Assembly: GCF_044342615.1 (NCBI RefSeq)
Contig: NZ_JBIIPN010000001.1
Coordinates: forward strand, 1-52,875
Direction: 5' to 3'
DNA from: Daejeonella sp.
Lineage (GTDB): Bacteria > Bacteroidota > Bacteroidia > Sphingobacteriales > Sphingobacteriaceae
DNA length: 52,875 nt
Below, one piece after another: positions 1 through 52,875 of this stretch. A program made the position numbers and the translations under genes. Under the pieces are notes generated by a model, which was not told the DNA's origin, made no database searches, and saw only the letters and a program-made list of their open reading frames with translations. Numbering within the stretch: the stretch's first letter is position 1; each line of letters opens with the position of its first letter.

Positions 1-285
1 CCAAGTATTTTTATTTATTTTCTCTGCATTAAGTGTTGTTCCATCAGCATTTACAGCATTAAAAGACTCTACACTTTTTGCAAACTCTCTAATTAAATAA
101 GACCCTGGGGTCCAAACCGGCATTTTTAAATCAATAAAAGGAGATTTTATACCGGAAATTTCCATTGCCACATCTACGTAATGGGCTTGAGGCTCGGAGA
201 AAGAAACTTCAAAGGCAATTTTATTTTGTGCACTCAAAGAAGTAGTAATCATGGCAATAATAAATAAGGATATCAGATGTTTCAT
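1..285 (-). CDS. M61 family metallopeptidase (glycyl aminopeptidase-like), N-terminal part; runs off the window edge
   Basis: Manual translation from ATG at 285: MKHLISLFIIAMITTSLSAQNKIAFEVSFSEPQAHY...MPVWTPGSYLIREF...KINKNTW. It has a signal peptide and the MPxWTPGSYL motif of M61 N-terminal domains. Absent from the ORF track because it is truncated. Confidence 0.85.
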   Translation of the reverse strand, partial: MKHLISLFIIAMITTSLSAQNKIAFEVSFSEPQAHYVDVAMEISGIKSPFIDLKMPVWTPGSYLIREFAKSVESFNAVNADGTTLNAEKINKNTW

Positions 286-402
286 AATTGATTAGTTAAT
301 GAGATTTTCCAAAAATAACTTTTTAATACATTTCTTGCTAGTTATTAAATTAAAGGCTGTAAAATAAATGCTACAATACCACCAAATACAAGGTATAAAA
401 GA

Positions 403-410
403 TAAATTTG
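403..410 (+). promoter_or_regulatory. Candidate Bacteroidota -7 promoter element (TAAATTTG) for the RND operon
   Basis: Matches TAnnTTTG, 143 nt upstream of the MFP start. No clear -33 TTTG. Confidence 0.4.
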
Positions 411-552
411 CAAACTAATTATGCTAAAATCCCTCGCCAGTCAATTGTTTTTATCCCAATAGGAACTAAAAGGCCTATTAAAAATACATAAATCCTTGGT
501 TATCAAATAATTGAAAGCGAAAATCTTTTTTAATAAAAAATAAAAAAATCAC

Positions 553-1623
553 ATGAAATTAAAGTATATCATCTATCTGATCTTAGTTATTCTTATTGGC
601 GGAGCTGTTGCCTATCGTTTTAATAAAAATAAAGCGCAACAATCTGCTTCTGGAGGTCGCGGACCAGGTGGTGGTTCTCCATCGGCTTTGAAAGTAAACG
701 GCATAGTGGTTAAAACTGAGAATTTTTCTAATTCACTTTCAATTGCCGGTTCAATTGAAGCCGATGAGCAGGTAGATATACGTAGTGAAATTTCGGGTCT
801 TGTGACTTCCATTCAATTCACAGAGGGTAGTAGCGTTAGCAAAGGCAAAGTATTATTAAAAATCAATGATCTTGAATTGCAAGCACAGCTTTCCCAAGCA
901 TTAACAAAGCAAAAGCTTGCTCAAGAAACAGAATTCCGTGCAGGCATGCTTCTTGAGAAAGAAGCAATTAGTAAAGAAGAATATGATGTTGCATTAGCTG
1001 AGCTTCGGTCATTACAATCGCAGACTCAACTCATTAGAGCACAGTTAGCCAAGACTTTAGTTCGTGCACCTTTTAGTGGAAAAATTGGATTACGCTCAAT
1101 TTCTGAAGGCGAATACATCACACCAGCAAGCACTATTGCACGTTTAGTAAGTAACAATCCGGTAAAGATTTTATTTTCTATACCTGAAAAATATGCTGGA
1201 ACAATAAAATTAAACACCAAGATCTCCTTTACTGTAGCTGGCTCTAGGGATGTTTACAGCGCTATAGTTTACGCAATCGAACCAGGAATTAATGTTGCGA
1301 CACGTACCTTGCAGCTGAAGGCTAAGGCATCCAACCCGAATGGTGAATTAATGCCAGGTTCATTTGCTAAAATTGAACTCCCCCTAACCAATACAAACGA
1401 TGCAATATTAGTCCCAACCCAATCAGTTATTCCTGTTTTAATGGGTAAAAAAGTGTTTATTAGCTCAAATGGAAAGGCTAAAGAAGTGATGGTTGAGACA
1501 GATACAAGAACTGACAAATCGGTTTTAATAAGTTCCGGTTTAAGTGTAGGAGATACTGTTTTAACGACAGGAATTATGTCACTTAAAAATGATACACCTA
1601 TTGAGGTTAAAGTTATCAATTAA
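553..1623 (+). CDS. RND efflux periplasmic adaptor (membrane fusion protein)
   Basis: N-terminal TM anchor, lipoyl halves (IRSEISGLV...EGSSVSKG; VRAPFSGKIG), helical hairpin, C-terminal GLSVGDTVLTTG; lies upstream of an RND permease. Confidence 0.95.
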   Translation: MKLKYIIYLILVILIGGAVAYRFNKNKAQQSASGGRGPGGGSPSALKVNGIVVKTENFSNSLSIAGSIEADEQVDIRSEISGLVTSIQFTEGSSVSKGKVLLKINDLELQAQLSQALTKQKLAQETEFRAGMLLEKEAISKEEYDVALAELRSLQSQTQLIRAQLAKTLVRAPFSGKIGLRSISEGEYITPASTIARLVSNNPVKILFSIPEKYAGTIKLNTKISFTVAGSRDVYSAIVYAIEPGINVATRTLQLKAKASNPNGELMPGSFAKIELPLTNTNDAILVPTQSVIPVLMGKKVFISSNGKAKEVMVETDTRTDKSVLISSGLSVGDTVLTTGIMSLKNDTPIEVKVIN

Positions 1624-1667
1624 TAATCTTTAGGGAGTTTGTGACATTTATTAAAAATAAATAAATA

Positions 1668-4600
1668 ATGAGTTTATCTACCATCAGTATAAAAAGACCG
1701 GTTTTAGCAATAGTATTAAATTTACTAATAGTACTTTTTGGAATAATCGGCTTCTACTTTTTAGGCGTCAGGGAGTTCCCATCTATTGACACTCCCATTG
1801 TGTCTGTTCGGACAAGTTATCCTGGGGCAAATTCAGACATCATTGAATCTCAAATAACTGAACCTCTTGAAAAGGCAATTAATAGCATTGAAGGTATTAA
1901 AAGTATCAGCAGTTCAAGTAATCAGGGCACCAGTAATATTAGCATTGAGTTTAACCTTGAAAAGGACTTAGAAGAGGCTGCGAATGACGTTAGAGATCGT
2001 GTTTCTCAGGCTGTTCGTCAATTACCTAAAGACATCGATGGATTGCCGGCAGTCTCAAAGGCTGATGCTAATTCAGAATCAATTATATCGATGACCCTTC
2101 AGAGCACTAAAAGAAATCAATTAGAGCTAAGTGACTATGCTGAAAATGTAATTTCACAACGTTTACAAACAATACCAGGAGTAAGTGGTGTGCAGATATG
2201 GGGGCAGAAAAGATATGCCATGCGTATTTGGATTGATCCGGCCAAGCTTGCGGCCTATCGACTAACGGCCTTAGATGTTAAAAATGCGCTTGACAGAGAA
2301 AATGTAGAGCTTCCTTCAGGAAAAATAACAGGTAAATCGACAGAGCTATCAGTAAAAACACTAGGTAATTTAACCAATGAGGAGCAATTTAACAATCTCA
2401 TCATTCAGAGTACTGGCGACAATACTGTACGTTTAAGAGATATCGGGACTGCAATATTAGGCCCTGAAAATGAAGAAACTATGCTTCGTCAATCGGGCAC
2501 ACCGATGATTGGAATAGCGATTGAGCCTCAACCTGGAGCAAATTATTTAGAGATTTCTAAGGAGTTTTATAAGCGATATGAACAATTAAAAAAAGATCTT
2601 CCAGATGATTTTACTGTAGATATTGCTTTAGACAATACCATATTTATTAAACAATCAGTAACGGAGGTAGCTGAAACTATTTTAATATCCCTCATTCTAG
2701 TTATACTCATTATCTTCTTATTTTTCCGTGATTGGAGTATGGCATTCAGACCCCTGATAGATATTCCTGTTTCATTGATTGCTACCTTCTTCATCATGTA
2801 CCTTTTTGGCTTTTCCATCAATGTACTAACCTTACTCGCCATTGTGTTGGCAACAGGTTTGGTAGTAGATGATGGAATTGTAGTGACTGAAAACATCTAC
2901 AAAAAAGTAGAAGAAGGATATAGTCCGATAGAGGCCGCGATTAAAGGCTCCAATGAAATATTTTTTGCAGTTATTTCTATATCTGTTACCCTTGCTGCCG
3001 TATTCCTTCCGGTAATATTTTTGGAAGGATTTGTTGGGCGACTCTTCCGAGAGTTTGGAGTGGTGATAGGTGCAGCCGTTTTAATCTCGGCCTTTGTATC
3101 GCTTTCATTAACTCCGATGCTAAATGCCTACATGATGAAGGCAAATAAAAAGAAAACCAAATTCTATACTTGGTCGGAGCCCTATTTTGAAAATATGATA
3201 TCTGGATATTCAGAATCGCTAAATAATTTCATGAAAAGGAAGTGGTTAGCATTTCCAATTATCATCTGTTGTATCGGCTTAATCGCTTTATTTTGGAATA
3301 TCCTTCAAAAAGAAACTGCGCCATACGACGACCGTGGTTCTGTAAATATACAGCTTACTGCGCCTGAGGGATCATCTTATGATTATACAGATAACTTCGT
3401 TTTAGAACTATCTAAAATGATTGAAGACTCTATACCAGAGAAGAGAATAAATTTAACAGTAACTTCCCCAGGATTCAGTGGCTCTGGTGCTGCCAACACA
3501 GGTTTTTTAAGGATAAGACTTTCAGAAGCCGATAAAAGGAAACGTAGTCAGGCACAAATTGCAGATAAACTCACCAAAATTACCAAAGAATATACCGATG
3601 GACGTGCATTTGTTATTCAACAACCAACTATTTCGGTTAGCAGGCGTGGCGGGCTTCCAATATCTTATATCATTCAGGCACCTAATTTTGAGAAGCTAAG
3701 AGAAAAATTACCCCTGTTTATGAATGAAATTGGACAAAATCCAACCTTCACTGTAACAGATGTAAACTTAAAGTTTAATAAGCCTGAAATAAATATATCC
3801 ATAGATCGTGAAAAATCTAGAAACCTTGGAGTATCTATTTTAGATGTGGCACAAACGCTTCAATTTGCACTTAGCGGACAAAGATTTGCATATTTCCAGT
3901 TGAATGGAAAGCAGTATCAAGTAATTGGGCAATACGAAAAGATTAACAGAAATGACCCTCTAGATCTTACCTCTATTTTTGTGAGGAATAATCAAGGACA
4001 ACTTATTCAATTAGACAATCTTATACAGGTAGAAGAAACAAGTACTCCACCGCAATTATACCATTATAATCGATTCATGTCGGCCACTGTTTCTGCAGGA
4101 TTAGCGCCAGGAAAAAGTATTGGCGATGGTATAGAAGCAATGGACCTTGCTGCAGATAAAATTTTAGACGACAGCTTTACGACAGAATTAAGTGGCGAGT
4201 CAAGAGACTTTCAAGAAAGTTCATCAAATACACTATTTGCATTCGCTTTGGCGCTTCTATTGGTTTACCTAATCTTGGCGGCCCAATTTGAGAGCTTCAT
4301 CGATCCTTTTATCATTATTTTAACGGTTCCAATGGCTGTAGCAGGGGCATTTTTATCCCTATGGCTATTTGGCCAAACATGGAATATCTTTAGTCAGATA
4401 GGCACAATTATGCTCATAGGACTCGTAACAAAGAATGGTATTCTGATTGTAGAATTTGCAAATCAGTTAAAAGAACAAGGGAAACCTATCTCTGAAGCGA
4501 TTATTGAGGCTTCTGCAGCACGTTTAAGACCAATCTTAATGACCAGTCTAGCCATTGCCTTAGGTGCATTACCTATCGCTATGGCCCTTGGAGCAGCCGC

Positions 4601-4742
4601 AAAGAGTCGCATGAGTATGGGAATTGTAATTATTGGTGGTACTTTATTCTCATTGGTATTAACACTGTATGTAATTCCTGCCATTTATTCAATGTGGTCA
4701 AGAAAACATAAATCACATCCAGAGTTCGAAAATAATAATTAA
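1668..4742 (+). CDS. RND efflux transporter permease subunit (AcrB/AcrD/AcrF family)
   Basis: 1024 aa; IKRPV start, GLVVDDGIVVTEN (TM4), GLVTKNGILIVEFAN, ARLRPILMTS. Confidence 0.97.
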   Translation: MSLSTISIKRPVLAIVLNLLIVLFGIIGFYFLGVREFPSIDTPIVSVRTSYPGANSDIIESQITEPLEKAINSIEGIKSISSSSNQGTSNISIEFNLEKDLEEAANDVRDRVSQAVRQLPKDIDGLPAVSKADANSESIISMTLQSTKRNQLELSDYAENVISQRLQTIPGVSGVQIWGQKRYAMRIWIDPAKLAAYRLTALDVKNALDRENVELPSGKITGKSTELSVKTLGNLTNEEQFNNLIIQSTGDNTVRLRDIGTAILGPENEETMLRQSGTPMIGIAIEPQPGANYLEISKEFYKRYEQLKKDLPDDFTVDIALDNTIFIKQSVTEVAETILISLILVILIIFLFFRDWSMAFRPLIDIPVSLIATFFIMYLFGFSINVLTLLAIVLATGLVVDDGIVVTENIYKKVEEGYSPIEAAIKGSNEIFFAVISISVTLAAVFLPVIFLEGFVGRLFREFGVVIGAAVLISAFVSLSLTPMLNAYMMKANKKKTKFYTWSEPYFENMISGYSESLNNFMKRKWLAFPIIICCIGLIALFWNILQKETAPYDDRGSVNIQLTAPEGSSYDYTDNFVLELSKMIEDSIPEKRINLTVTSPGFSGSGAANTGFLRIRLSEADKRKRSQAQIADKLTKITKEYTDGRAFVIQQPTISVSRRGGLPISYIIQAPNFEKLREKLPLFMNEIGQNPTFTVTDVNLKFNKPEINISIDREKSRNLGVSILDVAQTLQFALSGQRFAYFQLNGKQYQVIGQYEKINRNDPLDLTSIFVRNNQGQLIQLDNLIQVEETSTPPQLYHYNRFMSATVSAGLAPGKSIGDGIEAMDLAADKILDDSFTTELSGESRDFQESSSNTLFAFALALLLVYLILAAQFESFIDPFIIILTVPMAVAGAFLSLWLFGQTWNIFSQIGTIMLIGLVTKNGILIVEFANQLKEQGKPISEAIIEASAARLRPILMTSLAIALGALPIAMALGAAAKSRMSMGIVIIGGTLFSLVLTLYVIPAIYSMWSRKHKSHPEFENNN

Positions 4743-4792
4743 AAATTTTAATTTAAAATTAATTAAAATAATCGATCTGTATTAAAAAGCAT

Positions 4793-6106
4793 ATGAACAA
4801 AAAAATATTGATAAAATATCTAGCCTTAATTCTACTTTTTGCCAGTAACACACAGGCACAAGAAAAATTGAGTTTGGAGCAAGCTGTGCAGATTGCACTT
4901 GAAAATAATTTTGACATTAAGCTCACTAAGAATACTGTTGAACAAGCTAAGAATAATTTCAATCGTGCAAATGCTGGTATGTTGCCAGTTGTAACTGGAA
5001 ATTTTAGCACCAATAATACCGTTTCTAATACCAAGCAAACACTATCTAGCGGAGTATCTCAAGAAAGAAATGGCGCAAGAAATTCAAACTTAGTTTATGG
5101 CCCGGTTATAAATTGGCAAGTATTTGACGGGTTTCAAATGTTTGCGCGTTACGACCGACTAAAAGAATTGGAGCTATTAGGAGAAGCTAATTTAAAGTTA
5201 ACTATACAGAATACGCTAGCCGATGTAATCAATAATTATTACGATCTTGTTTCACAGCAACAACAAATAAAAGCATTAAATGAGGCTTTAACTATTTCAC
5301 AATTAAGGCTGAAGAACTCAAATAATCGATTTAAAATTGGGAAAGCTGCTAAGCTAGAGGTACTTGCAGCATCGGTAGATTTAAATACAGATACTACCAA
5401 CCTATTAAGACAGTTAGATTTATATCGCAGCACTAAGATTAAGCTTAACGAACTGCTAGCCAGAGAAATAAAAACAGATTTTGTTGTTTCAGATAGCATC
5501 ATAATCGGTAATAACCTTCTATTTGCTGATTTACAATCATCTGCATCACAATTAAACCCCAATTTACAAACGGCGCTAATTAACCGTAGAATTGCAGAAA
5601 TCAATCTCAAGCAGGTTAAAGCAAGTAGGTATCCAGTGATTAATCTAAATTCCGGTTATAATTTTAATCAATCGACTTCAGAATTGGGATTTGCGAGAAC
5701 ATCAACGGGGCGCGGACTAAATTACGGATTGACTGCCTCTGTTAACATATTTAATGGCTATTTGCAGAAGAGAAATGAGAAAAATGCTTCATTGGAGATT
5801 GATAATAGCCGAATTCAATATGATAAAGTGAACCAAAATATAGTTTCACAATTAACATCACTATATCAAACCTATCAAACAAATTTAGAGCTTGTTAAAC
5901 TAGAACAAGAGAATCTAGCTGTTGCAAAACAGAACATGGATATCACGTTAGAGAAGTTCAAAATTGGAAGTGTTGCTCCATTGGAATTTAGAGAAGCGCA
6001 ACGCAATTATATCAATGCGAATGCCCGCTTCACCAATTCACAATTTGAGGCTAAGCTAGCAGAAATAGCCTTGCTCCAACTATCTGGGAAATTAAATCTA
6101 GATTAA
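4793..6106 (+). CDS. TolC family outer membrane efflux protein
   Basis: Signal peptide, LSLEQAVQIALENN, two helical repeats; third gene of the RND operon. Confidence 0.93.
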   Translation: MNKKILIKYLALILLFASNTQAQEKLSLEQAVQIALENNFDIKLTKNTVEQAKNNFNRANAGMLPVVTGNFSTNNTVSNTKQTLSSGVSQERNGARNSNLVYGPVINWQVFDGFQMFARYDRLKELELLGEANLKLTIQNTLADVINNYYDLVSQQQQIKALNEALTISQLRLKNSNNRFKIGKAAKLEVLAASVDLNTDTTNLLRQLDLYRSTKIKLNELLAREIKTDFVVSDSIIIGNNLLFADLQSSASQLNPNLQTALINRRIAEINLKQVKASRYPVINLNSGYNFNQSTSELGFARTSTGRGLNYGLTASVNIFNGYLQKRNEKNASLEIDNSRIQYDKVNQNIVSQLTSLYQTYQTNLELVKLEQENLAVAKQNMDITLEKFKIGSVAPLEFREAQRNYINANARFTNSQFEAKLAEIALLQLSGKLNLD

Positions 6107-6122
6107 TTAAAAAAGCTCTTGA

Positions 6123-6153
6123 TTTGCTTTAACGCCAAGAATTAGTAATTTTG
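6123..6153 (+). promoter_or_regulatory. Bacteroidota sigma70-type promoter (TTTG-N19-TAATTTTG) for the response regulator and kinase genes
   Basis: TTTG at 6123-6126 and TAATTTTG at 6146-6153 with 19-nt spacing, matching the -33/-7 consensus. Confidence 0.65.
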
Positions 6154-6155
6154 GC

Positions 6156-6551
6156 ATGATGGATGGCTTTAAATACAAAAATGTTTTTCTCATTGATGAT
6201 AGTTCTATAGACAATCTGATCAATAAAAAAATCTTAGAAAACGAGAATTTCGCGCAATCAATCACCCTTATTGATAATCCCATTAAAGCATTTCAATTAA
6301 TAAAAACTGCTCTAGAAAATGGGGAATTATTACCAGAAGTAATTTTCCTAGACCTAAGAATGCCCATGATGAATGGTTTCGAATTACTTAATGTCTTAAT
6401 GGAAACCCCTGGTATAGAGCCAGGTAAAATCAAAATATACATACTCACATCTTCCCTAGATCCAACAGACATAAAGCAAATTAAGGAAAACCCAATGGTT
6501 TCAAAATTCATTGGAAAACCCTTAAGTAAACAATCAATTCAGGAAATATAA
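6156..6551 (+). CDS. Single-domain response regulator (receiver)
   Basis: LIDD acidic pocket, FLDLRMPMMNGFE phosphoacceptor, ILTSS, KP. Alternative ATG at 6159. Confidence 0.92.
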   Translation: MMDGFKYKNVFLIDDSSIDNLINKKILENENFAQSITLIDNPIKAFQLIKTALENGELLPEVIFLDLRMPMMNGFELLNVLMETPGIEPGKIKIYILTSSLDPTDIKQIKENPMVSKFIGKPLSKQSIQEI

Positions 6552-6554
6552 ATT

Positions 6555-7415
6555 ATGTTATTAGTTGCGGATAGTGGCTCAACCAAAGCCGATTGGATAT
6601 TAACTTTATCAGAAAATCAAAGTATCTCGTTTAGAACAGCTGGAATAAATCCCTTCTTTTTATCCGAAAAAGACATTATTAAAATTTTTCAGGACACACC
6701 TGAAATACAAGGATATACTGAGCAGGTAAAAGAAATATATTTCTTTGGAGCCGGATGCTCTAGTCCCGATCGACGCGAATTAATTTCCAACGCACTCTCA
6801 AAAATCTTTAAAAATGCATTTATTAGTGTAGATATCGACCTAATTGCATGTATTTACGCAACTACTGGACTGAGCAAAGGTATTTGCTGCATTATTGGCA
6901 CTGGATCAAACATATCATATTTTGATGGGAAAAAAGTGCATGATAGCAAGCATGGCTTAGGTTATATTTTAGGCGATGAAGGCTCTGGCACTTACTTTGG
7001 CAGAAAACTAATTACCGGGTTTTTATATGGCACCATGCCACAAGAGCTTTCTAAGGAGTTTTACAATAAATATCAAATCGACAAAGAATCGATTATCAAA
7101 CGAATTTATCAAGAACCATCTCCTAATTTTTATTTGGCCTCTTTTGCGCCATTTATGAGTGAAAACTTGAGCCATCCCTACATCATAGATTTATTAGAAA
7201 AGGGATTTAATGAATTTATTGAAACCAATATTAAATCCTACGAAGACTATAAACTACATACCTGTCATTTTGTGGGATCAATCGCCTTTCATTTTTCGGA
7301 TATCCTAAAAAGATTATGTGAAGAAAAGGATATAAAGGTTGGTAAAATCCTAAAACACCCTATCGAAGAATTATCTTCATTTATCTCTAAAAATGGAGAG
7401 AAAATATTGAGGTAA
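6555..7415 (+). CDS. BadF/BadG/BcrA/BcrD-type ATPase, N-acetylglucosamine kinase-like
   Basis: ADSGSTKADW phosphate-1 motif, IIGTGSN, LGYILGDEGSG, FVGSIA. Confidence 0.88.
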   Translation: MLLVADSGSTKADWILTLSENQSISFRTAGINPFFLSEKDIIKIFQDTPEIQGYTEQVKEIYFFGAGCSSPDRRELISNALSKIFKNAFISVDIDLIACIYATTGLSKGICCIIGTGSNISYFDGKKVHDSKHGLGYILGDEGSGTYFGRKLITGFLYGTMPQELSKEFYNKYQIDKESIIKRIYQEPSPNFYLASFAPFMSENLSHPYIIDLLEKGFNEFIETNIKSYEDYKLHTCHFVGSIAFHFSDILKRLCEEKDIKVGKILKHPIEELSSFISKNGEKILR

Positions 7416-7430
7416 ATTTCAGAAATAGGC

Positions 7431-7727
7431 TTACAGAAATTTATTTCCAGACTTCAATTCGGGACTAAAACGAATAAAGTCTTGGTATGCATCATGCAGC
7501 TCTGCTATAGAATGAACCTCAAAGTCAATTCCCCAGGGATTCCAAGTTATAAATCGCAAATCATCAGGTTTGCCCTCTTTAATTGAAATTTCTTCATAAA
7601 TACCAAAATTACCTAAGGTATAATAATTGATTTTAACTACTTGATCTATAAAATCATGTGAATCAACCAAATCAAAACCCATTGTTTCAATCCAATTTTT
7701 TATTGCCGAAATATTACTTTTTGCCAT
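7431..7727 (-). CDS. Hypothetical protein (~98 aa)
   Basis: Isolated ORF filling the gap; ATG at 7727 preferred over TTG at 7751; no recognised motif. Confidence 0.6.
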   Translation of the reverse strand: MAKSNISAIKNWIETMGFDLVDSHDFIDQVVKINYYTLGNFGIYEEISIKEGKPDDLRFITWNPWGIDFEVHSIAELHDAYQDFIRFSPELKSGNKFL

Positions 7728-8007
7728 AATACAATAGGTAAATTGATTCAAAAAAGAAGAAAATTTATAAAATTCATTTTTTAAATAAATAAAAAAGAAA
7801 TATAGTATATCTTAAATTAAATACATATCATTTTAATTAAATATATTTAATTTATTTATTAATCAAAAAGAAATATTTTAAATAAAAAAATAAATTAATG
7901 CTTGTGTAGTGATAAAATAAATTATAAAAAAATAAAAGCAATGCAACACTTGTTACATAAGTCGTGAAGAAATCTCTGTAAATTGCGTAGATATAGATTA
8001 AGAAATC

Positions 8008-8595
8008 ATGAAAATATTGAATTATTTAAAAGCTAACATTGGGAATGTTTTTTTTATTTTATTTATCTCTGTTGTATTTTTCAGCACAGATGTAAGAGCA
8101 TTTTTGATAAGAGGTTTAATGTTTACTGGCTTATTTAATGCAGAAGCAAGTGTAGAAACAGAAAAATCGGGGAGCAATAAAATGATTCCGCCTCCTATGA
8201 TTTTCAGATCGGAAAATGGCGAAATCATAAATACTGCTGAGCGGAATGGTAAAGTTTATTTTATTAACTTTTGGGCTACTTGGTGCCCTCCATGCCGCGC
8301 TGAAATGCCCTCCATCAATACATTAGCATCAAAAATAAAAAACAAAGATAAAGTAGAGTTTATTATGGTTGATGTAGACGCTAAAGTTAAAGCTTCTGTA
8401 GCATACATGAAAACCAACTCATTCAATTTAAAAGTTTATACAAGTGAATCTGGAATACCTGAAAATATATTTGGTGGGAGCCTCCCAACAACCGCAATTA
8501 TTGGTCCCGATGGCACCTTAGTTTTTCACCATACAGGCATGGCAGATTATAATAATCAGAAAATGATTGATTTCTTAAATACCCTTAGTAAGTAA
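8008..8595 (+). CDS. TlpA/ResA family thiol-disulfide oxidoreductase
   Basis: N-terminal TM, INFWATWCPPCRAEMP (CxxC), SLPTT cis-Pro motif. Confidence 0.93.
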   Translation: MKILNYLKANIGNVFFILFISVVFFSTDVRAFLIRGLMFTGLFNAEASVETEKSGSNKMIPPPMIFRSENGEIINTAERNGKVYFINFWATWCPPCRAEMPSINTLASKIKNKDKVEFIMVDVDAKVKASVAYMKTNSFNLKVYTSESGIPENIFGGSLPTTAIIGPDGTLVFHHTGMADYNNQKMIDFLNTLSK

Positions 8596-8652
8596 GGTGA
8601 AAAAGACTAAATGAATAAAAAATCGTTAATTTTGCATTATAATTCCAATCAA

Positions 8653-9117
8653 ATGAAAAAAATCCTATTTACAATCCTATTAAGCATTAGCATAATTTCT
8701 ATTACTAAGGCTCAAACCAGCATAAATACTAATCAATCTTTGGATAAAAGAGATAATTGGACTCAGAAAGATTTAATAGAACCGGCTGCTTTAGTTGCAA
8801 TACTTTCAAATCCGAAGGCTAAGCAACCTTTAATTTATAATATTGGGGTAGTTGAAAACATCAAAGGAGCAAAAAACCTTGGTGCAGCTAGCGAAAAAGA
8901 GAATTTGGAGAGATTAAGAAAAACACTATCGGGACTTCCGAAAACAAGTTCTATTGTAGTTTATTGCGGATGCTGTCCATTTAGCAGATGCCCTAATATT
9001 CGCCCTGCAGTAGCCATGTTAAAAAGCATGGGATTCACTAATGGAAAACTCTTGAATATTCCTACAAATGTAAAAAAAGATTGGATTGACAAAGGTTATC
9101 CGCTAGCAGGCAAATAG
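8653..9117 (+). CDS. Secreted rhodanese-like domain protein
   Basis: Signal peptide from ATG 8653; a TAATTTTG promoter box at 8627-8634 argues against the 8611 start. IVVYCGCCP active loop; C-terminal DWIDKGYP rhodanese end motif. Confidence 0.8.
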   Translation: MKKILFTILLSISIISITKAQTSINTNQSLDKRDNWTQKDLIEPAALVAILSNPKAKQPLIYNIGVVENIKGAKNLGAASEKENLERLRKTLSGLPKTSSIVVYCGCCPFSRCPNIRPAVAMLKSMGFTNGKLLNIPTNVKKDWIDKGYPLAGK

Positions 9118-9137
9118 TTAATGAGTTTATTAAAAAC

Positions 9138-9171
9138 AAAAGCCTGCTAATTCATTAATTAGCAGGCTTTT
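9138..9171. terminator. Bidirectional intrinsic terminator
   Basis: aaaagcctgctaatt-catt-aattagcaggctttt: perfect 15-bp inverted repeat between convergent genes. Confidence 0.85.
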
Positions 9172-9189
9172 ATACTTATTTTCTATTCG

Positions 9190-10098
9190 TTATTTCCTCT
9201 TTCCTTTGAAAATCCCTCCAGCATTTAATTGAAGTCCAATTTCAAAAGTTCCCGTTGCATAGCTCTTTAATGCCTGAACTGGAGTGTTATAAAGTACTAA
9301 TAACTGCCACTGCTTCAACTTCTGATAAGTTAAACCAAAGCTCATGCTTTTATTCGTGTGATACATGCTCATAAAGCCTAATTGATCATCTGGTGTGCGA
9401 AGCTCTAGTCCCATATCCAGAATATCATTGAAGTTCTTAACCCCTCTGTAAACTAGTTTGGGATGCACCTGCCAGTCCGACACTTGGGTCATGTACGTAA
9501 AAGCAGTCATGAACGTAGCATAATCGGCAATTTCATTATCCTCAATCTGTAACTGATTTTTAAGATTACTGATTGATCCCTCAATTCTGAACTTCTTATC
9601 TGAATAAGCCATTCCAAAATCACCATCCAAAATGTTCTCTTGATCATTATAGCGCATGGCACTTAAATCATTGCCAGAACCTACAATGTTTTGAGTGTTT
9701 AATGAATTGGTTTGCAATCCTAATGATATTCCGAAATGCAGTTTTCCTTCATCATTGTTTAATGGAAGGTGATAAGCATAAGTCGCCTGAAGCTTAGATC
9801 TAGTTAGTAATCCCGCTTCATCCTTATAAAAGTTTAAGCCCACGCCTACCTTCTCGCCACCATAATCAGCCGTTACCGATAAATTTCTTGGCGAGCCTTG
9901 AATATTACTCCACTGATTCCGATATCCCATATTTAGGCGGATGCCTTGATTTACTCCAGCCATTGCCGGATTAGCTAAATACGTATTCTGGAAGTATTGA
10001 GCAGCCATCGGATTGATCTGCGCACTTAAATTAGTGTTGCCCAACAACAGTGTAATTATTAGTAAAAAAAGACCTTTAAACATGTTTTTTAGGTACAT
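9190..10098 (-). CDS. PorP/SprF family type IX secretion system membrane protein
   Basis: Signal peptide, QYFQNTYLANPAMAG, YRNQW, TYAYH, GTFEIGL; immediately downstream of a type-B CTD gene. Confidence 0.92.
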   Translation of the reverse strand: MYLKNMFKGLFLLIITLLLGNTNLSAQINPMAAQYFQNTYLANPAMAGVNQGIRLNMGYRNQWSNIQGSPRNLSVTADYGGEKVGVGLNFYKDEAGLLTRSKLQATYAYHLPLNNDEGKLHFGISLGLQTNSLNTQNIVGSGNDLSAMRYNDQENILDGDFGMAYSDKKFRIEGSISNLKNQLQIEDNEIADYATFMTAFTYMTQVSDWQVHPKLVYRGVKNFNDILDMGLELRTPDDQLGFMSMYHTNKSMSFGLTYQKLKQWQLLVLYNTPVQALKSYATGTFEIGLQLNAGGIFKGKRK

Positions 10099-10125
10099 AT
10101 AGATAATATTTATTGTGCTATAGAT

Positions 10126-11706
10126 TTAATTGATGATGGTAATAAAGCCCTTCTTCTCACCTTCGCCATTGTTCAACGTAATCACATAGTAATAAGTCCC
10201 TTCAGGTAATGCGGAGCCATTAAACATCCCGTTCCAATCATTCGTATAATTAATTTTTGAATAAACTATTCTGCCTGAACGGTCTAAGATCATTACCTTA
10301 TTGGATGGATAAGCTGCTAAGTTTTCAATCGTCCAAACATCATTCTCTCCATCTCCATTTGGTGATAAAATATTACTCGGCGTGATATTATAATCTTCTC
10401 TCACGGTCACGGTAATGGCTACCCTTGTTTTGCTTCCAAAGCGGTTCGTTACTTCTACCGTATACGTAGTTGTTGTTTTTGGTGTGGCTATTGGGTTACT
10501 AATTGATGTGGAGTTTAAGCTAGTTGAAGGGAACCATTCATAGGATATAATATCTGATCCGCTCACAAATAGATCAGAGCTATAACCCATGCTGATGGAA
10601 GGGTTTGCACTTGCTGCGGTTCTTGTATTTGGATAGGTTTCATTGCCTGTCCCTGTTAGGACTGGCCTTCTAGATATCGTGATTGTAAATGCTTGTTCAT
10701 GACTAAGGCCGCCTCTATCTGTTGTTCTTAATCGTACAGCATAGCTGTTTTTAGTATCAAACTTAAATACCTGCGCGGCACGTATTTGTCCGTTTAAAAT
10801 AGTGAATGCCGCATTATCTGTAGAACCCGCACCTGCTACTAAAGAGTAGCTATGGGTATCGCCAGCATCAACATCTGTGCTAGATAAGAGTCCGATCAGG
10901 TCCCCAACATTATTGTCTTCATAAAGATTCAGCTTAGTGACTGCAATGGCTGTTGGAACTTCATTTACGTCATTCACAGCGATGGTGAGTGCTTTCTCAT
11001 CAAATCGGCCGTAGGCGTCTGTAACACGTAAGCGAACAGAATAAGACTTTTTTGTTTCAAAATCCAAAGCAGTATTCGTTTGAACTTCTGAATTGTTAAT
11101 AATAAAGGATGCATTATCCGCAGATCCTGTTCCACTTACCAGCGTATAGGTGAATTCTTCTTCTGCTAAGTTTTCATTTGTACCGGCTAAAGTAATCACC
11201 TTAGTGCCAAGAGGGCTATTTTCTGCAATGGAGCTGGCTGTTAAAATCAGATCAGGCGCAAATACAGCAGAAGAAATTTCGCCTAAAGCTAGTTTGGTCA
11301 TATTGGCAGACAAGCTATTATTTGCCAGGTCATTTACCGTAGCTTGGCGATACCATTTATTTGCACTAAATGCAAATAGTTGCAAGCTTTGTTCGGCTAG
11401 TCCATTTAATTCAGAATCAAAGTAATCCTTTTTCAAATTACCCGTAAAGGCGGCAGTTGGATTCGTAAATTGATAGACACGAGAAATCTGATTGCCTAGC
11501 TTTGCATTGGAAACAGATACTCGTTTCAGGGAATTATCGCTCAAGCTAAAGTCTTCTGTGGGTTTCAAACTTATACCATCCGCATGAAGGAGAGCACCTG
11601 CAGTAATTGTCAATTGCTCTGCATTACCCACATGTATCAAGGAGCTACTTTGCGAAAATGCTTCGCATGTAATTAATGTGAAAAGGAAAAGTAATGTGTA
11701 TTTCAT
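10126..11706 (-). CDS. T9SS type-B (gliding-motility-associated) CTD protein with two cadherin-like domains
   Basis: Signal peptide from ATG 11706; cadherin motifs (AENSP...LDFETKKSYSVRLRVTD...VNDVNEVP; EDNNVG...DVDAGD); C-terminal NILSPNGDGENDVW...DRSG...WNG...GTYYYVI. Confidence 0.9.
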   Translation of the reverse strand: MKYTLLFLFTLITCEAFSQSSSLIHVGNAEQLTITAGALLHADGISLKPTEDFSLSDNSLKRVSVSNAKLGNQISRVYQFTNPTAAFTGNLKKDYFDSELNGLAEQSLQLFAFSANKWYRQATVNDLANNSLSANMTKLALGEISSAVFAPDLILTASSIAENSPLGTKVITLAGTNENLAEEEFTYTLVSGTGSADNASFIINNSEVQTNTALDFETKKSYSVRLRVTDAYGRFDEKALTIAVNDVNEVPTAIAVTKLNLYEDNNVGDLIGLLSSTDVDAGDTHSYSLVAGAGSTDNAAFTILNGQIRAAQVFKFDTKNSYAVRLRTTDRGGLSHEQAFTITISRRPVLTGTGNETYPNTRTAASANPSISMGYSSDLFVSGSDIISYEWFPSTSLNSTSISNPIATPKTTTTYTVEVTNRFGSKTRVAITVTVREDYNITPSNILSPNGDGENDVWTIENLAAYPSNKVMILDRSGRIVYSKINYTNDWNGMFNGSALPEGTYYYVITLNNGEGEKKGFITIIN

Positions 11707-11792
11707 GTGATGTTTTTTAAAAGAAAAGTTGAATAACAAAATGTATTACTTTTCATTTTTAAAGCCTTGGATTTCAGAACATTTCATATATA

Positions 11793-13739
11793 TTACAAGG
11801 TAGAATATGATGTAGCATAAATAATTTGAACACTTGGTGAACCTTGATCTATCGAGCACGTATTATAAGAAATTGAAAAATCCGAATCGTTCACCCCTGT
11901 TTTTACTCGTATAGAACCAACACTATTAACCGCAGATGAAACAGTTAAATAATAATCTGTATTTGCTGTAACAGATATTGGGGAAGAAAAAGTGAATGTT
12001 AATATACCGTTACCACTATTAGAATTGGACGAACCTAATAAAGTTGATGTGTTAACTGTAGCAATTGTACTATTGAATGCACCTCCACCAGGTGCGCAAG
12101 CACTTAAACTACTATAGATTGAGAATACTGCATTTGTTGCATTATAAATTTCAAGGGAAATTGAAGTAATATTTCCTGTAACTGTTGGCCGCATTCTTAT
12201 TACATTCTTTCCAAAATCAAAAAATGAAAAATTTGAATTTGCACCAGTAAAACCTAATGAACTTTGTTTTGGAGACTTAAATAAATAAAAAGTACCAGCG
12301 CTTCGGTCATAAACTACATCACCTGGATTATAATTTGAAGTATTAATTGGCCCGGCTATATTAGTTACAAATGTATTGCCAGCAGGAGCAGAAACACTTC
12401 CCCAACTCGCAGTCCCATTCCCATCAGTAGTTAAAACCTGACCATTTGTGCCAGATACTTTAGGATAGGTAATTGAACCCGCGGTCAAAGTGCCTGAAGT
12501 TATCACATTACTTACACTAGCATTTCCTAATTGGATAGTGTTATCTGTTCCAACTTCAGCTCCATAACCGATAGCTGTTGAATTAGAAATAGTTGCTCCT
12601 GCACTAGTAGTTCTAGCTTGTGTTCCTAAAAAAGTATTGTTAGAGCCTGTTGTTAAATTATCACCGGATCGAGTTCCAACACCAACATTATTATTTCCAG
12701 AAGTGCTTATTAAGGATTGGTTACCTATTGCAGTATTATTTGAACCACTAGCTACATTAAACATAGTTTCGGCTCCAACCGATGTATTTCCTCCACCTGT
12801 TGTCAAACCTATCATATTAGCATAACCAACGCCTGTATTATTATCGAAAGAAGTTCCTTTATAATCTTTCAATGCAAAAAATCCCACGGCAGTATTTCTA
12901 GTTCCAGATGCATTACTTGAATATAATGCTCCGCCACCAATAGCTGTATTTTGATCATTTTGGCCAGTACCTTTACCAATTGTTAAGCCATTGACCGTTA
13001 AATCATATGCGCCTAAATTAACTGCAGCATTGGCTCCTGTATAAGGTATACCACCTGTAGGAGGCGTAATCCACCTTGGTGCTCCTGCTCCAGTTGAACT
13101 TAATAGTTGTCCGGAGCTACCTGCACCAGTATAGGCATGTGCAGTACCTGTTCCATATCCAATACCCCCAGCTGTAGCTACGGCAGTTGAATTAGTACCG
13201 CCATTGGCAATAGCTACAATTCCAGTTAATGTGCCTGCAGCAGCAGCTACAGTAATATCAGAACTTCCATCAAATGCTACTCCATTGATATTTTTTGAGG
13301 CTGCTAATTTAGTGGCTGTTCCTGCATTGCCTGTAATGGTGGTTTGATCTCCTGTATTTGTCCCAGTAATGGCTGCAAGCTTTGTTTTTTCTGCTGTGGT
13401 ATAATCATTCGTAGATAAATCTTTTCCAGTTACTTTATCAACTTTTAGGTCTGTATCCGCTTGATTAACTATCAATTTCCAAGCTGTCCCACTGTAATAG
13501 TAAAAACCACTAGGCGCTGTAGTTTGATAAATCAATAAGCCTTGCGCAGGACTACTAATTGCGTCTTTTTGCGTAGCTGTAATTCGAGGAATCAATATTC
13601 CCTTATTATTGGCATCAGAAGTAACCTCTAATGCGGCAGAGGCTGCTGGTGTGCTCGTGCCGATGCCAACTTGAGAGAATGCATTCGAAGCCGTTAACAG
13701 GCTAATGGAAATGAATAGATACTTAAAATAGATTTTCAT
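11793..13739 (-). CDS. Secreted mosaic fibre/adhesin-like protein (QVGIGT N-terminal domain, phage-tail-fibre-like motifs, NTAxG beta-repeats)
   Basis: Signal peptide then QVGIGTSTP...KGILIPR...GLLIYQT...GFYYY...W; Gly/Thr/Asn-rich repeats; no recognisable T9SS CTD. Confidence 0.75.
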   Translation of the reverse strand: MKIYFKYLFISISLLTASNAFSQVGIGTSTPAASAALEVTSDANNKGILIPRITATQKDAISSPAQGLLIYQTTAPSGFYYYSGTAWKLIVNQADTDLKVDKVTGKDLSTNDYTTAEKTKLAAITGTNTGDQTTITGNAGTATKLAASKNINGVAFDGSSDITVAAAAGTLTGIVAIANGGTNSTAVATAGGIGYGTGTAHAYTGAGSSGQLLSSTGAGAPRWITPPTGGIPYTGANAAVNLGAYDLTVNGLTIGKGTGQNDQNTAIGGGALYSSNASGTRNTAVGFFALKDYKGTSFDNNTGVGYANMIGLTTGGGNTSVGAETMFNVASGSNNTAIGNQSLISTSGNNNVGVGTRSGDNLTTGSNNTFLGTQARTTSAGATISNSTAIGYGAEVGTDNTIQLGNASVSNVITSGTLTAGSITYPKVSGTNGQVLTTDGNGTASWGSVSAPAGNTFVTNIAGPINTSNYNPGDVVYDRSAGTFYLFKSPKQSSLGFTGANSNFSFFDFGKNVIRMRPTVTGNITSISLEIYNATNAVFSIYSSLSACAPGGGAFNSTIATVNTSTLLGSSNSNSGNGILTFTFSSPISVTANTDYYLTVSSAVNSVGSIRVKTGVNDSDFSISYNTCSIDQGSPSVQIIYATSYSTL

Positions 13740-14057
13740 ATTAATTAAGGTAGATGTTGAGAATAAAATTTATTTATATTAATAGATTTTACATTTAAAA
13801 ATTCTAAGAAATTCAATCAAAAGCGAACATTAAAATTCTTGAATAGGACTCCTAACAATAAAATTCATAACAGTCATAGAAAATTGCTATTGAAATATTA
13901 TCAATAGTCAAAACATAACAGCAAAAATTAAATTATTAATCAAAGGTGAAAATCTATCCTAAAAAAAAGCATTTTGGTAAAGCCAAAAATCTACCACTTT
14001 TGAAATTTGGTAGAAAAAAACTTTATTGAAACGCTGGCCAAGCATTACACTGAAAAA

Positions 14058-15224
14058 CTAATCTGAGAAATATTGAAGAGGCATTTTCCCTGTTTCCTTC
14101 TTAAATGCGCGGTAAAAGGTGGTCATACTAATAAACCCAGACTCAAAAGCAATAGCGTCAATGGTAATTTTCTGGGATTTTAATGGATAGGTATTGATAA
14201 AGTGTTGAATCCTATAATTATTTACCCAGTCGTTAAAATTCTTGCCGATATACTTATTTATCAATGAAGAACATTGATGTATTGGAACTTGGAATGAGTT
14301 GGCTAAATCCATTACGCGATAGGCACAATTTAAAAATGGTTTTTCATGAATCATATAATTCTGAATACACTTAACCATCTCAAGCTCCGTATCGCTGTTT
14401 TTCCTTGAAAGTTGTACTAATTCTTTTTTGTCTATTAACTCTACAGACTTGTATTTTTCTCCAATAGAAACCAAGATATAGCCATATAATATCTTTGGAT
14501 TATGAACCAAGAGCAATAAAATAGAAAGAAACATAAGCAGTCCAATCCCAAAAACCCACAAATAAATACTTTGATCTTCATCAAAAAATGAACCCTTGGT
14601 GCGAAAATAAACGGTAACAATATTTAAAATATGGAAACCTGTAATGGTAGACAGTCCCCCTAAAAGCCAAATACGTTTAGTTGTACCCCCGTTTTTGTTT
14701 TTATTCAGCTGTGATTTAAAAAGCACCCAAAAGGATAGAATCAAATAAATTGTAAGTAATATTGGTCTGAAATAAAGATAAACTTCCGAAGGGAACAAGC
14801 CCGTATCAGCAACAATAGCAATGTTTTTAGTTTTAATAAGCTCTTGCGTGATAGCATCCCAATTTATAGAAGACGAAAAATACCAAGGAAGATCATCTAT
14901 AAAAGAAACTAAACCTGGCAAAAAGTGCAAATAATCAATTTTGCGTAATTTCTTTTGATTATTTACTATTCCAACAGTATATAAATAAATAAAACCTGGT
15001 GCAACGTAATATAGTGGGCAAAATAACTTTAACAGAACCGGAAAATAGATAATTAGCTCATTATCAATTAATAAAAAAACTGCTATTTGTGTAAAACGAG
15101 CAAATAAAAATAATCCAAGCAAGTAATTAAGATATCGTATTCCCCTTTTTGAAATAAAATAGTGAACAGAAAACGACAGTATTACAATAAGTGCAAAAAC
15201 TATAGTTAAACTTACAAATGGCAT
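14058..15224 (-). CDS. Membrane-anchored AraC family transcriptional regulator
   Basis: Several N-terminal hydrophobic segments; C-terminal KNFNDWVNNYRI...IAFESGF...TFYRAFKKETG AraC HTH. Confidence 0.9.
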   Translation of the reverse strand: MPFVSLTIVFALIVILSFSVHYFISKRGIRYLNYLLGLFLFARFTQIAVFLLIDNELIIYFPVLLKLFCPLYYVAPGFIYLYTVGIVNNQKKLRKIDYLHFLPGLVSFIDDLPWYFSSSINWDAITQELIKTKNIAIVADTGLFPSEVYLYFRPILLTIYLILSFWVLFKSQLNKNKNGGTTKRIWLLGGLSTITGFHILNIVTVYFRTKGSFFDEDQSIYLWVFGIGLLMFLSILLLLVHNPKILYGYILVSIGEKYKSVELIDKKELVQLSRKNSDTELEMVKCIQNYMIHEKPFLNCAYRVMDLANSFQVPIHQCSSLINKYIGKNFNDWVNNYRIQHFINTYPLKSQKITIDAIAFESGFISMTTFYRAFKKETGKMPLQYFSD

Positions 15225-15554
15225 GAAATTCTAAGGCTTTAGATTGATATAAATATATCAATAATTTAAGCTTCAAATAGCATTTAAAAGAATTTTTAAT
15301 GGAATAAATAATATAATAAAATATGATAATTTATTTAACTTTAAGAAAATAAAGAATCGCTTATTTTAGCAAAAAGAATTTTAATTTCTCAATTGGGCGC
15401 TCTCTATTTCATCGATTTGCTTTATCGAATAATTTGAAGGCGAAGAAGCTGTTTAACAATTTATAAAAGGCCTAATTTTAGACAGAAAATGATAGAAAAC
15501 GTGGCGAATACTAATATTTCGATAACAAAATTAGAGCTAAAGATTTTTTAAAAC

Positions 15555-16274
15555 CTAATTCTGATTATCTCTGCTCCAAATTTCATAAATCGGATTACCT
15601 GTAGAACTCTGACCCGAATGATGCCATTTACCATCAACAAGTTTACCATCAAAAGACAGGATTGCTCCTACGCGGCTATCATCCCTCGAAAAATACTCGA
15701 TTTTCTCACTATACTTTCCATTCTCAAAAGTGTAAGAGCCTCCCCCCGTACCAAAAAACTCCTTCGTTTCGGCATTGATGGCTGCCCATTGAAACCTAGT
15801 ACCCGTGAGTAACTTCAGAGTCTTACGCGCTCTGCGCGGATAATCCGCAATTTTACCATCCTGCATCCTTCCAGACATGCGCCAAGTTCCGCTTAGCTCT
15901 CCTTTGCCTTGATCTAATAAATTCCAAGCAACTGTCTTACCATTGAGATCGGAATTGAGTTTTTCCTTTTTAATTACAAAGGAATAACTAATTGTCTGCC
16001 CGATTTGATTTTGATCAATCGTATTAAACTCAATATTTGCAATGAGTCTATCCCCCGAAAAAGTATAGGTCCCGCCCCTGCTTTGAATAAATTTCTTATT
16101 TATCTTATCAAAGGTAGTATGCATAAAATAGCCATCAGATAATAATAAGGTCTGGTCAATATAGTCTTCTTGAGTATGCCAGGCGCCATTAATATGATCT
16201 TGACTGTTTTTTGTGGTGAAGCTCGTCAGACAAATTACTAGTCCTAGAACTATCAGTTTAGTTTTCTTTAACAT
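15555..16274 (-). CDS. Conserved membrane or secreted protein with two internal lipocalin-like repeats
   Basis: Start moved to ATG 16274 (MLKKTKLIVLGLVICLTSF signal), which removes the overlap with TauE. Repeats: INGAWH...SRGGTYT and LSGTWR...TGGGSYT. Confidence 0.75.
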   Translation of the reverse strand: MLKKTKLIVLGLVICLTSFTTKNSQDHINGAWHTQEDYIDQTLLLSDGYFMHTTFDKINKKFIQSRGGTYTFSGDRLIANIEFNTIDQNQIGQTISYSFVIKKEKLNSDLNGKTVAWNLLDQGKGELSGTWRMSGRMQDGKIADYPRRARKTLKLLTGTRFQWAAINAETKEFFGTGGGSYTFENGKYSEKIEYFSRDDSRVGAILSFDGKLVDGKWHHSGQSSTGNPIYEIWSRDNQN

Positions 16275-16315
16275 ATTGATTGCATTCAATATTAAAAATA
16301 AGAAGATTGCAAAAC

Positions 16316-17260
16316 TTAATATACGAATTTTTCGAATGAATTCCAAATTATTCGGAGGCTTGAGATGATAACTAGTATCCCAACACCAATAAACATCTTT
16401 TTGAGGGGTAATTTCCCAGCCAAGCGGGCGGCAATTGGGGCGGCTAGCACCCCTCCAATGATTAAGCCGAGTACAGTTTGCCAATGACTAACACCTAAAA
16501 TGACAAAGAAAGTGAGGGCGCTCGCCATAGTGACAAAAAACTCGGTTAAACTTACTGATCCAATCACATACTTAGGAGTTCTTCCTTTTGAAATTAATGT
16601 ACTCGTAACCAAGGGTCCCCAGCCACCGCCACCAAACGAATCCAAAAAACCTCCCGCACCAGCTAGCCAACCTGCACGCTTTACTTTCTGTGCTTTTCTT
16701 CTCTCCTTAAATGCATTCGTTAATATCCTAACTCCAAGAAGTAAAGTATAAGCCGAAATTACTGGCCTAATAGCCTCTGAATAATTATCTCCAGCATAAG
16801 CCAAAAAAATAGCTCCAATTATGGCTCCTAAAACACCCGGTATTAATAGTGTTCTGAATAGTTTCATGTTCACATTGCCAAAACGGTAATGACTAAAACC
16901 CGAAGCGCCACTCGAAAACATCTCGGCAGTATGAATACTTCCCGAAATTACTGCCGGATTTAATCCCCCAGATAATAAAAGCGTAGTAGAAACCACACCA
17001 TAGCCCATGCCCAATGCACCATCTACAATCTGAGCGCAAAAACCAATCAGCAACATCCACATAAATTTATTGTCAATCTGGGCACTGAGGTTTTTACTTA
17101 ATTCAACAACTGATGTATAACTAATAAATGTATAACAGGCATAGGCAATAAAAAGCAAGGCCAAACTAAATAATGAGAGATACGCAATTCTTTTCCACCT
17201 CCGCTCTTGATTCTTTTCTGAAAGCCGAACCGACTCCGCCGATGCTTCTTTTTGTTTCAT
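16316..17260 (-). CDS. Sulfite exporter TauE/SafE (TSUP) family permease
   Basis: AQIVDGALGMGYG and GFLDSFGGGGWGP repeats; highly hydrophobic. Confidence 0.9.
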   Translation of the reverse strand: MKQKEASAESVRLSEKNQERRWKRIAYLSLFSLALLFIAYACYTFISYTSVVELSKNLSAQIDNKFMWMLLIGFCAQIVDGALGMGYGVVSTTLLLSGGLNPAVISGSIHTAEMFSSGASGFSHYRFGNVNMKLFRTLLIPGVLGAIIGAIFLAYAGDNYSEAIRPVISAYTLLLGVRILTNAFKERRKAQKVKRAGWLAGAGGFLDSFGGGGWGPLVTSTLISKGRTPKYVIGSVSLTEFFVTMASALTFFVILGVSHWQTVLGLIIGGVLAAPIAARLAGKLPLKKMFIGVGILVIISSLRIIWNSFEKFVY

Positions 17261-17412
17261 GTGTTTTTATAAAATATAAAGCCTATGGAATTAGTAGACA
17301 ATTATACTTATTTATTTTGTTTTTTAAACAGGTTCATCAAAACAATCCGTTTTTTTTAGCAAAAGGCAACAATTTATCCCAATAAAAAAAAGAAAAATGA
17401 ATTGCTAATTTA

Positions 17413-17444
17413 TTTGAATTGCTAAAAATTTTAGCATAAATTTG
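17413..17444 (+). promoter_or_regulatory. dinB-dnaE promoter (TTTG-N20-TAAATTTG) overlapped by the palindromic operator TGCTAAAAATTTTAGCA (candidate SOS box)
   Basis: -33 at 17413-17416, -7 at 17437-17444. Perfect inverted repeat at 17420-17436 (CTAA-N5-TTAG core); degenerate second copy at 17403-17417. Confidence 0.7.
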
Positions 17445-17463
17445 TTTCCCCACAACTAATTTT

Positions 17464-18621
17464 ATGCCAACAGAAAAGCAAATTATACATATTGATCAAG
17501 ATGCATTTTTTGTATCAGTAGAGCTTTTAAAGAACTCTTCGCTTGTTGGGAAGCCGGTGATTATCGGGGGCACATCCGACCGTGGAGTGGTTGCTTCTTG
17601 CAGTTATGAAGCCCGAAAATTCGGCATTCACTCGGCCATGCCCTCCCGAATGGCCAAACAGCTTTGTCCCCATGCCATCTTCATCCGTGGCAACATGGAA
17701 GAGTACAGTAAATACTCGCATATCGTTACTGATATTTTGCAGGAAAAGGTTCCTCTTTTAGAAAAAGCCTCCATTGATGAGCATTATATCGACATGACGG
17801 GCATGGACCGATTTTATGGCTGCATGAAGTTTGCGCATGAACTCCGACTTCATGTGATGAAAGAGACAGGTCTGCCCCTCTCCTTCGGCTTATCCGTCAA
17901 TAAAACAGTCTCAAAAATAGCCACCAACGAATGTAAACCAAATGGAGAGCGCCAAGTGCCTCTTAATGAAGTCCAGCCCTTTTTAAACCCTTTATCAATC
18001 AAAAAAATACCCGGCTTAGGACAAGCAACCTATGTAAAACTCAGCGAAATGGGCGTTCGTTTGATTTATACCTTATCGCAAATACCTCAAGAACAGATAT
18101 TTAAGGTGCTTGGAAATAATGGAATAGGCTTATGGCAAAAAGCACAAGGAATTGATAATTCGCCAGTTGTGCCTTATCGGGAACAAAAATCAATCGGCAC
18201 TCAAAGCACTTTTGAAACGGATAGCATTGATACACAGACCATTAAACAACTGATTACATCCATGGTTAGCGACCTCTGTTTTCAGCTCCGAGCACAAAGA
18301 AAACTGACTGCCTGCATCACGGTAACCATCCGCTATTCGAATTTCGAAACGCATACGCAGCAAAGCAAAATAGCCTATACTTCCCTCGATTCGCTGCTCA
18401 TTAGCAGGGCAAAAGAGCTTTTCGATAAATTGTATAATCGCCGAATGCTACTCCGTTTGGTGGGCGTTAAATTTTCGCAATTGGTGAGCGGACATGAACA
18501 AATTAGTCTGTACAGCGCTTCCGAGGAGCAATACAAGCTCTACCAAGCCATGGACCGCATCAAAAATCGCTTTGGGGAAAAGGCTGTAAAACTAGCATCC
18601 ACCATTAATATTAAGCTTTAA
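17464..18621 (+). CDS. dinB: DNA polymerase IV (Y-family)
   Basis: HIDQDAFFVSVE, SYEARKFGIHSAM, SIDE catalytic motif, KPNG, IPGLG HhH; C-terminal QISLY clamp-like motif. Confidence 0.93.
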   Translation: MPTEKQIIHIDQDAFFVSVELLKNSSLVGKPVIIGGTSDRGVVASCSYEARKFGIHSAMPSRMAKQLCPHAIFIRGNMEEYSKYSHIVTDILQEKVPLLEKASIDEHYIDMTGMDRFYGCMKFAHELRLHVMKETGLPLSFGLSVNKTVSKIATNECKPNGERQVPLNEVQPFLNPLSIKKIPGLGQATYVKLSEMGVRLIYTLSQIPQEQIFKVLGNNGIGLWQKAQGIDNSPVVPYREQKSIGTQSTFETDSIDTQTIKQLITSMVSDLCFQLRAQRKLTACITVTIRYSNFETHTQQSKIAYTSLDSLLISRAKELFDKLYNRRMLLRLVGVKFSQLVSGHEQISLYSASEEQYKLYQAMDRIKNRFGEKAVKLASTINIKL

Positions 18622-18624
18622 GGC

Positions 18625-21561
18625 ATGTATCTGAATGTTCATTCTCAATATAGTTTGCGCTATGGCACCCTATCTATCGAAAATTTGATAGATCAAGCCA
18701 AAGCTTTTGGAATAGAACAGATGGCGCTAACCGATATCAATAATTCTACCGGAGCGACCGAATTTATTCGTAACTGCCATGAAAAAGGCATTAGAGCCAT
18801 TACAGGCATCGAATTTAGGCGAGATAACAAACTACTTTACATCGGCATTGCGCGTAATCGCGAGGGAATGAAAGAGCTGAATGATTTTTTGAGCTTCTAC
18901 AATTTAAATAGCATGAGCTTGCCCGATTGCCCTTGGGATTTTCAGAATGCCTATATTATTTATCCCTATTCGCAGGATCATCCACCGCTAAAAGACAATG
19001 AATTTCTAGGAATACCCTACCGCGAATTGAGTAAGCTTTTCGGGAAGCCAATCGCACACATACAAGAAAAAATGGTGGCATTGCAGCCTGTAAGCGTGAG
19101 CAACAGGCTAGAACACCGCCTCCACACTTATTTACGTGGTATAGACTTAAACACCCTTTTATCTAAAATAGGCGATTATGATCGATGCCATGAGGATGAG
19201 ATCCTGCTCTCGCCAGAAAAGATCAAAGAACGTTACAGCTCCTACCCTTTCATCATTCAGAACACCGAAAAATTGATGAATGATTGCAGCAGCACTTTTG
19301 AGAAGGGTTCAAAAAACAGAAAAACCTTTACGGGATATGCCAAAGATGATAAAGATCTCTTGGAGAAGCTCGCCATGGAGGGAATGGAATATCGCTATGG
19401 GCGCTCCAACAAAGAGGCATTAAAAAGGATAAAAAAGGAGCTGCAGGTAATTGATGAATTGCACTTTTCGGCTTACTTTTTAATTACATGGGATATCATC
19501 CGCTATTCGATGGCACGAGGATATTACCATATCGGGCGGGGTTCTGGGGCCAATAGCATCGTTTCTTATTGCCTGCGCATTACGGATGTGGATCCCATAG
19601 AACTCGACCTCTACTTTGAGCGATTCCTAAACCGCCAACGTAGTAGTCCCCCAGATTTTGACATCGATTACAACTGGGATGAGCGCGAAGATGTTCAGGA
19701 TTATATTTTTAAACGATATGGCAGCAAGCATACGGCTCTGCTAGGCACCATGAGTACCTTTAAAGATCGTTCCATCATTCGTGAGATTGGCAAAGTAATG
19801 GGATTGCCCAAGCAGGAAATTGATAGCTTCAGCGACCCCACACGATTTAGTGAAAACCGCGATAATCCCACTTTTGGCAAGATTTTGGCGATTCAAAATA
19901 TGATGCAGGACATGCCTAATCAGCGTTCCATTCATGCAGGTGGGGTACTCATCTCGGAAGAGCCAATCACCTATTACACGGCATTAGATTTACCTCCAAA
20001 AGGCATGCCCGTAGTGCAATGGGACATGTATGAGGCCGAGGCTATAGGCTATGAAAAGTTCGATATTTTAAGTCAGAGGGGTATTGGACACATCAAGGAA
20101 GCCATCCAACTCATTGCTGAAAATCAGCAGAAGAAGCCTGATATTCATGATGTAAAATCCTTCATGAAAGATCCTACAATCAATGCTCAACTCAAGCGTG
20201 GCGATACCATTGGCTGTTTTTACATCGAGTCGCCAGCTATGCGACAATTGATTAAAAAATTAGGCTGCGAAAATTACATCACCTTAGTGGCGGCAAGCTC
20301 CATCATAAGGCCAGGGGTTTCCTCCTCGGGGATGATGAAGACGTATATTCAGAATTACCATGATCCTGAAAATGTGAAATATCTGCATCCGGTAATGAAG
20401 GAATATCTCCAAGAAACCTATGGTGTGATGGTCTATCAGGAGGATGTAATTAAGATTTGTTATCACTATGCAGGCTTAGACCTCACCGATGCGGATGTGC
20501 TTAGACGGGCTATGAGTGGGAAATATCGCTCAAAAAAGGAATTCGACCGACTCGTACAGCGCTTTTTTGATCGTGCCAAGGAAATTGGGCGAGAGGAAGA
20601 AATTACGCAAGAGGTATGGCGACAGGTATCATCCTTTGCGGGATATAGTTTCTCCAAAGCCCATTCGGCCTCTTTTGCCGTAGAAAGCTACCAAAGTCTC
20701 TTCCTGAAAACCTATTTCCCACTCGAATTTATGGTGGCGGTGCTTAATAATTATGGTGGATTTTATCAGCGTTGGCTTTATGTGCATGAACTGAAAAAAG
20801 CAGGTGCAAAAGTACATCTACCCTGCGTAAACAATAGCGAGGCTAAGGTTAGCATCAAGGGCAAGGAGGCTTGGTTAGGCTTTATTGGTATCCAGGGACT
20901 CGAAAGTCGCTTTGTGGAGCTCATTCCCGCAGAACGCAAAGCCAATGGTCCTTACCGAGATCTTGGGGATTTTATTAAACGGACTAGCATTCATCTAGAG
21001 CAGGCTATCATCCTCATCCGACTGGGAGCTTTGCGCTTTACTGGGAACAATAAAAAGGAACTTCTGTGGGAAGTACATAATTATTTAGGCAGCAAAACAA
21101 TCGCGAAGCAGAGCAGCGAATTATTTCATAGCGAAGCAAAAGAGTTTTATCTCCCCGAATTAGAAAGCTCAAATGTGGAGGATGCATACAATGAATTGGA
21201 ATTATTGGGTTTCCCATTGACTATGGATATGTTCGACCTAGTCAAAACGAGCTATCGGGGAGATGTCATGGCCAATGAATTGAGCGAACACATCGGGAAA
21301 ACTATCCGCACAGTAGGCAATTACGTCTGCGAAAAACCAGTCCGAACCAAAAGCAATAAAAAAATGTGGTTCGGCACCTTCCTCGACAAGGATGGTAATT
21401 TCATGGATACCGTCCACTTTCCACTAAGCACGCCAGCATACCCCTTCCGTGGCAAAGGCTGCTACCTCATTGAGGGTAAGGTGGTTGAGGAGTTCGACTT
21501 CCCAAGTATTGATGTCAAGAAATTTGGGAAATTGGGGATTAGGGATAATCCGGTGTTTTAG
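18625..21561 (+). CDS. dnaE: DNA polymerase III alpha subunit, probably the accessory error-prone (DnaE2-type) copy
   Basis: PHP start (LNVHSQYS...ALTDINN), GRGSGANS, PDFDID catalytic aspartates, SIHAGG, KFDILS, YSFSKAHS, C-terminal OB fold; 978 aa; 3 nt after the dinB stop. Confidence 0.93.
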   Translation: MYLNVHSQYSLRYGTLSIENLIDQAKAFGIEQMALTDINNSTGATEFIRNCHEKGIRAITGIEFRRDNKLLYIGIARNREGMKELNDFLSFYNLNSMSLPDCPWDFQNAYIIYPYSQDHPPLKDNEFLGIPYRELSKLFGKPIAHIQEKMVALQPVSVSNRLEHRLHTYLRGIDLNTLLSKIGDYDRCHEDEILLSPEKIKERYSSYPFIIQNTEKLMNDCSSTFEKGSKNRKTFTGYAKDDKDLLEKLAMEGMEYRYGRSNKEALKRIKKELQVIDELHFSAYFLITWDIIRYSMARGYYHIGRGSGANSIVSYCLRITDVDPIELDLYFERFLNRQRSSPPDFDIDYNWDEREDVQDYIFKRYGSKHTALLGTMSTFKDRSIIREIGKVMGLPKQEIDSFSDPTRFSENRDNPTFGKILAIQNMMQDMPNQRSIHAGGVLISEEPITYYTALDLPPKGMPVVQWDMYEAEAIGYEKFDILSQRGIGHIKEAIQLIAENQQKKPDIHDVKSFMKDPTINAQLKRGDTIGCFYIESPAMRQLIKKLGCENYITLVAASSIIRPGVSSSGMMKTYIQNYHDPENVKYLHPVMKEYLQETYGVMVYQEDVIKICYHYAGLDLTDADVLRRAMSGKYRSKKEFDRLVQRFFDRAKEIGREEEITQEVWRQVSSFAGYSFSKAHSASFAVESYQSLFLKTYFPLEFMVAVLNNYGGFYQRWLYVHELKKAGAKVHLPCVNNSEAKVSIKGKEAWLGFIGIQGLESRFVELIPAERKANGPYRDLGDFIKRTSIHLEQAIILIRLGALRFTGNNKKELLWEVHNYLGSKTIAKQSSELFHSEAKEFYLPELESSNVEDAYNELELLGFPLTMDMFDLVKTSYRGDVMANELSEHIGKTIRTVGNYVCEKPVRTKSNKKMWFGTFLDKDGNFMDTVHFPLSTPAYPFRGKGCYLIEGKVVEEFDFPSIDVKKFGKLGIRDNPVF

Positions 21562-21564
21562 GGG

Positions 21565-21938
21565 ATCAGTTATCAGTTATCAGTTGTCAGTTATCAGGCT
21601 AGCGACATCTGCTACCGGTGGCTGAGGTACTCGAAGCCGGGGAAAGAGTTATCTTTGTAAGATATCAGGCTGGGAGGAGATTTAGGTCTTTAGTGGTTAG
21701 ATTAATTTATCCTAGTCGGGGCGACCCTCGCGGTCGCCCTTAGTCATCTTTGAGATTTTTTATTTACCGCTGGCTGAAGTTCTCGATATCCGCTGACTGA
21801 GGTTCTTGAAGCCAATGAAAGAGTTATCAGTTGTCAGTTATCAGGCTAGCGACATCTGCTACCGGTGGCTGAGGTACTCGAAGCCGGGGAAATGAGTTGT
21901 CGGTTATCAGTTGTCGGTTATCAGGCTAACGACATCTG
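21565..21938. repeat. Mosaic intergenic repeat tract: exact 71-bp direct repeat, 7-mer tandem units, REP-like elements
   Basis: 21575-21645 is identical to 21822-21892; partial third copy 21903-21938; (TCAGTTA/G)n units; four CCGSTGRCTGARGTWCTYGA-type units; GGGCGACC-ctcgc-GGTCGCCC hairpin at 21719-21739. Confidence 0.88.
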
Positions 21939-22003
21939 AGAGATTAATGTGGAGTTAAAGTTTTTTTGTCTTTAATCTTTGCTCCTTAATCCTTGCTCTC
22001 ACC

Positions 22004-22441
22004 CTACTCCCCAAAAACCTTAAACGGATTTTTCTGCTGCTCAAATGGCTTCGATAAATCGCGTACATACTCCACCAATTGCCATAATTGCTCATCCGAT
22101 AACTGTGACTTATAGCCTGGCATTGCGCTTTTCCCCTCCCGTATTTTCCAATAAATAGCCCCATCGCTCTGCGACTTAAACCATTCTTGCTTGAAATTAG
22201 GTACTTCCTGATCAGTATGCTCCAAAAGATAGCCTTGCCCCTGGCCACCATGACACCTGATGCACTTTAAATTATATACTTCTTGTGCCTGCGGAAGCGT
22301 TAAGGGCTCCAAATTATAAGGATTATAGAGGGTATCGGCCCATGAAGGCGCCGTCCAAGGTTCTTGAACCTCCTTATTTGTACCACTAATTAAGCCTAAA
22401 CCCAGCATAATAAGTAGCAGCAGAGAAAAAACTCGAGCCAT
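22004..22441 (-). CDS. c-type cytochrome (monoheme, exported)
   Basis: N-terminal hydrophobic signal, CIRCH heme motif, SDGAIYWKIREG..AMP (axial Met), LSDEQLWQLVEYVR. Confidence 0.9.
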   Translation of the reverse strand: MARVFSLLLLIMLGLGLISGTNKEVQEPWTAPSWADTLYNPYNLEPLTLPQAQEVYNLKCIRCHGGQGQGYLLEHTDQEVPNFKQEWFKSQSDGAIYWKIREGKSAMPGYKSQLSDEQLWQLVEYVRDLSKPFEQQKNPFKVFGE

Positions 22442-22480
22442 ATCTATCTAATTATTCAAATTAAACCCTAGGCGACAATC

Positions 22481-24082
22481 TTATGCCTTAGATTTGGATG
22501 AGCCTGCAGAACGGTAATCGTGGCGTGTAGCGCTCCATTCAGCGTCTCCATACTCACTCAAACTCACTTTACCCTGCATGCTATTGCCATCCGTTGTCCC
22601 ACTAAATGTAAAATTAATGCGTACGCCATCTTTTGTATAAGAACTTCTGATGGTTACATCTTTTCCATTTATAGTTCCATCCAAATCGCGTGATCCAATG
22701 CTTGCAAAGTGCGTCCCAATCAATGCATTAGCCTTTTGTTCAATCACCAAAGTCTGATCAACAGTGCTTGCCGAAAATTTCATCTTCAAATCCCATTGTC
22801 CACTAAGATCAAAAGCTGGTGCCACACTTTGTTTTTCCATCTTTGGCGGATTAGAAAGTATCGCTAAAACACGATCTGCAATAATCTTTTCATCCCCAAC
22901 ACGCAGTGAAGCCATGGCAATACTAATATTAGGCTGTAAATTCGGTGGAAATGGCAAAAAGCTTCCTGCACCACTTACAGCAATACGCGGACTTCCATCC
23001 CATAAAAGTTTTTCCATCTCCTCGCCGGTGAGTGGGATAATCGACTGATCCCATTTCACAGAGAGTGAAGGCGCACGATTGGAACGTGCTTTCGGTTCAT
23101 TGATTTCAGTACTTAGGCCTTTAATGCCTTCCAAACGCTTCTCGATGTGTTTCGCCCAAGATATCCAAGTCTTCCACTCGCCTGCATGATCACGCTTGAA
23201 CCACATTTCTACAGCGGCAAGCATGCCCATAATTTCTTCACGTCCAACTTTAAATCCGCGGCCAAAGCCATGATGCGGACCAGCATTGATTCTTGATGCA
23301 ATGATTAAATCTTTCCGACCAAGCAATAAACCCGCACATTGAGGTCCGCGGAGGTATTTGCCCCCACTATAAGCCACTAAATCTGCTCCTTGCTCCACAT
23401 GCGGATTGGGAAGTTCTAAACCTTCGGCAGCCGCATCAACCAGAATTGGAACGCCTAATGGCTTCGCAACAGAAGATATTTCTTTTAAGGATAGCGGACC
23501 ATTTTCGGAACGAGCGCCTGCAAGCACGAGAATCATGGCAGTCCTCGGACCAATAGCTAATTGTAAGTCCTCAAGCGTTGAAACCTCCACCATACGTACA
23601 CCAACGGCCTTTGCAGCTGCATCATATGCTGAGCGTGAATAGGCAGGAATAATAACTTCATCCTTCATTCCCGTGAGGTTAGGAATCATCCAGAGCTTGT
23701 CGGGGTCGCCACCTGTTACGCAACCTGCAGTACCAGCAGTTATTGCCGCTGAGGCTCCAGAACTGACATAACCAAATTCAGTGCCCGTTAACTGACCCAA
23801 ACGTACTCCCACGGCATCCATCAACTCATCAATCTGAACATATTCGCGAACAGCCTCATCCATAGCCTGTTGCACCTCAGGCAAAATCTGACAAGCACCC
23901 ACTACCGTAACAGTTCCTCGAGCATTAATCAAAGGCTTAACGCCGATTCCTTCATAAATACTCTTTATATTTTTTTGAATGGGATCTGTACTCGCGGCAA
24001 AGACAGATGGCATCGCAGCTCCTGAAACAACTCCAGCCAAAGGCAAAACACCCAATCCCTTAATTAATTCTCTTCTTTTCAT
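22481..24082 (-). CDS. SelA/DgaE-like PLP-dependent enzyme with twin-arginine leader and extra C-terminal beta domain
   Basis: MKRRELIK leader; LINARGTVT, LVDAAAE, YSGGKYLRGPQ (PLP Lys), GRGFKVGREE; C-terminal DLSGQW... extension of about 110 aa. Confidence 0.85.
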   Translation of the reverse strand: MKRRELIKGLGVLPLAGVVSGAAMPSVFAASTDPIQKNIKSIYEGIGVKPLINARGTVTVVGACQILPEVQQAMDEAVREYVQIDELMDAVGVRLGQLTGTEFGYVSSGASAAITAGTAGCVTGGDPDKLWMIPNLTGMKDEVIIPAYSRSAYDAAAKAVGVRMVEVSTLEDLQLAIGPRTAMILVLAGARSENGPLSLKEISSVAKPLGVPILVDAAAEGLELPNPHVEQGADLVAYSGGKYLRGPQCAGLLLGRKDLIIASRINAGPHHGFGRGFKVGREEIMGMLAAVEMWFKRDHAGEWKTWISWAKHIEKRLEGIKGLSTEINEPKARSNRAPSLSVKWDQSIIPLTGEEMEKLLWDGSPRIAVSGAGSFLPFPPNLQPNISIAMASLRVGDEKIIADRVLAILSNPPKMEKQSVAPAFDLSGQWDLKMKFSASTVDQTLVIEQKANALIGTHFASIGSRDLDGTINGKDVTIRSSYTKDGVRINFTFSGTTDGNSMQGKVSLSEYGDAEWSATRHDYRSAGSSKSKA

Positions 24083-24087
24083 AAATA

Positions 24088-25359
24088 TTATAAACTTGGC
24101 AATCCACCAGCAACTTTAGGTAGAGGATCTGTTAAACCATTTAGATCATAAAAAACACGGCCTCCTTTGATCGTAACCTCACATTCAAAGCGTTGCTTCC
24201 CTTCTAAACGCTGCCCCATTTGGTCAAAAACGCCAAATTTTCCTTTGCGAATGCGTAAAACGGTAACATCGCCCTCAGAACCAATCGATAAATTACCTAG
24301 TTGCTCTCTATTAATAACTTGAGCGGGTTTCCAAGTGACAGAATTAATGATGTCTGGAATCTGCATGCCCAAGGTTAAAAATTTATTCATCACATTTAGG
24401 ATGTCTTTCATGGCTGAGTTCATGCTTCCTCCATGATGATCGGTACTGATCACATCTGGGAAAAATCCTGCTTTGGTAGCGGGAATAGCATGTGTGAAGG
24501 AAAAACTTGCTGCTCCATGGCCAACATCCCAAATCACACCTCTCTGCCTTGCTTCAAAAACAAAAGGTCTTAATTTTCCGGTTTGCGGATCGGTAATTGC
24601 TTCACGCTCCTTACCGCCACCTCCAAAAGTATGGGTGTAAATATCTCCTGCACGGAATTTCTTCATCGTTAGTTCTTCAAGTGATAGTCCGCTGCCACCA
24701 AAATCAACAATCACGGGAATGTTTCCTGCAATTTTCCCAGCCTCAATTGCTCGATCAATAGGCACCCAATCGGGTTTATTATAATGAGCCACTTTAAATC
24801 CAACAATATGATCTTTGTGTTTTAAAGCCATATCGGCACTTAATCTGGCATCCATATCGGCATTATCCTGCTCAATTGAACCTCCTGCCATGCCCTCACC
24901 CACAATATTTAAAAAGGATAATACACGAGTCCGCGACCGATCAATTGTTTGATCCTTAAACTTCTCAAAATTTCTCCAACCGGCACTACCGGCATCCACC
25001 ACAGTGGTTACACCCACACGAAAACTAAATCCATCTGGCTGATTAGCATAATAACTGTTGCGTAGGTATTTATCAGGCTCTGTCCCAGCAAAGTTATGCG
25101 TATGCATGTCTATAATACCTGGTGTAACATATAATCCCTTCGCATCAACTACACGCACAGCTGTTTTGGAATCTATGTTTTTGGCTAAAGCGGCAATTTT
25201 TCCCTCCTTATCAATCGCCACATCCATCAATTCATTAATCTTATTTTTGGGATCAATTACATGTCCTCCCTTTATTAAAATAGCATATTGCGCACTATTT
25301 TGGGCAACAACAATTTGTGCTAAAAATAGTAGGAGGATTAAAATAGGTGCTCTTTTCAT
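24088..25359 (-). CDS. Amidohydrolase/deacetylase family metallohydrolase (COG3964/EF_0837-like), secreted
   Basis: Signal peptide, IKGGHVIDP, PGIIDMHTH, GVTTVVDAGSAG, VGFKVAH, DIYTH, DVGHG, ISTD. Confidence 0.88.
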   Translation of the reverse strand: MKRAPILILLLFLAQIVVAQNSAQYAILIKGGHVIDPKNKINELMDVAIDKEGKIAALAKNIDSKTAVRVVDAKGLYVTPGIIDMHTHNFAGTEPDKYLRNSYYANQPDGFSFRVGVTTVVDAGSAGWRNFEKFKDQTIDRSRTRVLSFLNIVGEGMAGGSIEQDNADMDARLSADMALKHKDHIVGFKVAHYNKPDWVPIDRAIEAGKIAGNIPVIVDFGGSGLSLEELTMKKFRAGDIYTHTFGGGGKEREAITDPQTGKLRPFVFEARQRGVIWDVGHGAASFSFTHAIPATKAGFFPDVISTDHHGGSMNSAMKDILNVMNKFLTLGMQIPDIINSVTWKPAQVINREQLGNLSIGSEGDVTVLRIRKGKFGVFDQMGQRLEGKQRFECEVTIKGGRVFYDLNGLTDPLPKVAGGLPSL

Positions 25360-25541
25360 GATTAATCAATATGGTGGTAAAAGACCTTTGATACTGGTCC
25401 CTCAAAATAATTTTTACTAAATATAATTAAAAAATAAGCCCTCATTTGTAATATTTCAATGAGATTAATACCATAAAAACACTATAATATATTGATTATA
25501 AATACTTTATGATTATTTAAATCCCAAAAGGAATTAATATT

Positions 25542-28500
25542 CTATTGGCTCTTATTCGAAAAATAAATCCAATCTAAATGAAATAAATTCTGCTTTATAT
25601 CGGATGAACTTTTAAAGACAAAATACAAATCATGAATTCCTTTTGTTTCTAAGGCATTGATAATTAGCTCTTTCCATGGCTTTGAATCCTTTGCAATAGC
25701 TGCTGGTATTTGTGTTTCACCAATCATAAGCCCGTCAATTTTACCTAATCGAACCTCGATTTTTCCTCCTGCAAGAGGTTCAACACGGAAAAGCAACTGC
25801 TTTACAAGGTTCAAATCAATTTTATTAAAGCGAACATAAGTCTCATGGTTAATTGCTCGAGCATAGGCTAAATTTTCGGTAGGATATGTTGCAATTCGAA
25901 CATTTCCTGAATCAAAATCTTCTGCTTGCACCCATGGACTTCGCAAAGTTATGTGATTTCGGCTTTGCAGTGCTTGTATACCATTGGCTCCTAAATCGGT
26001 ATAACTTACATTGAGTAGATATGAACCTTCATTCCCTTTGCCAATATGATCTTTCAACTCAATAGCATCCGACGAGGGTCGTTTGATAGTCGATTTATCA
26101 GATAAAGAAAGAATATAATTGACAATTTCTGCCGCATCATCTTTAGATAGATTGGGATGTGGAATCATGGCACGTTCGCCCCAAACTCCACCACCACCTT
26201 TAATAATTTTATCAGAAAGCGTAGCTACCATTCCCTGTTTACCTGCATAGCGTTCTGCAATGGCAACAAAAGATGGACCAACAGAAGCTTTATCCAGCGC
26301 ATGGCAGGCTTTACAATTTAGGTTTGCCGCCAATTGTTGGCCTTTTAGGTATTTAAGGCTGCTTGAGCTCTGATTTTGTGTCAAAACAATGGCAACATCT
26401 TTACCACGAGCAATATATCCATAAGTGATATTTAGCCTATTTTCATCTATGTTTTTATCTTCCAAATCAGTAATTTTTACTTGATAATCGAGAAGCACGT
26501 TATCCCAATAAAAACTACGGTTAGCATTTGTAAAAATCTGAATTTCAGGAGGAGTATTTCCCACAAAAACTTGAGAGGATGTTTCAGTTTTACCTCCTTT
26601 ATCATCGCTCACACTCAGTTTTACAGAATATACCCCTGGCTTTGTAAAGGTATGAGCAGGATTAAGCCCCTCATAAGTGACATTTTCAACGCTCCAAGTA
26701 TAAGTTAGCTGATCATTGCGATCATGGTCAAAGGTTTTCTTAGCTGAAAACTGAACGTTAAATGGGGCTGCGCCATATTGCCTGTCTAGCTCGATTTCTG
26801 CTACCGGATTTCTATTCCCTTCTACATATTCAATCCGAACGAGGCGTGCATCTGTATTTTTTGAAAACCAATTGGTGCCATACTCCAAAACGTAGAGGGC
26901 ACCATCGCGACTAAACTGCATATCTACAGGTGCTGCAAAGGTGTATTGCTTTAAAAATGGCTCCATACGCAAATAATTGCCCTTTTCATCAAAAGTAACA
27001 GCCATTATCCAACCACGAATCCATTCATAAATGAACAATTTACCATTATAATAATCATTCAATTTGTATGGCGCATTCGGGAAAAGATCGCTGTAGTAAA
27101 CTGGTCCCGCCATAGCTGAAGCCCCTCCATTACCAAGCAAAGGGAAATGCTTGGAATTCTTTTTCCCATACCAAATCATTGCAGGCTGTGCTTGAGGTAA
27201 AATTCGCTCTCCCGTATTATTTGGCGAGTCGTTTATTGGGTTTAAGGAGTCTTTTTTAGGCCCCTCAGACTTAGTTGCATAGTTGTACATTGGGAAAGCC
27301 TCATTATTTCCAAGGAAATAGGGCCAACCGTAAAAACCTGGCGCCTTCGCTTGATTTATTTCATCGAAACTCATTAACTCACCATCTTTGCTCGGCACCT
27401 TCGTATCGGGACCTACATCACCCCAGTATAAATATTTGTTTTTTTGATCTACGCTAAAGCGATATGGATTACGGGAACCCATAATGTAAATCTCTGGCCT
27501 TGTTTTGGGATTATTTTTAGGGAATAAATTGCCTTCGGGAATAGCATAAGTTCCATCATCTAAAGGCTTTATTCTTACTATTTTACCTCGCAAATCATTG
27601 GTGTTTGCAGCAGTAGCTTGATCGTCTGCCAAGGCACGTCCCGGACGCTCATCTACTGGAGTATAGCCCTCCGTTTCTTCAGCATTGGTATTATCTCCGG
27701 TAGATAAATAAAGTAGGCCATCTGCATCAAAAGAGATGTAACCCGCTGAGTGACAGCAATATTTGCGCTGAGTTGGGATTTCTAGCAGAATCTGTTCGGA
27801 AGCTTTTGCTAAACTATCACCATATAATTGAATCCGTGATAGGCGATTTACGAATTTATCCCCGGCAATGGAATAATAGAAATAAACCCAATGATTTTCA
27901 CCAAATTTAGGATCAATCGCCACCCCTAAAAGTCCGTCTTCAATCCCACTGAACACATCAAAATTGGAAATCGTTTTTATTTGCTTGCTCAGTCGGTTAT
28001 ATATTTTCAAGCCACCCTTACGCTCGGCCAATAAAACATCATTATTAGGAAGAATTGCCATGCCCAGTGGTTCATCCAAGCCTTCAACTAAAACGGTGCG
28101 GGTGTATCTACTGCTGTCGGGAACAGTTAAAGTTTTTACACTTAAATAATCTGGGATTGATGCCTTAGAAAATTGTTTACTTAGGATTTGGGATAAATCA
28201 CCTTCACTAAAATCAGGATTTAAACGGCTAATCCAGGACTTATCTTGTGTCCATACTTGGGCATCAGACTTAGTATTAAAGACTTGAAGCCAAGGCCATT
28301 CTTTTTGAGATAAACTCGTATCAGCAATACTTATTAAAACCCCACGTCCCGCCTCCAAATAACGTTTCAAAACCGGCAATTCAAGATACCCCATTTTATT
28401 TAGGGATGAGAAAGGCAACAAAATAGCATCCACCTTGGCAAGAGAATCTTCATGGAGATATTTTTCACTATCCGCCACAAGCAATTCCCAGCCATTTTTC

Positions 28501-28634
28501 ATGGCTACATTTTTCAATTTAACAGCCTGCTGGCCTTTAATATCTTTAGAAAAATAAAGGATTTTGATTGATTTTTTAATGGGAGTACAGGCTCCAATTA
28601 AGAGAACCAAAAAAAGAAGTAGGGAGTGCTTCAT
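25542..28634 (-). CDS. PQQ-dependent (glucose/sorbosone-type) dehydrogenase-like lipoprotein with PKD, cytochrome c and CBM6-like domains
   Basis: LIGAC lipobox; EDGLLGVAIDP, CCHSAG, LYLSTGDN, DLRGKIVRI, MGSRNPYR propeller; PKD (HTFTKPGVYSVKLSVSD); CKACH heme motif; C-terminal GIHDLYFVF...LDWIYF. Confidence 0.9.
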   Translation of the reverse strand: MKHSLLLFLVLLIGACTPIKKSIKILYFSKDIKGQQAVKLKNVAMKNGWELLVADSEKYLHEDSLAKVDAILLPFSSLNKMGYLELPVLKRYLEAGRGVLISIADTSLSQKEWPWLQVFNTKSDAQVWTQDKSWISRLNPDFSEGDLSQILSKQFSKASIPDYLSVKTLTVPDSSRYTRTVLVEGLDEPLGMAILPNNDVLLAERKGGLKIYNRLSKQIKTISNFDVFSGIEDGLLGVAIDPKFGENHWVYFYYSIAGDKFVNRLSRIQLYGDSLAKASEQILLEIPTQRKYCCHSAGYISFDADGLLYLSTGDNTNAEETEGYTPVDERPGRALADDQATAANTNDLRGKIVRIKPLDDGTYAIPEGNLFPKNNPKTRPEIYIMGSRNPYRFSVDQKNKYLYWGDVGPDTKVPSKDGELMSFDEINQAKAPGFYGWPYFLGNNEAFPMYNYATKSEGPKKDSLNPINDSPNNTGERILPQAQPAMIWYGKKNSKHFPLLGNGGASAMAGPVYYSDLFPNAPYKLNDYYNGKLFIYEWIRGWIMAVTFDEKGNYLRMEPFLKQYTFAAPVDMQFSRDGALYVLEYGTNWFSKNTDARLVRIEYVEGNRNPVAEIELDRQYGAAPFNVQFSAKKTFDHDRNDQLTYTWSVENVTYEGLNPAHTFTKPGVYSVKLSVSDDKGGKTETSSQVFVGNTPPEIQIFTNANRSFYWDNVLLDYQVKITDLEDKNIDENRLNITYGYIARGKDVAIVLTQNQSSSSLKYLKGQQLAANLNCKACHALDKASVGPSFVAIAERYAGKQGMVATLSDKIIKGGGGVWGERAMIPHPNLSKDDAAEIVNYILSLSDKSTIKRPSSDAIELKDHIGKGNEGSYLLNVSYTDLGANGIQALQSRNHITLRSPWVQAEDFDSGNVRIATYPTENLAYARAINHETYVRFNKIDLNLVKQLLFRVEPLAGGKIEVRLGKIDGLMIGETQIPAAIAKDSKPWKELIINALETKGIHDLYFVFKSSSDIKQNLFHLDWIYFSNKSQ

Positions 28635-28643
28635 GCAATGTAT

Positions 28644-28730
28644 GTCTATTTCAGCTTTTAAATATTCGTATTCTAAGTCTTGTTTTGCTCAATGCTTCAA
28701 AGAATTAGAATACGAATATATGAAATAGAC
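28644..28730. other. Long intergenic inverted repeat (RNA stem-loop)
   Basis: gtctatttca (28644-53) pairs with tgaaatagac (28721-30); atattcgtattctaa (28662-76) pairs with ttagaatacgaatat (28705-19). Confidence 0.75.
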
Positions 28731-28768
28731 TTTTAGCTATCTAGCCATAGATGCCCTAATTCGACAAT

Positions 28769-29521
28769 TTATTGTAATAAAGCAGCAGTCTCCTCTGCAG
28801 AAGTTACGCCTGGCGCCAACTCAATAATCTTAAAATTACGGAATTCAATTTTAGCACCTTCAGCCTCTAGGCAGATATAGCCTTTCTTTTGTGTCGACTT
28901 ACTAATGCCATTTACAAATTTACCGTTTACAGAAAGTTTGATTACCCCATCTATACATACCACATCATAGGAATTCCATTCACCTTTACCCTTAGCACGA
29001 TTCTCAATCGATTTGCTGCGCTCTCCTCTAGGATTATCGGGTGTAGTTTTTACCCCCTGTACTCCAAAAAGCTCGCCATGTACATAAGCAATAGGAGGCT
29101 TTTGGCCATCTCTAAGATTTAAATTTACCCAATCCAATTCAAGCATTTGCACCTCTACTCCATCTGGGAGGGGGTTTTTACCTTGAGGATTTGCTCCACT
29201 CCACACAAATACACCCGAATTACCTCCTGGTTCTAAATGCTTCCACTCTACATGGAGGATAAAATTTTCATACTGCTTTTCCGATCGAGCAACACCAATT
29301 GGCATTCCCGTAGAAAATAAAGTACCATCTTTTTTCACTGTCCATGTTTCTTTGGTAGTGTTTACATTCACCCATTTTAGGGGTGTTTCTTTTACCTTAG
29401 AACCAAGAATTACCGCATCCATGGCTTTTGAAGTACCGAACTCAAAAAGAACCTCTTGCGAGAAACTGATGTTACTACTCAATAGCAACACGAAAGAAAG
29501 AATTAGCGTTTTTTTTATCAT
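28769..29521 (-). CDS. DUF1080 (3-keto-disaccharide hydrolase/hydratase-like) domain protein, secreted
   Basis: Signal peptide, [41 protein letters not shown]. Confidence 0.88.
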
Positions 29522-29569
29522 TTTATTTGTGTTTTTAATATAAATATCATCTGTTCGAACTTATTTTTT

Positions 29570-29639
29570 GTCCTATGGATGGTCCTGTGGTCGGTCCTGT
29601 GGTCGGTGTTATCACCGTACCACCATACCACCGTACCAC
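29570..29639. repeat. Short tandem repeats forming an imperfect hairpin
   Basis: ggtcctgtggtc x2 (29581-29604), then caccRtac x3 (29613-29636). The G-rich and C-rich blocks are roughly complementary. Confidence 0.6.
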
Positions 29640-30934
29640 TACAAAACCTTCGTCACCCCCGGTACCGCAGGCTCTGGAACAGGCCATTTCAAATCCCAAT
29701 TGTATTGATTAAAATCGGGACCAATTACCTTGTCAGAATTCATCGCCTGCTCCCAGGTAATGGTTTGTCCGCTATAAGCCGCCATACGGCCCAAGATCCC
29801 TAACATCGTACTATTCGCCATCATTTCTCCATCATTCAAAGGCTTACCTGAGCGAATAGATGCAAATAATTCGTCATGTTGAACCTGATACATATCCCTC
29901 TTCTCTCCCTGATAATTCCAATTCGTCTTACCAGTTATTTTATGTGTTTGTCCCTGATAAATAGCAATACCCTCAGAACCAATTATTTCTACTGAATTTT
30001 TAGAGGAACAACCGTCTTGCTGGCGACAAAAATTATATCCTTTGATTCCATTTTCAAATTCAAACTCGATGGCAAAATGGTCATAAATATTACCCCAGTT
30101 TTTCTCTACTCTCGACTGACGGCCACCGGTTCCAAATGCTTTTATAGGCATTTTGCTTCCCAATGCCCAAGTCATCATATCCATATTGTGAACCACCATT
30201 TCTACAATAAAATCACCCGAAAGCCAATCATAATAGTACCAATTCCGCATCTGATATTCCATGTCAGTCCACTCAGGCTTACGCGGAAAATACCATAATC
30301 CACCACCATTACGCGTAGAATTCACCATTCTCACCTCGCCAATATCCCCATTTTGAACACGCCCAAAAAGTTCTCTTTTAGGAAGATCATAACGAAAGGT
30401 AAAACCAGAAACTAGAGATAATCCTTTTTCTTTGGCTTTTTTGGAAGCTGCCAAGACTTTTCGTACTCCGGGTGCATCAACTGCAACGGGTTTTTCGCAA
30501 AAAATATGTTTACCTGCTTCAACGGCAGCAACTAATTGATCGGGACGAAATCCTGGAGGTGTAGTCAGTAAAACGACATCCACATCCGATTCCATTACAC
30601 GTTTGTAAGCATCAAAACCGACAAATCTATTTTCTTTAGGCACCTTCACCTTATCGGGATGGGCCTTCATCAAAATATCGTATGAACTATCTAGGCGATC
30701 TTGAAACACATCCGCCATAGCGGTTAATATCACATTGGGGTCGGCATTAATTGCCTGACTTGCAGCACCCGTACCACGACCACCACAGCCTATCAAGGCC
30801 ACTTTTAATACACTTTTGCTTTGCGCGAAGGTTGTTGTAGGGATTGCTGCCGATAAACCAATTCCGGTTCCAATAACAACTGCTCCGGTTGATTTGATAA
30901 AAGATCTTCGGTCGGTGTTTTCAAGTTTAGCCAT
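29639..30934 (-). CDS. Gfo/Idh/MocA family oxidoreductase with Tat signal
   Basis: DRRSFIK Tat motif, ALIGCGGRG Rossmann motif, TTPPGFRP, HIFCEKP, VHNMD. Confidence 0.93.
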   Translation of the reverse strand: MAKLENTDRRSFIKSTGAVVIGTGIGLSAAIPTTTFAQSKSVLKVALIGCGGRGTGAASQAINADPNVILTAMADVFQDRLDSSYDILMKAHPDKVKVPKENRFVGFDAYKRVMESDVDVVLLTTPPGFRPDQLVAAVEAGKHIFCEKPVAVDAPGVRKVLAASKKAKEKGLSLVSGFTFRYDLPKRELFGRVQNGDIGEVRMVNSTRNGGGLWYFPRKPEWTDMEYQMRNWYYYDWLSGDFIVEMVVHNMDMMTWALGSKMPIKAFGTGGRQSRVEKNWGNIYDHFAIEFEFENGIKGYNFCRQQDGCSSKNSVEIIGSEGIAIYQGQTHKITGKTNWNYQGEKRDMYQVQHDELFASIRSGKPLNDGEMMANSTMLGILGRMAAYSGQTITWEQAMNSDKVIGPDFNQYNWDLKWPVPEPAVPGVTKVL

Positions 30935-31025
30935 CTTATATTCTCAGAAATTAAAATATAATAATACTAAAATTATTTTAATTAGTGCTGAAAGATAGAA
31001 TGTTAGGAAACAATAGCTAGAGGGT

Positions 31026-31053
31026 TTGCTTCGTCGTACCTCCTCGCAATGAC
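31026..31053. repeat. Isolated REP-like element (TTGCTTCGTC...CTCGCAATGAC type)
   Basis: GC-rich ttgcttcgtcgtacctcctcgcaatgac island in an AT-rich spacer, with an imperfect hairpin. Resembles a widespread intergenic repeat family, recognised from memory. Confidence 0.55.
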
Positions 31054-31081
31054 ATGCGAATCAATTTTAATAATAAACGAA

Positions 31082-32434
31082 TTATTTCCTTAATGTCCTA
31101 ATAATTAGGTCGAAAACGGAATCTCCAGAGATAATTGAGCTTTCCAAAGGGTCATTTGTAATCAATACAGGTTGGTATTCTGCACCTACACCAATTTTAC
31201 CATGTGAGCCTTTAACTAAGTTAGCATCCAAAGGAATAACATCCATCACATATCTAAAACCGGCCTTTTTCCTCAATAGTTTATATCCAGCTCTTAGTTT
31301 GGAACTCATAAACATCTCCACAGGATCATAACCAGGCTTTTTATGGATATCTACACAACGTGCATAGTCGGGAGCTTTTGAATCATCAAGCCAGAAATAA
31401 TAGGTAAACCAGGAATCTTGATCAGCCATCAGGACTAAGTCACCCGCACGCTCATGATTGATGTGAAAATCTTTTTGCTCCTTTTGATCTAAGATTCGCT
31501 CAACTCCTTGAACATCTTTTAATAATTGCATCACCTGCTCCTTTACAGATGGATCATTGATATAAACATGCGCAATTTGATGATCAGCAACCACAAAGGC
31601 CTTTGAAGCCCCCGCATCTAATAATTCTAGTCCGCGCTCTTCTCTAATAGCCAGTAAACCGTGCTCCCTAAATAGTCGGTTGAGATGTATTGGATTATTT
31701 ACTGGCGAAATACCATATTCTGAAAGGAGGATAATTTCTGCACCTTTATCTTCATAAAAAGTAATGAGTTTTTTTAGCACCTCATCAATCTCATTTAACT
31801 CCTTGTGGATTTTTGAGAAATCGGGACCGAATTTCTGCAGGCAATAATCCAAATGAGGCAAATAAATAAGTGTCAATGTGGGATCATAAAGATCATCTGT
31901 CAACATCGAAGCATCAGCAATCCATTGCGTTGATTTAATATTTGCTCCTGGTCCCCAGAATTGAAACAATGGAAATTCTCCCAGCTTCTCTTGCAATACA
32001 TCGCGTAAGCTTGCTGGTTGGGAATAACAATCTGGCATTTTCCTGCCATCAGCCAAATAATTTGGTCGCGGAGTAACAGAATAATCGGCCGAAGAATACA
32101 TATTATACCACCAAAACATTGTTGAACAGGTAAAATTAGGATCTTCCTTTTTAGCGATATCCCAAATTTTTTCACCGCTCACAAGCTTGTTCGATTGCTT
32201 CCAAAATTTAACTTCACAATCTGTACGATCATACCAACCATTCCCCACAATACCAGTAGCAGATGGCCATTTACCCGTAACATAAGTGCTTTGTGCTGAG
32301 GTAGTTAGTGCTGGAAAAACAGGTTCAATCCTTGCTAAGTGCTTACGACTGATATAATTGCTTAAAAATGGTGTATGCTCCCCAATAATAGAGCTTGAAA
32401 GTGCTACAACATCAATTACAACCGTCTTTTTCAT
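31082..32434 (-). CDS. eboF: EboF, alkaline phosphatase/nucleotide pyrophosphatase family protein
   Basis: VVIDVVAL, FPALTTSAQ (Thr nucleophile), YLPHLDY, LSEYG, VDIHKKPGYDP, VKGSHG; last gene of the ebo cluster. Confidence 0.88.
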   Translation of the reverse strand: MKKTVVIDVVALSSSIIGEHTPFLSNYISRKHLARIEPVFPALTTSAQSTYVTGKWPSATGIVGNGWYDRTDCEVKFWKQSNKLVSGEKIWDIAKKEDPNFTCSTMFWWYNMYSSADYSVTPRPNYLADGRKMPDCYSQPASLRDVLQEKLGEFPLFQFWGPGANIKSTQWIADASMLTDDLYDPTLTLIYLPHLDYCLQKFGPDFSKIHKELNEIDEVLKKLITFYEDKGAEIILLSEYGISPVNNPIHLNRLFREHGLLAIREERGLELLDAGASKAFVVADHQIAHVYINDPSVKEQVMQLLKDVQGVERILDQKEQKDFHINHERAGDLVLMADQDSWFTYYFWLDDSKAPDYARCVDIHKKPGYDPVEMFMSSKLRAGYKLLRKKAGFRYVMDVIPLDANLVKGSHGKIGVGAEYQPVLITNDPLESSIISGDSVFDLIIRTLRK

Positions 32435-32444
32435 AGCCTTGAAT

Positions 32445-33653
32445 TTATACCAATTGTTCTTTAACCCAGTTTAACTCTCTAATAATACTTTCACTTATCG
32501 GAACTTTTAATGATTCAGGAAGCACCTCCCAAGTGTAAGTTTCTACTTCTAAATGAGCTGAAAAAGCGTTGTTTTTCTGAATTTTCAGCACTTCAATAAT
32601 ATCTTCTTGTGTGGATTGTAACAATCCGAGATCTTGCGCAAAAACAGGTACGTGAAAATGTGCTCGCCACTCCTTAACATCTTGATTATGAGTATTTTCA
32701 AGAGCCTCTGGAAGATCACGGTACCGAATTAAAGATTGATCAAATTTCTGAGCCACAACCTGGTGCAGGTAGGTTTTTTCATTGTATTTTGAAAAGGCCT
32801 CGAAAATAGCTGATTTAGATTCCTGATCTAGAGCCAAATCTGCCTTTAAAGCCGCACTAATTTGAATTTTACCTGTTTTTATCCCTTTTTCATCAAGCTG
32901 CTGTATAACCTTGGCATGGCTTTCATAACCTATAGCAAAATGACAAACATCATAACACAAACAAATATGCGTTTTGATGCAATTTTCTACTTCTAGTTCA
33001 CTAAGTTTTAAACTTTTAGTAAGGTTTAACTTTGCCAGTGGTAGAAGCATATTTTCATACCAATCAATAAATTCAGCCCCCGTTTCAAGAAGTCCATCGG
33101 GTTCGGGTTCAATATCCAAATGCATAATTATGTCACGCTCATTCTTAATACTAATCAGATGTTGAGCAAGCTCGATAATATGTAGTGTTGCCCTTTCTTT
33201 AGCCTGAAAAGCTAAATCGTCGGTAGAAAACCAAAACTTATAACTCAAAGGCGATGTAGAAATACCGCCTTCCAAACCTTCTGGCAATAGTTCGGCTAAA
33301 ATATTGAATAGTCGCAGGGTGTAATCCACACGTTCTTGGCTTGTCCAATCGGGAGCATGTACCTGATCTTTCACCACCGTATGATGAAAATCACCAAAAG
33401 GAAAACCATTCATGGTAAAAACATAGGCTTGCTGTTGATTCAGCCATTTTTTAAACGTATTCAACTCTTCAGAATTCATTAAATCAATACTTGCCGAATT
33501 AGACAGACGTAAACCAATGCCCATGGCTTGATTTGGAGAAAATTCTTTTTTAATTATTGGAAAATTTAAGTCCAAAGACTCAAAATGATCCCCCCAGCTC
33601 TCTCCAGCATGGATATTTGTACAATAAGTTAAATGCCCAGAATCGAGTTTCAT
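32445..33653 (-). CDS. eboE: Metabolite traffic protein EboE (TIM barrel)
   Basis: HLTYCTNIHAGE, FTMNGFP, IEPEP, CYDVCH, YLHQV, WRAHFHVP, HLEVETYTW. Confidence 0.93.
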   Translation of the reverse strand: MKLDSGHLTYCTNIHAGESWGDHFESLDLNFPIIKKEFSPNQAMGIGLRLSNSASIDLMNSEELNTFKKWLNQQQAYVFTMNGFPFGDFHHTVVKDQVHAPDWTSQERVDYTLRLFNILAELLPEGLEGGISTSPLSYKFWFSTDDLAFQAKERATLHIIELAQHLISIKNERDIIMHLDIEPEPDGLLETGAEFIDWYENMLLPLAKLNLTKSLKLSELEVENCIKTHICLCYDVCHFAIGYESHAKVIQQLDEKGIKTGKIQISAALKADLALDQESKSAIFEAFSKYNEKTYLHQVVAQKFDQSLIRYRDLPEALENTHNQDVKEWRAHFHVPVFAQDLGLLQSTQEDIIEVLKIQKNNAFSAHLEVETYTWEVLPESLKVPISESIIRELNWVKEQLV

Positions 33654-34780
33654 GACCTATTTCGAAGTGTTTGAGATGCTTTTTTCAGTATTTCAGTGTC
33701 AATTTCATGTACTTCTAAGCCTTTTCCGATTTTTTGAAGAAGCATTATCGTTAATTCACCCCCAAGGTGCTCTCTAAATTCCTCTAAACCTAATATAATT
33801 GGTGATTGACTATCATTAACCTCCATGAGTGGATGAACAATATCAAAGCCTAATTTGATTAAAAGTTTAATTATCCGCTGGCAGTCTGAATCAGATAAAG
33901 AACCTATCAAATTGGAATAAACTGAATCTAAGGCAATACCCATAGCTACTGCTTCACCATGAAGGACTTCAAAGTTGGAAAGTTGCTCCAGTTTATGCGC
34001 ACTCCAATGCCCAAAATCTAAAGGCCGCGAAGAACCTTTTTCAAAAGGATCGCCACTGGCAATATGATTCATGTGTAATTCAGCACATTTATAAATCAGG
34101 TAATTCATGCTTTCCTCGTCACGGGAAATTAATTTTTCAGCACTCTCCTCGATCCAAGTAAAGAATTTGGAATCCTTAATAAGTGCTACTTTTACTGCCT
34201 CAGAAATACCTGACCTATAATCCCTATCAGACAAGCTTTTGATGAAAAAATCATCATTGAAAACCGCTATTGGCGGAGCGAAAGTCCCAAGAAAGTTTTT
34301 CTTACCAAAGTAATTAATTCCATTTTTAACACCCACGCCCGAATCATTCTGCGATAAAACGGTTGTAGGAATGCGAATATGTCGTATCCCACGATGCGCA
34401 ACTGCCGAAGCATAGCCTACTAAATCGAGTACTGAACCGCCACCAATAGCAGCAATATACGAATGTCGATCAATTTTATATTTATTGATTAATTCTAAAA
34501 TCTGATCAAAATACAGGGTATTATTTTTTAATTGCTCACCACCAGGCAGGACCAAAATTTCGGGTATTAACTCAACAGCTTGATGAATTTTGAAATAATT
34601 TTTAATCTCCTGCTGTAACTCATCACCAATACCACCATCCACAACAAAAAAGATTTTACGCACAATACCATCACCCTTCAAAAAATCATTCAACAAGGTA
34701 TTTGATGACTCAAAAAGTCCAGAGCTAAAAAAAACCTTATACTCAAATTTTACATCAAAAGATTGTTGAAGGTATCTCAT
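33650..34780 (-). CDS. eboD: EboD, 3-dehydroquinate synthase-like sugar-phosphate cyclase
   Basis: GGEQLK, IGGGSVLD, PTTVLSQNDSGVGVKNG, DFGHWSAH, HGEAVAMG; 4-nt overlap with eboE. Confidence 0.88.
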   Translation of the reverse strand: MRYLQQSFDVKFEYKVFFSSGLFESSNTLLNDFLKGDGIVRKIFFVVDGGIGDELQQEIKNYFKIHQAVELIPEILVLPGGEQLKNNTLYFDQILELINKYKIDRHSYIAAIGGGSVLDLVGYASAVAHRGIRHIRIPTTVLSQNDSGVGVKNGINYFGKKNFLGTFAPPIAVFNDDFFIKSLSDRDYRSGISEAVKVALIKDSKFFTWIEESAEKLISRDEESMNYLIYKCAELHMNHIASGDPFEKGSSRPLDFGHWSAHKLEQLSNFEVLHGEAVAMGIALDSVYSNLIGSLSDSDCQRIIKLLIKLGFDIVHPLMEVNDSQSPIILGLEEFREHLGGELTIMLLQKIGKGLEVHEIDTEILKKASQTLRNRS

Positions 34781-34846
34781 TTTAAATAGATTCTTGAAAA
34801 TATGCTGGCTTTCAATTTGCTAGCAGTGGATAAAGATAATCGTCAA

Positions 34847-35728
34847 TTAAGTAACGGCAAAACGTTTTGATAACCAAATAGAAAGAGGCAATAAAATTAC
34901 GATAAAAAAGGCCAATCCTAAGGAGCCAAATACTGCTGCCCAGGCTGCATCCATTAAAATTAGTGAGATTACACCCGCCTTAACAGCCATACCAATATTT
35001 TTACCTAAAGGTTCCCTAATTGCTTTAAAAAGAGGCTTAAATATCATCCAAGCAAATGGAAGGATAAATAATAAAGCCATCAATACCTGCCCCATTGACC
35101 ATGAAAAATAAAGCATGATTCCTATGACCATAGCATATAAAAAGACGCCTAAAAAAAGTTTGTTTTTATTGGATCCATGCACCTCTCCTTGACTTATCAT
35201 GGTAATTGAAAAGATGTAAATGAGCGGTACAATAGCTATAATATACAAATTATTTTGCGAAAATGCAAGAATACTCATTCCCAAAATTAGATTTAAGCCC
35301 CGGCAGGTCCCCATGTTTAGTGGACCAATAAATGAATGGTGTTTGGAGAATTTATTATAGACTAGCGCAAAAAAAGCAATGAACATTGCAATAATTCCAG
35401 AAAATATAGAATGCAAAAATGCGCTCAAAATACCCAAAACCAGCAAAAATATCCCTAAATAGACTGCTTCATTTAATTTGACTGCACCGCTAGGAATTGC
35501 TCGTTCAGGACGTTCAATTTTGTCGAGATCAGCATCAAAAACATCATTAAATACGATACCACCACCGTATAATCCAATAGTAGATAAACAAAGTAGAATT
35601 ACGGGCAGAAGGCTTGCACTGGAACCAAAAACAAAACTTGAAATCGCAATGCCTGCCAAAACATCTGCCACAGAGGTCACAATATTTGCTGGCCGCATCA
35701 AGCGTAAAAGATGAAAAATCTTTCCCAA
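34847..35728 (-). CDS. eboC: EboC, UbiA-like prenyltransferase
   Basis: LMRPAN, NDVFDADLDKIERPERAIPSG aspartate-rich motif, MGTCRGLN; polytopic; TTG start. Confidence 0.92.
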   Translation of the reverse strand: MGKIFHLLRLMRPANIVTSVADVLAGIAISSFVFGSSASLLPVILLCLSTIGLYGGGIVFNDVFDADLDKIERPERAIPSGAVKLNEAVYLGIFLLVLGILSAFLHSIFSGIIAMFIAFFALVYNKFSKHHSFIGPLNMGTCRGLNLILGMSILAFSQNNLYIIAIVPLIYIFSITMISQGEVHGSNKNKLFLGVFLYAMVIGIMLYFSWSMGQVLMALLFILPFAWMIFKPLFKAIREPLGKNIGMAVKAGVISLILMDAAWAAVFGSLGLAFFIVILLPLSIWLSKRFAVT

Positions 35729-35731
35729 ATT

Positions 35732-36715
35732 TTAGCTTATTATGATAGACGATTTATCTATTCGTGGCTGCTGACCACCACGAAGAACGGTATTGCCTTC
35801 AAACTTTCCAGTTTGATCTATTACTTGCGGACTCACAAAATCACGTTCGTCTATTTGTCCGCTTTGTGCAAACGCTGCAATTGCATTAGAATAGGTAATC
35901 TTTTTAATGTCTGTATCACTAATTCCCTTTAATTTCATGAGAGCTGCAGTTTTAGGAACAGCAAGCGGATCGCTAATGCCCCAATCGGCAGCAGAATTTA
36001 TCATGATACGATCTGAACCATACATCTTTGCGACCTCTACCATGCGCTCATTTCCCATTTTAGTGAATGGATAAATGGTGAATGCTGCCCAAAAACCACG
36101 ATCTAAAACTTCTTTTACCGTTTCTTCATTATTATGGTCCACAATTACCATTTTAGGATCAATGCCGTGTTCAATGGCAATGTCCATACTACGCTGTGTT
36201 CCCTTTTTCTTATCCCGATGTGGCGTATGAATTTGAATAGGAAGTCCCGCTTCTTTAGCCAATTCAAGCTGCATCCTATAATATTTATCTTCCGCAGCGG
36301 TTTGATCGTCAAAACCAATCTCACCAATACCTACAACCCCTTCTTTATAAATGAATAAAGGAAGTATTTCCATCACCTGCTCGGCAAGTTTTTCATTATT
36401 CGCTTCACGCGAGTTCAAACCGATGGTGCAATAGTGCTTGATGCCAAATTGGGAAGAACGGAAACGCTCCCATCCCACAAGGCTGCTATAATAATCGCGG
36501 AAGCTATCAATGCCTGTCCGTGGCTGACCCAACCAAAAGGCAGGCTCTATTAAGGCTACAATACCAGCATCGGCCATGGCCTGATAATCATCTGTAGTTC
36601 TAGAAACCATGTGGATATGAGGGTCGAAAAATTTCATTCCCTTAATGCTATCCAAATTCATTGGTTCTATAACACCTAAAGGCCTTTTCTGTTCGAATGA
36701 ATGACTACAACACAT
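35732..36715 (-). CDS. eboB: EboB, TatD family hydrolase
   Basis: DPHIHMVSRTTDDY, GEIGFD, IHTPH, VDH, NSAADWG. Confidence 0.9.
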   Translation of the reverse strand: MCCSHSFEQKRPLGVIEPMNLDSIKGMKFFDPHIHMVSRTTDDYQAMADAGIVALIEPAFWLGQPRTGIDSFRDYYSSLVGWERFRSSQFGIKHYCTIGLNSREANNEKLAEQVMEILPLFIYKEGVVGIGEIGFDDQTAAEDKYYRMQLELAKEAGLPIQIHTPHRDKKKGTQRSMDIAIEHGIDPKMVIVDHNNEETVKEVLDRGFWAAFTIYPFTKMGNERMVEVAKMYGSDRIMINSAADWGISDPLAVPKTAALMKLKGISDTDIKKITYSNAIAAFAQSGQIDERDFVSPQVIDQTGKFEGNTVLRGGQQPRIDKSSIIIS

Positions 36716-36731
36716 GTTTTTTATTTTAATT

Positions 36732-37601
36732 TTATGCTTCGGGAGTCAAATTACTCCAATTTAGTTCTTTATTTTCAATTGCTTTAAGCAGCTCTGGGTA
36801 ATGGTTCAAGAGCAATTTAGCGGGCTCAAGATCAGAGTAATAAACGGTTAAAGCCGCAGCTTGTCTATCTCTTAAATTACCATTTTCAAATAGCCTTTTT
36901 AGATCAATTAATAGTTTTTCGTCGATAAATTTAGTCGTTAAGCGCCACAAATGAGGGTTTATACTACGATTAGCCGCCCAACGTTCGTGTGCATAATCCT
37001 GCAAAGTAGTTGCTAGTTCGGCATTGGCACGCTCATCAATACCAGCAATTTTGTTCAAATCTTTATCAGTAAAAAAAGCTTTTAGCACCAGCTGATTCCA
37101 AGCCTTCTCATCAAGATATTTTGCAGGATAAGGATTATGATACATGATAGACTCCAATACCAGACCGATATTACTTCTAATTCCTTCGGCACATCTCATT
37201 TTCCAATCTTCAGGCCAGGCAAATAAAGAAATCGAAGAATATAAGGCTACAAGCTCTTGAATTTCGGCCGCAAGAAATAAATTATCGATTGTTTTTAGAT
37301 ATTTTCCCTTTTCGGAGGTGTCAATATGTAGGAGAAGACAAAGTCGCGCCAGCCTATCAGCTGTCCAGACCTTTAGAGTAAAACCAGGTTTTATACTTTC
37401 AATTTCAATATTTTGTGATTCAGTAACTTGCACCGGTGATTTACCAGTCTTTCGTGGCATCATCGCAAAAGCGGAATTGATAGCCATGGTATCTAGGACC
37501 AAGAATTTATCGCTCAGCCAGTTCCAGGCATCATCATTAATATTAGCACGGGTTAACTCAGTTATAAGTTCCCTTAATCGTTCTGCATCGTAATCAAACA
37601 T
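36732..37601 (-). CDS. eboA: EboA domain-containing protein
   Basis: WTADRLAR, AEGIRSN, NPYP, WNQLVLKAFF, YAHERWAANR. ATG at 37601, alternative GTG at 37607. Confidence 0.92.
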   Translation of the reverse strand: MFDYDAERLRELITELTRANINDDAWNWLSDKFLVLDTMAINSAFAMMPRKTGKSPVQVTESQNIEIESIKPGFTLKVWTADRLARLCLLLHIDTSEKGKYLKTIDNLFLAAEIQELVALYSSISLFAWPEDWKMRCAEGIRSNIGLVLESIMYHNPYPAKYLDEKAWNQLVLKAFFTDKDLNKIAGIDERANAELATTLQDYAHERWAANRSINPHLWRLTTKFIDEKLLIDLKRLFENGNLRDRQAAALTVYYSDLEPAKLLLNHYPELLKAIENKELNWSNLTPEA

Positions 37602-37691
37602 GCCCACAAAATTGAATGTTGGTAGGAATTAAATATTGCGAAATCTAATAAAAATTAGCAAGAAACTAGGTAAAAATGGAGTAATTTTGAA

Positions 37692-38066
37692 TCAAATTCC
37701 ACCTGAAACAAAATAATTTAATCCGAGTGCTGCCGCGATAATTAACAGGCCAAAAAATTCACGTGTTTTTTCGATGTATGGCTTTTTTGCTTGCATGCTT
37801 TCGGTAATACTTGGAGTGTTATATTTAGTAATCCAATCGCGTACACCATCCTTGGCAAAGAACAAAATTAAGGCATAAATTAAATAAAAGGCAATTAGAA
37901 ATAGGTATCCCATAGGATAATAAATACCAAATGCGGCTACTCCGCAAAGTATAGAAGCCGCCATATAAATCGGCAGCCAAAGCCAGGAATCATTATCGTT
38001 TATATTAAACCAAGCAAAAACAAGGAAAGAAAGGCAAAAAATGATGTTTAGGACTATCAAAAGCAT
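37692..38066 (-). CDS. Transmembrane 220 (TMEM220) family protein
   Basis: FAWFNINDND.WLWLPIY and EKTREFFGLLI motifs; four hydrophobic segments; ATG at 38066. Confidence 0.75.
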   Translation of the reverse strand: MLLIVLNIIFCLSFLVFAWFNINDNDSWLWLPIYMAASILCGVAAFGIYYPMGYLFLIAFYLIYALILFFAKDGVRDWITKYNTPSITESMQAKKPYIEKTREFFGLLIIAAALGLNYFVSGGI

Positions 38067-38127
38067 AATATACAAATAAATTCTGATACGAAGATAGAAA
38101 ATCGGTGAAAAAGAGAGCTAAAAAGAC

Positions 38128-38164
38128 AAAAAAAGGCCCTTATTCCACTAAGAATAAGGCCCTT
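38128..38164 (-). terminator. Intrinsic terminator of the DUF892 gene
   Basis: aagg-c-ccttattc/cactaa/gaataagg-c-cctt stem with a 7-A run (U-tail on the minus strand), 17 nt past the stop codon. Confidence 0.75.
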
Positions 38165-38180
38165 CTCTTTAAAAACGCAC

Positions 38181-38696
38181 TTAAACCATTACATTAACTT
38201 CAGCCATGGCAATTTCTGTGAGTTTAACATCTGCCGCCTTCTCTTCAATCAAAGATTCATTTAATAACTCCTCTGCTCGAGTATGCTCCATGAGCTTGGC
38301 ATAAGTTAATAAACAACCATAACTTGCTATTTCATAATGCTCTATTTTTTGAGCTGCTGCAATAAGTGCTGCATCTAAAACTTGTCCCGATTCAAAATTG
38401 TCAATAATCTCTTCAGATTCTTCTAATAAGCCTTGCATGGCTTTACATTTTTTTGAGCGCGGCGACAAACCGATACTTTGAAAAATTTCTGTAAGGCGCT
38501 CAACTTGATGCTCAGTTTCTGTATAATGCTCATCAAATGCACGCTTTAAATTGGTATTTGCGGTCTTAGATGACATCTTTTTAAGACCCTTTAATAATTG
38601 CTTTTCTGCACCTAGAATATCCCTTAATTCATCCACAAATAATTCATGAAGGTGTGCATTGGGCATATCAGACAACATTTGCTTTTTGGTTTCCAT
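38181..38696 (-). CDS. Ferritin-like DUF892 (YciE/YciF) protein
   Basis: LFVDELRD...AEKQ, H..ET..QVERL, KCKAMQGL, AAAQKIEHYEIASYG, EEKAAD. Confidence 0.93.
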   Translation of the reverse strand: METKKQMLSDMPNAHLHELFVDELRDILGAEKQLLKGLKKMSSKTANTNLKRAFDEHYTETEHQVERLTEIFQSIGLSPRSKKCKAMQGLLEESEEIIDNFESGQVLDAALIAAAQKIEHYEIASYGCLLTYAKLMEHTRAEELLNESLIEEKAADVKLTEIAMAEVNVMV

Positions 38697-39033
38697 TTGC
38701 TTAAATTTTAAATTGATAAATAAATCGTATCAAATAATAGGCTCTTGGGATAAAAAATAACTATAATGCCAAATTGATGACAGCTTTTTTACCGAAAGAG
38801 AAATGCCAGAAATTAAATAGGTGATAATCCAGAAAATCAATATTGAACGAAAAAAATCGAATATTAATGCCAAAAATCGAATATTGGCTATCACCAATCA
38901 CAAAAGAATAACATGATATAAATTGAAATGTTCTATTTTTTTTCAATTCTTTTTCAACAAAAGCGCATTAAAATTGTGATAAATAAAATGGAAGTTGACA
39001 ATAAAAATCATGAAGATTTTAGAATTCTAAAAA

Positions 39034-39861
39034 TTAATCAAACAAGGAAAACTGAACAGATTTGCTGTTTTTAAGCTTTGGATTTGCAGAAACTGTGGAA
39101 TTGTGAAGATGAAATATTTTACTTTCCTGATCTCTGGAGGCTACAATAATCTCTGTTTTCTGAGATTTACTCTTAAACAATTCAGACACTAACTGCGGAT
39201 GATTATTGTCTTTTGAAAGATGCGAAAGTAACAAATGGCTCATATGAAGTCCGTGCGAGCAAAACAGATCTAGCGCCTGAAGATTTGAAAGGTGACCATA
39301 ATCACTTCTAATTCGGGCTTTTAAATGATGAGGATATCTACCCTTATCAAGCATTTCATCATCATAATTTGCTTCCAAAAAGGCAGCATCACAGCTTGAA
39401 AAATAACGAATAAGATTTTCACAAGGCGTGCCTATGTCGGTAAATACACCAAGCTTCAAGCCATTGCAAGTCACGATAAAACTGTGTGGGTCAGAAGCAT
39501 CATGAAACTTAGTAAAAGAAGTAATTTCTAGTCCGCCAATTTGAACAAGCTCATGTGCCACAAAGCTTTTAATAAGATGACTTTCAAGATCAATCCCGGA
39601 GTTTTTAAGGGTTCTCTCTGTAATAAAAACTGGCAATTGGTACTTTTTGGCTAGGACTGAAATCCCACGAATATGATCAGAATGCTCATGAGAGACAAAA
39701 ATAGCTCTTAATTTACTCATAGATAAGCCTAATCGTTCCATTCTTTTCTCTGTCTCACGACAGCTCAGGCCCGCATCAATAAAAATTGCATCATGCTGAT
39801 TTTCAACATAATAACAATTTCCATTACTCCCAGAATTTAATGATGTAAATGATAAAGCCAT
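39034..39861 (-). CDS. MBL-fold metallo-hydrolase (YycJ/WalJ-like)
   Basis: SGSNGN, IDAG, SHEHSDH, HDA, TDIG, EANYD, GHLSN, HLS. Confidence 0.9.
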   Translation of the reverse strand: MALSFTSLNSGSNGNCYYVENQHDAIFIDAGLSCRETEKRMERLGLSMSKLRAIFVSHEHSDHIRGISVLAKKYQLPVFITERTLKNSGIDLESHLIKSFVAHELVQIGGLEITSFTKFHDASDPHSFIVTCNGLKLGVFTDIGTPCENLIRYFSSCDAAFLEANYDDEMLDKGRYPHHLKARIRSDYGHLSNLQALDLFCSHGLHMSHLLLSHLSKDNNHPQLVSELFKSKSQKTEIIVASRDQESKIFHLHNSTVSANPKLKNSKSVQFSLFD

Positions 39862-39982
39862 TCTTGTTGAGAAAAAAGATTCGCATCGATGAATCTATGC
39901 CTTAAAATTATACAAAAAGCATCAAATACTTCTCCATAATGTGATTATATTCGCATTGATCAATAATTTTATATTGTATTTT

Positions 39983-40525
39983 ATGAAAATTAGTATTCGA
40001 ATTTTATTCATTTGTTCTATTTCAATGCTTAGTCAGCTAGTAAATGCACAAGAAAAGCGACTGATAAACTATACAGAAATAAGTGCATTAATTCACAATA
40101 GCACTTCATTGAGTGGGAATCCCTCGTTTAAAGGTTTTAGAACACGTACAGGGCTTACAAAATTATTGACCAATCATGTCGGACTTGGTTTGGCATTAGG
40201 GACAGATAATTACCGTAAGCCAAATGGTGCAAGTTATAATACATTGCCTATTACATTAAACGGTTCTTATTTTTTAAATTCTGATTTAACCGGCTTAAAA
40301 CTAGACATTTATGGAGGTTACGCTGTGAAATTATTCGACAATTTCAATAAAGGGATGACGGCTGGCGGTGGAATTTCCTACTCGTTCCCAATCAACAGTC
40401 GATTGAATTTGGGTCTACAAACAGGATATAATTATCAAAAAATCGATTTTCCTGCAAATTATAGGTTGGGCGAGAGCTTTAATTTGGGTAATATAAGATT
40501 AGGCATAGGCTTAACCTTTAAATAA
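39983..40525 (+). CDS. Putative outer-membrane beta-barrel protein
   Basis: Signal peptide from ATG 39983, amphipathic strands, C-terminal IRLGIGLTFK. Confidence 0.7.
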   Translation: MKISIRILFICSISMLSQLVNAQEKRLINYTEISALIHNSTSLSGNPSFKGFRTRTGLTKLLTNHVGLGLALGTDNYRKPNGASYNTLPITLNGSYFLNSDLTGLKLDIYGGYAVKLFDNFNKGMTAGGGISYSFPINSRLNLGLQTGYNYQKIDFPANYRLGESFNLGNIRLGIGLTFK

Positions 40526-40621
40526 TATACAAACAATTTTAGCGGGGGGCTTTGAAAGCTCTGAGAGGAATAAAATAAAATCACTAATTTTGCATTTTAA
40601 AAGCTCCTATACCATTTTAAT

Positions 40622-41509
40622 ATGTCAAAAAGCACTTATAAGATAGCTGTACTGCAGCTAAACCTAAATGATATTGCAGAAAACAATTTAAAAAAATGCA
40701 TTTCCTGGGTGCGTGAAGCTGCAAAAAAGGGAGCAGAAGTTATTTCTCTACCAGAATTATACAGCAGCCATTATTTCTGCCAGACGGAGGATACCGATAA
40801 TTTTGCTCTAGCAGAACCACTTTATAGCACTTCATTTATCGCATTTAGCGCATTGGCTAAGGAATTGGGAGTTGTAATTATCGTTCCTTTTTTTGAAAGA
40901 AGAATGGCAGGTATTTACCATAATAGTGCCTATATCATTGATACAGATGGTACAGAGGCGGGTTTATACCGAAAAATGCATATCCCAGACGATCCTCATT
41001 TTTACGAGAAATTTTATTTTACACCAGGTGATATTGGATTTAAAACTTTCCCGACCAAAAAAGGTAAAATTGGGACTTTAATCTGTTGGGATCAATGGTA
41101 TCCTGAAGCTGCTAGACTAACGGCTTTACAAGGTGCTGAGGTATTATTTTATCCTACGGCAATTGGCTGGCATCCTTTAGAAAAGGAACAATACGGTGAA
41201 AAACAACATGGAGCTTGGATGAATGTGATGAAAGGGCATGCAGTAGCTAATGGCGTTTATGTGGCAGCAGCAAACCGCATCGGATTGGAAAAATATGTTC
41301 CTGGAACTGAGGGAATTCAATTTTGGGGCTCCTCATTCATCGCTGGTCCACAAGGCGAAATTCTAGCTCAAGCATCTCATGATCAAGAAGAAATTCTCAT
41401 TGCTGAGGTAGATTTAAATCTACAAGAGAATGTGCGCCAAAACTGGCCATTCTTTAGAGATCGCAGAATTGATGCCTTTGGCGATATTACCAAAAGAGCA
41501 ATCCTTTAA
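40622..41509 (+). CDS. aguB: Carbon-nitrogen hydrolase, N-carbamoylputrescine amidase-like
   Basis: LPEL (Glu), YRKMHIPDDP (Lys), ICWDQWYPE (Cys), YPTAIGW, WPFFRDRR; adjacent to agmatine deiminase. Confidence 0.88.
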   Translation: MSKSTYKIAVLQLNLNDIAENNLKKCISWVREAAKKGAEVISLPELYSSHYFCQTEDTDNFALAEPLYSTSFIAFSALAKELGVVIIVPFFERRMAGIYHNSAYIIDTDGTEAGLYRKMHIPDDPHFYEKFYFTPGDIGFKTFPTKKGKIGTLICWDQWYPEAARLTALQGAEVLFYPTAIGWHPLEKEQYGEKQHGAWMNVMKGHAVANGVYVAAANRIGLEKYVPGTEGIQFWGSSFIAGPQGEILAQASHDQEEILIAEVDLNLQENVRQNWPFFRDRRIDAFGDITKRAIL

Positions 41510-41510
41510 A

Positions 41511-42548
41511 ATGAGTACACAAAGAAGATTTCCCGCCGAGTGGGAAAAGCAGCAAGGGATATTATTGTGTTTCCCATACAATGGAAATGACTGGCCAGGA
41601 AAATTTGTTGCCGTGCAGTGGGCATTTGTTGAATTCATCAAAAAAGTAGCCACTTTTGAGGAAGTATTTTTAGTGGTTGCTAATAAGAAAACGAAAGAAA
41701 AAATACATGAAATGCTCGAAAAAGCTCATGTAGCAATGGATAAAGTATCTTTTATCCTACATAAAACCAATAGAAGCTGGATGCGTGATTCTGGTCCGAT
41801 AATCGTTAAAAATGGGTCAAAACGTGAAGCTTTGAATTTTAATTTTAATGGCTGGGCGAAATATAAAAATTTTAAACTAGACAGGCAGATGCCATCTGTT
41901 GTTTCATCTTTTCTAAATATTCCAATAAGCCAAGTTACATACAAAGGCAAGGCTGTTATTCTTGAAGGTGGAGCAATTGATGTAAACGGTAAAGGCACTT
42001 TACTAACTTCTGAGGAGTGCTTAATACATCCTGATATTCAAGTTAGAAATGCAGGATTCACAAAAGAAGATTATGAGGCAATTTTCAAAGAATATCTAGG
42101 CATAAGCAATGTTATTTGGCTAGGTGATGGAATTGCTGGTGATGATACTCATGGACATATTGATGATTTAACCCGATTTGTGGATGAAGAAACTATTATC
42201 ACCGTAGTTGAAAAAGATAGTAAAGACCTCAACTACAAGTCATTACAAGAAAATTTAAAGCGACTACAAGTCTCAAAATTAGAAAATGGAAAAGCACCTA
42301 AAATTGTCGAATTACCGATGCCTAGTCCGATTTATTTTGATGGCCTCAGACTCCCCGCTAGCTATGCTAATTTTTTAATTTTAAATAAATGTGTGCTTGT
42401 TCCGGTTTTTAATGATGCGAAAGATGCAGAAGCTTTGAATATTATCGCGGGCTGTTTCCCAGGTAGGATAATTATTCCGATTAGCGCAATAGATTTTATT
42501 TGGGGATTTGGAACACTCCATTGTTTAAGTCAGCAAATACCCGAATAG
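41511..42548 (+). CDS. aguA: Agmatine deiminase family protein
   Basis: FPAEWE, WMRDSGP, LEGGAI, DDTHGHID, ASYAN, GTLHCLSQQ; ATG at 41511, 1 nt after the aguB stop. Confidence 0.9.
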   Translation: MSTQRRFPAEWEKQQGILLCFPYNGNDWPGKFVAVQWAFVEFIKKVATFEEVFLVVANKKTKEKIHEMLEKAHVAMDKVSFILHKTNRSWMRDSGPIIVKNGSKREALNFNFNGWAKYKNFKLDRQMPSVVSSFLNIPISQVTYKGKAVILEGGAIDVNGKGTLLTSEECLIHPDIQVRNAGFTKEDYEAIFKEYLGISNVIWLGDGIAGDDTHGHIDDLTRFVDEETIITVVEKDSKDLNYKSLQENLKRLQVSKLENGKAPKIVELPMPSPIYFDGLRLPASYANFLILNKCVLVPVFNDAKDAEALNIIAGCFPGRIIIPISAIDFIWGFGTLHCLSQQIPE

Positions 42549-42549
42549 T

Positions 42550-43041
42550 TTATTTCTTTTTAGAATTTTGACTATTTTTTTCTTCAATTAAAAATGGAGT
42601 AGCAGCACTACCTACTTGCATATTTAATTTAAGACGGTTCTCCACTTTTTCAATTAAATCGCGTTCATCTATTGCACCATCAATACGAATAGATCCATTT
42701 ACAATAGCTCCCGGCTCAATCATTATAGATTTAGCCAAAATATTGCCTGTAATTGTTGCCGTGCTTTTAACCTCTACATATTCTGTTGCACGAATATCCC
42801 CAAATACCTTACCACTAATTATACTTGTACGTGAAATGATATTCCCAGAAATTTCTGAAGGTACTGCAATTTCTACCTCTTTTAATGAGAAAATATTACC
42901 AAATAATTTTTCGTCGAGCATGATAGAACTTGATGAAATAAAATTATCATCCACCTTTATAATTGTAGTATGAAAATCTGCAACAGCTTCTTTTTTACTA
43001 TGAGTTTTACCGAAAGTGTTCTTTATAAAATTTAGCGCCAT
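42550..43041 (-). CDS. Bactofilin (polymer-forming cytoskeletal) protein, divergent
   Basis: ISGKVFGDIRA...VEVKSTATITGNILAKSIMIEPGAIVNG beta-helix repeats. Confidence 0.82.
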   Translation of the reverse strand: MALNFIKNTFGKTHSKKEAVADFHTTIIKVDDNFISSSSIMLDEKLFGNIFSLKEVEIAVPSEISGNIISRTSIISGKVFGDIRATEYVEVKSTATITGNILAKSIMIEPGAIVNGSIRIDGAIDERDLIEKVENRLKLNMQVGSAATPFLIEEKNSQNSKKK

Positions 43042-43281
43042 AAAGTTTAATTATACTCTGTAAAGCACAATAAATTGCGTTTTACCTAATTTTTTGACTT
43101 ATTATGTAATTTTTCTCTTTAAAATATTCGGCAAAGTAATAAATTCATTTTAAAAAAGCTTATTTTTGCTAGTTCAATTGGCACATACAATTTTAAAAAA
43201 AGAATTATTTTAAATTATAAAGCAATTCTAACATTATATATAAAAGGTATTCAGAAAGAATAATTGCAAAAATATTAACCT

Positions 43282-44130
43282 ATGATATTTTCAAAATCAG
43301 ACTTCAGTACCGTTTTAATAGTTGGATCAAATACTGGGGAAACAAAGTCTTTGCGTGTAAAAACAAAACACATTAAAAGATTTAGGCATTATGCATTTTC
43401 AATCGGTATCACAATTTTATTATTAACGGGAACAATCATCCTGCTTTCATTAGAGATAAGTAAACATAAGCAAGAAAAACTAGCATATAGTAGAGAAATT
43501 GCACGTTTAAAAAGTAAGTTGCCTGCACCTACAGATACTGCAGAAGCGAAAAATTACATACAAAATATAGAGGATAAACTCAAAAAAATTAATCGTTACC
43601 TTAAAAAAAGAGGTATAAAAGGCTTTTCTACTAATGATATAGGTGGAAATAATCAGGGGAGCGAGAGTTTAAGCATTAAAGAAACATTTGCCTTTTATGA
43701 TGAGCGCTTAACAGATGTTTTGGTGGGTGTAGCGTTTACACCTATAGGTTATCCTGGCGCTTCTATCATCAACTCAAAATTTGGTTATAGAAGTCACCCA
43801 GTAAGGCGAGGCAGTATTGAATTTCACTCCGGGTTAGATTTCAAAGGCCGTAAAGGCGATGCTGTGAAAAGCACTGCGGATGGAAAAGTAATATTAGCCG
43901 GTTGGTTTCAAGGCTACGGGAAATGTGTTAGAATACGCCATAAAAATAATCTAGAGACACTTTACGGACATTTATCTAAAATAAATGTGAAGGAAGGGCA
44001 AATGGTTACTAGCGGGCAAATTATAGGGAAGGTGGGCTCAACGGGTCAATCAACCGGCAATCACCTGCATTATGAAGTTCGTAAAAACGGTAAGCCTGTA
44101 AATCCGCGTAATTACCTGAATTTAAATTAA
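43282..44130 (+). CDS. M23 family metallopeptidase
   Basis: TM segment plus coiled coil; FHSGLD (HxxxD), YGHL, STGNHLHYE (HxH). Confidence 0.95.
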   Translation: MIFSKSDFSTVLIVGSNTGETKSLRVKTKHIKRFRHYAFSIGITILLLTGTIILLSLEISKHKQEKLAYSREIARLKSKLPAPTDTAEAKNYIQNIEDKLKKINRYLKKRGIKGFSTNDIGGNNQGSESLSIKETFAFYDERLTDVLVGVAFTPIGYPGASIINSKFGYRSHPVRRGSIEFHSGLDFKGRKGDAVKSTADGKVILAGWFQGYGKCVRIRHKNNLETLYGHLSKINVKEGQMVTSGQIIGKVGSTGQSTGNHLHYEVRKNGKPVNPRNYLNLN

Positions 44131-44135
44131 TCAAA

Positions 44136-44498
44136 ATGGCAACAAAAAAATCTACAGCAACCCCCACTTTGATTAGTAAAGGATGCGTAATTGAAGGCAA
44201 AATCGAGTCTGATGTTTTCTTAAGAATCGACGGCAATGTGAAGGGTGAGATTTTTATCAACGAAGGTATAATCGTTGGCGAACTAGGAACTATTGATGGC
44301 AATTTAAATGTGCGCGAAGCCGTAATTTATGGTACAATTAACGGAACCATAAAAGCAGATTCTATTCAAATAAAAAGCACCGGTAAAATACAAGGAGAAT
44401 TACATACAAATAACCTTCAAGTAGAAAAAGGCGCTATTTATGTTGGGAATGTGTACATGGATAAATTCCAGTCGAAAAAGGAAATTAGCAGCCTTTAA
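44136..44498 (+). CDS. Bactofilin (CcmA-like) protein
   Basis: TLISKGCVIEGKI...LRIDGNVKG...IYGTINGTI...LQVEKGAIYVG. Confidence 0.93.
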   Translation: MATKKSTATPTLISKGCVIEGKIESDVFLRIDGNVKGEIFINEGIIVGELGTIDGNLNVREAVIYGTINGTIKADSIQIKSTGKIQGELHTNNLQVEKGAIYVGNVYMDKFQSKKEISSL

Positions 44499-44676
44499 TC
44501 CTCGCTTGATCAGATATTCGTTCTTGATTGTAAAAACAACAATTTCGTATTGTTTTCTTTACATAAATCCTGAATTAAAATCGGATATTTAGGAATTATT
44601 TGAAAAGATTAATTAAGCTTTAAAACACGTTTATAAGCCTAAATTTTCTTAGCATTAATCTTATTCCTGAATTCAT

Positions 44677-46344
44677 ATGAAAATTAAAATTCTATTTTTC
44701 GCATTATTTCTTCTGTCTAGCATTTCTATAAATGCTCAACAGAATAAGTCATCAAGTCAAATAAAAAGCACTGATATCCCTCGACCTAAATTAGTTGTAG
44801 GCATTATGGTAGACCAAATGCGCTGGGATTATCTATACCGTTTTTATGAGCGTTACAGTAATGGTGGATTTAAGAGAATGCTTAATGAAGGTTTTTCATG
44901 TGAAAATGCCTACATAAATTACATTCCTAGTGTTACAGGAATTGGCCATACAACAGTCTATACCGGATCAGTGCCTGCAATTCACGGCATAACTGGCAAT
45001 GATTGGATTATTCAAGAAACAGGAAAGACAATGTATTGTGCAGCTGATTCAACCGTTTCAACTGTTGGGAGTAGCTCTAAGTCGGCAGGTCAAATGTCGC
45101 CTAAAAATATGTTGGTTACATCCATGACTGATGAGTTGAGGCTCGCGACTAATTTCAGATCAAAAGTGATATCAATCGCATCCAAAGATAGAGGAGCAAT
45201 TTTACCTGGTGGTCATACAGCAAATGCAGCTTATTGGTATGATGGTAGCACAGGCAACTGGATTAGCAGCACTTTTTACATGGATAAATTACCGAATTGG
45301 CTTATTAATTTTAATGATCAAAAATACCCAGAGAAATACTTAAAACAAGACTGGAACACACTTTATCCTATAGAAACATATATCCAAAGTACTAAGGATG
45401 ATGCTCCCTATGAAGGCAAGTTTGCAGGCATGGATCGCCCAACGTTCCCGGTTAAAACCTCAGAAATGCTAAAAAATGGCCTAGGAATAATATCCAACAC
45501 ACCACACGGTAGCTCATTAACTCTTGATCTTGCCAAAGCAGCTATTGATAATGAAGGATTAGGCGCTGATGCAATCACTGATTTTCTTGCGATTAGCGTT
45601 TCTTCACCTGATTATATTGGTCACCAATTCGGACCAAATTCTATTGAAGTGGAAGATACATACTTACGTCTTGACCGCGATCTAGCGACATTTTTTAATC
45701 ACTTAGATAGCAAAGTTGGAAAAGGAAATTATACTGTTTTCCTTTCTGCAGATCATGCCGTACAACATAATTCGGCATATCTTGCTGATAATAAGATCAA
45801 TACAGGAGTATTTGAGAGCTCTAATGTGTTGAAACAACTAAATACTGTACTTGAAGCCGAATTTAATGTGAAAAATATCGCAAAAAGCTTTAGTAATTAC
45901 GCACTTAGTTTAAATTATGCAGCTATAAAAGCTAATAATTTGAATGAAAATACAATTAAGCAGTTTAGCATTAATTTTCTCAAAAAACAAAATGGTGTTG
46001 CCTTTGTAGTGGATATTGCGAACGTTCAAAATGCCACAATTCCGGCTTTGTATAAAGAAAAAATCATTAATGGTTATCATCCAGAACGTAGTGGTGTGGT
46101 TCAAATTATTTTAGAACCTTCATGGTATTCTGGTTCCTCACAAAGATCAACAGGAGCAACGCACGGCACCTTAAACCCTGCCGACACTCACATTCCAATG
46201 GTTTTTATGGGCTGGGGTATTAAACAAGGGAAAACGAATGTCCCTTATAACATGACTGATATTGCTCCAACTATTACAGGACTGTTACGTATTCAGGAAC
46301 CTAATGGGAATATCGGAAGAGCTGTAAATGAAGCCCTTAAATAA
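44677..46344 (+). CDS. pafA: Alkaline phosphatase PafA
   Basis: RPKLVVGIMVDQMRWDYL, VTGIGH (Thr nucleophile), KDRGAILPGGH, DYIGHQFGPNS, SADH, THG. Confidence 0.92.
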   Translation: MKIKILFFALFLLSSISINAQQNKSSSQIKSTDIPRPKLVVGIMVDQMRWDYLYRFYERYSNGGFKRMLNEGFSCENAYINYIPSVTGIGHTTVYTGSVPAIHGITGNDWIIQETGKTMYCAADSTVSTVGSSSKSAGQMSPKNMLVTSMTDELRLATNFRSKVISIASKDRGAILPGGHTANAAYWYDGSTGNWISSTFYMDKLPNWLINFNDQKYPEKYLKQDWNTLYPIETYIQSTKDDAPYEGKFAGMDRPTFPVKTSEMLKNGLGIISNTPHGSSLTLDLAKAAIDNEGLGADAITDFLAISVSSPDYIGHQFGPNSIEVEDTYLRLDRDLATFFNHLDSKVGKGNYTVFLSADHAVQHNSAYLADNKINTGVFESSNVLKQLNTVLEAEFNVKNIAKSFSNYALSLNYAAIKANNLNENTIKQFSINFLKKQNGVAFVVDIANVQNATIPALYKEKIINGYHPERSGVVQIILEPSWYSGSSQRSTGATHGTLNPADTHIPMVFMGWGIKQGKTNVPYNMTDIAPTITGLLRIQEPNGNIGRAVNEALK

Positions 46345-46380
46345 TATTCCAGATTAATAAAACAATCAAAAACTATTAAT

Positions 46381-46417
46381 AAAAAGCAACAATTCTTAAA
46401 TGATTGTTGCTTTTTTT
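46381..46417 (+). terminator. Intrinsic terminator after pafA
   Basis: aaaaagcaacaat-N9-attgttgcttttttt. Confidence 0.8.
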
Positions 46418-46517
46418 CTTAATGATTACATTTTAATTGCGAGAAATTTAGGTCGAAAGGAATAATTAATGTTATTTTAAACATATTAACTAGTAATTAT
46501 AAATCTAAAAATAGATC

Positions 46518-47624
46518 ATGAACACCTTTAAAATCAATATAATATGCCTCATTGCATTTGTTTTGTTCAGTCAGAGTACTTTAGCACAAAATGAGAAAAA
46601 GTCAATTGATTTTGAAAGCTATAACCCACCTTCAAGCCTAGTTGTTCCTGAACACGTTTTAGGAAGAGCAAAATTTCCCTTTATTGATGTTCATAATCAT
46701 CAAAATAATATGCCCTCGCAAAATTTAGGCAATTTACTTGCAGAGATGGATAAGTTGAACATGAAAATCATGGTTAATTTGAGCGGACGTAGCGGCGATT
46801 ATTTAGCATCAGCTGTAAAAAACATAAAGCAAAGTGATGCTAAACGTTTGATTGTTTTTGCAAACGTATCTTTTTCAGGTATTGGGGAAGCATCATGGGC
46901 AGAAAATACGGTAAAGCAACTCGAAAATGATGTAAAAGCAGGAGCTCAAGGATTAAAAATATTTAAAAGTTTAGGCTTTTCTGTAAAAGATAATAAGGGA
47001 AATCTGGTGGCTGTAGATGACCAAAGACTAGACCCAATTTGGGCTGCTTGTGGAAGACTCGGGATTCCAGTTCTTATTCACACCGCAGACCCCAAACAAT
47101 TCTGGGATGAACCCAATGCACAAAATGAACGCTGGCTGGAGCTTTTAACGCAACCAGGCAGAAACAGAAGTGCAACCGATGGCTATTCATGGGAAAATCT
47201 GATTAAACAGCAACATAATCTCATTAAAAAACATCCGAAGACCAATTTTATTATCGCACATTTCGGATGGTTTGCTAATAATCTGGACTATCTTGGAAGC
47301 CTTCTTGATAGCTATCCAAACATGAATATTGAATTTGGAGCCATCATCGCGGAGATTGGCAGACAGCCACGCATGGCCAAAATGTTTTTTGAGAAATATC
47401 AAGATAGGATACTATTTGGAAAGGACAGCTGGGTGCCATCAGAATATAGCACCTATTTTAGAGTACTTGAGACTGAAGATGAATATTTTCCATACCATAA
47501 AAAATACCATGCTTATTGGAAAATGTATGGTATTGGTTTAAGCGATGAGGTATTAAAAAAGGTGTATTATAAAAATGCAATTCGAATAATTCCGGGAATT
47601 GATAAGACACAATTTCCTGATTAA
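46518..47624 (+). CDS. Amidohydrolase_2 family protein, secreted
   Basis: Signal peptide, FIDVHNH, GLKIFK, VLIHTAD, AHFG, ILFGKD, KVYYKNA. Confidence 0.88.
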   Translation: MNTFKINIICLIAFVLFSQSTLAQNEKKSIDFESYNPPSSLVVPEHVLGRAKFPFIDVHNHQNNMPSQNLGNLLAEMDKLNMKIMVNLSGRSGDYLASAVKNIKQSDAKRLIVFANVSFSGIGEASWAENTVKQLENDVKAGAQGLKIFKSLGFSVKDNKGNLVAVDDQRLDPIWAACGRLGIPVLIHTADPKQFWDEPNAQNERWLELLTQPGRNRSATDGYSWENLIKQQHNLIKKHPKTNFIIAHFGWFANNLDYLGSLLDSYPNMNIEFGAIIAEIGRQPRMAKMFFEKYQDRILFGKDSWVPSEYSTYFRVLETEDEYFPYHKKYHAYWKMYGIGLSDEVLKKVYYKNAIRIIPGIDKTQFPD

Positions 47625-47646
47625 TAAATTTTATACATCGAACCCA

Positions 47647-48045
47647 ATGCTACTCGTCGCCTGCGCCATCATTCAAAACAATCAAAATGAGGTACTCGCT
47701 TGCCAAAGAAGTGCAAACATGCACCTTCCTTTTAAATGGGAATTTCCTGGTGGCAAAATTGAGGAAAATGAAACAACCGAAGATTGTTTGATTAGAGAGA
47801 TTAAAGAGGAACTTAATATTGAAATTCAGATTATAGAACAAAAAAGTGTGAATGATCATCATTATCCCGACAAATCCGTCCGACTTATCCCATTCATTTG
47901 CAGGCACTTAAGCGGTGAAATTTCGCTAAAAGAGCATAAAGACTTTAAATGGTTAGATAAAACTAATTTACTTGATTTAGATTGGGCAGCAGCAGACTTA
48001 CCCATTCTAAGAGAGTATTTGCAAACGAATTGCGGTCAATCATAA
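47647..48045 (+). CDS. NUDIX (deoxy)nucleoside triphosphate pyrophosphohydrolase (MutT/NudG-like)
   Basis: KWEFPGGKIE.NET.EDCLIREIKEEL Nudix box; WAAAD; ATG at 47647. Confidence 0.92.
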   Translation: MLLVACAIIQNNQNEVLACQRSANMHLPFKWEFPGGKIEENETTEDCLIREIKEELNIEIQIIEQKSVNDHHYPDKSVRLIPFICRHLSGEISLKEHKDFKWLDKTNLLDLDWAAADLPILREYLQTNCGQS

Positions 48046-48107
48046 TAATTTAAAATATAAGTTTCGTTTGGGCTACATCACTATATTTGCGGCAAACAAA
48101 TAAATTT

Positions 48108-48404
48108 ATGATCGCACACCACGTTTTATTTTGGCTTAAAGCTGATATTACTGCCGAAGAAAAAAATGCCTTCCAAAAAAGCCTAAGCACATTAGAACAA
48201 ATTGAAGTAGTTAAGTTTTTTCATTTAGGCACTCCTGCACCTATTGAGCGCACTGTTGTTGATACCACTTATACTTTCAGCCTTTTTCTCGCTTTTGAGG
48301 ATTTAGCAGCACATGATGTTTACCAAGTCCACCCGCTACACAAAGCATTTTTAGACGAATTTAGAGTATTTTTTGATCGTGTAGTGATTTATGATGCTCA
48401 GTAG
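48108..48404 (+). CDS. Dabb family (stress-responsive A/B barrel) protein
   Basis: HHVLFWLK...F.D...HDVYQVHPLH...IYD; ATG at 48108. Confidence 0.9.
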   Translation: MIAHHVLFWLKADITAEEKNAFQKSLSTLEQIEVVKFFHLGTPAPIERTVVDTTYTFSLFLAFEDLAAHDVYQVHPLHKAFLDEFRVFFDRVVIYDAQ

Positions 48405-48582
48405 ATTTCCCAAATACTAATATGATTAGAGGTAAAATCTCTACTCTGAGTCACCATACAACAAATAACTTAGAGTAAAATGTAATCAACATGTGTAGAA
48501 TAGTGTCTCGGATCTAATGTCTCACATCTAAATACCTTGTACTAATTACTTTATACTAATTTTGTAAAAATCCTAAATCAAC

Positions 48583-49500
48583 ATGAGATTCATTTATTTA
48601 AGTCTGCTTTGCTTGTTTTTAGCTACAACGGCATTTGCACAAAATAAAAAATTTGAATTCATTGCTTTTGGCGATATGCCTTATCGAATTCCGAATGATT
48701 ACCCTCGGTTTGAAAATTTAATAAAGCAAATAAATAGTGAGAAGCCCGCATTTAGTGTTCACGTTGGCGATTTCAAATCTGGCTCTACACTCTGTTCTGA
48801 TGAGTATTTCAAAAGAATATACGATTATTTTGGGACATTTACAAATCCATTGATCTACACCCCTGGCGATAATGAATGGACCGATTGCAATCGTAAAGCA
48901 GCAGGCGAATACAATCCTTTAGAACGCTTAGCATTCTTAAGAAAAATGTTTTTTAGTTCTAGGGAGAGCTTTGGCCACAAAAAATTAGCCTTAAATAGCC
49001 AGGCCGAAAACGCTCAATTTTCTAGCTACGTTGAAAACGTAGCTTGGGAATATGGTGGTGTGCAATTTGCTACTGTACATTTGGTTGGGACAAACAATAA
49101 TTTTAAGGAAAGCGGGGACAATACTGAATTTATTGAGCGTGAAAATGCTAATTTAGCTTGGCTTGAAGAAATATATGTGAAGGCGGCAGATAAAAAAGGA
49201 CTTGTTATGTTTACTCAGGCAGACATGTTTTACATGGGCAAAGGTTCATCAGGGTTTGAAAAAATAAGGCTCAAATTAGCTGAACTCAGCAAGCAATATG
49301 CTAAACCAGTGCTTTTAGTAAATGGCGATTCTCACCGATTTATTGTAGATAAACCCTTACTAAATATGGATAAACGTACTACCATTTTAAATTTTACACG
49401 TTTACAGGTATTTGGAGATGCAGATATGGCTTCAGTAAAAGTAATTGTTGACCCCAATTTGAAGGAATTATTTACCTACCAAGAATTATTGATGAATTAA
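48583..49500 (+). CDS. Secreted calcineurin-like metallophosphoesterase
   Basis: Signal peptide, FGDMPY, HVGD, TPGDNEWTDC, NGDSH. Confidence 0.82.
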   Translation: MRFIYLSLLCLFLATTAFAQNKKFEFIAFGDMPYRIPNDYPRFENLIKQINSEKPAFSVHVGDFKSGSTLCSDEYFKRIYDYFGTFTNPLIYTPGDNEWTDCNRKAAGEYNPLERLAFLRKMFFSSRESFGHKKLALNSQAENAQFSSYVENVAWEYGGVQFATVHLVGTNNNFKESGDNTEFIERENANLAWLEEIYVKAADKKGLVMFTQADMFYMGKGSSGFEKIRLKLAELSKQYAKPVLLVNGDSHRFIVDKPLLNMDKRTTILNFTRLQVFGDADMASVKVIVDPNLKELFTYQELLMN

Positions 49501-49756
49501 AAAAAATAACCGAAAAACTGATTATAATCTCAATAACACAAGCAAGAACTAATATCCAAGCTTTTAAAAAGGCTTAATTAAACCAATCAAACTCCTCAAA
49601 AATTTAAAATGAGAGGTTTTTTCCGTTATTTACGTTACAGTAAAGCTAACAATTCACATGTTAGATCCGGAGGTAAAAGCTGAGCTGAAAGATTTGATCA
49701 GTTAAAATTCTTAATAGCCTATTTAAAATCGTTTAAAAAAATCTAGCTTTAAAATC

Positions 49757-51061
49757 ATGCATAAACTTAAATATCTGCTCTTAATTACATTAGCATTTCA
49801 AATAATAAGTTCATGTAAAAAGACAAGTGAAAAAGAAATTGTTAAAGACCCTGTTGTACTTACACCTCCCGAAACACTTAAAACGGTTTACCCTCTTAAT
49901 ACATTAGACTCATTATCAAGCATTAACAAAACTACATCTTGGTATAACACGAATAAATCTTTTGACCAATTGTTTAATGTACATCGATCATTGTATTGGG
50001 GATTTGAAGTAACAGCTAATGGCTTAAAACCATATAATACAAGTACTACAAACACTTGGTCGGCCAACAAAAGCTATTATTGGAATGATTTAGGAGCATA
50101 TTTATACACTGATTTAACAGGTGATGGAAAAAAGGATTTATGGGCTTATTATTGGAAAAACCCATGGCCAACCAATGCACCTGGCTTACATCTATTTTCA
50201 GAATATGAATCCTATCCAAGTATTTATGATCTTCAACCTGGCTTAGTACAGGTTAGAAAAAATGTGCTAGCCGACTTAAATAATGATAAGAAAAATGAAA
50301 TTGTATTATTTTCATCTGGTTATGATAGAATGCCCTTCCCTGGGGATCAAATAGGAATTTTTCATGTTGCTGAAAGAAGATACGAGTATTTAACTGCCGA
50401 CATTGGATACTTTCATGGTGGCGCAACAGGAGATATAAATAATGATGGATTGATAGACATTGTAGCATATTCGGGTTGGAGTAGCATTATTCCAATTCAC
50501 CCAACAGCTTATATCAATAAAGGTGGTGGAAATATGGAACTATCAAACCAACTATTTAAAGGTTTTAATACAACCGATGATAATTACTATACCGTTGAGT
50601 TATTTGATATAAATAAAGATGGTTCCCTAGATTTATTCTTAGGTGGATCTGGTAAGCTCAATATTATTATTCAAAAAAATAAGGAATATATACGTCAAGA
50701 ATTTATACCTATCCCAATAGGAAATAATCTGGAGGTTATTGATATTGCATTTATGGATTTTAATTGGGATGGAAATATGGATGTCCTAACAATGAGTAAT
50801 AAAAATGGATACCAGGGATATGAATTAAATCTGTTCCAAAATACCGGTACTGGTTTCAAAGATGTAACAAGTAGCTACTTTGATATCTATTCGGCTACAG
50901 GCAAGAACTCTTGGATCAAGTGGATTCATCTATTCGATTACGATAAAGATGGAGATATTGATGTTGTTGGAGATGGTTTATTTGGAGACTTAATGGGTAC
51001 ACAAGGCCGAAAAATTTGGTGGAAAAATAATGGTGGGAAGTTTGTTCAGGTAATGGAATAA
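49757..51061 (+). CDS. FG-GAP/VCBS repeat lipoprotein
   Basis: ISSC lipobox; DxxxDGxxD-type motifs DLTGDGKKD, DLNNDKKNE, DINNDGLID, DINKDGSLD, DFNWDGNMD, DYDKDGDID. Confidence 0.85.
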   Translation: MHKLKYLLLITLAFQIISSCKKTSEKEIVKDPVVLTPPETLKTVYPLNTLDSLSSINKTTSWYNTNKSFDQLFNVHRSLYWGFEVTANGLKPYNTSTTNTWSANKSYYWNDLGAYLYTDLTGDGKKDLWAYYWKNPWPTNAPGLHLFSEYESYPSIYDLQPGLVQVRKNVLADLNNDKKNEIVLFSSGYDRMPFPGDQIGIFHVAERRYEYLTADIGYFHGGATGDINNDGLIDIVAYSGWSSIIPIHPTAYINKGGGNMELSNQLFKGFNTTDDNYYTVELFDINKDGSLDLFLGGSGKLNIIIQKNKEYIRQEFIPIPIGNNLEVIDIAFMDFNWDGNMDVLTMSNKNGYQGYELNLFQNTGTGFKDVTSSYFDIYSATGKNSWIKWIHLFDYDKDGDIDVVGDGLFGDLMGTQGRKIWWKNNGGKFVQVME

Positions 51062-51167
51062 ATCCAAATTAAGGAATAAATCATCACACAACAGTGAATT
51101 AAATATTAGTAATAAAAATTTAATAGCAAAGGGAATAAAGCCTTTAAAAATTGTAGATGCCTATCCA

Positions 51168-51281
51168 GTAGAGACACACGGTCGTGTGTCTATCTATCCA
51201 GAGACACACGGCAGTGTATCTATCTATCCAGAGACACACGGCAGTGTATCTATCTATCCAGAGACACACGACCGTGTGTCT
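51168..51281 (+). repeat. Tandem array of four 30-bp REP-like units
   Basis: gagacacacg recurs at 51171, 51201, 51231 and 51261 with a constant tatctatcca linker; the first unit is preceded by GTAG. Confidence 0.9.
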
Positions 51282-51337
51282 TTGCGAGTTTCAGACAATG
51301 CGTAGAAACCACACAATTATGAACCTACGCAAGGTTA

Positions 51338-51568
51338 ATTGTTATGTAAATAAGATACACACGGCCGTGTGTATCTACAAAATGTATTGTTATTTGAATA
51401 TGAGCCGCACGACCGTGTGTATTTACAAAATTTATTGTTATTTAAATATGAGCCACACGGCCGTGTGGCTATACAAATTTATTGTTACGTAAAGATGAGC
51501 CACACGACCGTGCGGCTCTACAAATTTATTGTTACGTAAATAAGATACACACGGCCGTGTGTATCTAC
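51338..51568 (-). repeat. Tandem array of five 47-48-bp units, each with a GTAG-type REP palindrome
   Basis: attgtta recurs at 51338, 51386, 51434, 51481 and 51528; palindromes such as agatacacacggccgtgtgtatct end in (c)tac, i.e. GTAG on the minus strand. Confidence 0.9.
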
Positions 51569-51832
51569 GGTTTTATTTATTGTGAATTTAAATCCTACAG
51601 CACGGTTTTCTTATGAAACAACAAAAGCAGGCTTCTTTTCTTAACTACCTCTTTTTGAGCAAATAATACAACGGGGCAAGCAATTAAAACCAAGGTTTTC
51701 TGATAAACACACATAAACAGCCCTTGATAGTTTGAAAATGAAGTTTTACACAAATGTGAAAAACTTTTTGCAAGCATAAACCACCAAAATGATTTAAATT
51801 GTATTACCTAATTTTTAACAAAAACATATCGT

Positions 51833-52875
51833 ATGAAAAAGTATCTAGTACTATTATTTGTCATCATATTGCCCTTTGTTTCACTGGCACAAAAAAATTG
51901 GAGTCCAGAACAAGTATTAAAAATTAAAAATCTTAGTAGTGCAGAGGTTTCACCTGATGGAACTAAGGTAGTTTATACCATCAGAGAAGCTATGATGACA
52001 GACGATAGAAGTGAATATGTAAATCAAATATGGATCAGTGCTATTGATGGATCTAATGCTAAACAATTAACGACAGGTGATAAAAATAATACAAATCCAA
52101 AATGGAGTCCTGATAATAAATCTATAGCCTTTACTTCTTCGCGTGATGGAAAAAATAATTTATATATACTTCCTATCGCAGGTGGTGAAGCAGAAAAAAT
52201 AACAGAGGCTAAAGGAGCTGTTAGTGAATTTGAATGGAGTAATGATGGCAATAAAATTGCAGTTATTATTGCAGATGCGCCAACTGATAAAGAAGAAAAA
52301 AATAAAAAAGCAAAAAATGATTGGTATATCTGGGAAGCAGAATTAAAACAAAATAGATTGCATTTATATTGGATCCATCAAAAAGATTCATCTCAAAAAT
52401 ATATGCAAAAAATATTGACGAAAGAAAATATTTCTGTTTATGCATTTGATTGGAACGCAGATGGAACAAACATTGTTTACAGTTATGGTAAGTCTACAAA
52501 AGCCAATGATAATAATCTTAGCGATATAGCGTTGATTAATATTGAAACAGGAGCAACTAAAGACATTGCGAATACACCAGCTGGTGAGTCTACTCCGCAG
52601 TTTAGTCCCGATGGGAGTTTGATAAGTTATTATTGCACTGAGAATCCTAATGATTGGCCGGGTGCAAAACATGCAAAAGTTTATGCTTTAGCAGATGGAA
52701 AAACTTGGCGATTAAAAGCAACACCCAATGAAGATGGAAGTATTTTGGGTTGGACAGCAGATGGAAAAAATATTGTCTGGTCGGAGACCAATAAAACATT
52801 GACGAGTATTTACACATTAAGTGTGGATGGAAAAAATATTACTGAATTAAGTAAGGGTGAAAAAAATTATATAGG
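51833..52875 (+). CDS. S9 family (prolyl oligopeptidase-like) peptidase, N-terminal beta-propeller; runs off the window edge
   Basis: Manual translation from ATG 51833: MKKYLVLLFVIILPFVSLAQKNWSPEQVLKIK...VSPDGTKVVY...PKWSPDNKSIAFTSSR...GGEAEKIT...WSNDG, with PD40/TolB-like repeats. The catalytic domain is not in the window. Confidence 0.8.
   Translation, partial: MKKYLVLLFVIILPFVSLAQKNWSPEQVLKIKNLSSAEVSPDGTKVVYTIREAMMTDDRSEYVNQIWISAIDGSNAKQLTTGDKNNTNPKWSPDNKSIAFTSSRDGKNNLYILPIAGGEAEKITEAKGAVSEFEWSNDGNKIAVIIADAPTDKEEKNKKAKNDWYIWEAELKQNRLHLYWIHQKDSSQKYMQKILTKENISVYAFDWNADGTNIVYSYGKSTKANDNNLSDIALINIETGATKDIANTPAGESTPQFSPDGSLISYYCTENPNDWPGAKHAKVYALADGKTWRLKATPNEDGSILGWTADGKNIVWSETNKTLTSIYTLSVDGKNITELSKGEKNYI

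What the first reader, a model, noticed from the sequence alone, without database searches (positions are those of the whole stretch)
9190..15224. Four-gene module: membrane AraC, phage-fibre-like secreted protein, cadherin/type-B CTD protein, PorP; possible T9SS-dependent fibre display system
Seen: four co-oriented genes closed by a strong terminator. The fibre protein has a Sec signal but no recognisable T9SS CTD, autotransporter barrel or lipobox, while its neighbour has a type-B CTD. Established: type-B CTD substrates need a cognate PorP/SprF partner, usually encoded next door (as with SprB/SprF). Inference: the CTD-less fibre is co-exported or surface-anchored through its conserved QVGIGT...GILIPR...GFYYY N-terminal domain binding the N-terminal domain of the CTD protein. 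That would give a stalk-plus-tip adhesin controlled by a dedicated membrane sensor. I know of no mechanistic description of such a route, but cannot check the literature.
Basis: partly seen in the sequence, partly recalled or inferred. Interest (0 to 1): 0.75.

Follow-up and report, generated by a model that had tools for sequence, protein, structure and literature searches.

The report
Tag-less fibre with T9SS docking partner
A phage-like surface fibre with no export tag is encoded next to a type IX-tagged protein, and relatives of the two genes sit side by side across Bacteroidota and even inside large phages, which suggests that the tagged protein likely mounts, and possibly co-exports, swappable adhesive fibres by a route not found in the papers searched.

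Summary
The four genes and the terminator are real. The fibre has a signal peptide, an N-terminal PF26696 (PTL_trimer) domain, a mosaic body, a rarely shared tip and no detectable CTD. The conserved link is not fibre–PorP: 6 of 150 listed PorP hits lie near a PTL domain (1.2 expected). It is fibre–partner. The partner's N-terminal 129-residue ZU5-like domain recurs beside PTL fibres with type A or type B CTDs. A longer partner family lies within 5.5 kb of a PTL domain in 17 of 29 hits (0.3 expected), while ordinary type A cargo is not enriched (5 of 150; 3.2 expected). Fibre arrays with their own CTD had no partner (0 of 11, versus 30 of 72). Large phage contigs carry the bare pair. Best reading: the partner docks the fibre on the surface (0.5). 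This scan noted the idea before on other DNA; no searched paper describes it.

The parts
14058..15224 (-). Membrane-anchored AraC-family regulator (388 aa); occasional, not conserved, neighbour
   Evidence: HTH_18 at residues 307-386; 5 hydrophobic segments; 9 such homologues in 135 loci
11793..13739 (-). CTD-less fibre protein (648 aa), signal peptide residues 1-22 read by eye
13464..13673 (-). N-terminal QVGIGT domain = PF26696 PTL_trimer (residues 23-92)
   Evidence: Atlas score 0.92; model pLDDT 85.9; folds like Mtd N-terminal and collagen XV trimerisation domains, Z 4.7, and phage proteins
12510..12980 (-). GxNTAxG repeat shaft (about residues 254-410), tailspike-like
   Evidence: phrog_4636 E 2e-15 over residues 281-419; the segment 229-410 is shared by 108 of 120 homologues
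11796..12383 (-). Variable C-terminal tip (residues 453-648)
   Evidence: found in 6 of 120 homologues, self included; others end in S74, DUF1566, Fib_succ_major or FN3 domains
10126..11706 (-). Type B T9SS cargo (526 aa): N-terminal ZU5-like domain, two cadherin domains, spacer, CTD; proposed docking partner
11257..11643 (-). Partner N-terminal domain 'cN' (129 aa), ZU5/GAIN-like beta-sandwich, no Pfam family
   Evidence: pLDDT 96.9; ankyrin ZU5 Z 7.2, rmsd 3.6, 115 aligned; Foldseek E 8.9e-3; no Pfam; recurs beside PTL fibres
10135..10380 (-). Type B CTD
   Evidence: CHU_C E 5e-27, TIGR04131 69.8 bits
9190..10098 (-). PorP/SprF-family shuttle barrel
   Evidence: PF11751, TIGR03519
9136..9173 (.). 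Bidirectional intrinsic-terminator-like hairpin
   Evidence: 17-pair stem, T tracts on both strands

Best explanation
The CTD protein is likely a docking partner that holds a tag-less, predicted trimeric adhesive fibre on the cell surface. Shown: gene content, domains, absence of a CTD on the fibre, and the genomic pairing. From established T9SS biology: both proteins cross the inner membrane by Sec; the partner is exported through SprA by its type B CTD and stays bound to its own PorP barrel. Inferred: the fibre trimerises through its N-terminal PTL domain; that end binds the partner's N-terminal ZU5-like domain, most likely its first beta-strands, which short and long partners share; the fibre probably crosses the outer membrane through the T9SS with the partner; the cadherin domains are an optional spacer; the variable C-terminal tip points outward and is swapped between strains; one partner can serve fibres encoded elsewhere in the genome. 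PorP is needed only because this partner has a type B tag; type A partners do without it.
For: Short cN domain: found at the N-terminus of type A or B cargo next to PTL genes in distant families; in a 151-genome sample all 4 full-length hits lie beside a PTL gene, 1 of them (G150) not a seed. Long partner family, profile seeded from other genomes: 17 of 29 hits within 5.5 kb of a PTL domain, 0.33 expected, in 16 genomes of 7 family codes; 14 of 18 for ORFs under 650 aa. Controls: type A CTD 5 of 150 (3.2 expected), PorP 6 of 150 (1.2 expected). All 30 partners found are co-oriented. Fibre arrays with their own type A CTD have a partner in 0 of 11, CTD-less arrays in 30 of 72 (Fisher p 0.006, kin not independent); the self-tagged fibres show that this fibre class can be T9SS cargo by sequence. 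A 34-residue profile of the partners' mature N-terminus scores 6 bits or more in 11 of 26 cargo next to CTD-less PTL genes and 0 of 71 other cargo. The pair occurs among phage genes without PorP or AraC. PTL occurs in 32 of 120 SprA-positive and 0 of 31 SprA-negative genomes. A second partner-PorP-fibre locus exists in this genome. Type B cargo binds PorP-like barrels (PMC9143113; PMC12618676).
Against: 104 of 165 distinct CTD-less PTL genes have no cN or long partner within two genes, contig ends included. The closest fibre relatives (L033, L034, L036, L219) have none, and 3 same-genus cN-PorP pairs have an unrelated gene upstream. PTL is retained in self-tagged fibres that have no partner, is often repeated internally (34,667 representatives) and is C-terminal in phage proteins, so its main role is probably trimerisation. 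The ZU5-like module also occurs inside giant cargo in genomes with no PTL hit (30 weaker rows of 34). cN-to-long-partner homology is modest (hhalign probability 45%, E 2e-4). The 31 SprA-negative genomes are one family. The cN profile was seeded from fibre neighbours, so counts in L033-L108 are partly circular. Bdellovibrio MAT fibres reach the surface by an unidentified route (PMC10769870) in a genus that, from my own knowledge, has no T9SS.
Confidence: 0.5

Rival explanations
1. Anchor only: the partner captures the fibre outside the cell, but the fibre crosses the outer membrane by another route (as MAT fibres must) or is released in vesicles or by lysis.
For: Most CTD-less fibres have no adjacent partner (104 of 165); MAT fibres are displayed by an unknown route (PMC10769870, passages); a preassembled trimer of several hundred residues per chain may be a difficult passenger (inference).
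Against: Self-tagged fibres lack partners (0 of 11), as expected if the partner supplies the export signal; PTL was found only in SprA-positive genomes among those searched.
Confidence: 0.2
2. No contact: the two are independent surface adhesins that are co-regulated and inherited together in surface-gene islands.
For: Gene order varies (partner upstream, downstream, or convergent in L308); both modules also occur without the other; membrane AraC genes in this genome flank large surface proteins generally.
Against: Ordinary type A cargo is not enriched near fibres (5 of 150, 3.2 expected) while the partner family is about 50-fold enriched; minimal partners are little more than cN plus CTD; phages carry just this pair.
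Confidence: 0.18
3. Escort only: the partner carries or chaperones the fibre through the T9SS and the complex or the fibre is then released into the medium rather than displayed.
For: 17 of 30 partners have type A CTDs, which can give release as well as anchoring (PMC12618676, section 11); many homologues have self-cleaving S74 domains.
Against: In this locus the partner is type B with its own PorP, a class reported to stay on the surface (PMC9143113; PMC12618676), and it has a cadherin spacer that fits display.
Confidence: 0.12

Closest known systems
T9SS type B cargo with cognate PorP/SprF shuttle (SprB-SprF, Fjoh_3952-3951-3950, PG1035-PorP-PorE; PMC12618676, PMC9143113)
   Same: Type B CTD protein directly followed by a PorP-family gene; adhesin-type cadherin domains; SprA and GldM present in the genome.
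   Different: No PorE-like gene follows; the cargo starts with an unnamed ZU5-like domain and is paired with a second, CTD-less gene. The sections read describe no passenger protein.
MAT (mosaic adhesive trimer) fibres of Bdellovibrio bacteriovorus (PMC10769870)
   Same: Signal peptide, conserved N-terminal domain, phage-like mosaic body, swapped tips, S74 and non-S74 members, several paralogues per genome.
   Different: The N-domain here is the 70-residue PTL_trimer, not the ~130-residue MAT domain; the host has a T9SS and a candidate docking partner is encoded next door, whereas the MAT surface receptor is unidentified.
Phage tail fibres and tailspikes with Mtd-like trimerisation modules (PF26696 PTL_trimer; PHROG 4636, 1833)
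   Same: Shared trimerisation module and repeat shaft.
   Different: Carries a signal peptide and lies among ordinary host genes (ORFs of 4.8-21.5 kb read); in most viral hits printed the module is C-terminal with no signal peptide.
ZU5/GAIN superfamily domains (ankyrin ZU5, FIIND, GPS; bacterial ZU5 in PMC3482391)
   Same: Predicted fold of cN, Z 7.2; most of the top matches are ZU5, FIIND or GAIN domains.
   Different: No conserved His or nucleophile before the last strand, so it is likely a binding rather than a self-cleaving domain; Z under 8 may be only a common fold.

Membership tests
T9SS type B cargo / PorP pair | C-terminal type B CTD | tested here: met
   CHU_C 94 bits, TIGR04131 69.8 bits, over cut-offs
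T9SS type B cargo / PorP pair | Adjacent downstream PorP/SprF gene | tested here: met
   TIGR03519 161 bits, 27 bp downstream
T9SS type B cargo / PorP pair | T9SS core in the genome | tested here: met
   SprA in two contig pieces, GldM over cut-off, GldJ-like below cut-off
T9SS type B cargo / PorP pair | PorE-like tether in the operon (static subtype) | tested here: not met
   Terminator follows PorP; an OmpA-domain gene read as PorE-like by eye follows another PorP on C203
T9SS type B cargo / PorP pair | Secretion depends on the cognate shuttle | not testable with these tools
   needs mutants
T9SS cargo (the fibre itself) | Own type A or B CTD | tested here: not met
   no Pfam/NCBIfam match at E 0.1; own profiles score 0 bits or less
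Trimeric autotransporter / lipoprotein | C-terminal anchor barrel or lipobox Cys | tested here: not met
   no Pfam match; first Cys at residue 548
MAT fibres | Signal peptide followed by the conserved ~130-aa beta-rich MAT domain | tested here: inconclusive
   the N-domain is the 70-aa PF26696 and no NCBIfam model matches; no direct comparison with MAT sequences was run
MAT fibres | Mosaic body with exchanged tips | tested here: met
   tip in 6 of 120 homologues versus N-domain in 78 of 120
MAT fibres | Homotrimer | tested here: inconclusive
   family name and monomer fold point to a trimer; no oligomer was modelled
MAT fibres | Surface display | not testable with these tools
   needs cells
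Autoproteolytic ZU5/GPS domains | ZU5 fold | tested here: inconclusive
   Z 7.2, rmsd 3.6, 115 of 129 aligned; middling score
Autoproteolytic ZU5/GPS domains | Catalytic His and Ser/Thr/Cys at the cleavage site | tested here: not met
   the position before the last strand is Gly here and varies across 20 rows; no conserved His

The most novel reading that the evidence does not exclude
Bacteroidota have a two-partner branch of type IX secretion: a family of CTD-bearing carriers recognises the N-terminal trimerisation domain of tag-less phage-like fibres, takes them through SprA and mounts them on the surface, so one carrier displays a whole repertoire of swappable tips; large phages have captured the two-gene cassette to decorate their hosts.
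Probability: 0.35. Interest if true: 0.85.

Novelty: new variant of a known kind. Interest (0 to 1): 0.64.

Why it matters
The T9SS is described as exporting proteins that carry their own C-terminal tag. A carrier-passenger route would add a very large class of unrecognised substrates (PTL domains in 32 of 151 sampled genomes, up to 20 per genome) and would give a candidate answer to how Sec-exported trimeric fibres reach and attach to a Gram-negative surface, which is open for the MAT fibres. The pair is small, has a defined 129-residue domain and a 70-residue domain, and can be tested in Flavobacterium johnsoniae with existing reporters. It could also be a surface-display tool for trimeric proteins.

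Tried and rejected
Fibre-PorP synteny as the defining link: rejected (5 of 76 loci; 7 of 118 PTL hits within 8 kb of a listed PorP, with 18 of 168 PorP rows unlisted). Conserved four-gene module: rejected; cN was found in 5 of 24 same-genus genomes and never with the same four-gene order; several of those contigs end within or just after PorP. Cryptic CTD in the fibre: none. PDB sequence searches for the fibre, PTL and cN: nothing significant. A Bacteroidota -7 promoter motif (recalled consensus) in the AraC-fibre gap: none; one lies upstream of AraC at 15533. A shared operator upstream of related fibres: none found by blastn. Tree of 84 PTL domains by partner type: quick tree, 66 columns, mostly unresolved; 13 label changes show clustering but not co-evolution (the 104 partner-less rows were left out). 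RNA runs X23 and X24: small shares and short contigs, no evidence on expression or operon structure. GenBank phage collection: no match to the phage-borne partner. Literature searches found no description of a carrier-passenger route; subscription papers are mostly not searched and no supplements were read.
Full report
Observation. The four minus-strand genes and the hairpin are as described. The CTD protein most likely starts at the ATG at 11706. The fibre has no Pfam or NCBIfam match at E 0.1 but matches phage tail spike and fibre profiles; it has no lipobox Cys and no score against type A or B CTD profiles. The window is contig C217 of a 2.7 Mb, 95% complete genome with SprA and GldM; the nearest named fibre relatives are Sphingobacteriaceae/Daejeonella MAGs, and the runs holding half or more of the stretch are lake or freshwater metagenomes. 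Run X5 covers all 30 bins.

The fibre. Its QVGIGT domain is Pfam PF26696, PTL_trimer. The monomer model (pLDDT 85.9) resembles the Mtd N-terminal and collagen XV trimerisation domains at low Z (4.7) and phage proteins (14 matches at E 0.001 or better). The domain is very common (34,667 representatives, often in several copies per protein). Among the 120 listed of 2,554 homologues, the N-domain is shared by 78, the repeat shaft by 108 and the tip by 6; other tips are S74, DUF1566, Fib_succ_major or FN3, and 33 of the 120 match the motif of a different, YQAV-type N-domain. In related runs most listed loose ends fall in the fibre gene. This is a mosaic fibre family, like the Bdellovibrio MAT fibres (PMC10769870: abstract, outline and passages read; lead taken from earlier findings).

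The PorP link is not general. PTL domains were found in 32 of 151 sampled genomes (118 hits). In those 32, 6 of 150 listed PorP hits (168 in all) lie within 5.5 kb of a PTL hit, against 1.2 expected, and 7 genomes have no PorP match. Of 76 loci chosen by PTL similarity, 5 contain PorP.

The partner link is general. Residues 33-161 of the CTD protein (cN) hit the N-termini of type A cargo lying beside PTL genes in Flavobacteriaceae, Chitinophagaceae and Spirosomataceae; some are only cN plus CTD (229-266 aa). cN folds confidently (pLDDT 96.9) into a ZU5/GAIN-like sandwich (Z 7.2, rmsd 3.6, 115 aligned) without a conserved cleavage motif; it has no Pfam family. A longer family, read from its alignment as beta-helix-like repeats followed by a related sandwich and a CTD, fills the same position elsewhere (profile similarity to cN modest). 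Reverse test: a profile seeded from other genomes was searched in 45 genomes. Of 38 rows I dropped 2 as second hits in one ORF and 7 in genomes without PTL hits; 17 of the remaining 29 lie within 5.5 kb of a PTL domain (0.33 expected), in 16 genomes; 14 of 18 for ORFs under 650 aa. The top 150 of 571 type A CTD hits in five of these genomes give 5 (3.2 expected). One miss is a contig break in this genome that separates a second partner-PorP-fibre locus. For short cN, 4 of 34 rows are full length and all 4 adjoin a PTL gene, but only G150 is independent of the seeds; the other 30 are weaker, mostly internal to large cargo.

Three further observations favour a functional pair. First, arrays whose fibres carry their own type A CTD (PTL, repeats, S74, CTD) had a partner in 0 of 11 cases, CTD-less arrays in 30 of 72 (p 0.006; the self-tagged group is largely one lineage, and the cN seeds came from part of these loci). 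All 30 partners are co-oriented; 17 type A, 6 type B, 7 uncalled. Second, a 34-residue profile of the partners' mature N-terminus scores 6 bits or more in 11 of 26 cargo adjacent to CTD-less PTL genes and 0 of 71 other cargo, seed loci excluded, pointing to the first beta-strands as the shared element. Third, 8 of 68 viral loci hold the long partner; in the five printed (L112, L114, L124, L128, L136) it follows a signal-bearing PTL gene, the four scanned have phage-gene neighbours (major head protein, RNA ligases, nucleases), and two partners have a Pfam type A CTD. Phage-encoded T9SS cargo has been reported (PMC7468147, passages), but not this pair in the passages seen.

Against. 104 of 165 distinct CTD-less PTL genes have no partner within two genes. 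The closest fibre relatives lack one, and same-genus cN-PorP pairs often have no fibre upstream, although contigs end nearby and in L308 a fibre lies convergent just downstream. Two same-genus genomes have 9 and 14 PTL hits and one cN hit each, which fits service in trans but equally a partner-independent route. PTL persists in fibres that need no partner and is C-terminal in phage proteins. The absence of PTL from 31 SprA-negative genomes is one family. Binding could not be modelled.

AraC. Nine membrane AraC homologues occur in 135 PTL- or cN-centred loci, 7 within 1.3 kb of a PTL or cN gene, only one (L222) in the same co-oriented order; this genome's three paralogues flank other large proteins that look like surface proteins. 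Regulation of the fibre operon is plausible but untested.

Known context. Type B cargo needs a cognate PorP/SprF shuttle and stays bound to it (PMC12618676: abstract, Results part 1, section 11, Discussion; PMC9143113: part 1 of 6). PMC10994853 and PMC10202324 (passages), PMC3482391 (passages) and PMC9950754 (abstract) gave no passenger route; nine searches found none. This scan has noted the fibre-plus-tagged-partner idea on other genomes, one note marked as partly fallen; these notes are not evidence, and none matched cN or this N-domain by sequence.

Verdict. The cargo-PorP pair is an ordinary member of a known class. The fibre-partner pairing is real, specific and undescribed in the papers searched. 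Docking on the partner, with probable co-export, is the best reading (0.5); anchor-only 0.2, no contact 0.18, escort and release 0.12. Interest 0.64.

Noticed in passing
L112, L114, L124, L126, L128, L131, L132, L136 (viral contigs): Phage contigs carry the signal-peptide PTL fibre plus long partner (type A CTD in L114 and L128) among head, RNA ligase and nuclease genes.
   Followed up: partly
G000 C206:1-894 and C134:204-8836: Second locus in this genome: long type B partner split by a contig break, PorP, and a 2,338-aa PTL fibre; the same order in same-genus loci L225, L229, L230.
   Followed up: partly
G000 C22:328-4081: Two tandem PTL fibres (449 and 489 aa) and a 290-aa glycine-rich secreted-looking protein with no partner gene adjacent.
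   Followed up: no
L043, L299-L301 and others: PTL fibres with S74 chaperone followed by their own type A CTD, often in tandem arrays.
   Followed up: partly
L097:8158-10270, L232:7472-9521: Fibres with the alternative YQAV-type N-domain are preceded by a different, 156-174-aa type A mini-protein, so N-domain type and partner type may change together.
   Followed up: no
L051, L052, L056, L066: Flavobacteriaceae arrays of three tandem CTD-less PTL fibres with no T9SS cargo nearby; two are flanked by a divergent large regulator-like gene.
   Followed up: partly
L077:13251, L087:15273, L105:15359: Large fibres are followed by a second large gene sharing another unnamed N-terminal domain, with no CTD seen.
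   Followed up: no
window 13960-14010: Short inverted and direct TACCA/TGGTA repeats just after the AraC stop, a possible operator; not conserved in the upstream regions compared.
   Followed up: partly
window 17464-21561: Genes read by eye as DinB-like polymerase IV and a DnaE2-like polymerase in tandem.
   Followed up: no
window 8008-9117: TlpA/ResA-like thioredoxin and a rhodanese-like protein with a CGCC motif converge on the shared terminator.
   Followed up: no
L082: Record titled as a Bifidobacterium holds a PTL fibre and type A T9SS cargo, probably a mis-binned Bacteroidota contig.
   Followed up: no
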